A program made the position numbers and the translations under genes. The notes beneath the pieces are model-generated. The model saw nothing but the letters and a program-made list of their open reading frames with translations. It did not search any database and was not told where the DNA came from. A DNA stretch of 64,000 bases from a virus (Duplodnaviria > Caudoviricetes): IMG/VR virus record IMGVR_UViG_2671180089_000001, positions 1-64,000 of that record. One strand, 5' to 3'. Positions within the stretch are counted from its first letter, which is position 1; the number at the start of each line of letters is the position of its first letter. Below are positions 1-64,000 of this stretch, in pieces.

Positions 1-1131
1 GGCACGGGTCACGGGAGCTACTTGCCTCACATGCCTGACGCCCATTTCGCACCCGAGATAACACCCGGGCCGGCGCCGAAGTTCTGTGAGCGTGAGGACC
101 ACAACGGGGGCGCGAAGTGGCGGTATGAGCGGAGCGCCGCGGCGAAACAGGCGAGGCAGGCCGGCGCCGCAGAGGAGCCGGAGACCGACAAGCCGGTCAC
201 GGACTCTGCGGCCGACGCGGTCAACGTCCGTGAGGACATCGTCCGTCTGCTCAAGCAGCTCCCCGAGTCTCTCGAGCGCTACGTCAGTCTGCTGGAGACG
301 GTCAGCGACCCGGAGGCGGCCGAGGCCCAGGTGATGGCCGTGGAGAGCCAGGCCAACACCCGGGTCGCAACGGCGCAGGCCCGCGCGGACACCGAGCGCA
401 CCGCCAGAATCGCCGCGGTGAATGCGAAGGTGGCGGCCGAGGAGGAGAAGGATGCCGCCAACCAGGCCGCGGAGCAGATGCAGAAGGAGCTCGAGGCGGC
501 CCGCGCCCAGTTCGAGGAGGACACCGAGCGGATCACTGCGGAGGCCCAGCACGACATCCAGGAGGCGCGCAACCTCCAGGAGGAGAAGCGGCAGGAAGCC
601 GAGCGCCTGGTCCAGGAGGCGCGGGAGACGGCCGAGACGCAGGTCAACGCCGCTCGCCAGGCCGCAGCCGACGAGATTTCCGCGATCCGGGAGCGCGCCG
701 CCAAGGAGGTCCTCAACGCGGAGAACGCCGCGGGGGAGGCCCGGGTCAAGGCGGAGCGCCAGGTCGCGGAGATGACCACAACGCTCGCGGAGGCGCAGGC
801 CACCGCAGCGGCCAAGATCGAGGAGGCCAACGAGAAGGCCTCGGCCGCGGAGGCACGCGCCGCCACGGCCGAGGAGAACGGCCGGCAGGCGCTGCGGGAC
901 GCCGAGGGCATGGTGCAGGCGGCAAAGGGTGCGGCCGAGACGGTCCAGGCCGGGTTGCAGGCCGAGCTCGGTCGGACGAACGACAAGCTCGAGAAGCGGG
1001 AGAGCCAGATCGAGGGGTTGCGCGGCGAGCTGAACGCCTTGAAAGACAAGCTGCGCGCCGCGGAGGACCGTGCGCGGACGGCCGAGAACGGACTGCACGC
1101 CCAGGAGGCGCAGGACGGAGCTCCGGAGTAG
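1..1131 (+). CDS. Long coiled-coil protein (KfrA-like plasmid protein), probably 5'-truncated by the window edge
   Basis: Frame is open from base 1; Ala/Glu/Arg-rich heptad pattern over ~280 aa; high GC3. Confidence 0.6.
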   Translation, partial: GTGHGSYLPHMPDAHFAPEITPGPAPKFCEREDHNGGAKWRYERSAAAKQARQAGAAEEPETDKPVTDSAADAVNVREDIVRLLKQLPESLERYVSLLETVSDPEAAEAQVMAVESQANTRVATAQARADTERTARIAAVNAKVAAEEEKDAANQAAEQMQKELEAARAQFEEDTERITAEAQHDIQEARNLQEEKRQEAERLVQEARETAETQVNAARQAAADEISAIRERAAKEVLNAENAAGEARVKAERQVAEMTTTLAEAQATAAAKIEEANEKASAAEARAATAEENGRQALRDAEGMVQAAKGAAETVQAGLQAELGRTNDKLEKRESQIEGLRGELNALKDKLRAAEDRARTAENGLHAQEAQDGAPE

Positions 1132-1178
1132 TTCGGCTGGAACACCGGCTTCCACCCGGCGCCGCGGCGTACGGTGGT

Positions 1179-1228
1179 CACAGAAGGGCCCGGTACCGCA
1201 ACCCCCGTCGGTACCGGGCCCTTCTGTG
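1179..1228. terminator. Bidirectional terminator hairpin
   Basis: Perfect 20-bp inverted repeat CACAGAAGGGCCCGGTACCG / CGGTACCGGGCCCTTCTGTG between convergent genes. Confidence 0.8.
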
Positions 1229-1235
1229 CGCCCGG

Positions 1236-1454
1236 TCAGTCCGTGGCGTAGTCGTGCCGGTCCTCGTCGCCGCGACCGGCGATGGTGGCGGCGGCCCGTT
1301 CGAGGGCGGCCGCGAACGGGTCGCCCGCAGTGGTGATCCCGTCGCGCAGGTACTCCTCGGCGGTCTTGCCCGCGGCGGCCGCGGCGAGCTTCACCTGCTT
1401 CCGCTCGGCGGCCGTGAGCGGCGCTGTGAGGGCACGGGCCTGGTCGACGTCCAT
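1236..1454 (-). CDS. Small ribbon-helix-helix/antitoxin-like protein
   Basis: MDVDQARALTAPLTAAERKQVKLAAAAAGKTAEEYLRD resembles the RHH pattern; -10-like TACGGT 6 nt before ATG (leaderless). Confidence 0.5.
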   Translation of the reverse strand: MDVDQARALTAPLTAAERKQVKLAAAAAGKTAEEYLRDGITTAGDPFAAALERAAATIAGRGDEDRHDYATD

Positions 1455-1495
1455 GCGGGGACCGTACCAGCGCCCTGGGGGCCGCCAGGGGCCGT

Positions 1496-2515
1496 CTAGG
1501 TGGTGCTCTCCTCGGCCTGGTGCTGCGCGAGGAGAGTGCGGCGCATCGTTTCCCACCTGGTGGGGACCAGGTCGGTCTCCTCGACGCCCTGCTGGTCCTG
1601 CTCCTTTTGCACGGCGTCGGCGACCTTCTTGTACCACTTGCTGATGCCGCGCCGGAGGATCGGAATGCCGGCGTCGGGGTTCGGCGGGGCGGACAGCCAC
1701 AGTTGCCGCGGCACGCCGCCCTGTAGCCGACTGGTCAGCCTGGAGCGGCGGATGATCCAGTCATTCAACCGGGCGCGGGTGTCCTCGCTGAGCTCCCAGG
1801 TCTCCGGCTCGGGCATCTTCCCGCGGAGGCCTCCTTGGGGCTGGCGGATCAGGGTGAGGGTGCGCGGGGTATCGCTGATGAACGTGAGGTCTTCGAGGAG
1901 CATGGACTCCAGCTCGGCGAGGCGGGGCCAGACGTCGCGCATGACGCCCCACATGGCCAGGCCGCGGACGATGACGTCGGGCCGGTCGACGTCCGTCCAC
2001 TGGGCGGCTTCGGTCTCGAGGTGGCCGGTGATCAGGTTGGCCATGCGGGGGGAGACGGTCGGGCGCAGGCGCCACGGGGGGAGGTCGGGGGCCTCGAAGG
2101 GGAGCCGAGCCTGCTCGGCGATCCGCTCGAGGCAGAAGATCCGGATCCGCTCGGAGGTGTCGTAGCTGGTCGGGTCGGTGGCCACTATCGGCGCGCTGCG
2201 CAGGTGGCCGCCCCGCCCGTACAGCAGGTACGCGTGCACGGCCTCGGGGGCGAGGAGGTTGGCGAGGGAATCGCCGGCGCTCTCGGTCAGGCCGAGGGGG
2301 AGCGCCAGGGCGAGCTCGCCCGCGACCCACTCAAGCTGCTGCATGCGGGAGTCCGAGACGACGTCCTTGTTGCCGCGGTTGACGGTGCGGAACGTGTCGA
2401 GGATCCGTTCGAGCTGGCGGAGGGCCGGGGCGGGGCTGGGCACGGCTTGGAGGGCGACCGCGTGCGTCACGGGGTCGCCGCTGGCGCTGAGGGGGCGGGC
2501 GGTCGTCAAGGTCAT
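1496..2515 (-). CDS. Tyrosine-recombinase-fold protein, apparently lacking the C-terminal catalytic region
   Basis: WPRLAELESMLLEDL (RxxEL box I) and WETMRRT (HxxR-like); the protein ends ~12 aa later with no catalytic Tyr. Confidence 0.5.
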   Translation of the reverse strand: MTLTTARPLSASGDPVTHAVALQAVPSPAPALRQLERILDTFRTVNRGNKDVVSDSRMQQLEWVAGELALALPLGLTESAGDSLANLLAPEAVHAYLLYGRGGHLRSAPIVATDPTSYDTSERIRIFCLERIAEQARLPFEAPDLPPWRLRPTVSPRMANLITGHLETEAAQWTDVDRPDVIVRGLAMWGVMRDVWPRLAELESMLLEDLTFISDTPRTLTLIRQPQGGLRGKMPEPETWELSEDTRARLNDWIIRRSRLTSRLQGGVPRQLWLSAPPNPDAGIPILRRGISKWYKKVADAVQKEQDQQGVEETDLVPTRWETMRRTLLAQHQAEESTT

Positions 2516-2564
2516 GGCACAGAGTTTGCACGCTCCGGGCGCCCGTGGATGCACCTTCCTCGTA

Positions 2565-4358
2565 CTAATTGAGCAGGCCGCGGCGGCGCGGCGGGTTGAT
2601 CGGCTCCGGCTCGTACACGGTGAGCAGGGCCGCGTCGGCGCGGTCGGGGGACTTCATGCCGCGCTGCTTCATCGCCTTCTTCGACTCGACGACGCTGTAT
2701 CCGGCCGCGTTGGAGCCGAGGCGCGGGGTGGAGAGCTGGATGCCGGTCTGCCGGTCGACGCGGAGGCGGAGTCGGCCCAGGCCGGTCGAGGGGTCCGGCT
2801 GCAGCAGGCCACGGGTAGCGAGCCACATCTCGTCGCGTTTGCGGTACGGCCGCATCTGGGCGCCCGGGTCGTCCTGTTCGGGGGACTCGGACACCATGAC
2901 GCCGACGATCTGCGCCTGGTGGCGGCCGGTCTTCTCCCAGCGCTTGAGCATGCTGGTCACGCCGTGGCCGATGCCGTTCTGGTCGACCTTGACGCGAACG
3001 GCGTGCGGGGAGCCGATGGCGTTGGCGACGAGCTGCGCGGCCTTGATCTCCTCGAGGACCTTCTCGGCGAGGAGGACCTGGTCGTCGTTGATGGTGCCGG
3101 AGGAGCAGTAGCGGGTCTCGATGACGTCGCCGACGATGCGCGAAATGACGAACTCATCGCCACCGTCCGCGGCGACGTCGACGCCAAGGCGGACCCAGGC
3201 GCCGTCCTTCACCGTATGGGTGGCGGTCTCCGTCTCGATGCCGAGGTCGCACAGCCGGCGCCATCCGGGCCCGGTCGGGTCGTCGCTGGTCTGCGCGGCC
3301 TCGACCCAGGTCACGGGGATGGTGAGACCGCCTCCGCCCTTGGGGAACTTGGCGTGCACCTTCGCGATGACGTACGGGTGATCGGGCCCGTACTCGCGGA
3401 TCGTCCGGTCCACCCATTCCTGGTCGGGGAGGTGGATGGCCAGGGAGTGCGGCGGGACGCCGTCCGGGCAGTCGTTGCAGTAGGGGACGCGCTCCCCGGT
3501 GATCGCCGGGGACACGAACGTGGCGATCGGGATGGTGACGGTGCCGCGCTCCTCCGGATCCTCGCCCTCCTCGCACAAGCCCTCGAACCAGGACCTGGGG
3601 TCGTCCATCGCTGGGTTGCCGATGGCCAGCATCCGGGCGTCACCGGTGAGCAGGTTGTTCGTGCCGTTGCCGATGGTTCGGGCGATACCGCCGGCCTCGT
3701 CAACGATGATGAGCAGCTTGGGCGTGCCGTGGATGCCCTGCATGGCCGCTTCGTCGTTCTCGGGCGCGGTGAAGCCGTACGCCACAATGACGTCATTGCC
3801 CCACTGATCAGGCATTTTCCACTGGGTGGTGTCGCAGTAGCCGGGCAGGCCTGCCCGGGCGACGGTCTTCCGGATGTGCGGCCACAGCTGGTTCCGGACC
3901 TGCCGGAACCTGGTCGCCGTGGTGACGATGACCATGGTTCCGGGTGCGTTGACGGCCCCGGCCCAGGCAACGGCTCTACCCGCAATCCAAGTTTTACCGA
4001 CGCCAAATCCGGCGGGGACAGCGATGCGCTTGTTGAACGGGATGGCGTCGACGATCTCGCGCTGGCGGGACCAGATGCTTTCGCCGAGGACGTCCTCGAT
4101 GAAGCCGGAGGGCGTGTCGTGCCAGAGCCCGTACATGGAGCCGGTGGCCCGTTCGACTTCCCGCATGACGTACGGCCGCTCGCGGGCGCTGATGTCGTGC
4201 TTGAAGGCGTGCCGTCGTGCCGAGACGGGGGCGCGCAGCAGGATGTCGGCAACGTTGGAAGCGTCGCGGGAGATGACACCGGGCTTCCGTGCGCGCCGCA
4301 GCTCCTCGCGTTCGGGGGCGACGCGCAAGTTCGTGGGCGGGGGCTGCATGCGGGACAT
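2565..4358 (-). CDS. terL: Phage terminase large subunit
   Basis: Walker A AGFGVGKT, Walker B LIIVDEA, IGNP coupling motif; nuclease motifs LGVDVA, VDQNGIG, SPDRADA. Confidence 0.92.
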   Translation of the reverse strand: MSRMQPPPTNLRVAPEREELRRARKPGVISRDASNVADILLRAPVSARRHAFKHDISARERPYVMREVERATGSMYGLWHDTPSGFIEDVLGESIWSRQREIVDAIPFNKRIAVPAGFGVGKTWIAGRAVAWAGAVNAPGTMVIVTTATRFRQVRNQLWPHIRKTVARAGLPGYCDTTQWKMPDQWGNDVIVAYGFTAPENDEAAMQGIHGTPKLLIIVDEAGGIARTIGNGTNNLLTGDARMLAIGNPAMDDPRSWFEGLCEEGEDPEERGTVTIPIATFVSPAITGERVPYCNDCPDGVPPHSLAIHLPDQEWVDRTIREYGPDHPYVIAKVHAKFPKGGGGLTIPVTWVEAAQTSDDPTGPGWRRLCDLGIETETATHTVKDGAWVRLGVDVAADGGDEFVISRIVGDVIETRYCSSGTINDDQVLLAEKVLEEIKAAQLVANAIGSPHAVRVKVDQNGIGHGVTSMLKRWEKTGRHQAQIVGVMVSESPEQDDPGAQMRPYRKRDEMWLATRGLLQPDPSTGLGRLRLRVDRQTGIQLSTPRLGSNAAGYSVVESKKAMKQRGMKSPDRADAALLTVYEPEPINPPRRRGLLN

Positions 4359-4365
4359 GGGCGGG

Positions 4366-4395
4366 AAGGTGCCGCCCGGGGGGATCTAGTGTCGC
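4366..4395 (-). promoter_or_regulatory. Putative late promoter (leaderless terL)
   Basis: GCGACACTA-N15-CACCTT, 7 nt before ATG; the same geometry recurs before other virion/lysis genes. Confidence 0.65.
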
Positions 4396-4653
4396 GGCCT
4401 GGCCGGAGCCCATGCCCAGGCTGCCGGCCAAGCCGCGTGGTCCGGCACGGACCAAATGAACCGAACTGATCACCTCCACCCTTCCAGGTAGCGACCCGTG
4501 CCGGAAGTCTGTGCCGAGGGCGGCCCCGCTCCGGGGAGGTGGAGCAGGGGCGCCCCCGGTCTTCAAAGGGTGTGGCCGGAGTGCCTTCCCCAGGAGAATC
4601 TCGGGGTCGGAGGGCCAGCCGCACCCTGTAATACGTCGCGGGGACGAATCCTG

Positions 4654-5262
4654 TTACAGGTCGCCGATGAAGACCCGCGGGGCGGCCGCCTGCGTGCGCA
4701 TGACCCAGCGCTCCAGGTCGGACCAGGACAGGGTGAAGCTTTCCGCGGGCAAGGGCCGGATGCCGGTCAGCGGATTCTCGGCCGCCCACTGGGCGAGGTT
4801 CGCCGCGATGCGCTTCTGCAGGGCGGCACGCTCCTCGGCGGTGAGGGGGACGGGCTTGAAGGCGTACACGGTGGCGCCCTGGCCGCTGCTGTCGCCGTCC
4901 CAGCCGAGGGTGAGCTTCAGCCGCTTTACCTGCCGGGTGAGCTCGCTCAGGGCGCGGAGGGTGGAGCAGCCGGGGCAGTCGCAGGGCGCGGCCTCGTCGG
5001 CGGCCGTCGGCTGCTCGCCGGTCGGCTGCTCGGCGGCCGGGGCGTTGAAGCTCGCAACGAGGTCCTGCTCCTCCTCGGACCGGAGTATGGCCCGCCGGAA
5101 CCGTTCGACCTCGAGGTCTTCGGCCTTCTGCTGCTCGGCGGTGAGCTGGTACCAGTGCGGGAGCGCCCGGCCCTCCCCCTCGGCGATGAGGCGTTTCACC
5201 TCGTAGTGGTTGCGGGTGAGGTTCGGCGGGAGCAGGGTGCGCCGGGGCTTCACTGTCGTCAT
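4654..5262 (-). CDS. Hypothetical protein
   Basis: Clean ORF with Streptomyces codon bias; CDCPGC motif. Confidence 0.65.
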   Translation of the reverse strand: MTTVKPRRTLLPPNLTRNHYEVKRLIAEGEGRALPHWYQLTAEQQKAEDLEVERFRRAILRSEEEQDLVASFNAPAAEQPTGEQPTAADEAAPCDCPGCSTLRALSELTRQVKRLKLTLGWDGDSSGQGATVYAFKPVPLTAEERAALQKRIAANLAQWAAENPLTGIRPLPAESFTLSWSDLERWVMRTQAAAPRVFIGDL

Positions 5263-5470
5263 GCAGGGGGTAACGCCAGGCGGTCGAATTCTGTGACACC
5301 CCCCTGCCCCATCCCCTGCTGCTGCGCTTGTCGGCGCTCGATCGCTAAGAGGCCCCGATACGCGCCGATGCCTGAGCGAAGCGAAGGCATCGGAACTACT
5401 TGATGGTGGTACTTGATCTTCTTACTAAAGGGGCCCAGTCCTCGGGCGCCCGGTTCTACGGCGCCCCATA

Positions 5471-5526
5471 AACCGGCGACCGGAAAACGGTCTCCGGTGA
5501 CCGGGGACCGAAAACCGGTCCCCGGT
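5471..5526. repeat. Eight tandem imperfect 7-bp repeats (nnCCGGn) next to an AT-rich patch; origin/iteron-like
   Basis: AACCGGC GACCGGA AAACGGT CTCCGGT GACCGGG GACCGAA AACCGGT CCCCGGT; AT-rich 5395-5430. Confidence 0.6.
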
Positions 5527-5551
5527 GTGACCAGGTCAGATGCAACAAGAA

Positions 5552-5580
5552 GGCCGGCCCCGATGATGCTGGGGCCGGCC
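5552..5580 (-). terminator. Terminator hairpin
   Basis: GGCCGGCCCC / GGGGCCGGCC inverted repeat followed by TTCTT on the minus strand, just after the stop at 5599. Confidence 0.65.
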
Positions 5581-5598
5581 GTGGTGGAACCGGTGGCG

Positions 5599-6219
5599 CT
5601 ACAGGCCTCGTCGACGGCGGGCCGCGGCGCGCTGCTTGTAGATCAGGTTCCGCTCGACGTCGGCGTGCTCGGCGATCTTCTCGGGCTTCCAGCCGTAGGG
5701 CTGCTCCGACAGGGCGAACACTGCCTCCTGCATGAAGCGCACCGCGAGGTCACGGCGGGCCCGTGCCGCGAAGACGATCGGGGCGGCCTCGAGGAGCTTC
5801 TCCTCGGCGCCCTCGACTCGCTCAATGCCTGCGGCCTCGGCGGCCTGGATGAGCTCCTCGCCGTTGCCGGTCGGCAGCTCGTGGACGTGCTTCTTGTTGC
5901 CGAACATCACCGTGGCGAGCGCCTGCCGGTAGCCCATGTTCCCCAGGCCGACGGTCGCGGCCAGGCCGAGACGCTGCTCGTAGAACCACAGGTGGGCGAG
6001 CGCCTGGTCCCGCTCGTCGAGGTGCAGTGCGATCTCGGCGTCGGCCTGGGCGACGATGCCGGCGGCCTTCACGATCAGGTCCTCGGGGCGAACGTGGACT
6101 GCGTCCTCTGGACGCTCAAGGCCCAGCTTCTTGAGGACCTCGTCCTTGGAGTCCTTTTTGATCTGGGCGTAGTTCGGGGCCGGGATGCGCGGGCCGTACG
6201 TCTTACCAGCCTTGGGCAT
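5599..6219 (-). CDS. Putative HTH DNA-binding regulator
   Basis: C-terminal GWKPEKIAEHADVERNLIYKQR HTH; RBS GGAGAA; preceded by the early promoter box. Confidence 0.65.
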   Translation of the reverse strand: MPKAGKTYGPRIPAPNYAQIKKDSKDEVLKKLGLERPEDAVHVRPEDLIVKAAGIVAQADAEIALHLDERDQALAHLWFYEQRLGLAATVGLGNMGYRQALATVMFGNKKHVHELPTGNGEELIQAAEAAGIERVEGAEEKLLEAAPIVFAARARRDLAVRFMQEAVFALSEQPYGWKPEKIAEHADVERNLIYKQRAAARRRRGL

Positions 6220-6302
6220 GGTGGCTGTTCTCCGTCCAACTGTGGCGCGAGTTGTGCGCCGGCGCGGCGACTGGGGCAACCCCATGCCGCCGCAACGACG
6301 GG

Positions 6303-6321
6303 AATAGTACACCAAGGGAAA
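6303..6321 (-). promoter_or_regulatory. Early promoter/operator box
   Basis: TTTCCCTTGGTGTACTATT with -10 TACTAT; 9 related copies in the window. Confidence 0.8.
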
Positions 6322-6329
6322 TGTGGTTG

Positions 6330-6584
6330 TCAGGGAAGCGGACGCGACACGGGCACTGACCTGCATCGGAGGAAAGCGAACGCCCGGCCGGCCAGGACAA
6401 GTACGTAGCCGGCACCGTCGTTCACGACCGTCTGCCCCGAAGCTGGGTTCGGGGTGTCAGTCGTCGCGATCCGTCCGAAGCCGAGGTTCGGGCCCTGAGA
6501 GATCGGAGCGGTCCACAGCCGAAACGGCCCCAGGCGCAGGTAGCGCGGCGCCCGGATACGGCGCTGCAGCGTGACACGGGCCAT
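6330..6584 (-). CDS. Hypothetical protein
   Basis: ATG overlaps the upstream stop (TGATG coupling). Confidence 0.5.
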   Translation of the reverse strand: MARVTLQRRIRAPRYLRLGPFRLWTAPISQGPNLGFGRIATTDTPNPASGQTVVNDGAGYVLVLAGRAFAFLRCRSVPVSRPLP

Positions 6585-7165
6585 CAGCGGCGCTCCTTCC
6601 GCAGGGCCTTGAAGGCGGCTTGCGAGCGCTTGTACGCAGGCCACTCACTGCGCGGCACGAGAGAGAACGCCCCGACGACAACGGGGCCGAGGATGACCTC
6701 GAGGCCTGCGATCTTCGCGTTCCGGCCCTCGCCGTGCGTCGCCCAGGCCACACCGAAAAGCAGGGGCGGCGCCGCGGGCGTCACCGGCCACACCCCGGCG
6801 GTGAACCGGCCCAGGTCGACGAACCGCGGCCGGCGAACCCTGATCAGCAACTCCAGGGCGACGAACACGACGGCCGAAACCGGGGACGAGTACAGCCACA
6901 GGAGGAAGGCGATCGGCCCGTCCAGGGCCACCCACCAGGCGACGGCCCGGGCGGTCTTCCCTCGCGGAGCGCGCTTCGGGCGGTGGAACCACACGGTGCC
7001 GGGGAGCACCTCGATGACGTCGGGGTCCTCGTCGGTCCAGGACCAATGCCGGTCGTACGTGGGAGTCGGGGAAGCGCCGTGCGGGCCCTCGTGCTTGGCC
7101 AGGCGCTGGCACTGGACGTCGACGGCGAAGCAGGACCAGGTGGTGCACTGACGTTGGCGTCTCAT
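6584..7165 (-). CDS. Putative membrane protein with an N-terminal Cys/His motif
   Basis: C..C....C.....H.G.H at the N-terminus; hydrophobic segments; coupled start/stop. Confidence 0.55.
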   Translation of the reverse strand: MRRQRQCTTWSCFAVDVQCQRLAKHEGPHGASPTPTYDRHWSWTDEDPDVIEVLPGTVWFHRPKRAPRGKTARAVAWWVALDGPIAFLLWLYSSPVSAVVFVALELLIRVRRPRFVDLGRFTAGVWPVTPAAPPLLFGVAWATHGEGRNAKIAGLEVILGPVVVGAFSLVPRSEWPAYKRSQAAFKALRKERR

Positions 7166-7281
7166 CGCCGCCCCCAGGTGCACAGAAAGTCGGCGATGCC
7201 GTCGAAGATGCCTTCGACCACAGCGGCGACCCAGTCCAGAGGCGAGCGGCGGGCGCGGTCGGCGCGCTTGCGGGGCCTCAT
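7162..7281 (-). CDS. Small hypothetical peptide (39 aa)
   Basis: ATGA overlaps on both sides within the operon. Confidence 0.45.
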   Translation of the reverse strand: MRPRKRADRARRSPLDWVAAVVEGIFDGIADFLCTWGRR

Positions 7282-7700
7282 CGGGCGGCCTCGCCGTGGT
7301 GCTCGCGGTGGGCGATCACCTGGGCGCGCGTGGCGAGCTTGGCGAACATCAGCGTGCGGGAGGCGACCGTAACGGTGAAGCCGACGCGGCTGCCGTTGCC
7401 GCCGAACGCCCAGCCGGTCGACACCGGCACGGGCCGGATGGTTCGCCAGCCGCCGATCGTGTACCGGCCGAAGCGGTGGCCGAAGTCGCGGTACCAGCCG
7501 CGTGTGGTGTGGCAGCAGCCGGAGAACGCGCCGAGGGCGACGGTGAACCCGAGGAGCGAGGCGGCGAAGCCGATGATCCTGGCGGGGCCGTCGACCTGGC
7601 AGCGGATGGCCTTCGCGCGCAGGAGGTACTTGCTGCGCCACCCGGCGAAGTACAACCGGGAGGTCAGAGGGAACGCGCGGGTGTGGTCGGGGGCGATCAT
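7278..7700 (-). CDS. Hypothetical protein
   Basis: ATGA overlap with the HNH gene stop. Confidence 0.55.
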   Translation of the reverse strand: MIAPDHTRAFPLTSRLYFAGWRSKYLLRAKAIRCQVDGPARIIGFAASLLGFTVALGAFSGCCHTTRGWYRDFGHRFGRYTIGGWRTIRPVPVSTGWAFGGNGSRVGFTVTVASRTLMFAKLATRAQVIAHREHHGEAAR

Positions 7701-8044
7701 CGGGACACCGCCATCGCGCGGACACCGTCCGGCGTCAGCCGGTACTCGCTGCCGTCCGGGTAGCGCACCAGGACCTCGTTGGGGAGCTGCGGCCGGCGGA
7801 CCTTCCACCCGGCCTCGTACGACTCCCTGGGGTTGTCCTCGAACCAGCCGTTGCAGACGGTGCACACGAGGAGCAAGTTGTGGGCCTGGTTGATCCACTC
7901 CTCCCGGGCGCCGCCCATGCCGCGGTTCACGCGGTGGTGGATCGTGAGGTGGTCCCGCGTTCCGCAGCGCACGCAGGCGCCGCCGTCGCGGTCGTGGACG
8001 ATCGCCTTCACCAGGTCGGTGGGGCCGGTCCGTCGTCGTGCCAC
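7697..8044 (-). CDS. HNH endonuclease
   Basis: RDGGACVRCG...HHRVNRGMGG...NLLLVCTVCN; RBS GAGGAG before GTG. Confidence 0.85.
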   Translation of the reverse strand: MARRRTGPTDLVKAIVHDRDGGACVRCGTRDHLTIHHRVNRGMGGAREEWINQAHNLLLVCTVCNGWFEDNPRESYEAGWKVRRPQLPNEVLVRYPDGSEYRLTPDGVRAMAVSR

Positions 8045-8141
8045 AGCACTGGTCTCCTCGCCTGCCCCGGCGCCGGACCGATCGTTCACGGTCCTGGTGG
8101 GCGCCCGGGGCGAGGCGGGGAGAGTGGACGGCGGCCGCGGC

Positions 8142-8726
8142 TTACGTCGCGGCGTGCCCGAGGTGGTGGAGGACCTGACCGGCCGGAGCCTCCAGGTACT
8201 CGGCGAGGTACTCGGCCCGCTCCCGGCTGATGACAGCGGTGGCCTGGGTGTCCGGGACGGCGTCGGCGGGGAGCTCGGGCAGACCGGTGACGAAGAACCC
8301 GATGTGCCGCTGCTGCAGGCCCCGCACGCGGCTGAGGAGCAGCTCGGCCGCGGCGCCGTCCCACGGGCCGATGGTGTGCAGCGGCGACATGGCGCGGTAC
8401 GAGAAGTGCATGCGGCTGGAGAGGCTGTCGGATGCGGTCCGCGCGACGATGGCCCGCGTGTCCCGGATCCGGCCCGGAGACAGGGAACCGGCCGGGTCGT
8501 CGACGGCGTGCTCGACGAAGTCGGCCACGAAGTCCCGCAGGGGCTCCAGGTCGCGGATGGTGCCGCCGTACAGCGGCGCGGCAACACCCTGGGGGCGCGG
8601 CCGCTCGTCGATGACGCGGGTCAGGCCACGCATCCAGACGCGGATCCCGCTATCGAGGGAATGCGCGAAGACGAGCTCACCGCCCTCTTCGACGGGCGCG
8701 GCTAGGACGTGCGTAGGGGTGGGCAT
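8142..8726 (-). CDS. Hypothetical protein
   Basis: RBS GAGGAG; codon bias. Confidence 0.65.
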   Translation of the reverse strand: MPTPTHVLAAPVEEGGELVFAHSLDSGIRVWMRGLTRVIDERPRPQGVAAPLYGGTIRDLEPLRDFVADFVEHAVDDPAGSLSPGRIRDTRAIVARTASDSLSSRMHFSYRAMSPLHTIGPWDGAAAELLLSRVRGLQQRHIGFFVTGLPELPADAVPDTQATAVISRERAEYLAEYLEAPAGQVLHHLGHAAT

Positions 8727-8981
8727 CGAGGGGTTCTCCTCATCGGCGGCGGGATGGGCGCGGCCGAGGTCCCGGGCGCGCGCGATCAGCCCGGTCGGAG
8801 GGGGCTGCATCCCCGCCACTGCGGGGCCCAAGAGGGGAGTCCGACGAGGTCTCCGAAGCAGAGCCTACCGAGGGCCGCGGACGGGATGCAGGTGCTTCGC
8901 CTCGAAAACGCTGCCCGACTACGCCTCCCACAATGTGCGCGCCACGTTCTCCGTTCCCTGCGCCGCGCGCCCCGCCGACAG

Positions 8982-9275
8982 TTACGAGCCGGACGGCGGC
9001 ATGGGATCGCCTCCGATGAACTCCGGCGGGTCGGTGCGGGCGAGATCCCAGCCGCGCTCGTGCGCGTACTCGGCAATCTCGGCCAACGCCTGCTCAATCT
9101 CGGTGCGGGGGGTATCGGCGTAGAACAGGTACGTCCCTGGGGCGTCCTTGGCTTTGCTCAGGTACGCGTACAGGTTGGCGGTCGCCGTCTCTTCGGTCTT
9201 GCCACCGATCAACTGCTCCACGCCGTGGTGAATGGCGACGATGCCGGCCGAGTCCTTGAACACGTCAAATGTCAC
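8982..9275 (-). CDS. Hypothetical protein
   Basis: Globular-looking ORF; TACGGT 7 nt before GTG (start could also be 9284). Confidence 0.6.
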   Translation of the reverse strand: MTFDVFKDSAGIVAIHHGVEQLIGGKTEETATANLYAYLSKAKDAPGTYLFYADTPRTEIEQALAEIAEYAHERGWDLARTDPPEFIGGDPMPPSGS

Positions 9276-9296
9276 GGTTGACACCGTAGCGGCGGT

Positions 9297-9344
9297 GAGG
9301 TGACGTGACGCGGAACGGGCCCGGAAGCCGCGTCACGTCACCTC
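9297..9344. repeat. 17-bp perfect inverted repeat built from GTGA(C/G) units
   Basis: GAGGTGACGTGACGCGG / CCGCGTCACGTCACCTC. Confidence 0.7.
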
Positions 9345-9360
9345 TCTTCCTGCCCGGGGG

Positions 9361-9834
9361 TCAGGCCGCGCGGTGCTCGGCGAGCGCCTGCTCGAGCTCG
9401 TTGAGGATCGTCACGATGTCGTCGATCTTCACGTAGGAGATCCCGAAGGTGACGGTCCCATCCGCGTGGACGTCGAACTCGTACTCCGCGTACGACTGCT
9501 CGTCCTCGTAGTGGTAGCTGCCTGGCTCAGCCTCGGTGAACCCGCCGGGGCCCTCGTCGAACCAGTTCGCGCCCCACGTCTCCTTCATGGCGTGGCCGAC
9601 GGCGGCCTTGGGGACGCGCTCGAACTCGACTGTGGCGCGCCCGTGGTCATCGAGGCACACCTTGCCCTCGCCCTCCCCGGGCTGCTTCCAGCGCAGGGTG
9701 GGGCCGAAGCAATGGCACTTTTCTGCGGGGGTCAGGGCGGGGAACGCCGCGGTGAACGCCTCTTGCGCGGCGAACTGCTGGTTGTCCCAGGACATCCTCC
9801 AATCGTGCATGGCCTTCATGACGTGCGGCTGCAC
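9361..9834 (-). CDS. Hypothetical protein
   Basis: RBS GGGAG; codon bias. Confidence 0.7.
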   Translation of the reverse strand: MQPHVMKAMHDWRMSWDNQQFAAQEAFTAAFPALTPAEKCHCFGPTLRWKQPGEGEGKVCLDDHGRATVEFERVPKAAVGHAMKETWGANWFDEGPGGFTEAEPGSYHYEDEQSYAEYEFDVHADGTVTFGISYVKIDDIVTILNELEQALAEHRAA

Positions 9835-9954
9835 GCTGCTCCCTTCCGCCCAGGGCGCGGGGCCACCAGACGGCGGCCGCGGGCCGTGCCTCGGGCAAGG
9901 AGCGCACCCTGCACGTTGTGGAGGACTTGTGTCCGCTCCGTGGTTACTGGGTGG

Positions 9955-10788
9955 TCACTGCGCGGCGGCGGGGGCCGTGACCTGGTCACACGACGCGTAC
10001 AGCGAGAACCACTCCTCCGGCTCGTCGGCCGTGCCGCCCAGGGCGACCAGGCGGCTCGGGCCGTACGCGTTATCGGCCAGGAACGTCATGGTGGCGCGCA
10101 TGTCCGGATCGGCGATCCGGTCCGCGTCGGCGACGACAGCGACGTACTGGTGGAGTCCGCCCACGCTGTGCGGGGTGGTGTTCCACGCGGCGAACGCCAT
10201 GATGCGCTGCGGGCCCTCGAGGTCGTCGGCCCACCAGCCGCCCCGCCGGAGGTCCAGGCGGCCAGGCAGGCACGCGTTGTCGATGAACCGGGCAAGGATG
10301 CGCCACACGCTCGCCGACGTCGATCGGTACGGGGCGATGGAGACGGCGACGCGGGGGCCCTCGCCGAACGGGCGGGGGCACGACACCAGGGCCGTCCACG
10401 CGACAAGCACGGCGGCCGCAGTGTGATTGTCGATGCCCGGGAGGCGGGCGGCGATCCGGCGGGCGTCCGGGTCGGCGACGGCGTCCAGGGCGGCGCGCAG
10501 CTCCTCGTCGAGCGCCAGGCCGAGGACGTCGACGGCGAACCCGCTCGGGGTATCCCGCCACAGCTCGTACGCGCTGCCGGTGTGCTGATCGAGGGCGACC
10601 AGCACGTCCAGGAGGACGGCGTCGTCCAGGGCGGCGACGTGGGTGGCCCGCTGGTCAACCGGAAGGTTGAGCAGCCGGTGGGCGAGCTCCGCCGACTCCG
10701 CGGCCGGCTGCACGATGCGGTGCGGGCGGTTGGCGGTCCGGGCCTGGGAGGCGAGCGCGGCGCAGCGGGTGAGCGGGATGTACGTCAT
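9955..10788 (-). CDS. Degenerate terminase ATPase-domain paralogue (pseudo-TerL)
   Basis: TGSAYELWRDTPSGFAVDVLG versus TerL TGSMYGLWHDTPSGFIEDVLG; Walker A and B degenerate; no nuclease domain. Confidence 0.8.
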   Translation of the reverse strand: MTYIPLTRCAALASQARTANRPHRIVQPAAESAELAHRLLNLPVDQRATHVAALDDAVLLDVLVALDQHTGSAYELWRDTPSGFAVDVLGLALDEELRAALDAVADPDARRIAARLPGIDNHTAAAVLVAWTALVSCPRPFGEGPRVAVSIAPYRSTSASVWRILARFIDNACLPGRLDLRRGGWWADDLEGPQRIMAFAAWNTTPHSVGGLHQYVAVVADADRIADPDMRATMTFLADNAYGPSRLVALGGTADEPEEWFSLYASCDQVTAPAAAQ

Positions 10789-10948
10789 GGGCGTGGACCG
10801 TAGGGGCCGCAGAGGGTTGCGTCGCCCGCTGGGCTGGCCGGTGGCAGAGCCGCTCCTGACGTGGGGCGATGCGATGCAGAGGTGACCTCCAGGACGCGCT
10901 GCGCCCCGGCCGGGGAGTCGTCCGGCCGGGGCGCAGCGTCGTACGGGG

Positions 10949-11290
10949 TCAGGCGTCGGCGCCACCGATGCCGCTCGAGCACTCGGGGTCGAAGATGTTG
11001 CAGCCGTCCGGGTCCGGCGTCATCGGCGCGGTCGGCGTCGGCTGCGGCGGTTCGCTGGGTGCCGGGGTGGTGCTCGGCGTGGGGTCCTCGGGCGCCTGGG
11101 TCGACGGGGCGGGCTTCGGCTCGCTTGAGGAGTCGGGGCCCTGCACGATGACGACGGCGAGCGCGGCGACGCCCAGGGCCAGGGCGAAACCCCAGCAGAC
11201 GATCATCACGCGCAGCAGACGCGAGCAGCGCAGGCAGCGCGTCGCACGGGGGCAGGGGGCGGGCTTCGGGCAGGGGACAAGGTCGGACAC
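10949..11290 (-). CDS. Small membrane-anchored Pro-rich protein
   Basis: Cys-rich N-terminus, one TM helix, Pro/Thr tail; RBS GAAGGA. Confidence 0.55.
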   Translation of the reverse strand: MSDLVPCPKPAPCPRATRCLRCSRLLRVMIVCWGFALALGVAALAVVIVQGPDSSSEPKPAPSTQAPEDPTPSTTPAPSEPPQPTPTAPMTPDPDGCNIFDPECSSGIGGADA

Positions 11291-11358
11291 GGGCGTTCCT
11301 TCGGTACGGGGACTGGACGAGCGGACCGTGTCGGACCGACACCGCTTGTGTCGCGTGC

Positions 11359-11706
11359 TCACCGCCGCGGCGGCGCGATGCGGGGCGGCGCGGCCGGGGC
11401 TTTCGGTGCCGCGGGAACCTTCGCGGCCGGGGCCTTCGGCCGGACGGCCGGCCTGCGCGCAGTGCTCGGGCCACTCCCGGCATGGTTGGTACCAGCGTGC
11501 GGCGCGCCCGCGGGGCCGTACGGCAGGCACGTCACGGGGTCCACGGTGCCGACGGCGTGCCCGGGGCAGCGGCGGGAGCTGCCGTCGTGGTCGCCATCGG
11601 TGACGAGGAGTGCGAGCAGCACGACCAGGCCCAGCACGAGAGCAACGACGCGGGCGGAGACGACCAGGCGGGACGTGCGGTCGTCGGTCATGAGGAACTT
11701 GGTCAC
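11359..11706 (-). CDS. Small membrane-anchored protein
   Basis: TM VVALVLGLVVLLALLV; late-type promoter at 11741-11770. Confidence 0.55.
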   Translation of the reverse strand: MTKFLMTDDRTSRLVVSARVVALVLGLVVLLALLVTDGDHDGSSRRCPGHAVGTVDPVTCLPYGPAGAPHAGTNHAGSGPSTARRPAVRPKAPAAKVPAAPKAPAAPPRIAPPRR

Positions 11707-11790
11707 GACGTGGCCTTCCAGACGAGTGGTGAGGCCGCGGATCGTGGAGGCCGGAAGCGCCTTGCGTCGCGCGCTGCCTACAGTCGAGGG

Positions 11791-12171
11791 ATGAGCACGA
11801 TTCCCGAACCGGAGCGGGCCCGCCCCCACGGGGCCGAGGACGGGCCGCCCCCCGTTGTGTGGACATGGCCGCGGAGCGACCGTCCGGCGCTCAAGGTGTG
11901 GTCCGCGGGCCGATGGCGGTACGCGCCGGTGATCGCACGGCAGGACTGGGCGGACGGCACGGTTCGCTACCAGGTCGAGGCGGACCTTCGCGGGGACACG
12001 ACCGTCACAGTTTGCGCGTATCAGTGGCCACAGCCCGGGTTGCGGGTGGCGCACCGGAGCGGCTTGGAGCCGTCCAGGGCGGCCGACGGGCGGCGCCAGG
12101 GTGGAATGCCGCAGGCGCCGCACCGTCGGCCGCGTACGGGGCCGCAGAAGCGTTCGGCTACAGGTAGGTGA
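11791..12171 (+). CDS. Hypothetical protein
   Basis: Trp-rich beta-type ORF; TACAGT just upstream of ATG. Confidence 0.55.
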   Translation: MSTIPEPERARPHGAEDGPPPVVWTWPRSDRPALKVWSAGRWRYAPVIARQDWADGTVRYQVEADLRGDTTVTVCAYQWPQPGLRVAHRSGLEPSRAADGRRQGGMPQAPHRRPRTGPQKRSATGR

Positions 12172-12355
12172 TCTGGAGCTCCGCCGCGAGGAGACCACCG
12201 TTCAGCGGAGTGTCGGTGAGCAGCGCGCGGACGGGGCGGCCGTCGACCTTGAGCTGGACGACGGAGCCGGCCGGGGCCGGACTGGTGAAGGTGACGCGGC
12301 GGCCGCCGAACAGCGCGCCGGAGTTGATCACCAGGTAGGTGCGTACGGAGTCCAC
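12158..12355 (-). CDS. Hypothetical protein
   Basis: RBS GAAAGG; codon bias. Confidence 0.5.
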   Translation of the reverse strand: MDSVRTYLVINSGALFGGRRVTFTSPAPAGSVVQLKVDGRPVRALLTDTPLNGGLLAAELQITYL

Positions 12356-12616
12356 GGGAGTTGGCCTTTCGAGCTGGGGCCTGCCCCGTGCGGGCCGCCC
12401 TGTACCCCTTACGCGGGCTCGCCCCCGGTGGGACAGGACTACCGGAGCGGATTCTCTCCGGCGATCCGGTCGAGGTCTCCGATCTCGAACGGACAGGTGG
12501 GCGCTGGGGCAACGATCTCGCGGTTGCGGGTACCGGCGGGCGGGATTCGGCCGACGGGCCGCGTACGGGCCTCTCCGGGCCCGTATCGAGGCGCCCGACC
12601 GCCGGGTGAAGCCCGT

Positions 12617-12967
12617 TCAGCCTTTGGGGCCCAGTTCGAGCGATCGACAGTGCTCCGGCTCCGGCTCCTCGCGCATCGCAGCGTCGGCGCGCACCAGGGC
12701 GTCGGACACCGCTTCGCTCAGGTGTACCGGCTCGTACACGGTGATGGTCGGCTGGAGGCGGTCCGCAAGGGCGGCGGCAAGGTGGTTGCGCAGGGACCGC
12801 TCGTATCCGGCGCGGGCCTGCGGGTCAGCCTCAATGCACCGCCAGGCGGCGCGGTCTATCTGCTGCTGGACGGTGACCTCGGCGCCGTTCACGGTGACCG
12901 TGGCGGTCAGGACGACGAACGCCCCGAACGGGTTGATGAAGGGAAAGTCGTACACGGGGCCGCTCAT
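12617..12967 (-). CDS. Hypothetical protein
   Basis: ATGA overlap with the upstream ORF. Confidence 0.6.
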   Translation of the reverse strand: MSGPVYDFPFINPFGAFVVLTATVTVNGAEVTVQQQIDRAAWRCIEADPQARAGYERSLRNHLAAALADRLQPTITVYEPVHLSEAVSDALVRADAAMREEPEPEHCRSLELGPKG

Positions 12968-13212
12968 GAGCGGCGGGCCGTCGAGCGGCGGCGGGGCGTG
13001 CCATGGGCCCGGCCGTGGCGGCGGGGTGCCTGAGCCACCCAGTACGGCGCGCGCTGGCCTTCATCGAGCCGCGCGGCGAGGAGACGGAACGCGGCGGCGG
13101 CCTCCCGGAACTGGTCGCCCACACAGAGCGCGTGGAAGCGCTGAAACGGGGTGGCGGTCTCCCGGAGCTGGCGACCGATGTCGAGGCCCGAGAGGGGCGT
13201 CTGGTTACTCAT
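12964..13212 (-). CDS. Hypothetical protein
   Basis: ORF coupled to the next gene. Confidence 0.5.
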   Translation of the reverse strand: MSNQTPLSGLDIGRQLRETATPFQRFHALCVGDQFREAAAAFRLLAARLDEGQRAPYWVAQAPRRHGRAHGTPRRRSTARRS

Positions 13213-13308
13213 GTCGGGGGGAACGTCGGGCGGCCCCGGGCTGTGACAGGGGCCGGGAACGAGGACGGCCCCCGCCGGTGAGGGGCGGGGGCCAGGGGGC
13301 GGCGGGGG

Positions 13309-13632
13309 TCAGTCCTCGTCGATCCCGAGGTACGCCTGTCCGCCCCCGCCGGCGACGGCGTCCCCGTGGGGCTTCTTCTCGATCTGCACGCCGCCCGCCG
13401 GGGTCCAGGTGGCAATGTGCGCGAGGCCGGAGACGTCGGCGCCCGGGCTCTGCCCGTTCTCCTCGCCGGGCTCCCAGTCGCCTTCGTGCCACGCCTGGGC
13501 GTCGTCGGCGAACTGCCCCTTCATGTCGGCCGTGACCGGGCCGCAGAACTAGACGGTTCCCCCCTCCCCGCGCGTCAGGTAGACCCCTCCGGCGTTGTCC
13601 TCGTACGCCCGGATGCTGGCGGTGCTGGCCAT
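13309..13632 (-). pseudogene. Frameshifted/nonsense-disrupted small gene
   Basis: MASTASIRAYEDNAGGVYLTRGEG shifts frame near 13560 into ...TV*FCGPVTADMKGQFADD (in-frame TAG); good RBS GAGGGAG at the start. Confidence 0.6.
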
Positions 13633-13722
13633 GGTTCGCTCCCTCGGATGTGGTGGTTCTGATATAGCGGACGGCACGGACAGCCGGGGCGCCCTCGGCG
13701 GAGGACGCCCCGGCCGGGGCCG

Positions 13723-15042
13723 CTAGGCGACCGTGTCGTAGTCGTCGGCGTCGAGGTACTCGTGCAGCCGGTAGAGCTGGCACAGGTAGTCGGCGGCCCG
13801 CGCTTCGCCGTCGACGTTGAAGAACTGGGCGAGGACCCGCGCCGCCATGAGCGGGGGGACGACGTCGGCGAACTGCTGGAACACGCTCGTCCGGGAACCC
13901 TGACCCGGGTACGAGGAGCGGAACCCGACGAGGAGACCGGCCTCGTTCTGGGTGAGGCGCAGCCCGTCAGAGACGCGCTTCCAGGTGCGGGCCTTGCCGG
14001 TGAGGCAGTTGGACGGCTTGTCGGCGGAGAACTCGTTCCCGCCCTTGGCGCGGCCGGTGGCCGGGTCGATGGGGCGGACGCCACGGGTGTTGATCCGCTC
14101 GCCCTCCTTCCAGCCCAGGGCCTGCGCCATCGTGGTGCGGGGGACGTTCTCGCCGGGCGTGGGCAGGGACGACAGGCGGCGGGAGGCGAGGAAGAACACC
14201 CGCTCGCGGCGGGAGGCGAGACCGAACTCGGAGGCTTCGAGGATGCCCTGGGTGCTCCAGTACCACTGGCCCTCTTGCTGGCCGCCGCGCAGCTCCCGGC
14301 GGATGTCGCCGAGGATCTGCTGCGGCAGCCGGCTGGACTGCTCCATGGCGATGAACTGGAGCGGCGCGCCTGCGGCCTGCATGCCGAACGCCCAGAACAG
14401 CAGTTCCGCCATGAGGCCGATACGGGCGTCGGTGAGCGGGGCGAGCTGGGCGCGGAGTTCGTCCCAGGTGGCGCCGGAGCGGGGGGCGAACCCGTCGTGG
14501 TAGCCGAGTTCGTCGCAGGTGTCGCAGCCCTCGCACAGGTCGTCGAGTTCGTTGCCGGGGAGGAAGCCGCCCGCCTCGGAGGTTTGGGCGAGCACCGAGC
14601 ACAGGACGTCGATGTTTGCCTGTTCCTGCCCGGAGTGCTTTCCGGCGGGGGAGAACGAGGGGCACGGCGGGGAGACGATCAGGCCGCGAACGTGGCGCAG
14701 GGCGTAGTGCTCGGGGTCCAGGGCGGTGATGTCTGCGCAGATGCGGAAGTGACCGGCGGCGCGGGCGGTGGCGCACGCGTCCTTGGAGACGTCGATGCCG
14801 ACGGCGTCCACGGCGACACCGAGGACGGTGGCGAGACCCTCCGACCAACCACCGGGACCGGCAAAGAGCTCGATGATGCGGATCGGGTCGCCGGGCAGCG
14901 GGTCGAGGAGCCAGCGGCCGGGGAACGGGGCGGCGGCGGTGTCGAGGAAGGCGAGGACCTTGGGCGGGATCGGCAGCCCGTTCTGGCGGGCCAGAGTCGC
15001 GATGTGAACGGCGGTGGCGACCGTGGGGGGCAGGGTCCTCAT
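13723..15042 (-). CDS. DNA (cytosine-5) methyltransferase, orphan
   Basis: Motif I IELFAGPGG, IV SPPCPSFS, VI MEQ, VIII SRRERVF, X-like QFADVVPP. Confidence 0.9.
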   Translation of the reverse strand: MRTLPPTVATAVHIATLARQNGLPIPPKVLAFLDTAAAPFPGRWLLDPLPGDPIRIIELFAGPGGWSEGLATVLGVAVDAVGIDVSKDACATARAAGHFRICADITALDPEHYALRHVRGLIVSPPCPSFSPAGKHSGQEQANIDVLCSVLAQTSEAGGFLPGNELDDLCEGCDTCDELGYHDGFAPRSGATWDELRAQLAPLTDARIGLMAELLFWAFGMQAAGAPLQFIAMEQSSRLPQQILGDIRRELRGGQQEGQWYWSTQGILEASEFGLASRRERVFFLASRRLSSLPTPGENVPRTTMAQALGWKEGERINTRGVRPIDPATGRAKGGNEFSADKPSNCLTGKARTWKRVSDGLRLTQNEAGLLVGFRSSYPGQGSRTSVFQQFADVVPPLMAARVLAQFFNVDGEARAADYLCQLYRLHEYLDADDYDTVA

Positions 15043-15071
15043 CTGGTGTTTCCTCTTCTTCGCTGGTTCCC

Positions 15072-15118
15072 GTCGGCGGTGCTCTCCACCAACACCCCGA
15101 ATAGTACACCAAGGGAAA
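15072..15118 (-). promoter_or_regulatory. Early box plus AGAGCA leader hairpin
   Basis: TTTCCCTTGGTGTACTATT (15100-15118), then GUUGGUGG-AGAGCA-CCGCCGAC (15072-15093). Confidence 0.8.
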
Positions 15119-15181
15119 TCCAGCAAGCTCCTAACTGGGGAAATACCCAGTCGATTGCCCCGGGCTGACTGTTCCTGCGGG

Positions 15182-15565
15182 TCAGGCGAACGTGGCGGTG
15201 CGCGCCTGGGCCTCGATCACGGCGGCGGCGGCCTCGACGTCGGCCCCCAGGTCAACCCCGGCGCGCCGAAGGTCTTCAAGCAGCTCCAGGGCCGTCGGGT
15301 CGTCGCCCTGGTCGTACGCGGCGATGTGCGCGGCGACCTTCTCGCGCATCGCCACCAGCGCGGTCTCGACAGCCAACAGTCGGCGCAACAGCGGCGGCAG
15401 CGCGGTGCGGGCGTAGTTGCCCAGGGCCTGGGTCGTCCGGCGCCCGGCGACGGTGTCGGCGTGGATCTCGGCGACGTCCAGGAGGACGGGGAACGACGGC
15501 GGGGCACCGGGGCGCAGCGCGCGGTCCAGCTCGGCGAGCTGCTCGGGCTTAGCAGGGATCAGCAC
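15182..15565 (-). CDS. Hypothetical protein
   Basis: RBS GGAG before GTG; helical ORF. Confidence 0.6.
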   Translation of the reverse strand: MLIPAKPEQLAELDRALRPGAPPSFPVLLDVAEIHADTVAGRRTTQALGNYARTALPPLLRRLLAVETALVAMREKVAAHIAAYDQGDDPTALELLEDLRRAGVDLGADVEAAAAVIEAQARTATFA

Positions 15566-15632
15566 AGGGTGGCTCCGATTCGGAAGGGACGCGCCCGGAG
15601 CCGTGACGGGGCTCCGGGCGCGGTGCGGGCGT

Positions 15633-16484
15633 TCAGCGGGCGAGGTACGGGGCGAGAGAGACGAGGAAGTCAACGCCGACGGCGTGAAGGTCGACGGAGG
15701 CCGGGGTGGTGTCGCGCACCCGGGCGGCCGGGTCGGCGGCGGGCGCGGCGTACCCGTACACCCCGGGCCGCGTCCCGAACGCGATGCCGCCCGCGTCGGT
15801 CTGCTCCACGTCCACGCGCTGCGCGAGGAACGCGGCCATGCGGCGGGCGAGACGCCCCCGCACGTTGCGCATCGGCCACGTCTTCGGGTCGAGCGGCTTG
15901 CCAGGCAGGAACTGGGCCACGGCCCGCTCGACGGCGCGCACCGGACCCTCTATCTGGACGTCACACGCGGGGTTGGAGCCGTGCAGGGTGGCCGAGTAGC
16001 GCAGGCCGGCCGAGGACCAGGTGACGGTAGACGTGTTCACCAGGAGCCCGCCCCGCTCGTACGTCGCTGCGCCCTGGGCGCGCATCGCGGCGCCGATCTC
16101 GTAGAGCAGCTCCAGCCGGACGCGGGAGACGTCCTCGCGGGCGCGGGCCGCATCGTCGTCGAGGACGGGCAGGACCAGGCGCAGGATCTCGCGGGCGACG
16201 ACGTCCGGGCGGGAGGAGCAGAACGTGAAGTCCGGCCGGTACGGCTCACGGCCGGGGAGCTGCCACCCGACCTCGGTGTTCCAGGTGTGCCCGTTGGCGA
16301 CCAGGACCAGGGCGCGGGCGCCTTGGACCAGGCGGACGCCGGGGTGCCGGGCGGTCCACCACGGGGCGTAGGGCTCCACGGTCCAGGGGACGCCGGTTCG
16401 CGCGGGGAGCAGTGCGGCGACGTGCTCGGCGAGGGTGCGGGCGGGGCAGGCGACGGGGGCCGGGGCGGCCACGGGCGCGGTCAT
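15633..16484 (-). CDS. Hypothetical protein (paralogue of 16553-17383)
   Basis: Shares AALLPAR.G..W.V and GVDFL...A..L with its neighbour. Confidence 0.75.
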   Translation of the reverse strand: MTAPVAAPAPVACPARTLAEHVAALLPARTGVPWTVEPYAPWWTARHPGVRLVQGARALVLVANGHTWNTEVGWQLPGREPYRPDFTFCSSRPDVVAREILRLVLPVLDDDAARAREDVSRVRLELLYEIGAAMRAQGAATYERGGLLVNTSTVTWSSAGLRYSATLHGSNPACDVQIEGPVRAVERAVAQFLPGKPLDPKTWPMRNVRGRLARRMAAFLAQRVDVEQTDAGGIAFGTRPGVYGYAAPAADPAARVRDTTPASVDLHAVGVDFLVSLAPYLAR

Positions 16485-16552
16485 GTCGTGGGGCCTTTCG
16501 AGGGGGCCGCGCCCCGGTACGAGGGGCAGGGGCGCGGCCGGGCGGGTGAGGG

Positions 16553-17383
16553 TCAGACCAGGTGCGCGGCGGCGGCGAGCAGGAAGTCGACGCCGGCCGG
16601 GGCGACCTGGGCGCAGACCCGGGTGCTGTCGGTCACGGGGTCGCTGAGCTCGGCGCGGGAGGGAAGCGCGATCCAGCCGTGCAGGTCCTGGTAGCCGCCG
16701 AACTCGACCTCGTCGGCGTCGACTGGGCGGAGCTGCGGGAAGCGGTCCGTCAGGTGGCGCGTGAACGGGCTACCGGCGTCCGTGGGGACGTGACCGTGCA
16801 GCGCGGGCAGCAGGACCGGCAGCGCCCCATACAGGCCACTCATGGGCCCCTCGTAGGTCAGCGAGTAGTTCGAGCCCGCACCGTTCGCCCATACGCCCCA
16901 CTCGGCGCCGGACGCGCTCGCCCACTTGATGCCGGGGCCGTCGGGGCGCTCCGTGCTCGCGGGGGACACGCCCTGGTCGATCAGGTGGAACCCGAACTCC
17001 GTAAGCGCGGTGCCCTTGGCGTGCAGAACGTGGTGCCACCCCTTCTCGGCGGCGGCCTCCCGGATCGTCGCGGCGTCCAGGTCGGCGAGGAGCCAGCGCA
17101 GCGCACGTGTGGCGAGCGTGGCGACGGAGGCCGGGTCGGTGGAGTCGACGACGACGTCCGGCGTGTACGGGAACAGGTCGGGACGCTCGCCGTACAGCTC
17201 GACGCGGTTGCCCTCCTCGACGACGAGCAGGGAGCGGCGGCCGTCGGTGATCCGGGACGTAGCGGCGTGGTTGCGCGGGCCGTAGAGCGGGGCGGTGCCG
17301 ACCTTCCACGCCTTGCCCTGGCGGGCGGGCAGGAGGGCGGCGAGCGGCGCGGCGGTGGCCGCCTCGGTGACGGCAGAGATCAC
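16553..17383 (-). CDS. Hypothetical protein (paralogue of 15633-16484)
   Basis: Same shared motifs; AGAGCA leader and RBS upstream. Confidence 0.75.
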   Translation of the reverse strand: MISAVTEAATAAPLAALLPARQGKAWKVGTAPLYGPRNHAATSRITDGRRSLLVVEEGNRVELYGERPDLFPYTPDVVVDSTDPASVATLATRALRWLLADLDAATIREAAAEKGWHHVLHAKGTALTEFGFHLIDQGVSPASTERPDGPGIKWASASGAEWGVWANGAGSNYSLTYEGPMSGLYGALPVLLPALHGHVPTDAGSPFTRHLTDRFPQLRPVDADEVEFGGYQDLHGWIALPSRAELSDPVTDSTRVCAQVAPAGVDFLLAAAAHLV

Positions 17384-17500
17384 GGGGTGTTCCTCGTTTC
17401 GTGGTTCGGTCCGGCGCGGTGCTCTCCGGCCGGTGATGTGGTCATGCGGGTGGGGCTTGTGTCGCGGCCGGCCCCGGGGGCGGGGGTCGGCCGCGACAGG

Positions 17501-17743
17501 TCAGCGGGTCGGTTCGAACCCGGCGACGTCGTCCACCAGGTCGCCCTCGAGGTCGGGGCCGACCTCCTGGTCGTACGCCCGCTGAACGGCTTGGGCGTGG
17601 CCGTCGACCAGGAACTCGTACGCCCACACGTCGCGGCCGTCGAGGATGGCGTCGATCGCCGTCTCTTCTCCGTCCTTGACGGTGTGGGACTCGGTGATCG
17701 TGAGAACCGGGCCGTCCCAGGTGCCGACGAGCAGTACGGACAT
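17501..17743 (-). CDS. Small acidic hypothetical protein
   Basis: RBS AAGGAG; codon bias. Confidence 0.65.
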   Translation of the reverse strand: MSVLLVGTWDGPVLTITESHTVKDGEETAIDAILDGRDVWAYEFLVDGHAQAVQRAYDQEVGPDLEGDLVDDVAGFEPTR

Positions 17744-17799
17744 GGGGCGCTCCTTCCGGGTAGGGGCCGCGCGGTGGGCACGGCCCCGGGGGTGGGCGG

Positions 17800-18219
17800 T
17801 CAGGCGGCGTCGGCGAGCCAGCCCGACACCACGTCGGCGTCCTCGCCGTAGCACTCCGACGTGACGTCCGCGAACGACGCGTCCGGGTCATCCAGCAGGG
17901 TCAGCGCGGCGTTGACCGCGAAGTTGTCGATGTCGTCGGCGACGCCGTTGTGGAGCCGTGCGGCCATGTCGTCAACGGCGCGGTTCAGCGCGGTGGAGAC
18001 CTGGTCCCGGGTGTACGTCTCGTACGTGACCGGGTGCAGGGGAGTAGCCGGCCTCGGCACGGCGAGGACGTTCAGATATGCCCAGAACGCCGACTGTGTC
18101 GCTGCGAAGTCTCGGTTCTCAACGTCTACGCCGGACTCCTCGGCGGCCATGTTGAAACCCTCGCCGAGGGCCTTCTCGACCTGCTCGTACGTGAAGGCGG
18201 TGGCGGGAGTGGTGCTCAT
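17800..18219 (-). CDS. Hypothetical protein with an internal duplication
   Basis: FTYEQVEKAL...DFA and YTRDQVSTAL...NFA repeats; AGAGCA leader. Confidence 0.7.
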   Translation of the reverse strand: MSTTPATAFTYEQVEKALGEGFNMAAEESGVDVENRDFAATQSAFWAYLNVLAVPRPATPLHPVTYETYTRDQVSTALNRAVDDMAARLHNGVADDIDNFAVNAALTLLDDPDASFADVTSECYGEDADVVSGWLADAA

Positions 18220-18352
18220 GGTGGGTGTCCTTCGTTCGGATGTCCGGGCGGTGCTCTCCGGCCGGTATGTGGTCAGGCGGTGGGGGCTTGCGTCGCGCCC
18301 CGGGGCGGCTCGTGTGTCCGGCCCCGGGGCGTAGCGGCGGGGGGCGTGCCGG

Positions 18353-18826
18353 CTAAGCCGACTCGGCGTCACCGGCGCGCAGGTAGCGGCCGGTGTCGAT
18401 GTAGTGCTGGCAGGATGCGGACGACGTGAGGTCCCAGGCGGCGGGGTCGTAGCCGGTGACGGCACGGAGCGCGGCGGCGGCCCGCTCGGCGAGCGCCTTC
18501 AGGCCGTCCCCGGCATACGCCTCCACCAGGTACACACCCCCGGGCCGGTCGGCGACGCCCTCGGGCAGCTCCGGCGACTCGGGAAGGCTGTCGTCCTCGT
18601 ACCCCGTGTACGAGATGGTGAGGTCGCCTTCGTAGTCCACCTCGATCACGAAATCGGCGACGTACGGGTGCCCGGAGATGACGCCGTAGACGCCCCAGGG
18701 GCCGGACTCGGCGCTCCAGCCGGGACCGAGGAGCTGCGCCGTGGCGCGTGCGATGTCGGAGATGCTGAACGGGTACTCCGTGCCGGGCGCGGGCTCGTAC
18801 GCGGCCGGGGCGGTGGCGGTGCTCAT
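18353..18826 (-). CDS. Hypothetical protein
   Basis: AGAGCA leader plus RBS GAGGA. Confidence 0.7.
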   Translation of the reverse strand: MSTATAPAAYEPAPGTEYPFSISDIARATAQLLGPGWSAESGPWGVYGVISGHPYVADFVIEVDYEGDLTISYTGYEDDSLPESPELPEGVADRPGGVYLVEAYAGDGLKALAERAAAALRAVTGYDPAAWDLTSSASCQHYIDTGRYLRAGDAESA

Positions 18827-18923
18827 TGTGGGTTCCTCGCTTCGTTGGTTGGGCCCGGCGTGCTCTCGCCGGGTAGTACGCCGGGCGGGGGGTTCCTGTG
18901 ACGCCCCCGCCCGGCCGTGCAGG

Positions 18924-19460
18924 TCAGCGGCGGTTGCAGGGGCGGGCGTTGTCGACGTGCACCTCGGCCTCAAGGCGGAGGCGCTTCTCCCAGACCTTGA
19001 AGACCTGGCGCAGCCAGTCGTCCGTCCGCTCCCACTGGTGCGGGCCGTCGTCGTGCAGGAGGTGCAGCGCGTGCGCCTGCTCGGCCTCGCGCCGGCCAAA
19101 CTCCTCGAATCCCGGGTTGACCGGGTTCAGGCGGTGAGGGAGCGGGAGTTCGCGGTCGACGAGCGGCACCAGGACGTACTCGCCGAGGTCGGCGGGGAAC
19201 CGGGCGGCCGGGTGCTCCACGGCGATCTGCTCGGCCATGAACAGCTCCTCGGTGGCCTCCAAGGGCAGGTGCTCGTACGCGCCGGGCGGAACGGCGTCGA
19301 ACTCGCGGGCGGCGGCGTCGAGGCGCTCCGCGATGCCGTAGAGGGCGGCGCGAATGTTGGGGTCGGTGGTGAACCGGTCGCGGGCGATCTCGGCGACGGT
19401 GCGGGCGCGCTGGCCGGCCTGGGCGTACTGGTTGACGACCGGAGCCGTGGTGGTGGACAT
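18924..19460 (-). CDS. Hypothetical protein
   Basis: RBS GGAG; codon bias. Confidence 0.7.
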   Translation of the reverse strand: MSTTTAPVVNQYAQAGQRARTVAEIARDRFTTDPNIRAALYGIAERLDAAAREFDAVPPGAYEHLPLEATEELFMAEQIAVEHPAARFPADLGEYVLVPLVDRELPLPHRLNPVNPGFEEFGRREAEQAHALHLLHDDGPHQWERTDDWLRQVFKVWEKRLRLEAEVHVDNARPCNRR

Positions 19461-19538
19461 GGGGGTCTCCGTCTCTGGGGTGTTGAGGGGCCGGGGCGCG
19501 GCGGGGGGAGGCCGCGCCCCGGCGGTTCTGGGAAGGGG

Positions 19539-19976
19539 TCAGGCGGCGGCGCGGGCGGTGGCCGGGCGGCCGAGGCGGAGCGCGGCGAGGAAGTCGGCCA
19601 CCTGGCCGTTCTTCGGGGTGAAGCCGGAGAGGGCGACGGCGCGGATGTCCTCGCGGGTCCAGAGCGCGACGGAGACGACGCGGTGACGCTTCATGCGGGC
19701 GAGGTCGCCGGTGCGGGAGACGGTCAGGCCCTTCTTTCCCTTGCGCTTCTTCGCGGTGGTGGCCGTGCCTGCCTCACGGTCAAGGCCCTTGGCCTTCTTC
19801 GTGATGGTCGCCGCGTAGTTGTGGGCGACGAGCGGGGTAACGCCACCGGCCATCAGGTGGGCGGAGGCGGGGGCGGGACCGGCGGCAACGGCCTTGATGG
19901 CGTTGCGGGTCTCGCGCTGGGCGCGGGTGCGGGTGCGGAGGGTGGAAGCGGCGCGGCGGCTGCGGGCACTGGCCAT
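19539..19976 (-). CDS. Basic (Lys/Arg-rich) putative nucleic-acid-binding protein
   Basis: Very basic; early box (20034-20052) plus AGAGCA hairpin (20006-20027). Confidence 0.7.
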   Translation of the reverse strand: MASARSRRAASTLRTRTRAQRETRNAIKAVAAGPAPASAHLMAGGVTPLVAHNYAATITKKAKGLDREAGTATTAKKRKGKKGLTVSRTGDLARMKRHRVVSVALWTREDIRAVALSGFTPKNGQVADFLAALRLGRPATARAAA

Positions 19977-20162
19977 GTGGTGTTCCTCGTGTTCTTCGTT
20001 GGTTCGTCGGCGGTGCTCTCCGCCAACAAGAGGAATAATACACCAAGGGAAACCAGCAGGGGAAGCCATGATCCGCACGGACCTGGGTTTGCGCAGATGA
20101 GAGCGCGTCCACCCCCCTGGGGAGGGTCGGACGTGTTTCCTCCGGCTTACTGTTCGCGCGGG

Positions 20163-20399
20163 CTAGAACAGGGCGTCGTCCTGGGGCGTGGCGACGGCGG
20201 CCGGCCTGCGGGTGCGGGTGGCGCGCGGCTGGGTCGGTTCGTCCCCGAACAGGGCGTCGGTGCCGTTCGCGTGCGGCGCGGCCTCCACGCGGCGGGCGAC
20301 GGCCTGGGCGTCCACCAGGGTGAGCGGGGCGGCCGGGTCGAAGTCGGCGCGGTGCATGGTGGCCCAGTCGATGCTCTGGGGGCGGGTGGCAGTGCTCAC
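20163..20399 (-). CDS. Small protein with two DALF motifs (possible beta-clamp binder)
   Basis: GTDALFGD and C-terminal QDDALF. Confidence 0.55.
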   Translation of the reverse strand: MSTATRPQSIDWATMHRADFDPAAPLTLVDAQAVARRVEAAPHANGTDALFGDEPTQPRATRTRRPAAVATPQDDALF

Positions 20400-20464
20400 G
20401 GGGTCTCTGCTGTCTCGGGAACGGGGCCGGGGCGCGGGGTGCGCCCCGGCGGGGCGGGGAGCTG

Positions 20465-20911
20465 TCAGGCGGCGACGGTGAGGCGGGCGGGCGGGTGGGC
20501 GGCCTCCTCGCGCATCTCGCGGGCCGTGTCGCGCACAGTGGCCATGACCTCCTCGGCCTGGGCCGGGGTGAGCCGCTCGGCGCCCTCGCGCGGGCCCTCC
20601 TCGGCCTCCACGACCGCGAACACGGCCGCATAGATCTCCGTGACCAGCAGACGTCCCCCCTTCATGCGCTGAGCGATGGAGCCGGGCGCGGCGGCGTTGA
20701 ACTCCTCGCGGGCGGCGGCGACCTTCTGCCCGTAGTAGAGGGCGGATCCCCATCCGCGCTGCATGTACTCCGTGCGGACGGTGGTCTCTGCGATGTGCAG
20801 GCCGTCGCGGATCGCGCGGTTGGCCTGCCCGCGCTCCATCAGGACGGCGCGGACGTACTTGTTCACGACGTCGCGTGCGGCTCGCTCGGTGGCGCTCATC
20901 TTCCGGGCCAT
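20465..20911 (-). CDS. Hypothetical protein
   Basis: RBS GAGGA; helical. Confidence 0.65.
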   Translation of the reverse strand: MARKMSATERAARDVVNKYVRAVLMERGQANRAIRDGLHIAETTVRTEYMQRGWGSALYYGQKVAAAREEFNAAAPGSIAQRMKGGRLLVTEIYAAVFAVVEAEEGPREGAERLTPAQAEEVMATVRDTAREMREEAAHPPARLTVAA

Positions 20912-21008
20912 GACGTGGGGTCCTCTCGTGTGCTGTGCGGGGGCCGGGGCGCACGCGGGCGGCGCGTCCCGGCGGGGAGCTGCGGGGGTCAGGGGTGCGG
21001 CGGCCGGG

Positions 21009-21518
21009 TCACGGCTGGTTGTGCTCGAACCACTGGGCGTCGAGGGCGAACAGGGCGGCGCCAAACTCCTCGGTGCCCGGGACGGCGTCGATGCGGGTCA
21101 GCAGCTTCCGGCCGGCAGCGACGGTGTGCGGGGTGCCGTCGTTGTCCGTCCAGGCGTACGCGGGGCGCTTGGCCACGGTCGCGCACAGGTCGGCGTACTC
21201 GGCCTCGCCCTTGCACTGCGGCGGGACGCCGGGGCCGCACTCGCGGTTGCCCATCGTGGCGCAGTCCCACCCGGTCTCGTCCTCGTCGACCCGGCCGTCT
21301 CGGTTGTCGTCGCCCATCAGGTCGGCGCGCCCGTCGATCCAGCCGTCGTTGTACGTGGTGACGGCGTCGCTCTTCGGGGCGAAGTCGGCCGGGGTGGCGT
21401 CGGACGCTGCGATGGTGCCTGCGGCGCCCAGGATGATCACGGCGGTACCGACGGCGAGCAGGGACGCCGGGCGGGGGCGGCGGGCCAGCAGGCGGGCGAG
21501 ACGGGGGAAGCGCGGCAT
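21009..21518 (-). CDS. Secreted/membrane-anchored protein with a DxDxDG-like loop
   Basis: Signal-like N-terminus; DDNRDGRVDEDETGWDCATMGNRECG. Confidence 0.7.
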   Translation of the reverse strand: MPRFPRLARLLARRPRPASLLAVGTAVIILGAAGTIAASDATPADFAPKSDAVTTYNDGWIDGRADLMGDDNRDGRVDEDETGWDCATMGNRECGPGVPPQCKGEAEYADLCATVAKRPAYAWTDNDGTPHTVAAGRKLLTRIDAVPGTEEFGAALFALDAQWFEHNQP

Positions 21519-21663
21519 GGGGTGTTCCTTCGCTGGTTGGTGCGGTCCCGGTTGCTCTCCGGGGCCGTGGGCGGTGCGCCCTGCGCCCGTTCCGGCGGAC
21601 AGCCGGCCCAGGGGCGGGGCGCACCGCCCGCCGGGGGTGGCGGCGGGCGGTGCGGTCTGGGGG

Positions 21664-21951
21664 TCAGGCCGTAACGGCGCTGTCCGTCATGAAGAACGGG
21701 TTGATAAGGAAGTCGGCGCTGTCGCCGTTAAGGGCCTCGCGGAACCCGGCGGAGCGGTCCCGGGCGACCACGAGGTGAACGGCGGAGCCGGGGACGGCGT
21801 CCTTCACGGCCCAGGCGCGGGCCACCTGGTTGTCGTAGCCGGAGTCGGTGGTGACTCCGAGGTGGTGAACGGCGGCACGGTCGGTGCCCGCGTCGGTGAC
21901 AACCGCGATGAAGAGGTGGAGTTGGGGGGTCTTGTCCAGGGTGACGGCCAT
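21664..21951 (-). CDS. Hypothetical protein, first gene of the leftward early arm
   Basis: Early box 22004-22022 plus AGAGCA hairpin 21975-21994. Confidence 0.7.
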   Translation of the reverse strand: MAVTLDKTPQLHLFIAVVTDAGTDRAAVHHLGVTTDSGYDNQVARAWAVKDAVPGSAVHLVVARDRSAGFREALNGDSADFLINPFFMTDSAVTA

Positions 21952-21974
21952 GGTGTTCCTCGCTTCGTTGGTTG

Positions 21975-22212
21975 GCCCCGGTGCTCTCCGGGGCGACAAG
22001 AAGAACAGTACACCAAGGGAAATTCAGCGCAACCCCCTGAGGTAGGAAACCATAAGAAACCCAGGTGAACGGCTAGGAAGTCGCACTGCGCAGACCCTTT
22101 ATATTTCCCTGGGTTGACTATTCCTCTGGGGTGGGGCTACGTTCAAGGCACGCCACTAAGGCGGGGCCGGGGCGAGCATCCCCGGCCGAACCAACGAACC
22201 GAGGAGCACCCG
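21975..22212. promoter_or_regulatory. Divergent early control region
   Basis: Back-to-back early boxes (22004-22022 minus; 22104-22122 plus); TTGACT-N18-TACGTT; leader hairpins on both sides. Confidence 0.8.
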
Positions 22213-24195
22213 ATGGCTGACACCCAGACGACCGGCATCAAGAACGCGGACGAACTCATCACCCTTGCGGCCGCGTTCGGCCTGACCGTGACGGTCGAGA
22301 GGACCGACCGCGACACGCTCACCTCCTACGTGGTGCGCTTCGCGATCCCCGTCCCCGCCGCGAACGCCGGCACTGAGCTGGGCCGCGCCATCGCGGGCGA
22401 CACCATCACCCTCCTGTGGACCAAAGCGAAGAAGAAGGGCGCACGCGGCCGCCTGGCCGACGCCACCGTCTGGACCGTCGCCGGCCACCGCAAGGCGCGC
22501 ACCCTGCGCGCGGTCACTGCCGCCGTCGACACCCTGGGGCGCAGCTCCAACAAGTACGCCCGCGACGCTGCGCCCTTCCCCGAGGACGTCGTCGACGCCC
22601 CGCACGCCGTGTTCGTCGACGGCCACCAGGTCCACGCGGGCATCCCTGCCGCGCACGTCCGCACCATCGTGAAGAACCGCCGCTTCCGTGGCTGGACCTT
22701 CCACCAGGACGCCGACAAGGCCATCGTGTGCGAGACCCGCCGCTACGTCCCGGTGCAGCCGGCCGCCGCCGAGGAGGCCCCCGCCCCCGTCGCCGACGAG
22801 CGCCAGCACGTTCGGATCACCAACGACGGCCCCGCCGAGGTCATCCCGACCCGTGAGGCCCTGGACGAGATCAACGCCGCGATGATGGAGCCGGAGGTGA
22901 AGCGGACCGTCAAGCGCATGTCCGCGAGCAAGTCGACGGCCCACATCGTCTACCGCGACGGCCGGACCGTGTACCTGCGCCCCGCCACCCCCGGCGACGT
23001 CTTCCCCACCCCGGCGGAGCGCCCCACGGACGCCGAGCTGACCGGCGACATCGACGCAGGGCACGCCGCCTACCTCGCCGAGACGTTCGCCGCCGTCGCC
23101 GACGGTACGGCGCTCCCCGTCCGCGCCGACATGATCCGGCCCGGCATGGACGTGATCCACGCGCACATGGGCGAGACCCGCACCATCGACACCGTCACGG
23201 CCTACGTCGGCGCCCCCGGCGCGCCGTGGGTCCGCCCCTCCTGGACGTTCCGCAGCCACGACGAGAGCACGGCCGGCAGCACCTACCCGCCGGAGATGCA
23301 CCTGATGGTTACCCGCGCCTCCCTGGACGCCGTGTTCGGCCCGGCCCCCGTCGAGGACGCCGCCCCCGCCGCGCCGGTCGACGAGAAGACCCGCCGTTGG
23401 GCCGAGGGGTTCGCCGCGAAGTGGTGGGCCGAGCAGAACACCGGCGAGCCCACCGACGCCGCCCTGGCCGCCGTGTTCGCCCACACGGTGAAGCCGCCGA
23501 AGCCGGAGGCGTACCCGCTCATCCGCGAGGCCATCACCGCACTCACGCCCCCGCCCGCCGCCGCGCCCCTGTTCGCCGCGCACGCCGCCCGTGAGGCCGC
23601 CGAGGAGGCCACCGACCTGACGCCGCGCGCCCTGTCCACGCTCGCCCACCACTTGGAGACCCTGCCGCTCGCCGCGCCCCCCGCGCTGCACGAGAGGCTG
23701 CACGCGGCCCGAGACACCGCCGAGGGTGCGTGGGAGGCCCTGCGGTTCGCTCACAGCCTGGCCGCCAAGACGGCCGCCCGTAGTGCCGCAAAGGACGCCA
23801 TTGTTCGGGCAAGGGCCGCCATCCTGGCCGTCCAGCCGCACGCCCGCCGGATGCACGGCACCGACATGCCACACACCGCCGACAGCATCCGCGCCGCCGC
23901 GCTCGCCTACATGCACCTCGGAGCCACCCCCGACGAGACCAACGCCCTCAAGAACGGCGCCGCCGAGGTACGCATCGACTGCCGCCCCGACACGGGGAAC
24001 GGGTGGACCGTCACCGCCCGCATCACGGCCGGCATCCGGGACGTCCGCTGGTTCCTCCCCGCGCACCCGCCCATCGTCGTCAAGTTCCGCAGGGTCGACG
24101 GCCGCCAGAGCCCCGCCGACAACGCGCGCAAGGTGATCGGGTCCATGCTCCGCGTGGACGTACCCGTCACGTACAAGGACGCCGCGCACCACTGA
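22213..24195 (+). CDS. Large multidomain hypothetical protein
   Basis: 660-aa ORF with high GC3; leader hairpin plus RBS. Confidence 0.8.
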   Translation: MADTQTTGIKNADELITLAAAFGLTVTVERTDRDTLTSYVVRFAIPVPAANAGTELGRAIAGDTITLLWTKAKKKGARGRLADATVWTVAGHRKARTLRAVTAAVDTLGRSSNKYARDAAPFPEDVVDAPHAVFVDGHQVHAGIPAAHVRTIVKNRRFRGWTFHQDADKAIVCETRRYVPVQPAAAEEAPAPVADERQHVRITNDGPAEVIPTREALDEINAAMMEPEVKRTVKRMSASKSTAHIVYRDGRTVYLRPATPGDVFPTPAERPTDAELTGDIDAGHAAYLAETFAAVADGTALPVRADMIRPGMDVIHAHMGETRTIDTVTAYVGAPGAPWVRPSWTFRSHDESTAGSTYPPEMHLMVTRASLDAVFGPAPVEDAAPAAPVDEKTRRWAEGFAAKWWAEQNTGEPTDAALAAVFAHTVKPPKPEAYPLIREAITALTPPPAAAPLFAAHAAREAAEEATDLTPRALSTLAHHLETLPLAAPPALHERLHAARDTAEGAWEALRFAHSLAAKTAARSAAKDAIVRARAAILAVQPHARRMHGTDMPHTADSIRAAALAYMHLGATPDETNALKNGAAEVRIDCRPDTGNGWTVTARITAGIRDVRWFLPAHPPIVVKFRRVDGRQSPADNARKVIGSMLRVDVPVTYKDAAHH

Positions 24196-24398
24196 CCCCG
24201 CCCGGCGCCGCCCGGCCGGATCGGGTCGGGCGGCGCCCTCGAGGCCCCATACGCGCCCGCGCGCGTGTGGACGGTCCAGAAAGTCCAGGAACCCGCGTCA
24301 CCTGCCCCGTTCCCTCTGGGGCGACGCAAGCCGTCTCCGCGCGGCCCACTGCCCGGCGAGAGCACGCCGGGCCCAACCAACGAAGTGAGGAACCCCCG

Positions 24399-25244
24399 AT
24401 GTTGACCCCCCTTGAGCGCGCCGACGAGATGGCGCGTCTGGTCATCGCTGCGGCGCAGCAGGACAACGCCTGTGTTGTGACCGGCGGCCTGGTGGACACC
24501 GTGATGAAGCTGCACGCCGACACGGAGGCGGGGAAGGCGAACCCGGTGACGGTGCGTCGGCTGATCCGGGCCGGCGCCGGGGCCGAGGGGGTCCGCGTCG
24601 TCCTCACCGATGATGAGCGGTACTGGGCGATCCGGGAGCAGCTCCACCACATGGGCGGCGACGAGGTGCACGCGCTGCGCGACAGCATCTCCGACGGCGG
24701 CGAGCTGGACCCGCGCGGCAATGACCGCGTGCTGGTCGAGGCGATCTCCGTGCGTCTGTCGCGGCGTCTGCCTCCGCACCGTCTGAGTGGTGCCGAGCCG
24801 GTCTCCATCCGTCTGTGGGACGAGCCGGAGCCGGACGGAGTCGGGTCGCTCCCGGAGTACGCGGGCCACCCGAGCGTGGTCGCGGCCTTGGAAATCCTGC
24901 GCGCGGCCAGGGTGCCGGTGGCCACGGTCCCCGGGCGCAAGATGCTGTACCGCGACTGGCACAGCCCGCAGGGGCCGCAGGGTGCGTTTCTGTGGACCTA
25001 CACGGGTTGGACGCTCGAGGTGACGTGGTTCATCGACGGCGCCCAAGACGAGCGGGGCATGCGGTCCCGTGACGTCCGCCGTGTGCGGGGTGCCCGTAAC
25101 CAGGCTCTCGACGACGTCGCCGCAGCGTTCCGTGCGGCGGGCTGGACGGCGTGGCGGGTGATGAGCCGTAAGACGGCGACGCGGTGCGATCTCCGCTTGG
25201 ACGTAGCACCCCCGGCGGCCGTGGAGTCCCCGGCCGTCTCCTGA
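24399..25244 (+). CDS. Hypothetical protein
   Basis: AGAGCA hairpin 24351-24372 plus RBS GAGGA. Confidence 0.7.
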   Translation: MLTPLERADEMARLVIAAAQQDNACVVTGGLVDTVMKLHADTEAGKANPVTVRRLIRAGAGAEGVRVVLTDDERYWAIREQLHHMGGDEVHALRDSISDGGELDPRGNDRVLVEAISVRLSRRLPPHRLSGAEPVSIRLWDEPEPDGVGSLPEYAGHPSVVAALEILRAARVPVATVPGRKMLYRDWHSPQGPQGAFLWTYTGWTLEVTWFIDGAQDERGMRSRDVRRVRGARNQALDDVAAAFRAAGWTAWRVMSRKTATRCDLRLDVAPPAAVESPAVS

Positions 25245-25340
25245 CGCCCCCAGTCCCGTTCTCCCGCCCTGTCGCCGTCGTCCTGGTCGCCGAGTGCGTC
25301 CAGACGCGGCGGGGCGCTCCCAGGAAGGCCCAGCCCCGAC

Positions 25341-25703
25341 ATGCCCATGCCCCCGTGGCTCCGCTCCCACCTGCCTGCCGAGCCCACCCGTACGTTCGTC
25401 GCGTTCACCGACGCGGTCGCCGAGCTTTTGGAGCTGCCGCCCGCGCCGCCGGCCGAGGTCTACGCCCGCCGGTACGACACGGACCACGTCTGGATGGTCT
25501 GGCGGTACAAGGACGGCGGCGCCTCCCTGTTCCTCGAGCGCCCATACGGGGAGCTGCGCGACGGCGTGTGGGTTCGCCTGCACTGGCACGAGTCGCCGAA
25601 CCCGGAGGTGGTGGCCGCGATGATCCGGGCCTACGTGCGCCGAGGACGTCGCGAGCAGCGCCGCCGCCCGTGCTGGCTCGTCCGCGTGCTGTTCGGCCGC
25701 TGA
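25341..25703 (+). CDS. Hypothetical protein
   Basis: Codon bias. Confidence 0.6.
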   Translation: MPMPPWLRSHLPAEPTRTFVAFTDAVAELLELPPAPPAEVYARRYDTDHVWMVWRYKDGGASLFLERPYGELRDGVWVRLHWHESPNPEVVAAMIRAYVRRGRREQRRRPCWLVRVLFGR

Positions 25704-25793
25704 GCCGGCCCCGTGATCCCCGGCCCGCACCCCGTGGGCCGGTCCCCTGCGGCGGAGAGCTACCGCCGCAACCCGAAGGAGAGGAACAAGCGC

Positions 25794-26813
25794 GTGAGCG
25801 CGTACGTAGAGATCCCCCGCCCGTACGAGTCGGCCCCCGGCCGGTTCACCGTCGACCTGGTGTTCCCGACTGCGTCGAAGCGCCGGGCGAAGCAACACCA
25901 CGACGTGGCGTGGGCCCTGGCCGACGTCCACGGCGTGGAGGCGTCCACCCCGTTCGCCCTGAACCCCAGGTGGTCGTACTACAAGGAGATGTGCGGGAGC
26001 GATGAGCGGTACGGCGGGCCCGACGAGCGGCGCCTGACGGTGCAGGGCGGAGCTCGAGCGGTCGCCCGGTACCTGGTCGCCCTCGAGCGTGTCCTCGACG
26101 AGGTGGAGGCCCTGGCGACGCGAGCAGTCCGCGCGTTCGGCGCGTGGAAGCGCTCCGTGGCCGGTGAGCCGTTCCTGGAGTACGAGGACGCGTCCACCAT
26201 GCGCGTGCGGTCTCGGGAGTTCCGGGCGGACGTCCTGCGGGCCCTGGTGCAGGGTCTGGACGCCCGTACGCGGCCCGTGGGGGAGCGGGACAGCTCCCGG
26301 CCGCTGTGGGAGCAGTACGGGGCCGTCGCCGAGGAGGTACGGGCCGCCGCGGGCGGAGTCGACCTCGAGCGGGCCGACGAGGAGGCCATGACCGCCCAGG
26401 AGGCGCGCATGGTCCCGGCGGCCGTCGCCGAGGCGGAACGCCTGGTCCGCGCCGAGGCGGCCCGGCTCGAGGAGCAGCGCCTGGAGGAGGAGCGCGAGGA
26501 GCTGTTCCGGCAGGTCGACGCGGCGTGCGCGCAGGAAGCCGACGAGGCGGACGCCGAGCGGTGCGCCCTGGACGGACAGGGGGCGTTGTTCGCCGTCTCG
26601 GAGGCCCGGCCCGCGCTGGTGGTGCCCCCGCCCCGGCCGGTGAAGCCGCGCCGCGCGCCCCGTGAGCGCGTGCCCGTGGCGGCCCGGTTCCCCGACGGGA
26701 CAACGCACGTTGCGATCAGCCGGGAGCAGGTGGAGCACTTCAACCCGGGCATCGCGGCCGCCATGTGGCCGAAGGTGAACCCGGAGCGCCGGCGGTACGT
26801 CCCCGCGGCCTGA
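25794..26813 (+). CDS. Hypothetical protein
   Basis: AGAGCTA hairpin 25749-25769 plus RBS before GTG; QGALF motif. Confidence 0.7.
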   Translation: MSAYVEIPRPYESAPGRFTVDLVFPTASKRRAKQHHDVAWALADVHGVEASTPFALNPRWSYYKEMCGSDERYGGPDERRLTVQGGARAVARYLVALERVLDEVEALATRAVRAFGAWKRSVAGEPFLEYEDASTMRVRSREFRADVLRALVQGLDARTRPVGERDSSRPLWEQYGAVAEEVRAAAGGVDLERADEEAMTAQEARMVPAAVAEAERLVRAEAARLEEQRLEEEREELFRQVDAACAQEADEADAERCALDGQGALFAVSEARPALVVPPPRPVKPRRAPRERVPVAARFPDGTTHVAISREQVEHFNPGIAAAMWPKVNPERRRYVPAA

Positions 26814-26980
26814 CAGCTCCCCGGAGTCGGGACCACCCCGAACGCTAAGCCCGGGTGAATCCAGGGGTGCGAATCCCTGGTTTCACCTGGGCTACCCCTT
26901 CCCTAGATTCCCCTGGGTGTACTATTCTTCTTGTTGGCGGGAGAGCAACCCGCCGCAACCAACGAAGGAGGAACACCCCC

Positions 26981-27403
26981 ATGAACGCTGCCCTGGCTGC
27001 GAAGCCCCTGCCGCAGCTTTCCGCGCAGTACGGGCCCATGCGGTCCGTGATCGGCGCCCCCAGCACCACCGACGTCATCCCCGAGCAGCACGACGCCTAC
27101 CTGTTCAACATCGCGGGCGGCAACGTGCTTCGGGAGTCCGTCATCAAGGGCGCCGACCGGAAGCCCGTCCTGGCCGTCCGGTTCGTCGAGTACACCGACC
27201 CCGTCACCCGCACGCAGCGCTACGCCGTCGACTTCTGGTCGATCCGGCGTATCAGCGTCTCGGACCACGGCAACCGCGCCATGGCTGAGGTGACGTACGA
27301 GCGGGCGGTGCGCGCCGAGTACGAGCGCCCGACGCTCGACCTGCCCGCCGAGCGGCTCGGCAAGGGCCTGTCGGCCTACTACGACGTCACCGACGTCGCC
27401 TGA
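26981..27403 (+). CDS. Hypothetical protein
   Basis: Early box 26908-26926 plus hairpin 26936-26954 plus RBS GGAGGA. Confidence 0.75.
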   Translation: MNAALAAKPLPQLSAQYGPMRSVIGAPSTTDVIPEQHDAYLFNIAGGNVLRESVIKGADRKPVLAVRFVEYTDPVTRTQRYAVDFWSIRRISVSDHGNRAMAEVTYERAVRAEYERPTLDLPAERLGKGLSAYYDVTDVA

Positions 27404-27500
27404 CCGGTCCGGTCCCTCTCTCGCCGGGGCGCGACCGTACGCGCCGCGCCCCGGCACCCTCCCCCAACTCGCCACCACTCCACCGAGGAGACACCCCGCC

Positions 27501-28856
27501 ATGGGCAAGACCACCGACGCCGCCACCCGCACGATCCACCTTCAGGGCGTGGGCCGCGTGCCCGCCGTCGAGGCCCAAGACCTGAGCGTTGGCGACCAGC
27601 TCATGTACAACTCCGGCAGCGTCTACCAGATCACTAAGATTGAGGACGCCTCCCCGAAGTTCTTCCGGATTTTCCAGGTCAGCACCGAGACCGGCGAGGA
27701 GTACAGCCGCCGTGTCAAGAAGGACCGTCTCGCGGCCCGCGTGCCCGAGGGAAAGCGCCGCCGTCTGGGCCACGACGCCCCGGCAACCAACTACCGCGCC
27801 CAGGTCTGCGCCCCCCAGGGCGGTATCTGGGTCACGGTGAGCCACGGTGACACTGCCAAGGCCGCCGCATGTGGCCGTACTCCGCTGAACCAATTCTCCT
27901 ACTTCGGCTCCGTGATGCTGGGACGTCACGGGCTCGGCGACACTTACGACGCCCGCGTCGACAACATGGCGGCCATGGCGGCCGGCGCGACCCTCACCGC
28001 CGAGAACGGGCACCGTTTCCGCATCCTGCCGCCAGAACAGCCGAGCGTATCCGTGGAAGCCGCCGCGCTCGCCCAGAAGTACCCTCTCGGCGCTGCGGCC
28101 GTCTTCACGCCGGAGGGCGCCACGGAGCGGGACGTTGTCGTCGTGAACTCCGCCCCCGACGCTGACGGCACCGTCGAAGTGCTCAGCGCCCGGCAGAACG
28201 GTAAGGCGCTCCGGGTGCCGCTTGCCGCGCTGGAGGAGCTGCCCGCACTGCCCCCGGCCCCCGAAGGCGACCCCACCGACTATTGGACCGTCACGGACGA
28301 CAAGGGCCAGGAAGTAACCCGCGTGCGGGCCGAGACCAGGGTCGGCGCCCGTACCGAGGTGGAGAGGAACCCCCAGGCTGCGGCGGTCGCCAAGAGGCTC
28401 GGTGGGCTGTTCTACCGGCGCCTCAGCACATCGGAGCTCCCGCCGGAGCTCCGGGCCGCGCTGGAGGCCGACACCGCCCGTCAGGCCGCGCCTCGCGCCC
28501 TTGGCTGCCTCCCCGGAAGCGTTGACGTCCCTCAGGTGAAGGCCGCTATCCGTCTCCTCACACACGACGGGCAGCCGCTCGCCGCGTTCGACGAGCGGGA
28601 CCGGTGCCTGAGCGCCGGGGCCTACCTGGACCCGCGCCGCGAGACCGGCGAGGTGGTCCTCGAGTTCCTCGCCGAGCACCGGCCGGCCGCCGGGCGGAAG
28701 GAGCTGGCCGACGAGCAAGAGCGGGTCACCCTCGAATACGCCGCCCTGTTCCGAATGGCCGGCTGGACCGTGCAGGAGTTCCAGGAGCGCGACCACACCG
28801 GCCAGGAGCGTCTGGCGCGGCTCATCCTCACGCCTCCGACGCCCCACAGCGTCTAG
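27501..28856 (+). CDS. Multidomain hypothetical protein (SH3/KOW-like N-terminus)
   Basis: VEAQDLSVGDQL...YQITKI; RBS GAGGAG. Confidence 0.75.
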   Translation: MGKTTDAATRTIHLQGVGRVPAVEAQDLSVGDQLMYNSGSVYQITKIEDASPKFFRIFQVSTETGEEYSRRVKKDRLAARVPEGKRRRLGHDAPATNYRAQVCAPQGGIWVTVSHGDTAKAAACGRTPLNQFSYFGSVMLGRHGLGDTYDARVDNMAAMAAGATLTAENGHRFRILPPEQPSVSVEAAALAQKYPLGAAAVFTPEGATERDVVVVNSAPDADGTVEVLSARQNGKALRVPLAALEELPALPPAPEGDPTDYWTVTDDKGQEVTRVRAETRVGARTEVERNPQAAAVAKRLGGLFYRRLSTSELPPELRAALEADTARQAAPRALGCLPGSVDVPQVKAAIRLLTHDGQPLAAFDERDRCLSAGAYLDPRRETGEVVLEFLAEHRPAAGRKELADEQERVTLEYAALFRMAGWTVQEFQERDHTGQERLARLILTPPTPHSV

Positions 28857-28926
28857 CAGCTCCCCCGGCCGGGGCGCAGCCCGTACGCCCCGGCCCCACC
28901 CGTCTCACGCCCTGGAGGACCACCCG

Positions 28927-29376
28927 ATGCAGACCATCGCCCTGTTCGACGTCCCGACCGCTCCGCAGCCGGCCGCCAAGCTCCATCGGGCGCCGCTCGC
29001 CCTGGGGGAGCTGCCCGTGTCGAGTGTTCCCGCCGCGTACGACCGGGAGCACCTCTACAGCCCGAAGGCGAACACGGCCGCGCTCGTCGACCACCGGCCC
29101 GGCGACCAGTTCCCGCCGCTCCCGGTGTCCCCGCCCGGGCCGAAGGCGTGGGGCGCCTGGTGGCGGACCGAGGCCAGCGTGACCACGCCGGACTATCTGG
29201 GGCTGGAGCCCGGCGACGTGATCACCCTGGACGACGGCGACACGGCGACCGTCGTATCCACGTGCCGGTTCGGCGCGGTCGTCCGCTACGCGCTGCCCCC
29301 GAGCGAGTGGTGCGACAAGGAGTACGCGGAGCAGTACGTGACCGCCCGCAACCAGTTCGGCCGCTGGTACCGCTGA
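28927..29376 (+). CDS. Hypothetical protein
   Basis: RBS GGAGGA; N-terminus MQTIALFDVP. Confidence 0.7.
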   Translation: MQTIALFDVPTAPQPAAKLHRAPLALGELPVSSVPAAYDREHLYSPKANTAALVDHRPGDQFPPLPVSPPGPKAWGAWWRTEASVTTPDYLGLEPGDVITLDDGDTATVVSTCRFGAVVRYALPPSEWCDKEYAEQYVTARNQFGRWYR

Positions 29377-29463
29377 CCACCCGCCCACGGGGCGCAGCTC
29401 CCACGCTGCGCCCCGGCCTCTCCGCCCCTTCTCCGCCCGCTCCACGCCCTTGAGGACCCCGCC

Positions 29464-30564
29464 ATGCAGACCGTGCCCCTGTTCGACCTCCCCGACATCC
29501 AGACGCTCCAGGAAGCCCCCGCGGCCGCCGCGCCGGCGAAGACCAAGCCGAAGCGGAAGCGGACGAGCCGCGTGCACCCGTCCGTCCCCCTCGAGCCGTC
29601 GACGACCGTGCCGGACGAGATGATCCTCAACGCGGACTGGATCGTCATCTCGAGCAGCGGCGGCAAGGACTCGCAAGCGATGCTCTCGTACGTCGTGCGG
29701 CGCGCGAAGGCCCTGGGGATGCTGCACAAGGTCGTCGTCGTCCACGCGGACCTGGGCCGGGTCGAGTGGGAGGGGACGCGCGAGCTCGCCGAGCTCCAGG
29801 CGGCGCTCGCCGGAGTCCCCCGGTTCGAGGTGGTCCAGGCGAAGGGCGCCGATCTCCTCGACCGCGTCGAGATCCGGTACGGCAAGCTCAAGGCGAAGGC
29901 CGAGGAGGAGGCGCGCGAGCGCGGCGAGGACCCGGCCACGGCGAAGGTCGCCCCGGCTTGGCCGTCGAGCGCAGCACGCTGGTGCACCCCGGACGCGAAA
30001 AGGGGCCCGATCCGGACCCTCTACACCCGGCTCGTCGACGAGCTGGGCGACCTGGGCCGCCCCGTGCTCATCCTGGAGTGCATCGGCCAGCGGGCCGCGG
30101 AGAGCACCGCGCGGGCGCAGCTCGCCGAGGTGGAGGTCAACCGCGGAGCGAGCAACGGGAAGCGGCACGTCACCACCTGGCGGCCGATCCACGCATGGAG
30201 CGACCGGAAGGTGTGGGCGGAGATAGCCCGGTCGCGTCTGCCCTACCACCCGGCGTACGACTGGGGAAACCGGCGCCTGAGCTGCGTGTTCTGTGTCCTG
30301 GGGTGCAACAGCGACTTGGTGAACGGTGCCCGTCGGGTGCCGGAGCTCGCCGCGGCGTACGCCCGGACCGAAGTGGTGGTCGGCGCCGACTTCAAGAAGG
30401 GGTTGAGCATGGCGGAGATCATCCGGCGCGCCCAGGCGCTCGAGGAGGCCGAGGGCCCCGCCGCGCGGCCGCCGGCCGGAACCGCGATGGCAGTGCACAT
30501 CGGCCAGGCCGCAGCGACGAAGTACCGCGTCCGTCAGGTGGCGTTGTACAGCCTGGCCGCCTGA
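29464..30564 (+). CDS. PAPS reductase/DndC-like PP-loop family protein
   Basis: ISSSGGKDS PP-loop; RWCT...K; GQRAAESTAR; PIHAWS; HPAY...RLSCVFC. Confidence 0.85.
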   Translation: MQTVPLFDLPDIQTLQEAPAAAAPAKTKPKRKRTSRVHPSVPLEPSTTVPDEMILNADWIVISSSGGKDSQAMLSYVVRRAKALGMLHKVVVVHADLGRVEWEGTRELAELQAALAGVPRFEVVQAKGADLLDRVEIRYGKLKAKAEEEARERGEDPATAKVAPAWPSSAARWCTPDAKRGPIRTLYTRLVDELGDLGRPVLILECIGQRAAESTARAQLAEVEVNRGASNGKRHVTTWRPIHAWSDRKVWAEIARSRLPYHPAYDWGNRRLSCVFCVLGCNSDLVNGARRVPELAAAYARTEVVVGADFKKGLSMAEIIRRAQALEEAEGPAARPPAGTAMAVHIGQAAATKYRVRQVALYSLAA

Positions 30565-30640
30565 TCTTCCCCATGCCCGCGCCGGGCCCGGTCCGGCGCG
30601 GGCAGACTGACCCCCGACCCCTTCCGATGGAGAGACGACG

Positions 30641-31213
30641 ATGCCCGAACAGCACCAGGACCTCGACGAGCAGCCGGAGGCGGTGCGCGCCCTGGTGGGC
30701 CGGACCATCACGGTGACGGAGGCCCTGTCGGGGATCCCGAACGCCCGCCCGTACCAGCTCCGGATCACCGAGGCCCGCATGACGTCCGACCCGGCGTCCC
30801 ACACTGTGCACGTGACGGGGGAGCGGCTCCGCATGGACGGCCGGCCCGCCACCCGCAAGTGGCGTCCCGTCGAGAACACCACCGTGTGGCTGACGGACGG
30901 CTGGACGGACGTCCTGGGCCTGCCCGCCTTGCCGTCGCGGGAGTGGCTCCGGGAGGCCGTGGGCCAGCCGGTGTACTCGGAGAGCCAGCGTGCCGGTATC
31001 GCAGCCCAAATCATCGACCAGGGCGCGGCGTACCGGGTCACGGTCGGCGAAGTCGTCGAGGACCAGGCCGTGCCCGGCGACGAGGTGACGCGCCGGGTGG
31101 CCGAGGCGCTCGCAGAGAAGGGGATGCGGCTGGACCGGCACGCGCACGGGCGGACGTTGCGGCTGCGCTACGCGGACGGGCGCCCCCTGGTGTTCTTGAC
31201 CCCGGAGGGCTGA
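30641..31213 (+). CDS. Hypothetical protein
   Basis: RBS GGAGAG; codon bias. Confidence 0.65.
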   Translation: MPEQHQDLDEQPEAVRALVGRTITVTEALSGIPNARPYQLRITEARMTSDPASHTVHVTGERLRMDGRPATRKWRPVENTTVWLTDGWTDVLGLPALPSREWLREAVGQPVYSESQRAGIAAQIIDQGAAYRVTVGEVVEDQAVPGDEVTRRVAEALAEKGMRLDRHAHGRTLRLRYADGRPLVFLTPEG

Positions 31214-31356
31214 GCCGGCCCGCACGGCGGGGGTCGTCCTGGTGGGCGGCTCCCGCTTTTTTCTGCCGTTCCCTACCCCGGCGGATTTCCCTTGGTGTAC
31301 TATTCCTGGTGTTGGTGGAGAGCAACCACCGGCGAACCAGCGAAGCGAGGAACACC

Positions 31357-32250
31357 ATGTCCGCAGCCGTTCTTTTCGACGTCCCCGCCATCACGGCGAA
31401 CGCTAAGCCCAAGGAAAAGCGTCCCGCTCCGGTGTACGCCGAGCGTCGGTGGTTCGCCGACCTCGACCGGGTGACGTACCTGGGCACGCACCAGCCGTCT
31501 TGGCTCGCCCGCGAAGAGTTCGGCAACGACTGCATCCCGCTGTGCGTCGCCCACCAGCGGCTCGACGGCCGCAAGACCCTGCCGCGCGCCGTCACTCCCT
31601 GGATGCTCGACTCCGGCGGCTTCACGGAGCTGTCGAAGTACGGCCGCTGGACGGTGTCGCCGTACTACTACGCCGCGGCGGCGCGCCGGTACTACGACGA
31701 GACCGGCCTGATGGACGCCTGCGCGATCCAGGACTGGATGTGTGAGGACGAGATCCTCGCGAAGACCGGCCTCACGATCGCCGATCACCAGCTCAAGACC
31801 GTTGCGTCGTTCCTCAACCTGATGAGCCTCGACGCCGAGCTCCCGTGGATGCCCGTGATCCAGGGCCGCACCCTCGACGACTACCTGCGGTGCATCGACC
31901 TGTACGACCAGGTCGGCGTAGACCTCACGCTCGAACCGGTCGTCGGCATCGGCTCCGTGTGCCGCCTGCAGCAGACCGACGAGGCCGCCCGGATCATCGA
32001 AACGATCTGGGGGATGGGCATCCGCCTGCACGGGTTCGGCTTCAAAAAGACCGGCCTGCGACGCGTCGCCCACCAGCTCTACAGCAGCGACTCCATGGCC
32101 TGGTCGTACAACGCCGTGAACCGGGCCCCGATGCCCGAATGCGTCGGCAAGCACGTCCACTGCGGCAACTGCCCGAAGTACGCCATCGCCTGGCGTAACG
32201 CGCTCCTCAACTCCCTGCCGGACGACCCGCAGCTCCTGCTCGCCGCCTGA
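31357..32250 (+). CDS. TGT-fold (DpdA-like) base-exchange transglycosylase-like protein
   Basis: LDSGGF, PVIQG, VGIGS, LHGFG, SSDSMAW and C-terminal C...H..C.NC motifs; early box 31286-31304 plus hairpin. Confidence 0.75.
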   Translation: MSAAVLFDVPAITANAKPKEKRPAPVYAERRWFADLDRVTYLGTHQPSWLAREEFGNDCIPLCVAHQRLDGRKTLPRAVTPWMLDSGGFTELSKYGRWTVSPYYYAAAARRYYDETGLMDACAIQDWMCEDEILAKTGLTIADHQLKTVASFLNLMSLDAELPWMPVIQGRTLDDYLRCIDLYDQVGVDLTLEPVVGIGSVCRLQQTDEAARIIETIWGMGIRLHGFGFKKTGLRRVAHQLYSSDSMAWSYNAVNRAPMPECVGKHVHCGNCPKYAIAWRNALLNSLPDDPQLLLAA

Positions 32251-32342
32251 CCTCGGCAGGCCCCTGGGGCGCCCCGCACGGGCGCCCCGCCCCCCTTCGG
32301 GCCGGAGAGCACCGGCCCCAACCACGAAATGAGGAACCCCCG

Positions 32343-32693
32343 ATGACCGCCACGCGCATCTACGGCACCTGGACCACCAAGGTGAATCTGTACTCCACCG
32401 GCCCCGACGCCGACGTCGACGCCGTGGTCGACGGTGGCGCCCCGGACTGGCGCGCGATGCTCGCCGACACCGGCGCCCTGGACCGCATGAAGGCCGAGTA
32501 CCGCGCCGCCATCGACGCGGCCCTCCCCGGTGACGTCGCCCTGTGCGGTGAGCAGTTCTTCGGGCCGGCCGAGCCCGAGGCCGGCGAGTTCGACGGCTAC
32601 CCCGTAGACGAATACGGGGCACTGGACTTCGCCGCCATGGTCGAGGAGATCGACCTCGCCGCGATCGTCGACCGGCACGACCCGGACGCGTAG
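32343..32693 (+). CDS. Acidic hypothetical protein
   Basis: AGAGCA hairpin 32299-32318 plus RBS. Confidence 0.7.
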   Translation: MTATRIYGTWTTKVNLYSTGPDADVDAVVDGGAPDWRAMLADTGALDRMKAEYRAAIDAALPGDVALCGEQFFGPAEPEAGEFDGYPVDEYGALDFAAMVEEIDLAAIVDRHDPDA

Positions 32694-32808
32694 CAGCTCC
32701 CCACCGGGCCCCTCTGGGCCTGCCCCGCCCCCGTTCTGACACAGCCTGCCGCGGCGTGACGTTCCTCCATGCGCCCGGCGACACCGCAACGCCCCTGAAA
32801 GGACACCG

Positions 32809-33321
32809 ATGGACCCCGTCGTCTTCACCGCGAAGGACATCAGCACCCTGCGCCAGGCCGCCCGGTTCCTACGCGCAATGGAATTGCAGCTCCCGGCCAC
32901 CTCGCACGACATGACGCACACGGGCGTTCTCACGTCCGCGTTGTGGCTCGACCACCAGGCCGACGAGCTGGTCGCCGCGCCGCAGCCCGCGTCCCGGGAG
33001 ACGCGCCGCCCGATCTTCAACCACCTCGTTGCCCCCGCGGCCGGCGGGCCCGTGCTCCACGTCCAGGCAAAGGCGCTGCTCGACGAGCACGAGGCCGCCG
33101 TGCGGGCCGAGGCGCTCGCCGACCCGGAGGCCGTACGCGCCGCCGTGGCCCGCCTGAACCAGGTCGACACGGCCGCCGAGGACGACACGGCGCACCGCTG
33201 CACGCTGCCGCCCACCCGCCGCCTGCCGTGCGGCTGCTGCCCGCACGCGCTCTGCGAGGACTGCGAGCGGTGCGGCCACACGTGCACGTGCAGTCGCGCC
33301 CCCGAGGCCATGGAGAAGTAG
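32809..33321 (+). CDS. Protein with a C-terminal Cys-rich (Zn-binding) tail
   Basis: CGCCPH..CEDCERCGHTCTC; RBS GAAAGGA. Confidence 0.65.
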   Translation: MDPVVFTAKDISTLRQAARFLRAMELQLPATSHDMTHTGVLTSALWLDHQADELVAAPQPASRETRRPIFNHLVAPAAGGPVLHVQAKALLDEHEAAVRAEALADPEAVRAAVARLNQVDTAAEDDTAHRCTLPPTRRLPCGCCPHALCEDCERCGHTCTCSRAPEAMEK

Positions 33322-33392
33322 CCCACCGGCCGGGCGCCGCCACACACCCGGCTCCCGTCCCACCACACCGTTCCGCCGGCAGGAGATGCGAG

Positions 33393-33695
33393 ATGACGCC
33401 ATATGAACGCCTCATGGCCGAGGCCATCCCTACTGGCAGATTCGGTGACCCTGTCGGCGAGACCCGCCCTCAACGCCCTCTGATGACAACGCAGGACCAG
33501 CAGGCCGCGCGCCGCGCCGCCTTGGCCGAGGCCCAATCCGACTGGCGTCTGCCGGATGCCGCCTCCCAGCGCAAGCGCGCCCGGTCCGCCGCGGTGGCGC
33601 TCGAACGGTCCGCCGAGCGGGCCCGGGCGCGCAAGGAGTCCCGCCCGCGTCACCTGCGCATCGTGCCCGACCCGAACGACACCCAAGCCGCTTGA
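33393..33695 (+). CDS. Hypothetical protein
   Basis: MTPYERLMAEAIPTG; RBS AGGAG. Confidence 0.6.
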   Translation: MTPYERLMAEAIPTGRFGDPVGETRPQRPLMTTQDQQAARRAALAEAQSDWRLPDAASQRKRARSAAVALERSAERARARKESRPRHLRIVPDPNDTQAA

Positions 33696-33722
33696 CCATC
33701 ACACGCCCAGAGAGGCACCGCC

Positions 33723-33860
33723 ATGCGCTGGAACGTCACGCCCCGCCGCAGCAAGCCGAACAGCGGCCGCTGGAGGGCCGACCGCACCGAGTACGCCCGC
33801 CGCCGGCCGTGGCCGCTCGAGCTGCCCGGTCTGTCCGTCCCCCGCCCCGCCTGCGCCTGA
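33723..33860 (+). CDS. Small hypothetical peptide
   Basis: RBS GAGAGG; fills the operon gap; not in the ORF track (45 aa). Confidence 0.35.
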   Translation: MRWNVTPRRSKPNSGRWRADRTEYARRRPWPLELPGLSVPRPACA

Positions 33861-33896
33861 CCGTCCGCCTGATTACCACCGCACTAGGAGAAGCCC

Positions 33897-34535
33897 ATGC
33901 CCAGCACCACCCCGGCCGAGCCCAGCCGGCTGATCTACCCGTACGGCTACGTCGACGGCCAGAACCACCGCCTGCTCCTGCGCACCGCGGTCGATGGGAA
34001 CGGGCAGCCGTACGTGTGGGTGGAGGCCGAGAACCTCGCGGCCGGAGGCGACACCGCGGCCGTGTGGCTGTCGCTCGAGCAGGCCGCCAGCCTCCGCGCC
34101 GCCCTCGGCGAGGGCCAGGCGCACCACGTCACCGACTACACGGGCGACACCCTGACCGTGCTGCCGGGCAGTGCGTGGACCACCTTCGAGGTATCCCGGC
34201 AGGCGAACGACGACGACGAGGCCGCCGCGGTGCGCGTCGTCGTCCTCACCGGCCGGCTCCCGGAGCTGCGCGAGGCGCTCGCCATGACCGCGCAGTTCGC
34301 GCAGCAGCGCATAGCCGCAGGCGAGCAGAAGCCGCACGTGCTCACCCCGGCCGAGCACGACCGGGCGTGGCACGCAATCGAGGGCGCCGCGGGGGAGCCT
34401 GGGGCCGACCCGGGCACGATCCTGCGGGCCGTCCTCGGCGCGCTGCAGATCCTGCCGCCCAGCGCCGAGGACTGGCAGGCCGCCCGCGAGGACCTGCACC
34501 GCCGCGTGGGCAGGAGGTCGCCCGATGGCCAGTAA
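33897..34535 (+). CDS. Hypothetical protein
   Basis: RBS AGGAG; codon bias. Confidence 0.7.
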   Translation: MPSTTPAEPSRLIYPYGYVDGQNHRLLLRTAVDGNGQPYVWVEAENLAAGGDTAAVWLSLEQAASLRAALGEGQAHHVTDYTGDTLTVLPGSAWTTFEVSRQANDDDEAAAVRVVVLTGRLPELREALAMTAQFAQQRIAAGEQKPHVLTPAEHDRAWHAIEGAAGEPGADPGTILRAVLGALQILPPSAEDWQAAREDLHRRVGRRSPDGQ

Positions 34536-34570
34536 GGCAGTCGAGGGCGGGTACGGCAGGAGGCAGCGCC

Positions 34571-35113
34571 GTGGGTGACTGGTTCGGCGTCGGCTTGACC
34601 GACTACTACGACCCGGGCGACTGCCACACCGGCGACGTCTGGCACACCCCCGGGACGCCCGTACGCGCTGATGACGACTTCGTCTTCTTCTTCGACGAGC
34701 TCGGCCGCCGGCAGCCGGTGGAGCACTGGTCGGACCTGCTCTTTCAGTCGACTTGGTGGCAGGACGCCGAGCGGAGCATCTGGCGCCTGGACGAGCTCGA
34801 CGAGATGCGGTGCAGCCGGATCTACGGGTTCGCGGCCCGGCGCGAGGAGGAGACCGGCACGCTCCTCGCCTGGGAGGCGACTCGCGGGCCGGTGCCGAAC
34901 GGGGACGTGGCGTTCGACGCGTACGACCGTGGTCTGGGGCAGCTCCTGGACATGGTCGGTGAGCACGGGTGGATTCACCGCACTGAGCTGATGGTCGCCC
35001 TGCAGCGCCGCATGCGCGGGTGGCCCGCGATCGAGGGGACGTGCTTCTGCGGCTACCCCGTCGCCGAGGGCTGGGACCACGGCGCGTGCCACGCCGGAAT
35101 GGAGATCGCCTGA
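34571..35113 (+). CDS. Hypothetical protein
   Basis: RBS AGGAGG before GTG; C-terminal CFC...H..CH. Confidence 0.65.
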   Translation: MGDWFGVGLTDYYDPGDCHTGDVWHTPGTPVRADDDFVFFFDELGRRQPVEHWSDLLFQSTWWQDAERSIWRLDELDEMRCSRIYGFAARREEETGTLLAWEATRGPVPNGDVAFDAYDRGLGQLLDMVGEHGWIHRTELMVALQRRMRGWPAIEGTCFCGYPVAEGWDHGACHAGMEIA

Positions 35114-35162
35114 CAGCTGGCAACTCGGTGAACTGCCGTATGCTGCACACCAGTTTCATGCG

Positions 35163-35201
35163 CACGGAGGCCCGGCCACCAACATTGGCCGGGCCTCCGT
35201 G
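35163..35201. terminator. Bidirectional terminator
   Basis: CACGGAGGCCCGGCCA / TGGCCGGGCCTCCGTG between convergent genes. Confidence 0.8.
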
Positions 35202-35219
35202 TTATGCGGACGCTGAGCG

Positions 35220-36158
35220 CTACTTGAGCGCCTCTCTGGCGGCCTTCCTGGTGGCCTTCTCCGCCTCCTGCATCCGCTCGAGGACCGCGTCGTAAACGGT
35301 GGTGTCCTCCGGGTCGGCGAACGCCTCCATGAGCCGAAGGGTCACCTCCGAGCGGGAGATCCGGGGACGGTTGAGGGCGTCTGCGATCTTGATGGCGGTC
35401 CTGTCGACGGCCCGGGTCACCGCGGGCGGGATCGCGCGGGAGACCGGCGGCTGGATCTCCTCGACGAGCACGCCCTTGATGGTCTTCGCCAGGGCGTCGA
35501 CGTCCTCGTCCTCGTCGAGCTTGAGGTCGCCCGGCAGCATCTTGACGGTGTTGCGGAGCCGCTCGGCGGTGACCTGGTCCGGGCCCCAGGAGTCGGCGAC
35601 CAGGACGTACACCGCGACGGCCGCGTTCAGATTGAAGGCGTTTTTGACCGGGACGATCTCACGGACCTGACCGGGGTTGACGTCGTAGCTGCGAGCGGCG
35701 AGGACTTCTCCGATCGCCCAGCCGGCGCGCAGCTTGCTGCACTTGCCAACTGAGATGCCTTTCTCCAGGGGCGCCCACTCCTCGATGGTGCGGTAGGTCC
35801 GCTCCGGCTCTAGCTTGTGTGGGGTGTCCCGAAACAGCTTGCCAGTGGCGATGGTGTCGAGGGCTTTGCCCTGGATGAACCAGGCTGTGTTGCCCAGGTC
35901 GACGCCCTCGAGGCACTCCTCGTACCGCGTCCGTTCCTCGTCGGTGAGCGCGCCCTCCCCGGCGGGCTCGACCGGGTCGGGGATCTTGTGGAGGCCAGGT
36001 CGGGCCTCCTCGACGGCGGTTTCGACGGCCTTCTCTATGGTCGCCTGGCGGTCCGCTTCGACGGCCTTGGAGCCCTCGGCCAACTTGCCTTTGCCGCGGC
36101 GCCGGGCCGAGCCCCAGCTCGCGTCTTGCGCCCACGCCTCCTTCTTGTCGTCGCTCAC
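35220..36158 (-). CDS. ParA partner (putative centromere-binding protein)
   Basis: GTGA overlap with the parA stop; basic N-terminal arm. Confidence 0.65.
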   Translation of the reverse strand: MSDDKKEAWAQDASWGSARRRGKGKLAEGSKAVEADRQATIEKAVETAVEEARPGLHKIPDPVEPAGEGALTDEERTRYEECLEGVDLGNTAWFIQGKALDTIATGKLFRDTPHKLEPERTYRTIEEWAPLEKGISVGKCSKLRAGWAIGEVLAARSYDVNPGQVREIVPVKNAFNLNAAVAVYVLVADSWGPDQVTAERLRNTVKMLPGDLKLDEDEDVDALAKTIKGVLVEEIQPPVSRAIPPAVTRAVDRTAIKIADALNRPRISRSEVTLRLMEAFADPEDTTVYDAVLERMQEAEKATRKAAREALK

Positions 36159-36994
36159 GCGGCATCCACCAGCCCGGCCTTGACCGCGATCGTGCGGAAG
36201 AACTCGGCGGTGTCCGACTTCGGCCGGTACATCTGGACCGGCTTGCCCTCGGCCTCTGCTTCGCCCAGGTCGGCGCCGCGGAACGGAATCTCGACGAGGG
36301 GCGCCAGGTCGGGGTGGCTGCGGAGCTGCTTCAGGATCACCTTGTTGTACTCCCCGCGCCCGTACAGGGCGAGGCTGATAACCATGCCGAGTTCGTGGAA
36401 GTCGTCGCGCTCGAGTTCTTCCATGATGCCCTCGTGCTGGTCGAGCTGGGAGCCGACAGCCTTCATCGCCCACTTGTGGGTATTGGCCATCATGAGGGCG
36501 CCGTGTGCCGCAGCGGTAATCGAGCTGGTGTCCGTGTCGATGGCCGGTCGGGTGTCGATCAGGATGTAGTCGTACTCGCCCTCGAAGTGGGCGAGCATCT
36601 TCCTGTGCGCGTGGAGCGCGTTGCCTCGCTCGCGCAGGCGCGCGGGGAGGAACGTCAGGTCGAGGCTGGACGGCAGGACGTGAATCAGCTCGAACGGCTT
36701 GGCGACCAGCGGGTGCGGGTCGAGACCCTTCAAGAGGCAGTCGGTCTGTGTGGGGCCCTCGTCCTCGTCGAGTCCGTCGAGCTTGAACCCGTCGGTGAGG
36801 TTCATGGACGGGTCGCCGTCCACGATCAGGACTCGCATGCCGTAGGAGGCGAGCGCGCCGGCGAGGTTCATGGTGGTCGTCGTCTTGCCGACGCCGCCCT
36901 TCTGGTTGCACATCGCGATGATGCGCGTCATCGTCGCGGGTCCGGTGAAGGGCCCGTAGCGGAGCCGTTCAATCTCGGCTGCTGATGTCGTCAT
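36155..36994 (-). CDS. parA: ParA/Soj family partition ATPase
   Basis: Deviant Walker A NQKGGVGKTT, VLIVDGDP, YDYILIDTRP. Confidence 0.92.
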   Translation of the reverse strand: MTTSAAEIERLRYGPFTGPATMTRIIAMCNQKGGVGKTTTTMNLAGALASYGMRVLIVDGDPSMNLTDGFKLDGLDEDEGPTQTDCLLKGLDPHPLVAKPFELIHVLPSSLDLTFLPARLRERGNALHAHRKMLAHFEGEYDYILIDTRPAIDTDTSSITAAAHGALMMANTHKWAMKAVGSQLDQHEGIMEELERDDFHELGMVISLALYGRGEYNKVILKQLRSHPDLAPLVEIPFRGADLGEAEAEGKPVQMYRPKSDTAEFFRTIAVKAGLVDAA

Positions 36995-37133
36995 GAGAGG
37001 GACGATAGTCAGACCGTCGCCATGTTTCGGGCAGTGAGCCCGTATAGGTACCGGCGGCGGCACGTGATAGGGCCCCGAACGTCACCCGTACGGGGCCCTG
37101 GAGAATTGCCCAATTGGGCAAGAATGATCTTGG

Positions 37134-37874
37134 TTACCTGCCGAAGGTGCGGCGCTGCGCGGCGTGGACGGCGAGCGCCTCCTCGAGGGCCTGTCCGTCG
37201 TAGTCGGGCCAGTGCCGGTCCTCGAAGTGCAGCGTGGCGTCCGCGGCCTGGTAGAGCAGGAAGCCGGACAGGCGGCGCTCTCCGCTGCTGCGGATGATGA
37301 GTTCGGGGTCGGGCAGGCCTGCGGTGGAGAGGAAGTCGTCCAAGGGCAGCTCCTGGCGCCCGTCGTAGTTGGGGGCGGTCAGGGACCGGGCGACGGCCTG
37401 GCGGACGTCGGCGCGGCCGTCGTAGCCGATGCCCAGGCAGACGGTCATGCCCTGGCGGTCGGCCGTGAGTCGTTCTGTCCGCTCGATCGCGGCCAGGAGC
37501 CGGCCGGGGACGAGGTAGAGGCCGGAGAGCTGGGAGAGAACTCGGACGGGGCCGGTGGAGACGGCCGCCTCAGTGTCGAGCAGGTCGACCAGCACATCGG
37601 TGAGGGCCTTGACCTGGGCTTCGGGGCGACCGAAGTTCCGCTCGGACATCAGGAAGACGGAGGCGGCCCCGACGCCGAGGGCGCGGCAGTGTTCGAGGAT
37701 CTGGTGGACGACGGCCGTGCCCTGCCGGTAGCCCTCTTCGACGGTGAGGCCGTGGGCGGTGGCCCAGCGGCGGTTGCCGTCGGCGATGAAGCCGATGTGG
37801 CGGGGGACGTCGAGGCGGTCAACGGCGGGCGCGGGAGCGGGAAGCGTCTGCATGGGCCGGAGGAGTACAGGCAT
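37134..37874 (-). CDS. uppS: cis-prenyltransferase (UppS family)
   Basis: HIGFIADGNRRWA, SERNFGR, YDGRAD, DPELIIRSSGERRLSGFLLYQ. Confidence 0.9.
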   Translation of the reverse strand: MPVLLRPMQTLPAPAPAVDRLDVPRHIGFIADGNRRWATAHGLTVEEGYRQGTAVVHQILEHCRALGVGAASVFLMSERNFGRPEAQVKALTDVLVDLLDTEAAVSTGPVRVLSQLSGLYLVPGRLLAAIERTERLTADRQGMTVCLGIGYDGRADVRQAVARSLTAPNYDGRQELPLDDFLSTAGLPDPELIIRSSGERRLSGFLLYQAADATLHFEDRHWPDYDGQALEEALAVHAAQRRTFGR

Positions 37875-37887
37875 GGCGGTCTTTACG

Positions 37888-38505
37888 TCATCCGGTGAGC
37901 GCGGCGAAGACCGCACCGGCGGTTGCGGTGCCCGCGGCGGCGCCGGCGATTGTCTGGGCGAGGGTGTGGTCGCGCAGGGAAATACGGGACCAGGCGATGA
38001 CGGCGACGAGCGGGTAGGCGAGCCAGACGAGCGGCCCCCAGGTGAGGGCGAGCATCGCCAGGGCGCCGCCGGCGACCGCGGTGTGCACGCTGATTTTCCA
38101 GAGCGCGGTGACCGGCAGTAGGACCGCGAGGGTGGCGAGCATCGCGACGACCAGGGCGACCATGTCGGTCGGGGCGTCGAGCCAGAGCATGCCGCCGATG
38201 CCGAGGCCGACCAACGCCATGATCACGGGGATGAGGATCATCCGGCGCTGTCGCTGCCCGATGTGCCGGTCGGCCCACATGCCCTTGCGCATGCCGTACT
38301 TGATGAAGGCCATGGGCAGGACCGCGGCGAACACGATGGCCTCGAGCGCCCAGAGCGCCCCGGTGATCGGGTTGTTCTGGGCCAGGCCGACGCCGAGGCT
38401 CACCCCGATGATGACGTTGCGCGGCTCCATTCCGTCGGTGATGAGGCGGGCCGCGCGGTTCTCCTCGCGGGCCGGGGTAGGAGCGGCGGTCGTGGTGCTG
38501 GTCAT
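37888..38505 (-). CDS. PAP2-like membrane phosphatase
   Basis: About 6 TM helices; WKISVH and SRISLRDHTLAQ (C2/C3-like motifs); ATGA overlap. Confidence 0.7.
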   Translation of the reverse strand: MTSTTTAAPTPAREENRAARLITDGMEPRNVIIGVSLGVGLAQNNPITGALWALEAIVFAAVLPMAFIKYGMRKGMWADRHIGQRQRRMILIPVIMALVGLGIGGMLWLDAPTDMVALVVAMLATLAVLLPVTALWKISVHTAVAGGALAMLALTWGPLVWLAYPLVAVIAWSRISLRDHTLAQTIAGAAAGTATAGAVFAALTG

Positions 38506-39788
38506 ACGGCGACTTCCTGGGGAGCTTGCCGGCCGGAGAGCTCGGCGGCCGCTTCGGCGAGGCTGGGCGAGGTGTAGTGGTGAGCGACCCGGGCGAGCCA
38601 TGCTGCGTTCGCCAACAGGTCGTTGTGCATGGGCATCTGGGAGCCGGCCGCGTACGTGGCGGGCTCCTCGCCCTCGACCGCCTTCCTGCGGGCGACGCGC
38701 AGGGTGATGGCCTCCCGGGCGGCGCGGGCGTCGTCGCCGCGCAGGCCTGCGCTGTGGGCGATGTCGAGGGCCTGGCGGTGGACGTCCTGGCTGATCCAGG
38801 GCAGGAGGGTGAACCACGCGTCGGAAATGTCGACGACGCGCTTGTCGAGCCGGTCGTACAGGTCGCGGGCCCGGCGCCGTTCCTCGCGCGGCGAGTCGGT
38901 CTCCTGAAGGCGGCGCAGGATGACGTCCGATGGGAGGACGGAGACGAGTTCCTCCCACAGCGGGCGCAGGGCGAGCAGGCCGTGGCGGTGCTGGAGCGCG
39001 CGGATGAGTAGCTCGGCGGCGCGTACGGAGCTGCCGATGATGACCAGGAGGATTGTCACCATCTGGAGCAGGGATCCGCCGCGGTGGAACTCGCCCTCGC
39101 TGAGGGGGAACGTCCAGTCGGTGAAGCCGCAGACCAGGAACGAGAGCCGGTAGACGGGGTAGAAGGTGCCTGTCCCGGCCCCCGCGGCCATCAGGCGCAT
39201 GCACAGCCGCAGAAGCCGGTCGTCGGTGCGCCGAGCAACAGTGAGGCAGAGCAGCGCCGAGGGGGCCAGGGCCGCACCCATGGTCAGCAGGTACAGCGCC
39301 AGGTGCACCGTGCCGGCAACGTTGCCGTACTGGGCGCTCGCGAAGTCGGCGGATCCGTCGGGGGCGATGACGGAGGGGGAGGAGAACGGGAAGACAAGGG
39401 AGGCCGCGATGCTGGTTCCGAGCAGGAAGACCATGCGGGGTTTGAAGGAGACCCAGCGGCGCCAGGCCGGTTCCTCCTCCAGGGGTGGTACGACCGACTC
39501 GACCCATCCCACCAGGAGAATGCAGGCGACCATCACGGCCAGGTGCTTGGGGAGCACCGCGGCGTCGTGAAGGCCGGTGTGCTGGTTCAGGAAGTCCTCG
39601 ATGAACGACAGGCGCAGCGTGGCGCCGGCCGCGAGGGCGGCAAAGGTCGCAAGGATCGCCCGCTTCCCGCTCGTCCGTGCCGTGTCGCGATCCTGCTTGC
39701 GGTCGCGGATCTCCTGATAGGTGCGGATGCCGACCACCAGCCAGAGCGGGATGGTGGTGAACAAGTCAATGACGTCGTCGGTAGGCAC
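38502..39788 (-). CDS. MAB_1171c-like multi-pass membrane protein with a cytoplasmic C-terminal domain
   Basis: About 7 TM helices, then LRPLWEEL...RVVDISDA...WLARVA. Confidence 0.75.
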   Translation of the reverse strand: MPTDDVIDLFTTIPLWLVVGIRTYQEIRDRKQDRDTARTSGKRAILATFAALAAGATLRLSFIEDFLNQHTGLHDAAVLPKHLAVMVACILLVGWVESVVPPLEEEPAWRRWVSFKPRMVFLLGTSIAASLVFPFSSPSVIAPDGSADFASAQYGNVAGTVHLALYLLTMGAALAPSALLCLTVARRTDDRLLRLCMRLMAAGAGTGTFYPVYRLSFLVCGFTDWTFPLSEGEFHRGGSLLQMVTILLVIIGSSVRAAELLIRALQHRHGLLALRPLWEELVSVLPSDVILRRLQETDSPREERRRARDLYDRLDKRVVDISDAWFTLLPWISQDVHRQALDIAHSAGLRGDDARAAREAITLRVARRKAVEGEEPATYAAGSQMPMHNDLLANAAWLARVAHHYTSPSLAEAAAELSGRQAPQEVAV

Positions 39789-39813
39789 GGGGGCTCTCAG
39801 CGGCAGGTGGGGG

Positions 39814-40347
39814 TCACAGGCTGTGGTGCAGCCGGTCGACCAAGGGGTCGTGGTGGCGGGTGTCGCGGGCCTGCTCGGCAGCCTGCCGGCGCAGCAGGTA
39901 GGCGAACCCTTCAGCCTCATTCTCGATCCGGACGTACTCGGGATCCTGGGGCCCCTCGTGCGAACGGGCCCGGCCGAACAGACAGCCGTCGAGGAAGTCG
40001 GGGCCGAGGAACTCGTACGGCTTCGGCTTGACGGGCAGGAGGAGCGGCTTGTGGCCCATCTCCTGGTGGCCCCACTCGTGGCCGAGGTTGTGCACCGCGG
40101 CGGAGCCCGTGAGGGCAGCGTCCACCCAGACGGCGTCCGGGCCGTCGCCAGGGCGTTGGACCCACAAGGCGTTCGCATGCAGGCCGGGGATGGGTGAGGG
40201 CCCGCGCAGCAGCTCCAGAAGGCGTCCGTAGCGGAGCTGGTAGCGCTCCTGCATCAACGCGAACAGCGTGTCGAACGTCAGCGGGGACGGGAGGGTGACG
40301 GCGGCAAGGGCCTGGCGGATCTTGCGGTCATGGGCGGATTGGATCAC
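39814..40347 (-). CDS. ImmA/IrrE-like HExxH metallopeptidase
   Basis: HNLGHEWGH and ENEAEGFA. Confidence 0.75.
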   Translation of the reverse strand: MIQSAHDRKIRQALAAVTLPSPLTFDTLFALMQERYQLRYGRLLELLRGPSPIPGLHANALWVQRPGDGPDAVWVDAALTGSAAVHNLGHEWGHQEMGHKPLLLPVKPKPYEFLGPDFLDGCLFGRARSHEGPQDPEYVRIENEAEGFAYLLRRQAAEQARDTRHHDPLVDRLHHSL

Positions 40348-40388
40348 CGGATTTGGACACCTGCAGGGGGACTAGTCGGTGGACGGGA

Positions 40389-40901
40389 CTACTGGAAAGG
40401 GCCGGTCTCGCTCTCCATCGCCTCGAGCTGCGCGAGCTGCTCGGCGTACCGGGCGACACGCGCCTGCCCGGCAGGGGACAGCCTGCGGGTTGTCCGGGCA
40501 AGGACACGAATCTCCGGAGGCTCCGGATCTTCGCTCTGCGTTGGACGTCTGGCGTCGAGGAAGCGTTGCACTTCCTCCACCACCTTCCTGGATGTCTCGC
40601 TGCCCGTGGCTTTGAAGACGTCCAGGGGGAGGCCGAAGAAGTCGGCGAGTATGGACGCCACCTCGATCCCGGGGTTCTTCACGGTGCCGTTGCGGAGCCG
40701 GCGGATGTGCTCATTCGTGATGGTTCCGGCCCCGAACTTCTTGTTGATCGCGTCGGCGATCTCCGTGTTCGTGGGCTCGATGAACTCACCGGGTCTGGTC
40801 GGGTCCTCCTTGGCCTGGGCCTTGAGAAGAAGGCCGAGCACGTCCTGGAACGTGTGGACCTGCGCGCTGGCAGCGTCCTGGGCATGGGGGTCTGCAGTCA
40901 C
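40389..40901 (-). CDS. EspR/XRE-like HTH regulator
   Basis: TNTEIADAI...ITNEHIRRLRNGTVKNPG...LADFFG. Confidence 0.8.
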   Translation of the reverse strand: MTADPHAQDAASAQVHTFQDVLGLLLKAQAKEDPTRPGEFIEPTNTEIADAINKKFGAGTITNEHIRRLRNGTVKNPGIEVASILADFFGLPLDVFKATGSETSRKVVEEVQRFLDARRPTQSEDPEPPEIRVLARTTRRLSPAGQARVARYAEQLAQLEAMESETGPFQ

Positions 40902-41227
40902 GGTGGAGTGATCTTCCTTGGCGGGATGGTGATGGCCTCACCCTAACTGTCATCCACCGATCGTTTGATGGAACACAAGTTTCAACCACAGATTGTTTGA
41001 CGTTTCACCCTTCGACCATCTTTGATGGTTCGCGAAACAGCGCGCTCGGCCGGTTACCGGCCGTGCGCACCCGTGCAGTCATCGCCACAGGTCGCGCCCA
41101 GGAAGGCATCTCGTGCTACCGCACCCCTCGTATCGCTCCGTGCGCCTCATCAAGCGCATGATTCCGCCGCTCTGACCTCTGCACACGCTAGCCGGTTTCG
41201 AACTAGCATTCGAAAACGTGCTACCTG

Positions 41228-41710
41228 ATGGAACGGACCATCGTGACGATCTCCGACGCCGCCCCCCACAACTGGCCTCCGCGCGCCCTCATGGGGGAGG
41301 GAGGTGCCGCCCTCCTGCTTGGCGTTGAGAACTCCGTCGACTTCGTCATCGGTCCCGACGTCGCGCCGATCGAGGCCATGGAACGCGCTTACGCCACGGC
41401 GGCGCTGCTCCTGCCTCGGCTCCTCAAGGGCGCGCCTTATGCCGACCGGACGGGCGACGAGGTCCAGGCCGTGCTCCAAGAGCTGGTAGACGTGACCGCC
41501 CGGCACTGCGCCGGCGCCGGTCTGGTAGCCCGGATCGCGTATGACGGCGGTGACGTCACGGTGTCGGTCGGGGACATGACCGGCGCGCTGCCTGCGCCCG
41601 AGGTCGAACCGGGGCTGTATCTGGTGTACCGCCTGGCCTCCGACGTGGGTCAGCACGTCGGCGACCATGGCGGCTGGGTCACCTGGGCTTCCGTTCCTTG
41701 TTCACGCTGA
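41228..41710 (+). CDS. Degenerate HATPase_c (anti-sigma-like ATP-binding) protein
   Basis: ELVDVTARH, VSVGD, PGLYLVYRLA and VTWA resemble degenerate N, D and G boxes. Confidence 0.6.
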   Translation: MERTIVTISDAAPHNWPPRALMGEGGAALLLGVENSVDFVIGPDVAPIEAMERAYATAALLLPRLLKGAPYADRTGDEVQAVLQELVDVTARHCAGAGLVARIAYDGGDVTVSVGDMTGALPAPEVEPGLYLVYRLASDVGQHVGDHGGWVTWASVPCSR

Positions 41711-42005
41711 GCAGCCCATCGTGCCCCGGTTAAACCTCAGCCACCGAAAGCCCGCCACGACGCGCCGGTAGGTGAGTGCTTTGGCGCGCGTGGCCAGTTC
41801 AACCCCCTCCGGTATCAGCCACTCCATTACTGCTTCACGGCCTCGGCCACAGACGTCCGGCACGGTCGCATGTGGCCGCGCCACCCACCCCGAGGACCGG
41901 AGCGCTTGCGCGAGGACCGCAGGGCCACCCGTACGGCGGCGCGGTCGACCGCGGGCGCCAGCCTCTTACAGATAGCAGCAGCCCTCTGACCTGCGAAAAC
42001 GTGAT

Positions 42006-42116
42006 CGATCTATTCCTCTTGCGTGAATAGATCGTCTGGCAAACAGGGGCGTTGTATTCCGCCTAGCGGCATAGATCGTGTGCGTCAAGGGTATTGCCGC
42101 GACACGCGAATAGAAC
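42006..42116. repeat. AT-richer region with (GA)ATAGATCG repeats; candidate plasmid origin/operator
   Basis: CGATCTATTC 42006-42015, GAATAGATCG 42025-42034, ATAGATCG 42071-42078, GAATAGAAC 42108-42116. Confidence 0.55.
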
Positions 42117-42179
42117 TCTGCAAAAGTTGCGTCCTGTGCTAAGTTTTGCACTCCCAGGACGGAGGAAGGAGCAGGTCAA

Positions 42180-42728
42180 GTGCCTACACCTGCAAGGCGC
42201 TCAGCAGCAGTAACACCGCCGCTGACGGCCCGGCAGCGTCTTGCCCCCGTACCGCCTTCAGCGCCGTCGGACGACGTGCTGCGCGACATGGTCAAGGCGC
42301 TCGACAAAGTCGCGACCAACGGCGGGCTTATCAGCTCGGATCCGCCGAAGCGGCCGTACCAGTTCGCCAGCGGCCAGCACATCAGTCTCGACACTGACCT
42401 CCAGGCGAACCTTTGGCAGTTTGGTCTGTCGCCCATGGCCCGTGACCTGCTGGACCACATGGCCACCCACCATGACGACCGGGGCGAGTTGCTGACCACG
42501 CAGAAGAAGCTCGCGACGCACTTCGGGTGCTCGCAACCGAAGGTCAGCAAAGCCCTTACTCAACTCGATAAGCTGCATTTTGCCTGGAAGGTTCGCCGGG
42601 GGGTGCTGCAGGTGAACCCCACATACGCTTACCGGTGGGGCAGCAGGAAGCAGCGCGCCCTGATCGCACAACTCGGAGCGAAGTTCCTCCGGGAGCGCAC
42701 CATCGTGATTCCAGAGGCCGGGAGGTAG
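42180..42728 (+). CDS. RepL-like winged-HTH replication/maintenance protein
   Basis: TQKKLATHFGCSQPKVSKALTQL...RRGVLQVNPTYAYRWG. Confidence 0.7.
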   Translation: MPTPARRSAAVTPPLTARQRLAPVPPSAPSDDVLRDMVKALDKVATNGGLISSDPPKRPYQFASGQHISLDTDLQANLWQFGLSPMARDLLDHMATHHDDRGELLTTQKKLATHFGCSQPKVSKALTQLDKLHFAWKVRRGVLQVNPTYAYRWGSRKQRALIAQLGAKFLRERTIVIPEAGR

Positions 42729-42730
42729 TT

Positions 42731-43195
42731 GTGAGCACCGCGCTTGTCCGCAACCCCGATATGTTCGAGCGACTGCCTGACGCGAGTCTGGGCAAGACAG
42801 CCCGGGATGTCTTCGACATCCTCCAGGCTCGCCAGGAGCCGGCTGGCCTCGTCCGCATCTCACAGAAGCAGATCGCGGAGCGCCTGGGCATCACAGTGCC
42901 GTCAGTCTCCCGTGCCATAGGAGAGCTCAAGGACCGCGGGCTCGTCCACCCCCGGACCGTGCACGGCAAGGTCCAGATTCACCCACTGTTCGCGGCGTAC
43001 GAGTCGATGGCGCACATGGTGAACCATCTCAAGGAGGAGGGGACGCACCTATGGCCCCTGACCTTCCCCGGCAGGATGGTGCAGCTTCCGTCTGGAAATG
43101 ACCCGCGCGCGGGCACGTCCTTCGATCCGGACCCAGATGGAGGGGAGCCGGCGCCGCTGCCCGACGCAAAGCCTCCCCTGCGAATCGCAAGCTGA
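42731..43195 (+). CDS. Second RepL-like winged-HTH protein
   Basis: SQKQIAERLGITVPSVSRAIGELKDRGLV...VQIHPLFA; RBS GGAGG. Confidence 0.7.
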   Translation: MSTALVRNPDMFERLPDASLGKTARDVFDILQARQEPAGLVRISQKQIAERLGITVPSVSRAIGELKDRGLVHPRTVHGKVQIHPLFAAYESMAHMVNHLKEEGTHLWPLTFPGRMVQLPSGNDPRAGTSFDPDPDGGEPAPLPDAKPPLRIAS

Positions 43196-43213
43196 CCGGT
43201 CCGCACTTGTAGA

Positions 43214-43245
43214 AGGGGCGTCAACCTGGCCCGGTTGACGCCCCT
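43214..43245. terminator. Terminator hairpin
   Basis: AGGGGCGTCAACC / GGTTGACGCCCCT. Confidence 0.75.
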
Positions 43246-43334
43246 CTTAGCTACCCTGATTCCTCGCCGGAGCCAGGTACTGCTTGGTCCCGAGAATACA
43301 GGCTCCGGACCAGGCCCGGGCCGCCGTCACCTCG

Positions 43335-43856
43335 TCAGCCGGGTCGGCGCAGCCTGCTCGCCGTGCCGGCGACGGTCTCGGCGTCGTCCCGGTTCTCGTA
43401 CCAGGAGACCGGCAAGTTGTGTTCCTCGGTGTCGACGACGGCGAACGGCTGCAGGCGGCCGTGCAGGACGACGTTGTCGTAGGGCCGGTACTCGACGCCG
43501 AAGCGTTCGGCCGGCTCGCCGTCGCGGCCGCCGAGGTTCGCCAGGCGCTCGAGGATCCGGGACACGTCCACCCCGGTCGGCGAAGTGGGGCGCGGGCGCC
43601 GACGCCCCGGGGGTTCCGGCAGGTCGTCGGGTTTGACCCCCAGGTCCTGCAGGGCCTGGGGGAGGTAGCCCAGGTGCCGGGCGACGATGTAGTCGTTCTG
43701 CTCCTGGAGCGTCCCGAGCTCGCGGTTGCCCAGGCGGACGTAGAGGGCGAGCAGCTCCTCGAGGGCCGCGGCCGCGGCACGCTCGTCGCGTCCGGCACGA
43801 GCCGTACGGATCTGCTCGGTCAGCGGGCCGGCGACAGCGGCGAACGAGTCAGACAC
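43335..43856 (-). CDS. Hypothetical protein
   Basis: RBS AGGAG before GTG. Confidence 0.6.
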   Translation of the reverse strand: MSDSFAAVAGPLTEQIRTARAGRDERAAAAALEELLALYVRLGNRELGTLQEQNDYIVARHLGYLPQALQDLGVKPDDLPEPPGRRRPRPTSPTGVDVSRILERLANLGGRDGEPAERFGVEYRPYDNVVLHGRLQPFAVVDTEEHNLPVSWYENRDDAETVAGTASRLRRPG

Positions 43857-44039
43857 GAAGTGGCTCCTACCCACGTCGGGAGGTACGGACGCGCCACGCT
43901 ACTACCCACCCCGATGGTTCCGGATAACGGGCCAGGGCGCCCCCCTCTCCTAGGTGCTTTTCGCGCGCGCAGCCCACGCGCCTCGCGGCGCGGCTGGCAA
44001 GGAGGGAGGGGCGCCCTGGCCCGTTATCCAATTGATCAG

Positions 44040-44312
44040 TCAGGCGAGGGTCGCGGCCGGCGTGCGCAGCTCCTCGACGACCCGCATCACGTAGAACCCG
44101 AGCCGATCGGGCTCCCGTCTCGTACGCAGGAGACCACGGCGCCGGCCGGTGCGGATGACCAGCCGCAACGTTTCACGAGGTAGCCCCACGTCTTCCACAT
44201 GCGCAGCCGCAGCCGCGGCCGGGATCCACTCCTCGTACGGGAATCTCATCAGGGCCGCGTAGAAGTTGACCGTGTCGGCGGCCGCAGGCGCGGGCGAGGC
44301 GTGCGAGGACAT
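44040..44312 (-). CDS. Small winged-helix-like protein
   Basis: LPRETLRLVIRTGRRRGLLRTRR; AGAGCAA hairpin 44347-44365; early-box variant 44387-44405. Confidence 0.6.
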   Translation of the reverse strand: MSSHASPAPAAADTVNFYAALMRFPYEEWIPAAAAAAHVEDVGLPRETLRLVIRTGRRRGLLRTRREPDRLGFYVMRVVEELRTPAATLA

Positions 44313-44562
44313 CGCGGGGTGCTCCTTCTCTTCGGGTTGGGCGCCCGCCGAGTTGCTCTCCCGACGCTCGCCTGCAAGGCGGAGATTACAGTAAGCCCAG
44401 GGAAATCTGCCATGGGGCCTCCGACCGGTGACTGGTACAACTTGGCCGGTTATGCTTCCCTCGCGCCACGCGGAAGACGATCCTCCTTTTCCCCGGTTGG
44501 GGGTTCTGGTCCATCGGGCCCGCCAGGGGGCGCTCAGACGGCATATGGGGGGACATCACGCC

Positions 44563-45243
44563 GTGACGGACAGCATCGCAAGCATTGACCAGCTCATCGC
44601 ACGAGCAGCCGCCGGTGGCTCAGACGCGCCGGAGGCCATGAGCGCCTTCTACGCGCGTCTCAACACCACGGTCTACAACTGGGTCCGCCAGTACGTGCGC
44701 GACCCGCACAAGGCCGAGGACCTCGCGCAAGAAGTTTGGATCAAAGTGGCTCAAAACGTGGGCCGTTACCGCCCGGGGACGAACCTCCTGGGCTGGCTGA
44801 TGACCATCACGCGGAACACCGCGGTCGACCACCTGCGCAAGGAACAGCGTCGCCCCACCGAAGTGCTCCAGCCTGATCACCTGCAGCTCGACCGGCCGCG
44901 GCCGGGCCTCTCCGTTCACGAGCAGACCGAGCGCCGGCAGCTCGCGACGGCCATGGTCCAGCGGATGAACGAGCTCAAGCCCGATCAGCGCACTTGCCTG
45001 CGGCTGCGTTTCTACGACGGCCTCAGTCCGGCGCATACTGCGGAGCTCATGGGCAAGACTGAGGGCGCGGTGCGCACCCTGACGGTACGGTCGTTGCGAC
45101 GGCTGGCCCAGGTGCTCCCGGAAGGGGACTCTTCCGCCGATCTGGTGGAGGAGCTGTTGAAGCTCGCGGCAGGCAGAGGAAAAGTTCACGGTGTTCGGGT
45201 CCAGACTTCACAGGAGAGGGCGCCCCATGTTGCAACGCGCTGA
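44563..45243 (+). CDS. ECF RNA polymerase sigma factor, BldN/AdsA-like
   Basis: AEDLAQEVWIK, WLMTITRN...DHLRK, LRFYDGLS...TAELMGKTEGAVRTL. Confidence 0.88.
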   Translation: MTDSIASIDQLIARAAAGGSDAPEAMSAFYARLNTTVYNWVRQYVRDPHKAEDLAQEVWIKVAQNVGRYRPGTNLLGWLMTITRNTAVDHLRKEQRRPTEVLQPDHLQLDRPRPGLSVHEQTERRQLATAMVQRMNELKPDQRTCLRLRFYDGLSPAHTAELMGKTEGAVRTLTVRSLRRLAQVLPEGDSSADLVEELLKLAAGRGKVHGVRVQTSQERAPHVATR

Positions 45244-45616
45244 CAGGGGAGCGGAGCGCCTCGAGCGTGCGCTCGAGGGCGGCCCGATCCCACACGACTC
45301 CGACACCCGCCGCGCCCTGGCGGCCGCAGGCGGCCTGACGCCGGGCCACGGGCGCAACCCTGCCCGCGTCCAGCAGACGCACGACGTGATGATGGCGGCC
45401 TTCATGCGGACCTTGAATCCGTCTGAGGCCCGCGACGACGCCGGCACCGACGACGGCCTGGAGGAGATGGAGCTCCACCGCACGGAAATCACGCTCCCCG
45501 ACGGCGGCCAGCTCGTGGTGTCCGACCTCGAGCAAATCACCCCCGAGCGGCTGGAAGAGGCCGCGCAGATGGCCGCCGAGATACTCGCGCGTAGGGCGAA
45601 GGACCACCACAGTTGA
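45227..45616 (+). CDS. Putative soluble anti-sigma factor (RsbN N-terminus-like)
   Basis: Overlaps the sigma gene; RGAERLERALEG...RALAAA...MMAAF. Confidence 0.5.
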   Translation: MLQRADRGAERLERALEGGPIPHDSDTRRALAAAGGLTPGHGRNPARVQQTHDVMMAAFMRTLNPSEARDDAGTDDGLEEMELHRTEITLPDGGQLVVSDLEQITPERLEEAAQMAAEILARRAKDHHS

Positions 45617-47175
45617 GCAGCCCTACCGACAAGCTCGACATCGTCGTGGGGGAATTCCCCACCGATGCGATGCTGTGCAATCTCAACGGCGTGCGCACCC
45701 TGTTCCTGGGGGTGGACCAGACGTTCGGCCGGGCCGTGAGCAACGTGCGCAACGTACTGCCGGGCATCACCGTCGAGGCCGCCGAACGGATGGTTCGCGA
45801 GCAGGCCCCGGAGCTACGGGACTTCGACGAGCTGCTCGGGCGGACCGATCCCGTCCCGCCCAGCGTTGAGGGGCCCGCCGCCGCCCTGGTGGACGACGCC
45901 GTCAGGGAGCAGCTCCCGCGCGGTGCCGCCAAGCGTCGCCGGAGGGCTGTCCTCGTCGCCGCGCTGCTGCCCGCCCTCGCTGCAAGCTGGGCGGTAGGCC
46001 GGTACACGAACATCGACGACGCCACATCGACGACCGCAGCCAGCGCGCCGGACGCCTCACCGAGTCTGGCTGATGCCGACGTGGTGAAGGCACCCTTCGC
46101 CGACCCCCAATTCAAGTGGTTCAGCGGGTCGAGCGAGATCGTGTGCGACCCGATAAACGCACTTGAGGCGGAGTGCACCGACTCCGACGGCATAGTGATG
46201 GCGACGAAGGCCGCGACCGGTCCGGACTCGACGATCTTCACGTTCTCGTACGGCAGCGAACGCATCGGCCTGCGGATCTTCTACGACGCCAAGTACGCGG
46301 CAACCTGGGCTAAGCAAGACGGCTCCCGAGAGCTGTACCCGAACATGCGGACCCACGACCGGTACATCCTGTGGGGCACGGACCCCGACCGGATCAGGGA
46401 GTACAACGACCTCCTGGAGGACGCGGACAAGACGTCCGGGCCGACCGCGATGGGCGGCGCCACGCCGCTGCCGCCGCGGCTGGCCGCGCTCACGCTGGGC
46501 ACGCTCGGACTGGACGACCACGAGGTGACGCAGATCATCGCCGCCCCCCAGGCGGCGCCGACTGACACTCCCACCCTGCTCGCCGCCCGCCTGGTGCTGG
46601 GTCTGGACAGCACACCCACCTGGCCCGAGCCGGGCGACGACGACATCGTGGCACTCGCGGCCGGGATCGAGCCGAACCCGCCGACCACGTCTCCCTCCGG
46701 AGGCGGCACGTCCATGGTGGTGCCGGTCGTCGAGCCGGACGTATCCGTCACGCCCACGGCGTCGGCGGGCGGTTCGGAAACGGACACCACGCCTTCCGGC
46801 GGAGGGACAGGGACGTCCCCGACGTCGCCTCCGGTGACCGATCCGACGCCGAACGATCCCGAGCCGTCCACCCCCACCACGCCGACTCCACCCCCGGTGA
46901 CGGACCCGACGCCGAGTGGCCCCAAGACGACGCCTCCGGTGACGGACCCGACGCCGAGTGTTCCCAAGCCGACACCGCCGGCCACCGAGCAGCCGCCGCC
47001 GGCCGAGGAGACTCCGCCGCCCGTGGAGGAGACTCCGCCGCCTGTCGAAACCCCGGCGCCGCCAGTGGAGGAGACTCCGCCCACGGGGCAGGACGGAACC
47101 ATTCCGGCCGGGCCGGAGGAGAGCGGGGACGACCTGCTGATCCTGGACTCAGCCTGGACCGTCTCAGCCGCATGA
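45613..47175 (+). CDS. Single-pass membrane protein with a Pro/Thr-rich repeat tail
   Basis: TM after RRRRA; PPVTDPTP and PPVEETP repeats. Confidence 0.75.
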   Translation: MSSPTDKLDIVVGEFPTDAMLCNLNGVRTLFLGVDQTFGRAVSNVRNVLPGITVEAAERMVREQAPELRDFDELLGRTDPVPPSVEGPAAALVDDAVREQLPRGAAKRRRRAVLVAALLPALAASWAVGRYTNIDDATSTTAASAPDASPSLADADVVKAPFADPQFKWFSGSSEIVCDPINALEAECTDSDGIVMATKAATGPDSTIFTFSYGSERIGLRIFYDAKYAATWAKQDGSRELYPNMRTHDRYILWGTDPDRIREYNDLLEDADKTSGPTAMGGATPLPPRLAALTLGTLGLDDHEVTQIIAAPQAAPTDTPTLLAARLVLGLDSTPTWPEPGDDDIVALAAGIEPNPPTTSPSGGGTSMVVPVVEPDVSVTPTASAGGSETDTTPSGGGTGTSPTSPPVTDPTPNDPEPSTPTTPTPPPVTDPTPSGPKTTPPVTDPTPSVPKPTPPATEQPPPAEETPPPVEETPPPVETPAPPVEETPPTGQDGTIPAGPEESGDDLLILDSAWTVSAA

Positions 47176-47180
47176 GACAA

Positions 47181-47216
47181 GCGAAGGGCCCCGGACATCA
47201 GTCCGGGGCCCTTCGC
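47181..47216. terminator. Bidirectional terminator
   Basis: GCGAAGGGCCCCGGAC / GTCCGGGGCCCTTCGC. Confidence 0.8.
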
Positions 47217-47226
47217 GTGCCTGGTG

Positions 47227-47676
47227 TCAGAACGGCGGCTCTTGGGTCGCCCACGGATCGTCGACGGTCGGCCCCTGTGCGGCGGCCGCGGCCGGGCGCT
47301 GCCCACCGCCGCCCGTCGTCTTGGTGACCCGGGCCGTGGCGTTGCGCAGGCTCGGGCCGACCTCCTCAACGTCGAGTTCGTACACGGTGCGCTTGACGCC
47401 CTCACGGTCCTCGTAGGAGCGCTGCTTGAGGCGCCCCTGGACGATGACCCGCATGCCCCGCTGGAGGGACTCGGCCACGTTCTCGGCCGCCTGCCGCCAG
47501 ACCGAGCAGGTGAGGAACAGGCCTTCGCCGTCCTTCCATTCGTTGGTCTGCCGGTCGAAGGTGCGCGGGGTCGAGGCGACGCGGAACTTGGCCACCGCGG
47601 CGCCGGAGGGAGTGAAGCGGAGTTCGGGGTCGTCAACCAGGTTGCCTACGACGGTGATAACGGTCTCGCCTGCCAC
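47227..47676 (-). CDS. ssb: Single-stranded DNA-binding protein
   Basis: [30 protein letters not shown]; C-terminal EPPF. Confidence 0.97.
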
Positions 47677-47734
47677 GGACGGGCCTTTCGAGAATCGGGG
47701 GCCGGCCCGCGGGCGCGGGCCAGCCGGGAAGGGG

Positions 47735-48787
47735 TCAGGAAAACAGGAGCTTCCAGGTCAGCGGGCCGGGGATGCCGTCGGCGTCGCCCTTGAGGGAGGC
47801 ATGCGCGAGCTGGAAGTCGCGGACGTTCTTCCGATCCGAGTCCGACCACTTCGGCCCCGGGCCCGAGGTGTAGTGCTTGCCGTAGCCCTTCCGGACGAGC
47901 TGCTGTCCGAGCAGGGTGATGGACGCATTGCTCTTGCCAGGGCCGAACTTGCCGACGCCGGGGAACGGCGGGGCCGGCTTCGCCGTGACCTTGCCCGGCA
48001 GGGTGCCCAGAAGCTCCTTGAGGGAGGTCACGCCCGGGACGCCATCCGCGTCCGCACCGCTGTAGCCGAGGGACTCCTGATAGTCCTGGTAGTTCCTCGT
48101 GTCCGCGTCAGTCCACGTCGGACCCGGGCCCGACGTGTAGTGCTTGCCGAACCCCTTCTTCACCAGGGCCCGGCCGACCTTGGTTACGTGGTCGCCCTTG
48201 GCGCCGTAGCCGTACGTCAGGTCGCTGATGGTGACCTGGGCACGGGAGACCTCGGAGCCGCCACTCGGAAGGGAGCCGCCCGGGTTCGGGGCCGCCTCGT
48301 AGTTCCCGGCCGGCATGCCCGCCTTGACCCAGGCGTACAGCTTGGTGCCGGGGCAGGCGGTCGCGAAGCCGTCCCGGTGGCCGCGCTTGGCCAGGGTGCG
48401 GCCGGTCTTCTTGCCTGCCTCCTCGTACAGCGCGCGGCATGCGGCCAGGGCCTTCGCGCTGGGCTCCTGGTCGCCGCCGATGGCGAACTGGACGCCGATG
48501 CCAGTGGTGTTGTGGTCGGGACAGTGGGCGCCCTGCAGGCCCCAGCCACGGCCCTCGTAGATGTTGCCGGCCTGGTCGATGACGAAGTTGTAGCCGACGC
48601 CGCTCCAGCCGTTGCCCAGGTGCTCCGCCTCGATGGCGCGCATGATCGCGTACCCGGTGCGGGTGATGTGGTGGGCTCCGTCGTAGTGGACGTAGAACTC
48701 GGTGCGCTTGGACAGCGGGACGGATGCCGGGGTGCCGTTCCACGGCTTCGCGCCCCAGGTGGCGCGGGAGATGATCTTTAGAGTCAT
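47735..48787 (-). CDS. Endolysin: amidase_2 domain plus two peptidoglycan-binding repeats
   Basis: [19 protein letters not shown]...IYEGRG...GAHC, GHRD...TACPG; two ...ADGxPG repeats. Confidence 0.92.
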
Positions 48788-48868
48788 GGGGTGGTGCCCT
48801 CCACTTGTTGATCGGTGGAGGGCACCGTGCAGGGCGCGGCCGGTTAACGTCGCGCGCTGCCGGGAGGA

Positions 48869-49513
48869 CTACTCGTCGACGACCTCGGCGTCGACGACGG
48901 AGCCGTCCTCGAGCTCCGGCGGGTACTCAACAGAGAACAGGCTGCGGTCCAGGCGCTCGGCGAGCGCGGACAGGTCAACGGCCTGATCGTCGGGGCCGGC
49001 GGCGAGGTCGCCCAGGCCGGTGATCTCGACGGCCACGATCGCGTCCTTGCCGTAGTGCTCGCGGTGCTGCCGCTCCAGGTACCAGGCATCGGCGCGCCAG
49101 TCGGGCGACGTGCGGTCCTCCACCGTCTCCTCGACGATCTCGCCGGTCACGGAGTCGCGGAACTTCCTGGTGGTGACCTTGGTGACGATGCCGCCGTCAG
49201 CGACCCGCCGGATGTTCATCATGGCGCGCGCGGCCGCCGTGGCGCGGGCGGTGCGGACCTTCTCGTACAGGGCCGCGTACTCCTCCTCGGCCGGGTCCGG
49301 CTTCTCGCCTGCCTCACGGGCCTCGACCTCGACGCGGCCGCGGGCCATCCACGCCAGGAAGCTCGAACGGGAAACCCCGGCCATCTCGGCGGCCAGCTCG
49401 ACGGCAACGCCGGTACGCGACGCGCCGACGAGGCGCGCCTCGACGTCGTCGGAGAGCAGGCGTGGCCGACCGCTGCGACCTTCGGGCCGGCGTGCCTTGC
49501 GTCGGATGGACAT
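48869..49513 (-). CDS. Probable terminase small subunit
   Basis: GRPRLL, HTH (AAEMAGVSRSSFLAW), DWRADAWYLER. Confidence 0.6.
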   Translation of the reverse strand: MSIRRKARRPEGRSGRPRLLSDDVEARLVGASRTGVAVELAAEMAGVSRSSFLAWMARGRVEVEAREAGEKPDPAEEEYAALYEKVRTARATAAARAMMNIRRVADGGIVTKVTTRKFRDSVTGEIVEETVEDRTSPDWRADAWYLERQHREHYGKDAIVAVEITGLGDLAAGPDDQAVDLSALAERLDRSLFSVEYPPELEDGSVVDAEVVDE

Positions 49514-49533
49514 GGTGTTCCTCGGAGGACGGG

Positions 49534-50169
49534 TCAGCGGCTGGACGTGAACATGTGCCCGCAGGCCGGGCAGGTGGCGTGCGGGGAGCGGCCCTCGTCG
49601 TCGGGGCTGAGGTCGCCGTCGCGTTCGCCGTCGTCGGGAAGGTGCAGCAGGGGCGTCTCGTCCTCGCGGCCGCCGCCGGGCAGGGTCTCGGGGTCGACCT
49701 GGCCGAGCAGCTTGTCGATCTCGTCGTGGGGGATGGCCAGGGAATCGAACAGCTCCGCGTCGCCGGTGGCCAGGTCCTCGAGGACCTCGGCAAGCTCGCG
49801 CGGATCCCATCCGCCCTCGCCGGGGAGCCGGTTGAGCTTGATGGCCAGGGCCTCGGCCTCGGCGTCGTTCTTCGAGGACCAGCCGCGCAGTACGGGGACA
49901 AGCCAGCCGCCGTCCTCGTCGATGACGATGCCGCTGGGTGCGCGCATCCCGCGGGACTGCATCTCGATCAGGGACTCACGGCGGCCGTGGCCGTGGAGAG
50001 TCTTCCGGGTGCGCTCGTCGACGACCGGGATCTCCACCAGGCCGTGCATGTCGATCGACGCGATCATGAGCTCGAGCTCGTGCCGCTTCGGGTTTCGGTC
50101 CGCCGGCATCAGGTCGGTCAGCGGCACGTAGGCGATGAAGCGCGGCGGCCTGGCGATCGTCTCGGTCAC
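49534..50169 (-). CDS. ParB/Srx N-terminal domain protein with a C-terminal Zn ribbon
   Basis: NPKRH...GLVEIPVVDE...LHGHGR; TCPACGHMF. Confidence 0.75.
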   Translation of the reverse strand: MTETIARPPRFIAYVPLTDLMPADRNPKRHELELMIASIDMHGLVEIPVVDERTRKTLHGHGRRESLIEMQSRGMRAPSGIVIDEDGGWLVPVLRGWSSKNDAEAEALAIKLNRLPGEGGWDPRELAEVLEDLATGDAELFDSLAIPHDEIDKLLGQVDPETLPGGGREDETPLLHLPDDGERDGDLSPDDEGRSPHATCPACGHMFTSSR

Positions 50170-50176
50170 GGCTGGT

Positions 50177-50383
50177 GCGGTCCTCTCCCATGCGTCGATG
50201 TCCCGACGGCGGGGGAGGGCTGCGAGCCCGCGGACTTCAACCGCGGCGCCCCGCCTCGCAAGCAGGGCGATGCCGTCATGGCCGACCCCCACCCGCCACC
50301 GGGCCGCCTCCGCCCTCGTTCCGGTTGGGGCGGAGCCGGGGCCCCGCCGCTACCGGTGACGTCGCCGGGCGCTGCAGAACCGC
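50177..50383 (-). ncRNA. Candidate structured 5' leader with tRNA-like arms
   Basis: T-arm-like CGCGG-UUGAAGU-CCGCG, an anticodon-like arm with a 7-nt loop, and a closing helix; the 5' end is complementary to the RBS region. Confidence 0.45.
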
Positions 50384-50431
50384 GAGGAACGTAGAGGGGC
50401 GCGCCGCTTGTGTCGCGTGCTCCACAAAGCA

Positions 50432-50479
50432 TTTCCCTGGGTGTACTATTCGGAGTGGCTGGGAGAGCAACCCAGCTAC
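50432..50479 (+). promoter_or_regulatory. Early box plus AGAGCAA hairpin driving the replication operon
   Basis: TTTCCCTGGGTGTACTATT, then GUGGCUGGG-AGAGCAA-CCCAGCUAC. Confidence 0.8.
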
Positions 50480-50599
50480 CTGGGCCTAGGTGTAACAAAT
50501 TTCGGCCGGTGACGTACCTCCATACGACGCCCCGAAGACACCCCGCCCGGGACAACCCGAATCCTGGGCCTGGCGTCCGGGGAAGAGAGGAACACCGAG

Positions 50600-51202
50600 A
50601 TGTCGAACGACGTCGCCGACGACACCCAGGCCGAGGAGCCCATCGGCGTCCCGCTGTCCACCCTCGCGCTGGTCGGGGCACTTGCCCGCGCGATGGAGGA
50701 CCACCAGCGGGAAGTCATCAAACCTCGGAAGGACGCCCCGCGCGACCCCCTCGTCGAGGACTTCCTGGCGACGAAGAAGCCGGAACTCGTCGTCGAGATC
50801 GACGGCGAGAAGGTGGGCCACTACAAGGTCAACGTCACCAGGGACCGGTTCGAGGTCGCCGACGACTCAGCGTTCGAGGCGTACGCGGAGGAGAAGGGCG
50901 AGATTGACATCGTCATCGTCCCGAAGCCCGCGTTCGTGGATGCAGTTCTTGCACATGCGCAGCGTGACCCTGAGACGGGCACCATCTTCGATTCGCGGTC
51001 CGGCGAGGTCATCCCGGGTCTCCAGTTCGTGTCGGGCGGGAAGCCCACCGGCACCGTCACCTGGACTTGGAACAGGTTCAAGGGGCGCCCGATCGGTAAG
51101 GGCGTACTTCTGGCCGCGTACAAGCGCGGTCGGCTCGACGAGTTCCTCAAGGAGACGCCGGAGCTGTTGCCCAAGGCACAGCCCGGCGCGCGCGACGAGT
51201 GA
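50600..51202 (+). CDS. Phage protein, possibly Gam/Gp157-like
   Basis: DPETGTIFD..SGEVIPGL motif; RBS GAGGA. Confidence 0.55.
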   Translation: MSNDVADDTQAEEPIGVPLSTLALVGALARAMEDHQREVIKPRKDAPRDPLVEDFLATKKPELVVEIDGEKVGHYKVNVTRDRFEVADDSAFEAYAEEKGEIDIVIVPKPAFVDAVLAHAQRDPETGTIFDSRSGEVIPGLQFVSGGKPTGTVTWTWNRFKGRPIGKGVLLAAYKRGRLDEFLKETPELLPKAQPGARDE

Positions 51203-51261
51203 CACCGACCGCTTGGGCCCGGCCCCCTGCGGCCGGGCCCCTCTCCCTGGGGACCAGCACC

Positions 51262-51540
51262 ATGACCGCCACCGCGACCGCCGCCCGGAAGCTCTCCGAC
51301 CGCGCGCACCGCATCGTCTTCGAACTCGCCCTGCACGGCGGTGAGTGGGTCGACGTCACCGACATCTACACCCGCCTTGGGCTGACCTCGCACCAGGTGC
51401 GCAGCGCCCTGAACGAACTGATCTACGCGGGCATGGCCGAGAGGGAACGGCGCCCGGTGGCCTCCGAAACCGGATGCCGCCGCACGCACCGGACCTACTT
51501 CCGCCTGACCGACGAAACCCCGAGCGAGGCCCCTGCATGA
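51262..51540 (+). CDS. Winged-HTH protein
   Basis: VTDIYTRLGLTSHQVRSALNELIYAG. Confidence 0.7.
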   Translation: MTATATAARKLSDRAHRIVFELALHGGEWVDVTDIYTRLGLTSHQVRSALNELIYAGMAERERRPVASETGCRRTHRTYFRLTDETPSEAPA

Positions 51541-52586
51541 GCCGCCTGACCAGCCCCACCGGGGTGCGAGTCAACCGGCGTCCCCGGTTCGTCGCCATCG
51601 ACTCCAAGACGATCCGGGACACCACCATCAGCTACCGCGCGCTGGGGCTGCTCGGCTACATCCTGGACCAGAAGGAGGGGTGGCAGGTCCGATCCGACCA
51701 GCTCTCCAAGGGCGAGGGACGCGAGGGGCGCGGCGCGGTCCGTACGGCGCTGCGCGAGCTCGCCGAGCGCGGCTACTACCGGCTCGAGCGCCGCAGGCTG
51801 CGCACCGGCAAGTGCGTGATGGGCACGGCCGTCTCGGAGTACCCCGTCGAGCAGTGGATCAAGGACCACGAGATTTTCAGCACCGTGTCCGACCCGGCCG
51901 TCCCCGTGGTCGAGCAGGAAGACGGCTCGTTCCTCGTCGAGTACCCCGACGGCACCTTCGGCAGCGACGGGTTCGAGTCGGACCCGTTCGACAACGAGGA
52001 GCCGCCCGCCGATCCCGAGCCGGAGCCGGAGCCGGAGGACAGCGGCGAGGAGGACGAGGACACCGCGGAGGAACCGCCGGCCGAGCCGGAGAAGCCCCCG
52101 GTCCGCCCCCGGCGCACCCGCCGCACCTCGGCGCAGAAGGCGGCCGACGACGAGCAGAAGGCCGCCGAGAAGAAGCAGAAGGACGAGAAGAAGGCCGCCC
52201 TGGACGCCGCCGTCGAGGCGGTCGCGAAGTGGTGGTGGGAGGACGCCGAGAAGCACCTCGGCAAGTACGTCGGGAAGACCAACGGCTACTTGGCCATGCG
52301 CGGCATGGTGAAGAAGGCCCTCGAGGCGGGCTACACCCAACGGCAGTGCGCCGATGCCCTGCGGCACGCACGTAAGCACCTGCCCAGCGCGCAGCAGTGG
52401 CAGACCGCCCTCGGAGTCGCCACGAACCACATCGTCCCGAGCCAGCCCACCGGCCGGATCCCGTACAGCGACAAGGCGACGTGGGGTGCCCAGAACGACG
52501 CCCCGCCGTCCACGCCCGGCGACGCCCCCACCCCGGCCGCTGACGACTCCGACGACGCCACGTTCGGCGTCATCGCACGATCGTAA
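51537..52586 (+). CDS. Phage replication initiator (O-like wHTH)
   Basis: FVAIDS..IRD..ISYRALGLL.YIL...EGRGAVRTALRELAERGY; directly upstream of the loader ATPase. Confidence 0.75.
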   Translation: MSRLTSPTGVRVNRRPRFVAIDSKTIRDTTISYRALGLLGYILDQKEGWQVRSDQLSKGEGREGRGAVRTALRELAERGYYRLERRRLRTGKCVMGTAVSEYPVEQWIKDHEIFSTVSDPAVPVVEQEDGSFLVEYPDGTFGSDGFESDPFDNEEPPADPEPEPEPEDSGEEDEDTAEEPPAEPEKPPVRPRRTRRTSAQKAADDEQKAAEKKQKDEKKAALDAAVEAVAKWWWEDAEKHLGKYVGKTNGYLAMRGMVKKALEAGYTQRQCADALRHARKHLPSAQQWQTALGVATNHIVPSQPTGRIPYSDKATWGAQNDAPPSTPGDAPTPAADDSDDATFGVIARS

Positions 52587-52598
52587 GGAGCGCACCCG

Positions 52599-53408
52599 AT
52601 GTCGGCCACCACTCACGCCGCCCCCGCGCGCGGCATGAACGCCCTCGGCGACCTGAGCGAGCACATCGTCCGGGTGCTGCAGAAGAACGGCGCCGACATA
52701 TCCCAGCTCGGCATGCCGCCCCAGCCCGAACCCGAAGACGGGCTCTGGGAGGACGTCTCGGTTCCCCAGGCCCGCGCCCGCCTGAACATGTGGAGGAACA
52801 GCATCTACGACGCAGCCCAGAACGAGTACCTGGCCTTCCGCTTCAGCCACCTTGACGACAACCAGAAGCCGAACACCCTGCGGGGGTGGCTCGACTCCCT
52901 GGTCGAGGCGAAGAAGCTGGATGCCCGCCCGTCGGTCCTCAACATGCTCATCCCGGGGCCCATCGGCAGCGGAAAGAGTGCCGCGGCGTGCGCCCTCGGC
53001 AACGAGGCCGCGGAGCGCGGGCTGTGGGCGCTGTACGTGAAGCACGCGACGTACCTGACGTGGCGTCGCCCCGACTCCGCGCCGCACAACATGAAGGCGT
53101 GGGAGGTCCGAAAGCGGTTCGTCGAGTGTGACCTCCTGGTCCTCGACGAGCTGTGCGGCGAGATGGACGTCACCGCGACCGAGTTCGCCCGGCGGGAGAC
53201 CATCGACCTGATCGACGCCCGTATCTCCGCCGGGCGGCCCACCGCGTACACCACCAACCTGCGCAGCCGCAGGCAGCCGGGAAGCCAGGCCATGGGCGTA
53301 GTCGACATCCTGGGGGAGCGGCTGCTGTCCCGGCTCGAGTCCTCGGCGCACCTGGCGAAGATCGTGGGCCCGGACCGGCGGAAGCCCGTGCAGGCTCTCG
53401 ACTGGTGA
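52599..53408 (+). CDS. DnaC/IstB-like helicase loader ATPase
   Basis: GPIGSGKS, DLLVLDEL, PTAYTTNL, GERLLSRL, GPDRR. Confidence 0.88.
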   Translation: MSATTHAAPARGMNALGDLSEHIVRVLQKNGADISQLGMPPQPEPEDGLWEDVSVPQARARLNMWRNSIYDAAQNEYLAFRFSHLDDNQKPNTLRGWLDSLVEAKKLDARPSVLNMLIPGPIGSGKSAAACALGNEAAERGLWALYVKHATYLTWRRPDSAPHNMKAWEVRKRFVECDLLVLDELCGEMDVTATEFARRETIDLIDARISAGRPTAYTTNLRSRRQPGSQAMGVVDILGERLLSRLESSAHLAKIVGPDRRKPVQALDW

Positions 53409-53559
53409 TCCGGGGTCAAACGCCCTGTATGTCGCTGTTGCTGGCGGGGTGTGGGCGTCGGTAAAGGCGCAGGAGGCGGAAGACGCTATATCGTTTGGTC
53501 GACCCGGGAGGCCATGAGCATAAGCCGACCGGGGAGACCCGAACGAGAGGAAAGGTGTC

Positions 53560-54813
53560 TTGAAGCTGCCGTTCACCCGTGCCCGCGAGGGCGACGAACC
53601 GCAGACCCCCGTCGACCACGAGCCGAGCTCCACCGACTCCGCCGATTCCGGCGTCCCTCCGCTCAGTCTCTGGGAGCGCCGCGGTATCAAGCTGACCGCA
53701 CTGGGCGGAGCCGGCGTCGGCGGCCTCGGCTTCTACGCGTCGTTCGACGCCGTGTCCGCCAAGGCCCTGGAGTGGGGCTTTGACGAGCCGTGGGTTCTGC
53801 CCACCGCCATCGACTCCGCCATCCCCGTGTTCACGGGCGCCTACCTGTTCCTCATTCGCATGGACATGCGGCTGTGGTGGGCGCGGCTCGTCCCCTGGGC
53901 GCTGAGCCTGATCACCTGCGCCCTGAACGTCGCGGCCGGTACCTCGCTGTGGTCCAAGGTCGCGCACGGCGCCATGTCCCTGCTGTGGGTCGCCGTCTCC
54001 GAGATCGCCGCGCACACCTACGCCGTGCGGATCGGCGCGGCCACCGGCCGACGCCGCCGCATGGACAAGGTCCGGTGGGCCCGATGGATCCTGGCCCCAC
54101 TGCCCACCTTCCTGCTGTGGCGCCGCATGAAGCTGTGGGAGCTCACGTCGTACGACACGGTCCTCGAGCTCGAACAGGGACGGCTCCTCTACCAGGCAAA
54201 GCTCCGCGCCCGGTTCGGTCGGGCCTGGCGCACGAAGGCGCCCGTCGAGTCCCTGATGCCGCTCCGTCTCGCCCGTACCGGGATCCCGCTGCAGGAGACC
54301 GCCGCGGACGGGCTACGCGCTGCGGGCCTCGAACTGGGCATCTTCGCCCCTCCGGTCGCCCCCGTTGAGGAGCTCCCGGCCCTTCCCACACCCGTGCCGG
54401 CAGCCGCCGTACCTGCGGCGTCCCTGAAGCCGCGCCGGATCACGGCCACCGTCCCCTCACAGCCGGCGAAGGTCCTCAAGCCGGCGCCGACGCCGGAGGA
54501 GCCCACGGCCGCGGCCGCGGAGGAGCCGGGCGAGCCGCAGCCGTATGTGGTCCCGTCGTGGAGCACCGAAGGGGAGCTGCGCGAGATCCTCGTGCAGGTC
54601 ATCGACGGCAAGCACCGCGACGTGTTCGACGGCCCTCTGACCGGTGCTGCGATTGCGGAGGTCCTCGGCCAGAGCGAGGGCAACGGGCGCAAGGTCCGCG
54701 GTCGCATCATCAAGGAGTACGCCGCGCAGAGGGGTGTCCAGATTCCGCCGCGCGCGACCGTCGACGACGTCTTCGCCGCGTTCGACCAGGCGCTGACGGC
54801 AACCGGCTCGTAA
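53560..54813 (+). CDS. DUF2637/SpdB-like plasmid membrane protein
   Basis: GFYASFDAV...LPTAID...TCALNVAA...RW.LAP.PTF.LWRRMKLWE. Confidence 0.75.
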   Translation: MKLPFTRAREGDEPQTPVDHEPSSTDSADSGVPPLSLWERRGIKLTALGGAGVGGLGFYASFDAVSAKALEWGFDEPWVLPTAIDSAIPVFTGAYLFLIRMDMRLWWARLVPWALSLITCALNVAAGTSLWSKVAHGAMSLLWVAVSEIAAHTYAVRIGAATGRRRRMDKVRWARWILAPLPTFLLWRRMKLWELTSYDTVLELEQGRLLYQAKLRARFGRAWRTKAPVESLMPLRLARTGIPLQETAADGLRAAGLELGIFAPPVAPVEELPALPTPVPAAAVPAASLKPRRITATVPSQPAKVLKPAPTPEEPTAAAAEEPGEPQPYVVPSWSTEGELREILVQVIDGKHRDVFDGPLTGAAIAEVLGQSEGNGRKVRGRIIKEYAAQRGVQIPPRATVDDVFAAFDQALTATGS

Positions 54814-54890
54814 GGCATCCTGCCCCTACCCGTACCGAAGCGGCGGGCCCCCGACCTGGGGTGCCCGCCGCCTGCATGATCGGACCCTTC

Positions 54891-55304
54891 ATGACACCGG
54901 AGATCCTGGCCCGGATCGCCACCGCCCGCGCCGCCCGCGACCTGTCCGACCTCGCCCGGCAGGCAGTCGCCACCACCGCCGAGACCACCAGCCCGGCCGA
55001 GCGCATCCGTCGGGCGCGCGAGCTGCGCGAGCTGACCAATCAGCTCGTCGACCTGGTCGTGCTCGCCGAGTCGTTCGGGGGCGCGTCTTGGGAGGAAATC
55101 ACGGCAGCACTTGGCCGGCGCGACCCGGGCACGGTGCGGAGGGAGTTCGCCGGCGACATCGCCGACTGGGGCGGGAAGTCCGAGGAGGAGCTCGAGCGCG
55201 CGGCCGAGGGGTACGAGGCGCTTGACCAGTGGTACGCGCGGCACCGGGAGGACCAGGACCCCGAGGGTTCAACTCCCGTCGCCGATCTGCTCAACCGGCA
55301 TTGA
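54891..55304 (+). CDS. Small HTH-like protein
   Basis: GASWEEITAALG motif (start may be 54876). Confidence 0.6.
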   Translation: MTPEILARIATARAARDLSDLARQAVATTAETTSPAERIRRARELRELTNQLVDLVVLAESFGGASWEEITAALGRRDPGTVRREFAGDIADWGGKSEEELERAAEGYEALDQWYARHREDQDPEGSTPVADLLNRH

Positions 55305-55424
55305 GCTATCCCGCCGAGCGGGTAGAATAGTAAGCCGATGGCAACGGCGAGAGGCTAACCCCTCTGCCGTTGCATCCTCCGCGGGAGAGCAACCCGGGGA
55401 ACCACGAAGTAGAGGAACAGCCAG

Positions 55425-57194
55425 ATGCCTGGTATCACCGCGCCTCAGCGCGCCCGCACGTCCCGCCGACCGACTGGCCTGCCGAACCCGCCGATGATCC
55501 TTATCGCGGGCCCGGAGAAGACCGGCAAGAGCCGCGTTGCGGCTGAGGGCACCGCCTCCGAGCTGGTCGGGATGACGTACTGGATCGAGATCGGCGGCTC
55601 CGAGGGCACGGCCGACTACTACGGTCGGATCCCCGGGGCCAACTACGAGATCGTGTCCCACAATGGCAGCTACCAGGACATCCTCGACGCCGTTCGGTGG
55701 GCCGTCGCGCAGCCGCCTGCCGTCGAGGGCAAGCGGAACATGATCGTGGTCGACAACGTGTCCGTGCTGTGGGACATGCTCAGCGACGAGCAGGCCCTCT
55801 ACGCCCGGTGGCGCGCGGAGAGGAAGGCGCAGGAGCAGCGCCGCCGCGGCCCGAACCCGGACCTTCCCGTCACGGTGGACCCCGACCTGTGGAACCGGGC
55901 GAAGGACCGATGGGGAGAGATCCTCTGGCTTCTGCGTCGGCACTCCGGCCCCACGATCCTGCTCGCCCGCCAGGAACTCGTCACCGCGTTCGAGAACGAC
56001 AAGCCGACCCGGGACAAGACCCGCAAGACCAAGGCCGAGAAGAACCTCCCGGCGTCCGTTGACGCCATCGTTGAACTTCACGCGCTGGGGGAGGCGTACC
56101 TGACCGGCGTGCGCACCCTGCACTGGGAAGTCACGCCCGGACAGAGCGAGCGGTTCGAGAATTTCAGTATCGACACCCTGCTCCGCCGCATGGGCTTTCA
56201 GGAGGCCGCGGCCGCCCGACAGGTCACCGAGACGCGGCCGCACGCGTACCTGGACGAGCAGCAGGTGCAGCGGGAGCAGCAGCAGCGCCCCCAGCAGCAG
56301 CGACAGCAGCGGCCCGACCAACGGCAGGGGCAGGGGCCCGCCCGGCAGGACGAGCGGCCGAAGCTGACCGGCGACCAGGCCGTCGAGCTGATCCGTAAGG
56401 CGCTCGCCGACGAGAACAACCCGGAGGCCGCGCTGCACAACATCCGGGAACAGTGGGGCATGGTCACCCTGCGGCAGATCCAGACCCGCACAGAGGCCTG
56501 GGGCGGGATGAACGCGGACGACCTGATCACCCGCTCCCTCGCATACGCCAAGGGCCGCGCCGAACAGAAGCGGCAGCAGGGAACCGGGAGCGCCGGGCAG
56601 GCCCCGTCCGCGCAGCCGAGCACGGCTCCGAGTGCGCCTCCGGAGCAAACTCCGACCGCATCCACGGCCACGCCCCCGGCCCAAGGCCAGGGCCAGGGCC
56701 AGCCGGAGGGTGCCCGCGAGCACCAGACGCACGAGGACCTCGAGCCGCCGGCCGATGACAACGCACCCCCGCCGCCGCCGGACCCCCAGTTCGACGACGA
56801 GCCCCCGGTCGACGAGCGCCCGGAGGAGGTCAGCGAGGCCGAGGAGCCCCAGGCGGCCCCCTCCGCACCGGCAGCCGCCGCGGCGCCTCGGGCAACGCGC
56901 CAGACGCGCGGCGAAAAGCTGGCACTCAAGGCGCTGAACGCCGAGGCAGTCGTCCAGGCCCGGATCAAGATGATGACGGTGGGTGAGCACCTCGGGCCTA
57001 TCTCCGAGGCGGGCGACCCGCCCATGACCGTGCTCCGGGACTACCTCCAGCAGCACCGGCCCGTGATCATCGCCCAGCTCGAGCAGGAGGGGCAGACGGA
57101 GCTCGCCGCCTACTACCGGAAGGCGCCGACCGTCGATCCTCAGATTCAGCAGAGGTTCGCTCAGTACTTCGAGGGCGCGCCCGCCGGGAAGTGA
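55425..57194 (+). CDS. AAA_24/Sak4-like recombination ATPase with a long low-complexity C-terminal region
   Basis: AGPEKTGKS, IVVDNVS; AGAGCAA hairpin at 55382-55396. Confidence 0.75.
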   Translation: MPGITAPQRARTSRRPTGLPNPPMILIAGPEKTGKSRVAAEGTASELVGMTYWIEIGGSEGTADYYGRIPGANYEIVSHNGSYQDILDAVRWAVAQPPAVEGKRNMIVVDNVSVLWDMLSDEQALYARWRAERKAQEQRRRGPNPDLPVTVDPDLWNRAKDRWGEILWLLRRHSGPTILLARQELVTAFENDKPTRDKTRKTKAEKNLPASVDAIVELHALGEAYLTGVRTLHWEVTPGQSERFENFSIDTLLRRMGFQEAAAARQVTETRPHAYLDEQQVQREQQQRPQQQRQQRPDQRQGQGPARQDERPKLTGDQAVELIRKALADENNPEAALHNIREQWGMVTLRQIQTRTEAWGGMNADDLITRSLAYAKGRAEQKRQQGTGSAGQAPSAQPSTAPSAPPEQTPTASTATPPAQGQGQGQPEGAREHQTHEDLEPPADDNAPPPPPDPQFDDEPPVDERPEEVSEAEEPQAAPSAPAAAAAPRATRQTRGEKLALKALNAEAVVQARIKMMTVGEHLGPISEAGDPPMTVLRDYLQQHRPVIIAQLEQEGQTELAAYYRKAPTVDPQIQQRFAQYFEGAPAGK

Positions 57195-57276
57195 CGTGAG
57201 GTGATGCGCGCCCGGCCCCCTTCGGGCGCGCGCCTCCGCCGCTCCGCTCCTCCGCGCTTTCATCACCTCACGTCAC
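57191..57276. repeat. 16-bp perfect inverted repeat of GTGA(C/G/T) units
   Basis: GTGACGTGAGGTGATG / CATCACCTCACGTCAC. Confidence 0.7.
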
Positions 57277-57946
57277 CTCGGCACGGCACGGCGCGCCCGC
57301 CCTCCCCCGTGCGCGCGCTCTGGTGATCGCGCGTCCAGTCCGGGACCGCGCTGCTCCGCGCCCGCGCCGTACCTACCGGCGCGCCCGGGCGCGCGCGTTC
57401 GGGCGCGCTCGGCATCGAGGCGCGCCCGAACGCGCGCGCCGCGCGCCGGCCGTGTGGAGCGCGCCTCCACGCGCGCGCTCAGGCGCGCCGGGCGCGCGCC
57501 GTGCCCGCGCCGATCCGGGCGCGCCCTCCGTAGATCGCGCGCGCCCGGATCGCATGGACCGCGCGCCCGCGCCGAGCCTCCCGCGCTCAGGCGCGCCCGC
57601 AGCAGCGCGCCATGGCGCGCACCGTTGACCTGCCCTTTTACAGGGCGCGCCGCGCGCCTGGCCGTCGCGCGCCACGATGGGCGCGGCCTCCTGGATATCG
57701 TCGGCCACGCGCGCCGGCCGTGTGGAGCGCGCCGCGCGGCGCGGTGATCGCTTCTCAACGGCGCGCGCCCGGCGGCGCGGATGACCAGGCGGGTGCGCGC
57801 CGACCGGCCGATCGCGCGCGCAGGGCCGCGCCCCAGGAACGCGCGCCGCCGCGCCCTCGGGCGCACCCCGGACACGACGAAGGGCGCGCCATCGGGCGCG
57901 CCCTTCGGGGAGGAACGGTCAGCCGGTGGCGCGCCCTATCGCGCGC
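57206..57946. repeat. GCGCGC-saturated non-coding tract
   Basis: About 30 runs of GCGCGC or longer by manual count; 25-bp direct repeat at 57441-57465 and 57709-57733. Confidence 0.85.
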
Positions 57947-58757
57947 CCTGCCGGGCCGCACGGCGGACCGCACGCCGCGCCCTGCGCTCCTCCGCGGCCT
58001 TCTCAAGCGCGCCGCCGCGCTCCTGGCGCAGCAGCTCCATCAGCTCCTCGGGGTGCCGCTCGCCGAGGACCTTGAGCGCCTGAAGCCGAACGTTCGGTTC
58101 GCTCGGCATCCGGCCCTGGCGCGCCTCCCCGTACTGGACGGAGTAGCGCAGGTACGCGGCCTCGGACTCCACGCGCCGGCGGAAGTTCTCGACCCGGCGC
58201 TCCTGTGCGTTGCCGCTCTCGCCCGCGGGCGGCTCGGGCATGAAGCGGGCCGGCTCCTCGATCATGAGGCGGCACAGACGCGCCACTCTCCCGGCTACTC
58301 TCGGTGAGCGGAAAGCAAGGGCCTCGACATGCGGGGACGTCGGGGCGGGCACTGGCTCGTCGAGGACGAAACCTGTCCACCGGTCCGCGAACGAGTCGTC
58401 ACCGAGGGCGGCCAGTTCCTTCGCGTGGTCGTGGGCCAGGTCGTCGACGACGTCCTCGAACGGCGGCATCGCTGCCTTGATCGTCTCTCGCCACGGCGCG
58501 ATGCGGGCCTGCTGCTGCTTCCTGGTCTCGCCCTCCCGGATGGGGTTGTAGGCCTTCGCCCGCTGCACGGCGGTTCGGAGCGCCTGGAGAGTGCGAGGGG
58601 CGAGACGGGGATCGTGAAGGGCGGCGCCCTGGGTCTCGCGCGGCGCGCGCCTGTTGGTGCCACCGGTGACGTACTGGACGACGGTGTCCGTGAAGGCGTC
58701 GGGGCTCATCTCGGACAAACGCTTGATCTCCGCCGCAACCTGTCGGGCATCGGCCAT
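57936..58757 (-). CDS. Hypothetical protein
   Basis: AGAGCA hairpin 58783-58800 plus RBS GGAGGA. Confidence 0.75.
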   Translation of the reverse strand: MADARQVAAEIKRLSEMSPDAFTDTVVQYVTGGTNRRAPRETQGAALHDPRLAPRTLQALRTAVQRAKAYNPIREGETRKQQQARIAPWRETIKAAMPPFEDVVDDLAHDHAKELAALGDDSFADRWTGFVLDEPVPAPTSPHVEALAFRSPRVAGRVARLCRLMIEEPARFMPEPPAGESGNAQERRVENFRRRVESEAAYLRYSVQYGEARQGRMPSEPNVRLQALKVLGERHPEELMELLRQERGGALEKAAEERRARRAVRRAARQGAR

Positions 58758-58826
58758 GTACGTGTTCCTCCGCTTCGGGTGTGACCCGTGCTCTCGGGCC
58801 CTGGTGTCGTACTGCCTGCTGAGACA

Positions 58827-59059
58827 CAACGAGGTGACCGCACTGGGCGCGGAGATGCGTGTGCCGGATCTTCGTAGGAGCATCCACTCCCCGGCCCCGA
58901 GTGCTCTACACACACCCGGTTACTCGATTCGCTATGGCCAGGTAACCAACGGGCGAGAGGAACACCCCAGCTCTTGCGAGCGGCGTGGTCTTGAGCCCAT
59001 GAACCCTGAACCGGAACCTCGAACGCATTCTTCGCGGCCGCGGTACGGCCACCTCGTTG
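58827..59059 (-). ncRNA. Candidate ~233-nt structured ncRNA
   Basis: 17-bp terminal helix (two G-U pairs on the minus strand), inner helices, GCAA tetraloop, -10 TACCAT at 59063-59068. Confidence 0.6.
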
Positions 59060-59103
59060 CAGATGGTACCCGTCGGCCGGGGGCCAGCCGTGCCCTGTGG
59101 GCC

Positions 59104-59427
59104 CTAGTCGGCCTGCTGGGGCGTCTTCTTCGTGGTGAGACTCTCGATGATCGGGGCGAGCTTGCTGGGCTTCCACACGAGGTCGTAGCTCGTCTGGGAG
59201 GCAGCGAGCACGGCGAGGATGGTGACCGTGGTCAGCTTGCCGTGCTGGAACTGGTCCCAGCCGCCGTCCGCGGCCACGGCGACGACGCCGGCGACGAGCG
59301 CGGCTAGGACCGCAATGACCTTCTTGTACTTCGCCGACCAGGCGGGGCGCTGCACAACCGCGGTGAGCAGCGGAAGCACAGCGCCGACCTGGCCGCCGGT
59401 GGAGAGAGCGTCAAGCGTTGCAGACAT
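59104..59427 (-). CDS. Putative holin
   Basis: Three hydrophobic segments (LPLLTAVVQRPAWS...); 107 aa; late promoter 59466-59495. Confidence 0.7.
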   Translation of the reverse strand: MSATLDALSTGGQVGAVLPLLTAVVQRPAWSAKYKKVIAVLAALVAGVVAVAADGGWDQFQHGKLTTVTILAVLAASQTSYDLVWKPSKLAPIIESLTTKKTPQQAD

Positions 59428-59503
59428 GGGTGTTGCCCTTCATGCGTGGGGTGCGTGTCGGGCGGACTGTGCGCGCGGGCGGCCCCTTGCGTCGCGTGCT
59501 GGC

Positions 59504-59932
59504 TCAGCCGTCAGGCCGGTTGGCCAGGTCCTCGGCGATCTCTCCCGGCGGAGCGGGGACGGGCCGCTCGTAAAGCCTCGCGACCAGGGCGCGGAGCTGG
59601 TGGATGTAGTCGACGGCCGCAGCCTTCCACCGTCTCCACTGCCGTTGCTCCTCCTCCAGGCGCTCGACCCTGTTCTCCAGGGTGGTCACGCGCTCGAGCG
59701 TCTTCGCGTTTGTCTCGCGCTGCTGCTCGAGGAGCTGGGTGAAACCGTTGGTCACGGTCTGGACGGAGGTGACGAAGGTGGTGGCCTCCGCGGTCTCCGC
59801 ATCGGTGTCGTTCTTCTGTCTGTTCTGGCGGTACACCATCCAGGCCGCGCCCAGCACGCCCACCGTGCTGAATGCTGGGCTGAGGACAGGCGCCAGAGAG
59901 ACGAGCCACTCCATGAGCGCCTCCTCGGTCAT
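59504..59932 (-). CDS. Membrane-anchored coiled-coil lysis-module protein
   Basis: N-terminal TM, coiled coil, C-terminal PAPP; adjacent to the holin. Confidence 0.6.
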   Translation of the reverse strand: MTEEALMEWLVSLAPVLSPAFSTVGVLGAAWMVYRQNRQKNDTDAETAEATTFVTSVQTVTNGFTQLLEQQRETNAKTLERVTTLENRVERLEEEQRQWRRWKAAAVDYIHQLRALVARLYERPVPAPPGEIAEDLANRPDG

Positions 59933-60015
59933 CGGTCGTCAGTAGGGATGCGCGGGAGCCGGGGCCCGAAAGCCCGCGGCTCCCCGCAGCCGGAAAGCTG
60001 CACCATGCGAGGGGC

Positions 60016-60399
60016 TTATGTCGTTGCGTTCATCGTCTCGGCGGTCGGCGCGGGCCCGACGCCGGCGACGGCGTTCCATCCCGCACGCACTGCCTCGAGG
60101 ATCTGCTCGTCGGAGATCGCTGCGGCCATGGTTGCGGTATCGGTTGAGCTGGCGGCCGCCGCGGCGGCGAGCAGCGTTGGGGAGACGACGAGGCCGACCA
60201 TCATGGAGGCGGCTTGTGCCTCCGAGGGGCTGAGTACGGTCTTCGCCAAGTTCCAGCGCAGCGGGTAACCGGGCGACGTCGACGCCTCAACGAACACTTC
60301 CTGCGCGATGACGGCGATGGCCATGCGGACGCGTGGCAGTAAAGACGCCTCGGAGGCCAGGGCGCACATCGTGGTCAAGGACAGGGGTAGAGCGGGCAT
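60016..60399 (-). CDS. Small tail-associated protein
   Basis: Follows the tail-fibre gene; ...ISDEQILEAVRAGWNAVAG. Confidence 0.55.
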   Translation of the reverse strand: MPALPLSLTTMCALASEASLLPRVRMAIAVIAQEVFVEASTSPGYPLRWNLAKTVLSPSEAQAASMMVGLVVSPTLLAAAAAASSTDTATMAAAISDEQILEAVRAGWNAVAGVGPAPTAETMNATT

Positions 60400-60411
60400 C
60401 GCGGGGCTTCC

Positions 60412-63400
60412 TCACTTGGTGTAGGTGACGCGGAGCTTGGGGGGGTTGGTCTGGCCGTAGCCGCGGGCGCGGCCGTAGTACGTCGACGACGTGGAATTCG
60501 GGTCCAGCGCGATACCGCGCCACTTCGTACTGTCGAAAACGCTGGTGATATCGACCCACTTGCCTTCATTGCGGGCCCACGAGATCGTCTTGCCTTCACT
60601 GTCGGAGGAGAACGTTGCCGGCCGCGAGGCGTGGCTGTGGGCCTTGATCACGGCCTTGCCGCCCGCGTTCGCGTACCAGTGATCGAAGTAGAGGTAGACC
60701 TCGGCCTTGTTGATCGTCGCGCCCGACAGGTCGGAGGACAGGCTCGACGGGAAGCCGATCAGTGAGGCTTGCGTGCCGTTCGTCGACGAGTAGTAGCCCT
60801 GGTAGCAGGAGTTCTTGTAGTACGAGTTGTAGGAGCCGCGGCCCGCGTATGAGCCGGACCAGGAACACGCATACGTCTTGGTGACCTTCTTCGGGGTCGG
60901 CGCGGTGGTGCCGCCGCCGTCGTTGTAGCCACCGGTCTCGGGGATGTACGGGCCGATGTCCTCGATGTAGAAGTAGCCGCGCGAGTTCACAGCGCCATAC
61001 ATCTCGCATGTCTGCCCCGACGGACCGAGCGAGTTCATGAACGTGATCAGGAACCGGTGCGTACCGGCGCCGAGACTGGGGCCGGATTCGATGTGCTCCA
61101 GCCAGCTCGTGAAGCTGTTGCCGACAGGCATGGGTGCGACGGAGATGTATTTCTGCGTCGAATTGATCGTAGGCGTACCGGTTCCGCCGTCACGAAGGCG
61201 CAGTTGCAGCTCTCCACCGCCCGCGGACGGGTTCGCGCGGGCGGAGAACACGAACCGGTACATACGCGTTTCGTCGATGTCGGCGGCCAGCTCCACGAAA
61301 CCCATCTCGGTGCCGGATGCTGTGCGGGTGGTGATCTGGTAATCGATGGCCTGGATGCCGCGCGGAACGAGGTTCAGGTATTCCGAGAGGTCCGCTCCGC
61401 CGATGGTGAGGGTGTCGGCGACGGCCAGGCGCTGGAAGCCGGCGGCGCCGTCCTGGTCGATGGTGGCCACGGGCACGCCGTCGGTGCTGAGCGTCAGGTA
61501 GTTCGGGCGGCCGGTGACGAGCGCGACCGCTTCCTCTCCTGCGTCGTCGTAGAGCTGCAGACCCATCGGGGAGATCTCGGCGCGCTGCCCGGCGAAGCCG
61601 GAGGCGGTCACGTACCGGGCCTCGGCGTTGTCCCATGTCACCGTGCCCGCAGTGGAAGAGACCGACTTGAGGCGCACAACCACCTGCGTGGTGTTCGCCG
61701 GGGCCGCGACGCTGGCGACTCCGGCAATCCGCGTCCATGCCTCCTTCACAGTGGCGCCCGAGCCGGAGGTGATGACGGCGACGCCGAGCGAGGTACCGGC
61801 GGCGTTGCGCCACTCGGCGTAGATGCTGACCCGGTCGCCGGCCCAGTCCGCGGAGGCGAGGTAGTCGACGGCGAGGTACATCTTCTGGCCGGGGACCGCG
61901 GGAATGGGCCCGACCAGGTACATCTCTAGGGACGACGCCGCGTTGTTGCGCAGGGCCTGAGCGGTGCCGTTGCCGCCTGCGACGACGGACCAGGCGGTGT
62001 TGCCCGCGACCCGCTGCGCGGTCACGGCCCCCTCGAAGGAGGGGTCGGCAATGAGGTTGCCGTCGGTGCCGAGCGACAGCCGGTCCGCGGTCAGGGAGCC
62101 CGCCTTGATGTGCGTGGCGTCGATGACCCCGGCCGCGATCTTCGTGGCGGTCACCGAGTTCACGGCCAGCTTGTCCGCGGTCACGGACAGAGCGGCGATC
62201 TTGTCCGCGGTGATCGCCAACGCCGCGATCTTTTCGGCGGTCACGCCCAGGGCCATGAGCTTGTCCGTGGTGATCGCCCCGGCGAGAATCTTCGGCGCGG
62301 TGACCGAACCGTCGGCGATCTGCACCCCTGCCACCACCGGGCGCACGGCCGCATTGTCGAAGCGGACCGCGCCGAGCGTTGTCCCCGCCGACTCAAGGCG
62401 GATCCTCGCGTTCGCGGCCAGCGCGGGCGCCGTCACCGTCGCGGTCATCCGCGTCCACGTCTCCCGCGCCGGCGTACTCGTCAGCGCCTTCCCGAAGGTG
62501 AGGCGAGTCCCGGCCGCGTCATCCCACCGCGCCTGCAAGTTGATCTCGGTGCCGTTCCAGTCGCTGGACACCCAGTAGTCGACAGCCAGGTACAGCTGGT
62601 CGCCCGGCAGCACGGGCACGTTGGTGACAGGCACCTGGAAGGTGGAGGGGGCGGCGGCAACGCAGTCGATTTTGATGCTGGCCGGCGACCCGTTGCCCAT
62701 CGTCTTGTCCTGCGACGCGTAGGCGATCCCGGCGACCTGCGCGGCTGTGTAGGCGCCCTCGAACGACGGGTCGGACAGCAGGTTGGAGCCGCCGATTATC
62801 GTCAGCTTCTCTGCCGTCACGGACCCTGCTGCGATCTCGCGGGCCGTGACGGCGTCTGTCGCGATCTTTCCTGCGACGACCGCGTTCGCGGCGATCGCTG
62901 GTCCTGTCACCGCGTTCTCGGCGAGCTTCCCGACCTTGACGGCGTTGTCGGCGAGTTTCTCGGTGAGGATTGCGCCATCGGCAAGTGCAGTCGTCCCGAC
63001 CGCGCCGAGTGCGATCTTCGCCTCCGTGACAGCGTTCTCGGCGAGCTTGACCTCGGTGACGATCCCGTCGATGAGGTCCTGCTCCACGGCCTGGCGCGGC
63101 TTGCCCGCCACAGCCACTGAGGGAGCGCCGGTCAGGCCCGCGGTGCTGAGGGCGATCAGGCGCACCCAGCGCTCCTCGTAGCCCTCTACCGCGACGGTGA
63201 CGCTTCCGCCGGTGACGTCGGTGATGGCCGCGGCCAGGGTGACGGGCTCGGGGGTGAAGTCGGCGGCCGGGCCCAGGTGGACCTGCAGCGCGGCGAAGTC
63301 GGTGGGCGGCGCGTTGGAGTCGTCCCACCAGCCGTCCCAGGTGACGACCAGGCCGGCCAGTGCGGGGGCCACAAGGGGGGCGCCGGGCGTGGGCGGCGGG

Positions 63401-63624
63401 ACGGCGGCCGCGGGCTCCGGCACCAGCGCGATACCGCCGTCCGGCTGCACGCCCACCGACCCGGCGAGCGTGCCGTCCTCGGTGTAGATGTCGAGGGTGC
63501 CGCCCTCGATGCTGGTGTACGCGGCCTTGGACGTGCGCTCGAGGTCCCGGAGGCGCCGGTCATAGTCCGCCAGGAGCGCGGCGAAGCGCTTGGCGTCTGA
63601 CTGATCGTCCAGGAAGTTGACCAT
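60412..63624 (-). CDS. Minor tail/tail-fibre protein
   Basis: 10-aa AVTADKIAA-type repeats; two NLxxDPSFE carbohydrate-binding-like modules; C-terminal PPKLRVTYTK. Confidence 0.85.
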   Translation of the reverse strand: MVNFLDDQSDAKRFAALLADYDRRLRDLERTSKAAYTSIEGGTLDIYTEDGTLAGSVGVQPDGGIALVPEPAAAVPPPTPGAPLVAPALAGLVVTWDGWWDDSNAPPTDFAALQVHLGPAADFTPEPVTLAAAITDVTGGSVTVAVEGYEERWVRLIALSTAGLTGAPSVAVAGKPRQAVEQDLIDGIVTEVKLAENAVTEAKIALGAVGTTALADGAILTEKLADNAVKVGKLAENAVTGPAIAANAVVAGKIATDAVTAREIAAGSVTAEKLTIIGGSNLLSDPSFEGAYTAAQVAGIAYASQDKTMGNGSPASIKIDCVAAAPSTFQVPVTNVPVLPGDQLYLAVDYWVSSDWNGTEINLQARWDDAAGTRLTFGKALTSTPARETWTRMTATVTAPALAANARIRLESAGTTLGAVRFDNAAVRPVVAGVQIADGSVTAPKILAGAITTDKLMALGVTAEKIAALAITADKIAALSVTADKLAVNSVTATKIAAGVIDATHIKAGSLTADRLSLGTDGNLIADPSFEGAVTAQRVAGNTAWSVVAGGNGTAQALRNNAASSLEMYLVGPIPAVPGQKMYLAVDYLASADWAGDRVSIYAEWRNAAGTSLGVAVITSGSGATVKEAWTRIAGVASVAAPANTTQVVVRLKSVSSTAGTVTWDNAEARYVTASGFAGQRAEISPMGLQLYDDAGEEAVALVTGRPNYLTLSTDGVPVATIDQDGAAGFQRLAVADTLTIGGADLSEYLNLVPRGIQAIDYQITTRTASGTEMGFVELAADIDETRMYRFVFSARANPSAGGGELQLRLRDGGTGTPTINSTQKYISVAPMPVGNSFTSWLEHIESGPSLGAGTHRFLITFMNSLGPSGQTCEMYGAVNSRGYFYIEDIGPYIPETGGYNDGGGTTAPTPKKVTKTYACSWSGSYAGRGSYNSYYKNSCYQGYYSSTNGTQASLIGFPSSLSSDLSGATINKAEVYLYFDHWYANAGGKAVIKAHSHASRPATFSSDSEGKTISWARNEGKWVDITSVFDSTKWRGIALDPNSTSSTYYGRARGYGQTNPPKLRVTYTK

Positions 63625-63669
63625 GGCGCGGGATGGTCAACGGCCCGGGTGGTTAGTGTCGCGTCCTGG

Positions 63670-64000
63670 TTAGTAGTGGAAGCTGTCGGACCGTTTTAGG
63701 GCCAGGGTGATGAAGCCGTCGGCGCTGATCTCGTCACTGATGATGCGGTGCCACACATCGACGTCGCCGACCCACGGCACGTGCACCTGGACGCGGATGT
63801 CGTCGCCGAGGGCCCAGGAACCGAACTTGGCGTTGGGGTGGTCGACGATCTGTATGGCGGGGATCTGCAGGGCGGCGGTGCGGCCGGCGAGTTCCTGCTG
63901 ACCGCGCTTGCGCAGCGCCGTGGCGGAGGACAGCTTTTTGTCCGTCACCGTTGCCACCCGGCGCATGCGCCGGTTCGCCCAGGTTGCAATGTCGCTGACC
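63670..64000 (-). CDS. Minor tail protein, C-terminal part (partial)
   Basis: HPNAKFGSWALGDDIRVQ...WHRII; the frame runs off the window end. Confidence 0.7.
   Translation of the reverse strand, partial: VSDIATWANRRMRRVATVTDKKLSSATALRKRGQQELAGRTAALQIPAIQIVDHPNAKFGSWALGDDIRVQVHVPWVGDVDVWHRIISDEISADGFITLALKRSDSFHY

What the first reader, a model, noticed from the sequence alone, without database searches (positions are those of the whole stretch)
58827..59068. ~233-nt independently promoted structured ncRNA candidate next to the holin
Seen (minus strand): -10 TACCAT at 59063-59068 places the start at the base of a 17-bp helix, CAACGAGGUGGCCGUAC (59059-59043) / GUGCGGUCACCUCGUUG (58843-58827). 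Its two imperfections are G-U pairs on this strand but A-C mismatches on the other. Nested helices follow: CGCGG/CCGCG, AUGCGU/ACGCAU, GCUC(GCAA)GAGC (58970-58981), GGUUAC/GUAACC, CCGGGUGU/GCACUCGG, GGAG/CUCC. No convincing ORF covers it. It contains an AGAGCA hexamer (58902-58907). Inference: a phage-plasmid regulatory or structural RNA, for example a 6S/Ms1-like polymerase decoy, a sponge for the AGAGCA-binding factor, or a packaging RNA.
Basis: partly seen in the sequence, partly recalled or inferred. Interest (0 to 1): 0.8.

Follow-up and report, generated by a model that had tools for sequence, protein, structure and literature searches.

The report
New structured RNA in Streptomyces phage-plasmids
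A roughly 235-base stretch between two genes of a Streptomyces phage that can also live as a plasmid folds into a conserved four-armed RNA that matches no known RNA family and most likely controls the gene that follows it.

Summary
On the minus strand, 58827-59059 forms the 17-bp terminal helix described, with two G-U pairs. Six of the seven listed helices fit the conserved structure; GGUUAC/GUAACC does not.

It is a real RNA family. I collected 29 full-length distinct homologues from phage Gilgamesh, IMG/VR contigs and ~125-kb Streptomyces contigs and plasmids. On these, 96.2% of cells pair, 32 of 62 pairs show compensatory changes, and 0 of 500 shuffles reach that. G-U outnumbers A-C 149 to 23 cells, which fixes the strand. 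No frame is conserved and nothing in Rfam 15 matches.

The architecture is a long P1-P2 stem closing a four-way junction, with a variable P3, a covarying P4 and an invariant P5.

A conserved TAnnAT hexamer sits 3-4 nt before P1, just after a GC hairpin that ends the upstream gene. No strong terminator separates the RNA from the next gene, a 273-aa all-helical protein of unknown function.

Best reading (0.45): a structured 5' leader of that gene. Main rival (0.3): a stable trans-acting RNA. The 6S-like decoy, sponge and packaging ideas have no support. No expression data exist.

The parts
59104..59427 (-).
   Evidence: ORF and translation. No significant Pfam or PHROG family. Homologue of Gilgamesh gene 75, annotated 'hypothetical protein'.
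59069..59103 (-). GC-rich hairpin between the stop codon and the -10; terminator-like but without a U tract
   Evidence: Folds in most of 33 homologues. The 3' arm CCGGCGGG is conserved and the 5' arm varies to match it. The simple terminator scan found nothing on this strand here, because it requires a T run.
59063..59068 (-). -10-like hexamer TACCAT (family pattern TAnnAT)
   Evidence: Invariant T, A, A, T with variable positions 3 and 4 in 33 distinct sequences. No -35 and no consensus sigma-70 hit. GGGTACCATC occurs only once in the window.
59043..59059 (-). P1 5' arm (17 nt in the window; 13 bp are conserved across the family, 59043-59055)
   Evidence: 13 pairs, 98.6% of cells paired, 6 pairs with changes on both sides.
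58827..58843 (-). P1 3' arm
59023..59036 (-). P2 5' strand (CGCGAAGA-A-UGCGU in the window)
   Evidence: In helices 2 and 3, 8 of 12 pairs change on both sides.
58848..58860 (-). P2 3' strand (ACGCA-UCUCCGCG)
58936..59012 (-). P3, a variable branched domain. It holds an optional hairpin at 58970-58981 and a conserved unpaired CU-rich run GUGUUCCUCU at 58956-58965.
   Evidence: helices 4-8. Column identity is lowest here, 0.37-0.48. The hairpin is missing in clades A, C and D.
58897..58919 (-). P4 hairpin: 8 bp, loop GUGUAGA, containing AGAGCA at 58902-58907
   Evidence: 98.2% of cells paired, 4 of 8 pairs with changes on both sides.
58863..58895 (-). P5: GCCGG-GGAG-UGGAUG-CUCC-UACGAAGAU-CCGGC. 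The most conserved part, with a 9-nt 3' bulge.
   Evidence: (identity 0.92). Its pairs are invariant, so they say nothing for or against pairing. In clade C the first one or two inner pairs are lost.
58783..58800 (-). Hairpin GGCCCG-AGAGCA-CGGGUC, 11 nt before the ribosome-binding site
   Evidence: 4 pairs, with C-G to U-A changes in single sequences at two of them; the loop varies in clade C (AAUGCAG, GGAGCAG). Two homologues carry a different hairpin at this place.
58764..58771 (-). Ribosome-binding site GGAGGAAC of the downstream gene
   Evidence: Complementary to 58956-58965 over 10 bp.
57936..58757 (-). Downstream gene P0001: 273 aa, all-helical, Arg-rich C-terminal tail, function unknown
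   Evidence: 88 relatives besides itself, all named ones from Streptomyces; pLDDT 88.8; no convincing fold match.
57174..58125 (.). Cluster of the palindrome GGCGCGCC (12 sites), mostly in the 740-bp gap after P0001
   Evidence: 12 of the window's 24 sites lie here; 17 of the 22 loci checked carry 4-18 copies downstream of the P0001 homologue (5 have 0-2, and one of those loci is cut short), against 0-1 upstream.

Best explanation
The element is a previously undescribed structured RNA of about 215-250 nt. It is found only in a family of ~125-kb Streptomyces phages that also persist as plasmids (relatives of phage Gilgamesh).

I read it as the 5' leader of the transcription unit of the next gene, P0001. 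A GC-rich hairpin ends the upstream gene. A -35-less promoter with a TAnnAT hexamer then starts the transcript at the foot of P1, so the 5' end is buried in a nearly continuous stem of about 30 bp (P1 plus P2). That stem closes a four-way junction. Its near-invariant junction strands, P4 loop and P5 bulge form a binding pocket or platform for a ligand or a protein, possibly P0001 itself.

Occupancy would be passed to the ribosome-binding site 70-100 nt downstream. The route would be the conserved AGAGCA-loop hairpin and, in many members, pairing of the CU-rich P3 strand with the Shine-Dalgarno region.

Shown here: the RNA fold, the strand, the non-coding nature, the conservation and the gene order. 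Inferred: the promoter, co-transcription with P0001, and the regulatory output.
For: Structure:
- 29 homologues; 96.2% of cells paired; 32 of 62 pairs with compensatory change; 0 of 500 shuffles as high; slid controls about 40% paired.
- G-U/U-G fill 149 cells in 32 pairs, against 23 A-C/C-A cells in 8 pairs.
- The covariance model scores 240 bits on the sense strand and 21.5 bits on the antisense strand of the window.

Conservation follows the pattern of a functional RNA. Identity is 0.84 at P1 and 0.92 at P4-P5, above the flanking genes (about 0.54-0.83), and 0.37-0.48 in P3.

Transcription unit:
- A GC hairpin and then a TAnnAT hexamer, invariant at positions 1, 2, 5 and 6, in 33 of 33 distinct sequences.
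- I saw no TAnnnT shared between clades, and only short hairpins of 5-6 bp, between P1 and the start codon (alignments).

Gene order upstream gene - RNA - P0001 is kept in all 29 full-length homologues and in 4 further divergent copies (clade C). In those copies P0001 has fallen to about 42% identity.

The CU-rich strand pairs with GGAGGAACAC over 10 bp in the window (p 0.05). It is the best duplex partner of the ribosome-binding region in many members, mainly clade B.
Against: - No transcript data exist: no RNA run holds the sequence. Promoter, 5' end and co-transcription are therefore all untested.
- All homologues come from one collinear phage family, so conserved gene order is weak evidence of a functional link.
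- P1 is much longer and more stable than the P1 of known riboswitches, and I found no conserved mutually exclusive pairing.
- The pairing with the ribosome-binding site is significant in only 11 of 29 members (mean z -1.3). It cannot covary, because the Shine-Dalgarno sequence is fixed.
- A terminal stem joining both ends is typical of stable stand-alone RNAs.
- P0001 has no known function, so no ligand or feedback loop can be proposed.
Confidence: 0.45

Rival explanations
1. A stable stand-alone non-coding RNA that acts in trans. It would be made from its own promoter, or cut out of a longer transcript, and both ends would be protected by the P1-P2 stem. It would bind a host or phage protein, or use its CU-rich strand to pair with G-rich ribosome-binding sites of other mRNAs.
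For: - The terminal stem pairs the predicted 5' end with the 3' end.
- P1 and P5 are conserved in sequence beyond what pairing needs.
- A conserved -10-like hexamer lies at the right distance.
- The conserved unpaired CU-rich strand resembles the C-rich seed regions of Gram-positive small RNAs. That resemblance is recalled, not tested.
Against: - No convincing terminator follows P1, only 5-bp hairpins without a U tract.
- I saw no TAnnnT shared between clades for P0001 in the 70-100 nt linker, so transcription probably runs on into the gene.
- No RNA data.
Confidence: 0.3
2. A processing and stability element. The roughly 30-bp P1-P2 duplex would be an RNase III site that separates the P0001 message from the late lysis transcript, or shields its end. 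The rest of the fold would be secondary.
For: P1 (13-18 bp) and P2 (10-13 bp) form a nearly continuous duplex. In clade A the internal loop between them is also paired. RNase III sites between phage genes are well known (recalled: T7, lambda).
Against: This does not explain the near-invariant P5 and the junction nucleotides, the covarying P3 and P4, or the -10-like hexamer. The upstream hairpin looks like a terminator, so read-through may be small.
Confidence: 0.1
3. An RNA tied to plasmid-state replication or copy control. It would be either a primer-type origin RNA, as in extrachromosomal cluster A mycobacteriophage prophages, or the control leader of a plasmid-maintenance protein (P0001) that acts on the neighbouring GGCGCGCC array.
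For: - The family occurs as plasmids: three Streptomyces plasmid records of 125-130 kb, one of them circular, and many ~125-kb contigs.
- The element lies after the virion and lysis genes, beside a conserved array of GGCGCGCC sites and a replication module with IstB/DnaC-like and AAA_24 proteins.
- Precedent: a non-coding transcribed region after the tail genes is necessary and sufficient for prophage replication in mycobacteriophages (PMC7157519, sections 7, 10, 11 and 15 read).
Against: - No sequence or structural likeness to those regions was tested.
- P0001 has no Rep-like or DNA-binding family. The protein-atlas hit to lambda P scores 0.81, which is chance level.
- I saw no antisense -10 in the conserved blocks of the alignments.
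- The genome has its own replication genes elsewhere.
Confidence: 0.1
4. A DNA-level feature such as a pair of inverted operator sites or transposon ends, with no RNA function.
For: The 17-bp inverted repeat itself. The P1 sequence is unusually conserved.
Against: - G-U/U-G fill 149 cells against 23 for A-C/C-A.
- Compensatory changes occur in five further nested helices.
- There is one copy per genome.
Confidence: 0.02

Closest known systems
Non-coding 'ori' RNAs of extrachromosomal cluster A mycobacteriophage prophages (Wetzel et al. 2020, PMC7157519; sections 7, 10, 11, 15 read)
   Same: A non-coding transcribed region in an actinobacteriophage that persists as a plasmid. It lies centrally, after the virion genes and near maintenance functions. 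No ORF is required.
   Different: Those regions are 400-600 bp, lie next to parABS and are transcribed away from parA. No conserved fold was reported in the sections I read. Here the RNA is about 235 nt, has a defined four-way junction, is directly followed by a gene on the same strand, and has no known role in replication.
Large multi-helix riboswitch aptamers and protein-binding mRNA leaders (general class; comparison from recall)
   Same: Sits in the 5' region of a gene on the same strand. Helices covary around near-invariant junction and bulge nucleotides. One peripheral domain varies in length.
   Different: No match to any of the 4227 Rfam families. The terminal stem is about 30 bp, far longer than a switching P1. 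No alternative pairing was found. The regulated gene has no known function, so no ligand suggests itself.
6S RNA / Ms1
   Same: Size range of 200-300 nt, with both ends paired.
   Different: No Rfam hit. The fold is a four-way junction, not a long hairpin with a central open-promoter-like bubble.
Structured leaders of plasmid rep genes controlled by antisense RNA (R1 CopT, ColE2 and IncB types; recalled)
   Same: A structured leader before a gene on a plasmid-like replicon, with hairpins next to the ribosome-binding site.
   Different: No conserved antisense promoter was seen. P0001 is not a recognisable Rep protein.

Membership tests
Any Rfam 15 family (4227 models) | Covariance-model match at or near the gathering score | tested here: not met
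   No hit inside the element at E up to 10 in window 57500-60500, nor at E up to 1 in five homologous loci.
6S RNA / Ms1 | Long irregular hairpin with a large central bubble that mimics an open promoter | tested here: not met
   The consensus is a four-way junction closed by P1-P2.
6S RNA / Ms1 | Binds RNA polymerase | not testable with these tools
   Needs co-immunoprecipitation or a gel shift.
Riboswitch / cis-regulatory leader | Lies in the 5' untranslated region of the regulated gene, on the same strand | tested here: met
   P1 ends 70-100 nt before the start codon of the P0001 homologue in all 29 full-length homologues and 4 divergent ones. Co-transcription is inferred, not shown.
Riboswitch / cis-regulatory leader | Covarying helices around highly conserved unpaired nucleotides | tested here: met
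Riboswitch / cis-regulatory leader | Expression platform with mutually exclusive pairing | tested here: inconclusive
   Pairing of the CU-rich strand with the ribosome-binding site reaches p<=0.05 in 11 of 29 members. No conserved terminator/antiterminator pair was found.
Riboswitch / cis-regulatory leader | Binds a ligand or protein and changes expression | not testable with these tools
   Needs in-line probing and reporter assays.
RNA-based prophage replication origin (Wetzel 2020 type) | Non-coding RNA expressed in the lysogen | not testable with these tools
   No RNA run holds the sequence.
RNA-based prophage replication origin (Wetzel 2020 type) | Lies after the virion genes, next to partition or replication functions | tested here: inconclusive
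   It lies after the tail and lysis genes, beside the GGCGCGCC array and a replication module. The ParB-like gene is about 8 kb away, and no ParA family was found.
RNA-based prophage replication origin (Wetzel 2020 type) | [quoted passage not shown] | not testable with these tools
   Needs deletion and plasmid-transformation tests.
Retron msr-msd RNA | Adjacent reverse-transcriptase gene | tested here: not met
   P0001 and P0002 have no RT or any other significant Pfam family.
MITE or other DNA-level inverted repeat | Several copies per genome, with arms that tolerate A-C as much as G-T | tested here: not met
   One copy in the phage record and in each of three host genomes. The G-U to A-C ratio is 149:23.

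The most novel reading that the evidence does not exclude
This is a new class of large structured RNA that, together with P0001 and the adjacent GGCGCGCC array, forms the maintenance or copy-control module of a widespread family of Streptomyces phage-plasmids. The four-way junction would sense a cellular signal or the protein's own level. That would set how much of the maintenance protein is made, or would prime replication, in the plasmid state.
Probability: 0.15. Interest if true: 0.8.

Novelty: new variant of a known kind. Interest (0 to 1): 0.62.

Why it matters
New large RNA families with strong covariation are rare, and several found in the past turned out to be new riboswitches or ribonucleoprotein parts.

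This one is carried by a phage-plasmid family present in about 5% of the Streptomyces species genomes sampled (8 of 151), and in an isolated phage, Gilgamesh, that grows on S. lividans. It can therefore be tested directly.

It marks a conserved three-part module (RNA, unknown helical protein, GGCGCGCC array) at the join of the late and replication arms. That is where extrachromosomal actinobacteriophages keep their maintenance functions. If it proves to be only a leader of one orphan gene, the interest is modest.

Tried and rejected
- **RNA-seq support:** no RNA holder is listed for window 58000-60000.
- **Metagenome scan:** the scan with a 19-base pattern gave 6 loci. None was found by the family's nhmmer profile at E<=0.001 and they look unrelated, so I take them as chance.
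- **15-base GGCTCGCAAGAGCTG scan:** 62 viral loci, none recovered by the family profile.
- **Mimicry of 23S rRNA (sarcin-ricin loop):** the host 23S sequence around the loop does not share the P5 stem.
- **Mimicry of 16S rRNA (helix 45 plus anti-Shine-Dalgarno tail):** the P1 5' arm matches the host 16S at 13 of 14 bases. But 150 of 200 shuffled RNAs match the rRNA operon as well, so I rejected it as chance.
- **Repeated phage promoter or AGAGCA factor site:** GGGTACCATC and CGAGAGCA are not enriched in the window.
- **Small ORF:** not conserved.
- **P0001 function:** Pfam, PHROGs, Foldseek against PDB, VIA-align wide (best Z 5.9) and the protein atlas (0.81) gave nothing usable.
- **Sigma-70 consensus scan:** no hit.
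- **Alternative pairing of the linker with the P4 5' strand:** seen by eye in clade A only, so dropped.
- **Literature:** no paper holds both 'Gilgamesh' and 'Streptomyces phage'. Searches gave no description of this RNA. Supplements were not seen.

Full report
**What is there**

The window is part of a 126-kb virus record. It is related to Streptomyces phage Gilgamesh, with 77% identity over 58700-59200.

On the minus strand, a 107-aa hydrophobic protein (P0002, 59427-59104) is followed by about 345 non-coding bases. Then comes a 273-aa protein (P0001, 58757-57936). Gilgamesh has the same gap between its genes 75 and 76, with nothing annotated in it.

The minus strand folds markedly better than shuffles (z -4.27). 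It also folds better than the plus strand (z -2.06).

**Homologues**

Sources of homologues:
- A protein-guided scan and three pattern scans of IMG/VR, and one pattern scan of one genome per species.
- A covariance-model survey of Streptomyces genomes.

Together these gave 29 distinct full-length copies, one truncated copy, and several more divergent copies. The genome-contig hits lie mostly on contigs of 125-129 kb.

Three records in the plasmid collection (125-130 kb) carry the element. One of them is a circular 125,380-bp plasmid of a complete S. zaomyceticus genome. So the element belongs to a phage that also exists as a plasmid.

The RNA is present once per genome. It was found in 8 of 151 sampled Streptomyces species genomes, one of them a degenerate copy.

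A metagenome scan gave only chance matches.

**It is an RNA with a conserved fold**

MAFFT plus RNAalifold on 29 sequences already recovered P1, P4, P5 and the hairpin before the ribosome-binding site. Twelve of 35 pairs showed double changes.

I then wrote a fuller structure on the 15 closest sequences and built a covariance model from it (R2). All 29 sequences were realigned to that model. On that alignment:
- 96.2% of 1626 cells are standard pairs, against 87.9% in shuffles.
- 32 of 62 pairs have changes on both sides, against 12.3 in shuffles.
- None of 500 shuffles reaches any of the five measures.
- Sliding the partners by 1-3 columns drops pairing to about 40%.

The alignment is fitted to the model, which favours it somewhat. 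The unfitted MAFFT result points the same way.

Evidence for the strand: G-U and U-G fill 149 cells in 32 pairs, against 23 A-C or C-A cells in 8 pairs. The model scores 240 bits on the sense strand and 21.5 bits on the antisense strand of the window. Both place the RNA on the minus strand and argue against a DNA-level repeat.

No reading frame is conserved.

**Architecture (window coordinates, minus strand)**

- **P1:** 59055-59043 with 58843-58831, extended to 17 bp in the window.
- **P2:** about 12 bp, with heavy covariation.
- **P1 plus P2:** a nearly continuous duplex of about 30 bp that closes a four-way junction.
- **P3:** 59012-58936. It varies in length and is itself branched. P3 also holds a conserved unpaired CU-rich strand.
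- **P4:** 58919-58897, 8 bp, covarying.
- **P5:** 58895-58863, invariant in the main clades.
- **Junction strands:** UGAGA and UCGAG..AAC.

Column identity peaks at 0.84 (P1 5' arm) and 0.92 (P4-P5). That is above the flanking genes (about 0.54-0.83). It falls to 0.37-0.48 in P3.

**Surroundings**

Directly upstream, a GC-rich hairpin with a conserved 3' arm ends at the hexamer. The hexamer reads TACCAT 24, TATCAT 6, TAACAT 2 and TACAAT 1 in 33 distinct sequences. Positions 1, 2, 5 and 6 are fixed and positions 3 and 4 are free. That is what a -10 element shows (established knowledge of sigma-70-type promoters).

Other points on the promoter:
- There is no -35, and the simple consensus scan finds no promoter.
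- The motif is unique in the window, so it is not a repeated phage promoter.

Downstream of P1 there are only short hairpins. One has an AGAGCA(G) loop just before the ribosome-binding site. I saw no shared -10 for P0001. So the simplest transcription unit is promoter, RNA, then P0001.

After P0001 comes a 740-bp gap dense with the palindrome GGCGCGCC. Twelve of the window's 24 sites lie in 57174-58125. Of the 22 loci checked, 17 have 4-18 copies there and 5 have 0-2. Beyond the gap, on the other strand, lie an AAA_24 protein, a DUF2637 membrane protein and an IstB/DnaC-like ATPase. Gilgamesh also annotates a ParB-like protein and a sigma factor further on.

**What it is not**

- No Rfam 15 family matches, in the window or in five homologues.
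- It is not 6S-like in shape.
- No reverse transcriptase is adjacent, so it is not a retron.
- Likeness of P1 to helix 45 and the 3' tail of the host 16S rRNA, and of P5 to the 23S sarcin-ricin stem, was checked against host sequence. It is no better than chance.

**How it may work**

I favour a 5' leader of P0001 (0.45). The reasons are the unit boundaries, the conserved hairpin at the ribosome-binding site, and a 10-bp complementarity between the CU-rich P3 strand and GGAGGAACAC. That complementarity is significant in only 11 of 29 members. The near-invariant junction and P5 bulge look like a binding site for a ligand or protein.

What weakens this reading:
- The long, stable terminal stem is unlike a switching P1.
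- No alternative fold was found.
- P0001 has no family or fold match.
- All homologues share one collinear genome type, so conserved gene order proves little.

Rival readings:
- A stand-alone stable RNA (0.3) fits the paired ends and the sequence-level conservation of P1 and P5.
- An RNase III processing or stability site (0.1).
- A role in plasmid-state replication or copy control (0.1). Its precedent is the RNA-based origins of extrachromosomal mycobacteriophage prophages (PMC7157519, sections 7, 10, 11 and 15 read).
- A DNA-only feature is very unlikely (0.02).

**Novelty and verdict**

No description of this RNA turned up in four literature searches or in Rfam. It is a new RNA family of a familiar general kind (a structured regulatory or non-coding RNA). 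Its structure is well supported and its function is unproven.

It can be tested directly with an available phage and host. Interest is 0.62.

Noticed in passing
window 57174-58125: A dense cluster of the 8-base palindrome GGCGCGCC lies in the 740-bp gap between the convergent P0001 and AAA_24 genes. It holds 12 of the window's 24 sites, plus many GCGCGC variants and perfect 21-nt inverted repeats. In 17 of the 22 loci checked there are 4-18 copies downstream of the P0001 homologue. It could be a protein-binding array (partition site, iterons) or a stack of bidirectional terminators.
   Followed up: partly
L115 (Gilgamesh MN234216.1), genes 51, 84, 92: The related phage is annotated with a ribosome modulation factor, a ParB-like protein and its own RNA polymerase sigma factor. 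I did not check the window's own copies.
   Followed up: no
L116 (NZ_CP107934.1): The same phage family appears in three forms: as an isolated phage, as a circular 125-kb plasmid in a complete genome, and on contigs of several Mb (for example at 3.97 Mb of G016:C1). Some copies may therefore be integrated or misassembled.
   Followed up: no
L110 (G025:C212), 1501-1685: A degenerate copy of the RNA (28.9 bits) lies next to a partial P0001 homologue (residues 144-245, 37% identity). It looks like a decaying prophage in which the RNA and the gene erode together.
   Followed up: partly
window 59800-59872 (-): Weak Rfam hit to osmY RNA (24.7 bits against a gathering score of 46.9, E 0.009), inside the ORF 59504-59932. 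Probably chance.
   Followed up: no
window 50221-50296 (-): A tRNA-Arg (anticodon GCG) gene, the only tRNA in the window.
   Followed up: no
window 59023-59036 (-) and homologues: The 5' strand of P2 can also fold on itself as a small local hairpin (CGCG-AAGAA-CGCG in most clade-B members). RNAalifold chose this over P2 in one run. It may be an alternative state or may mean nothing.
   Followed up: no
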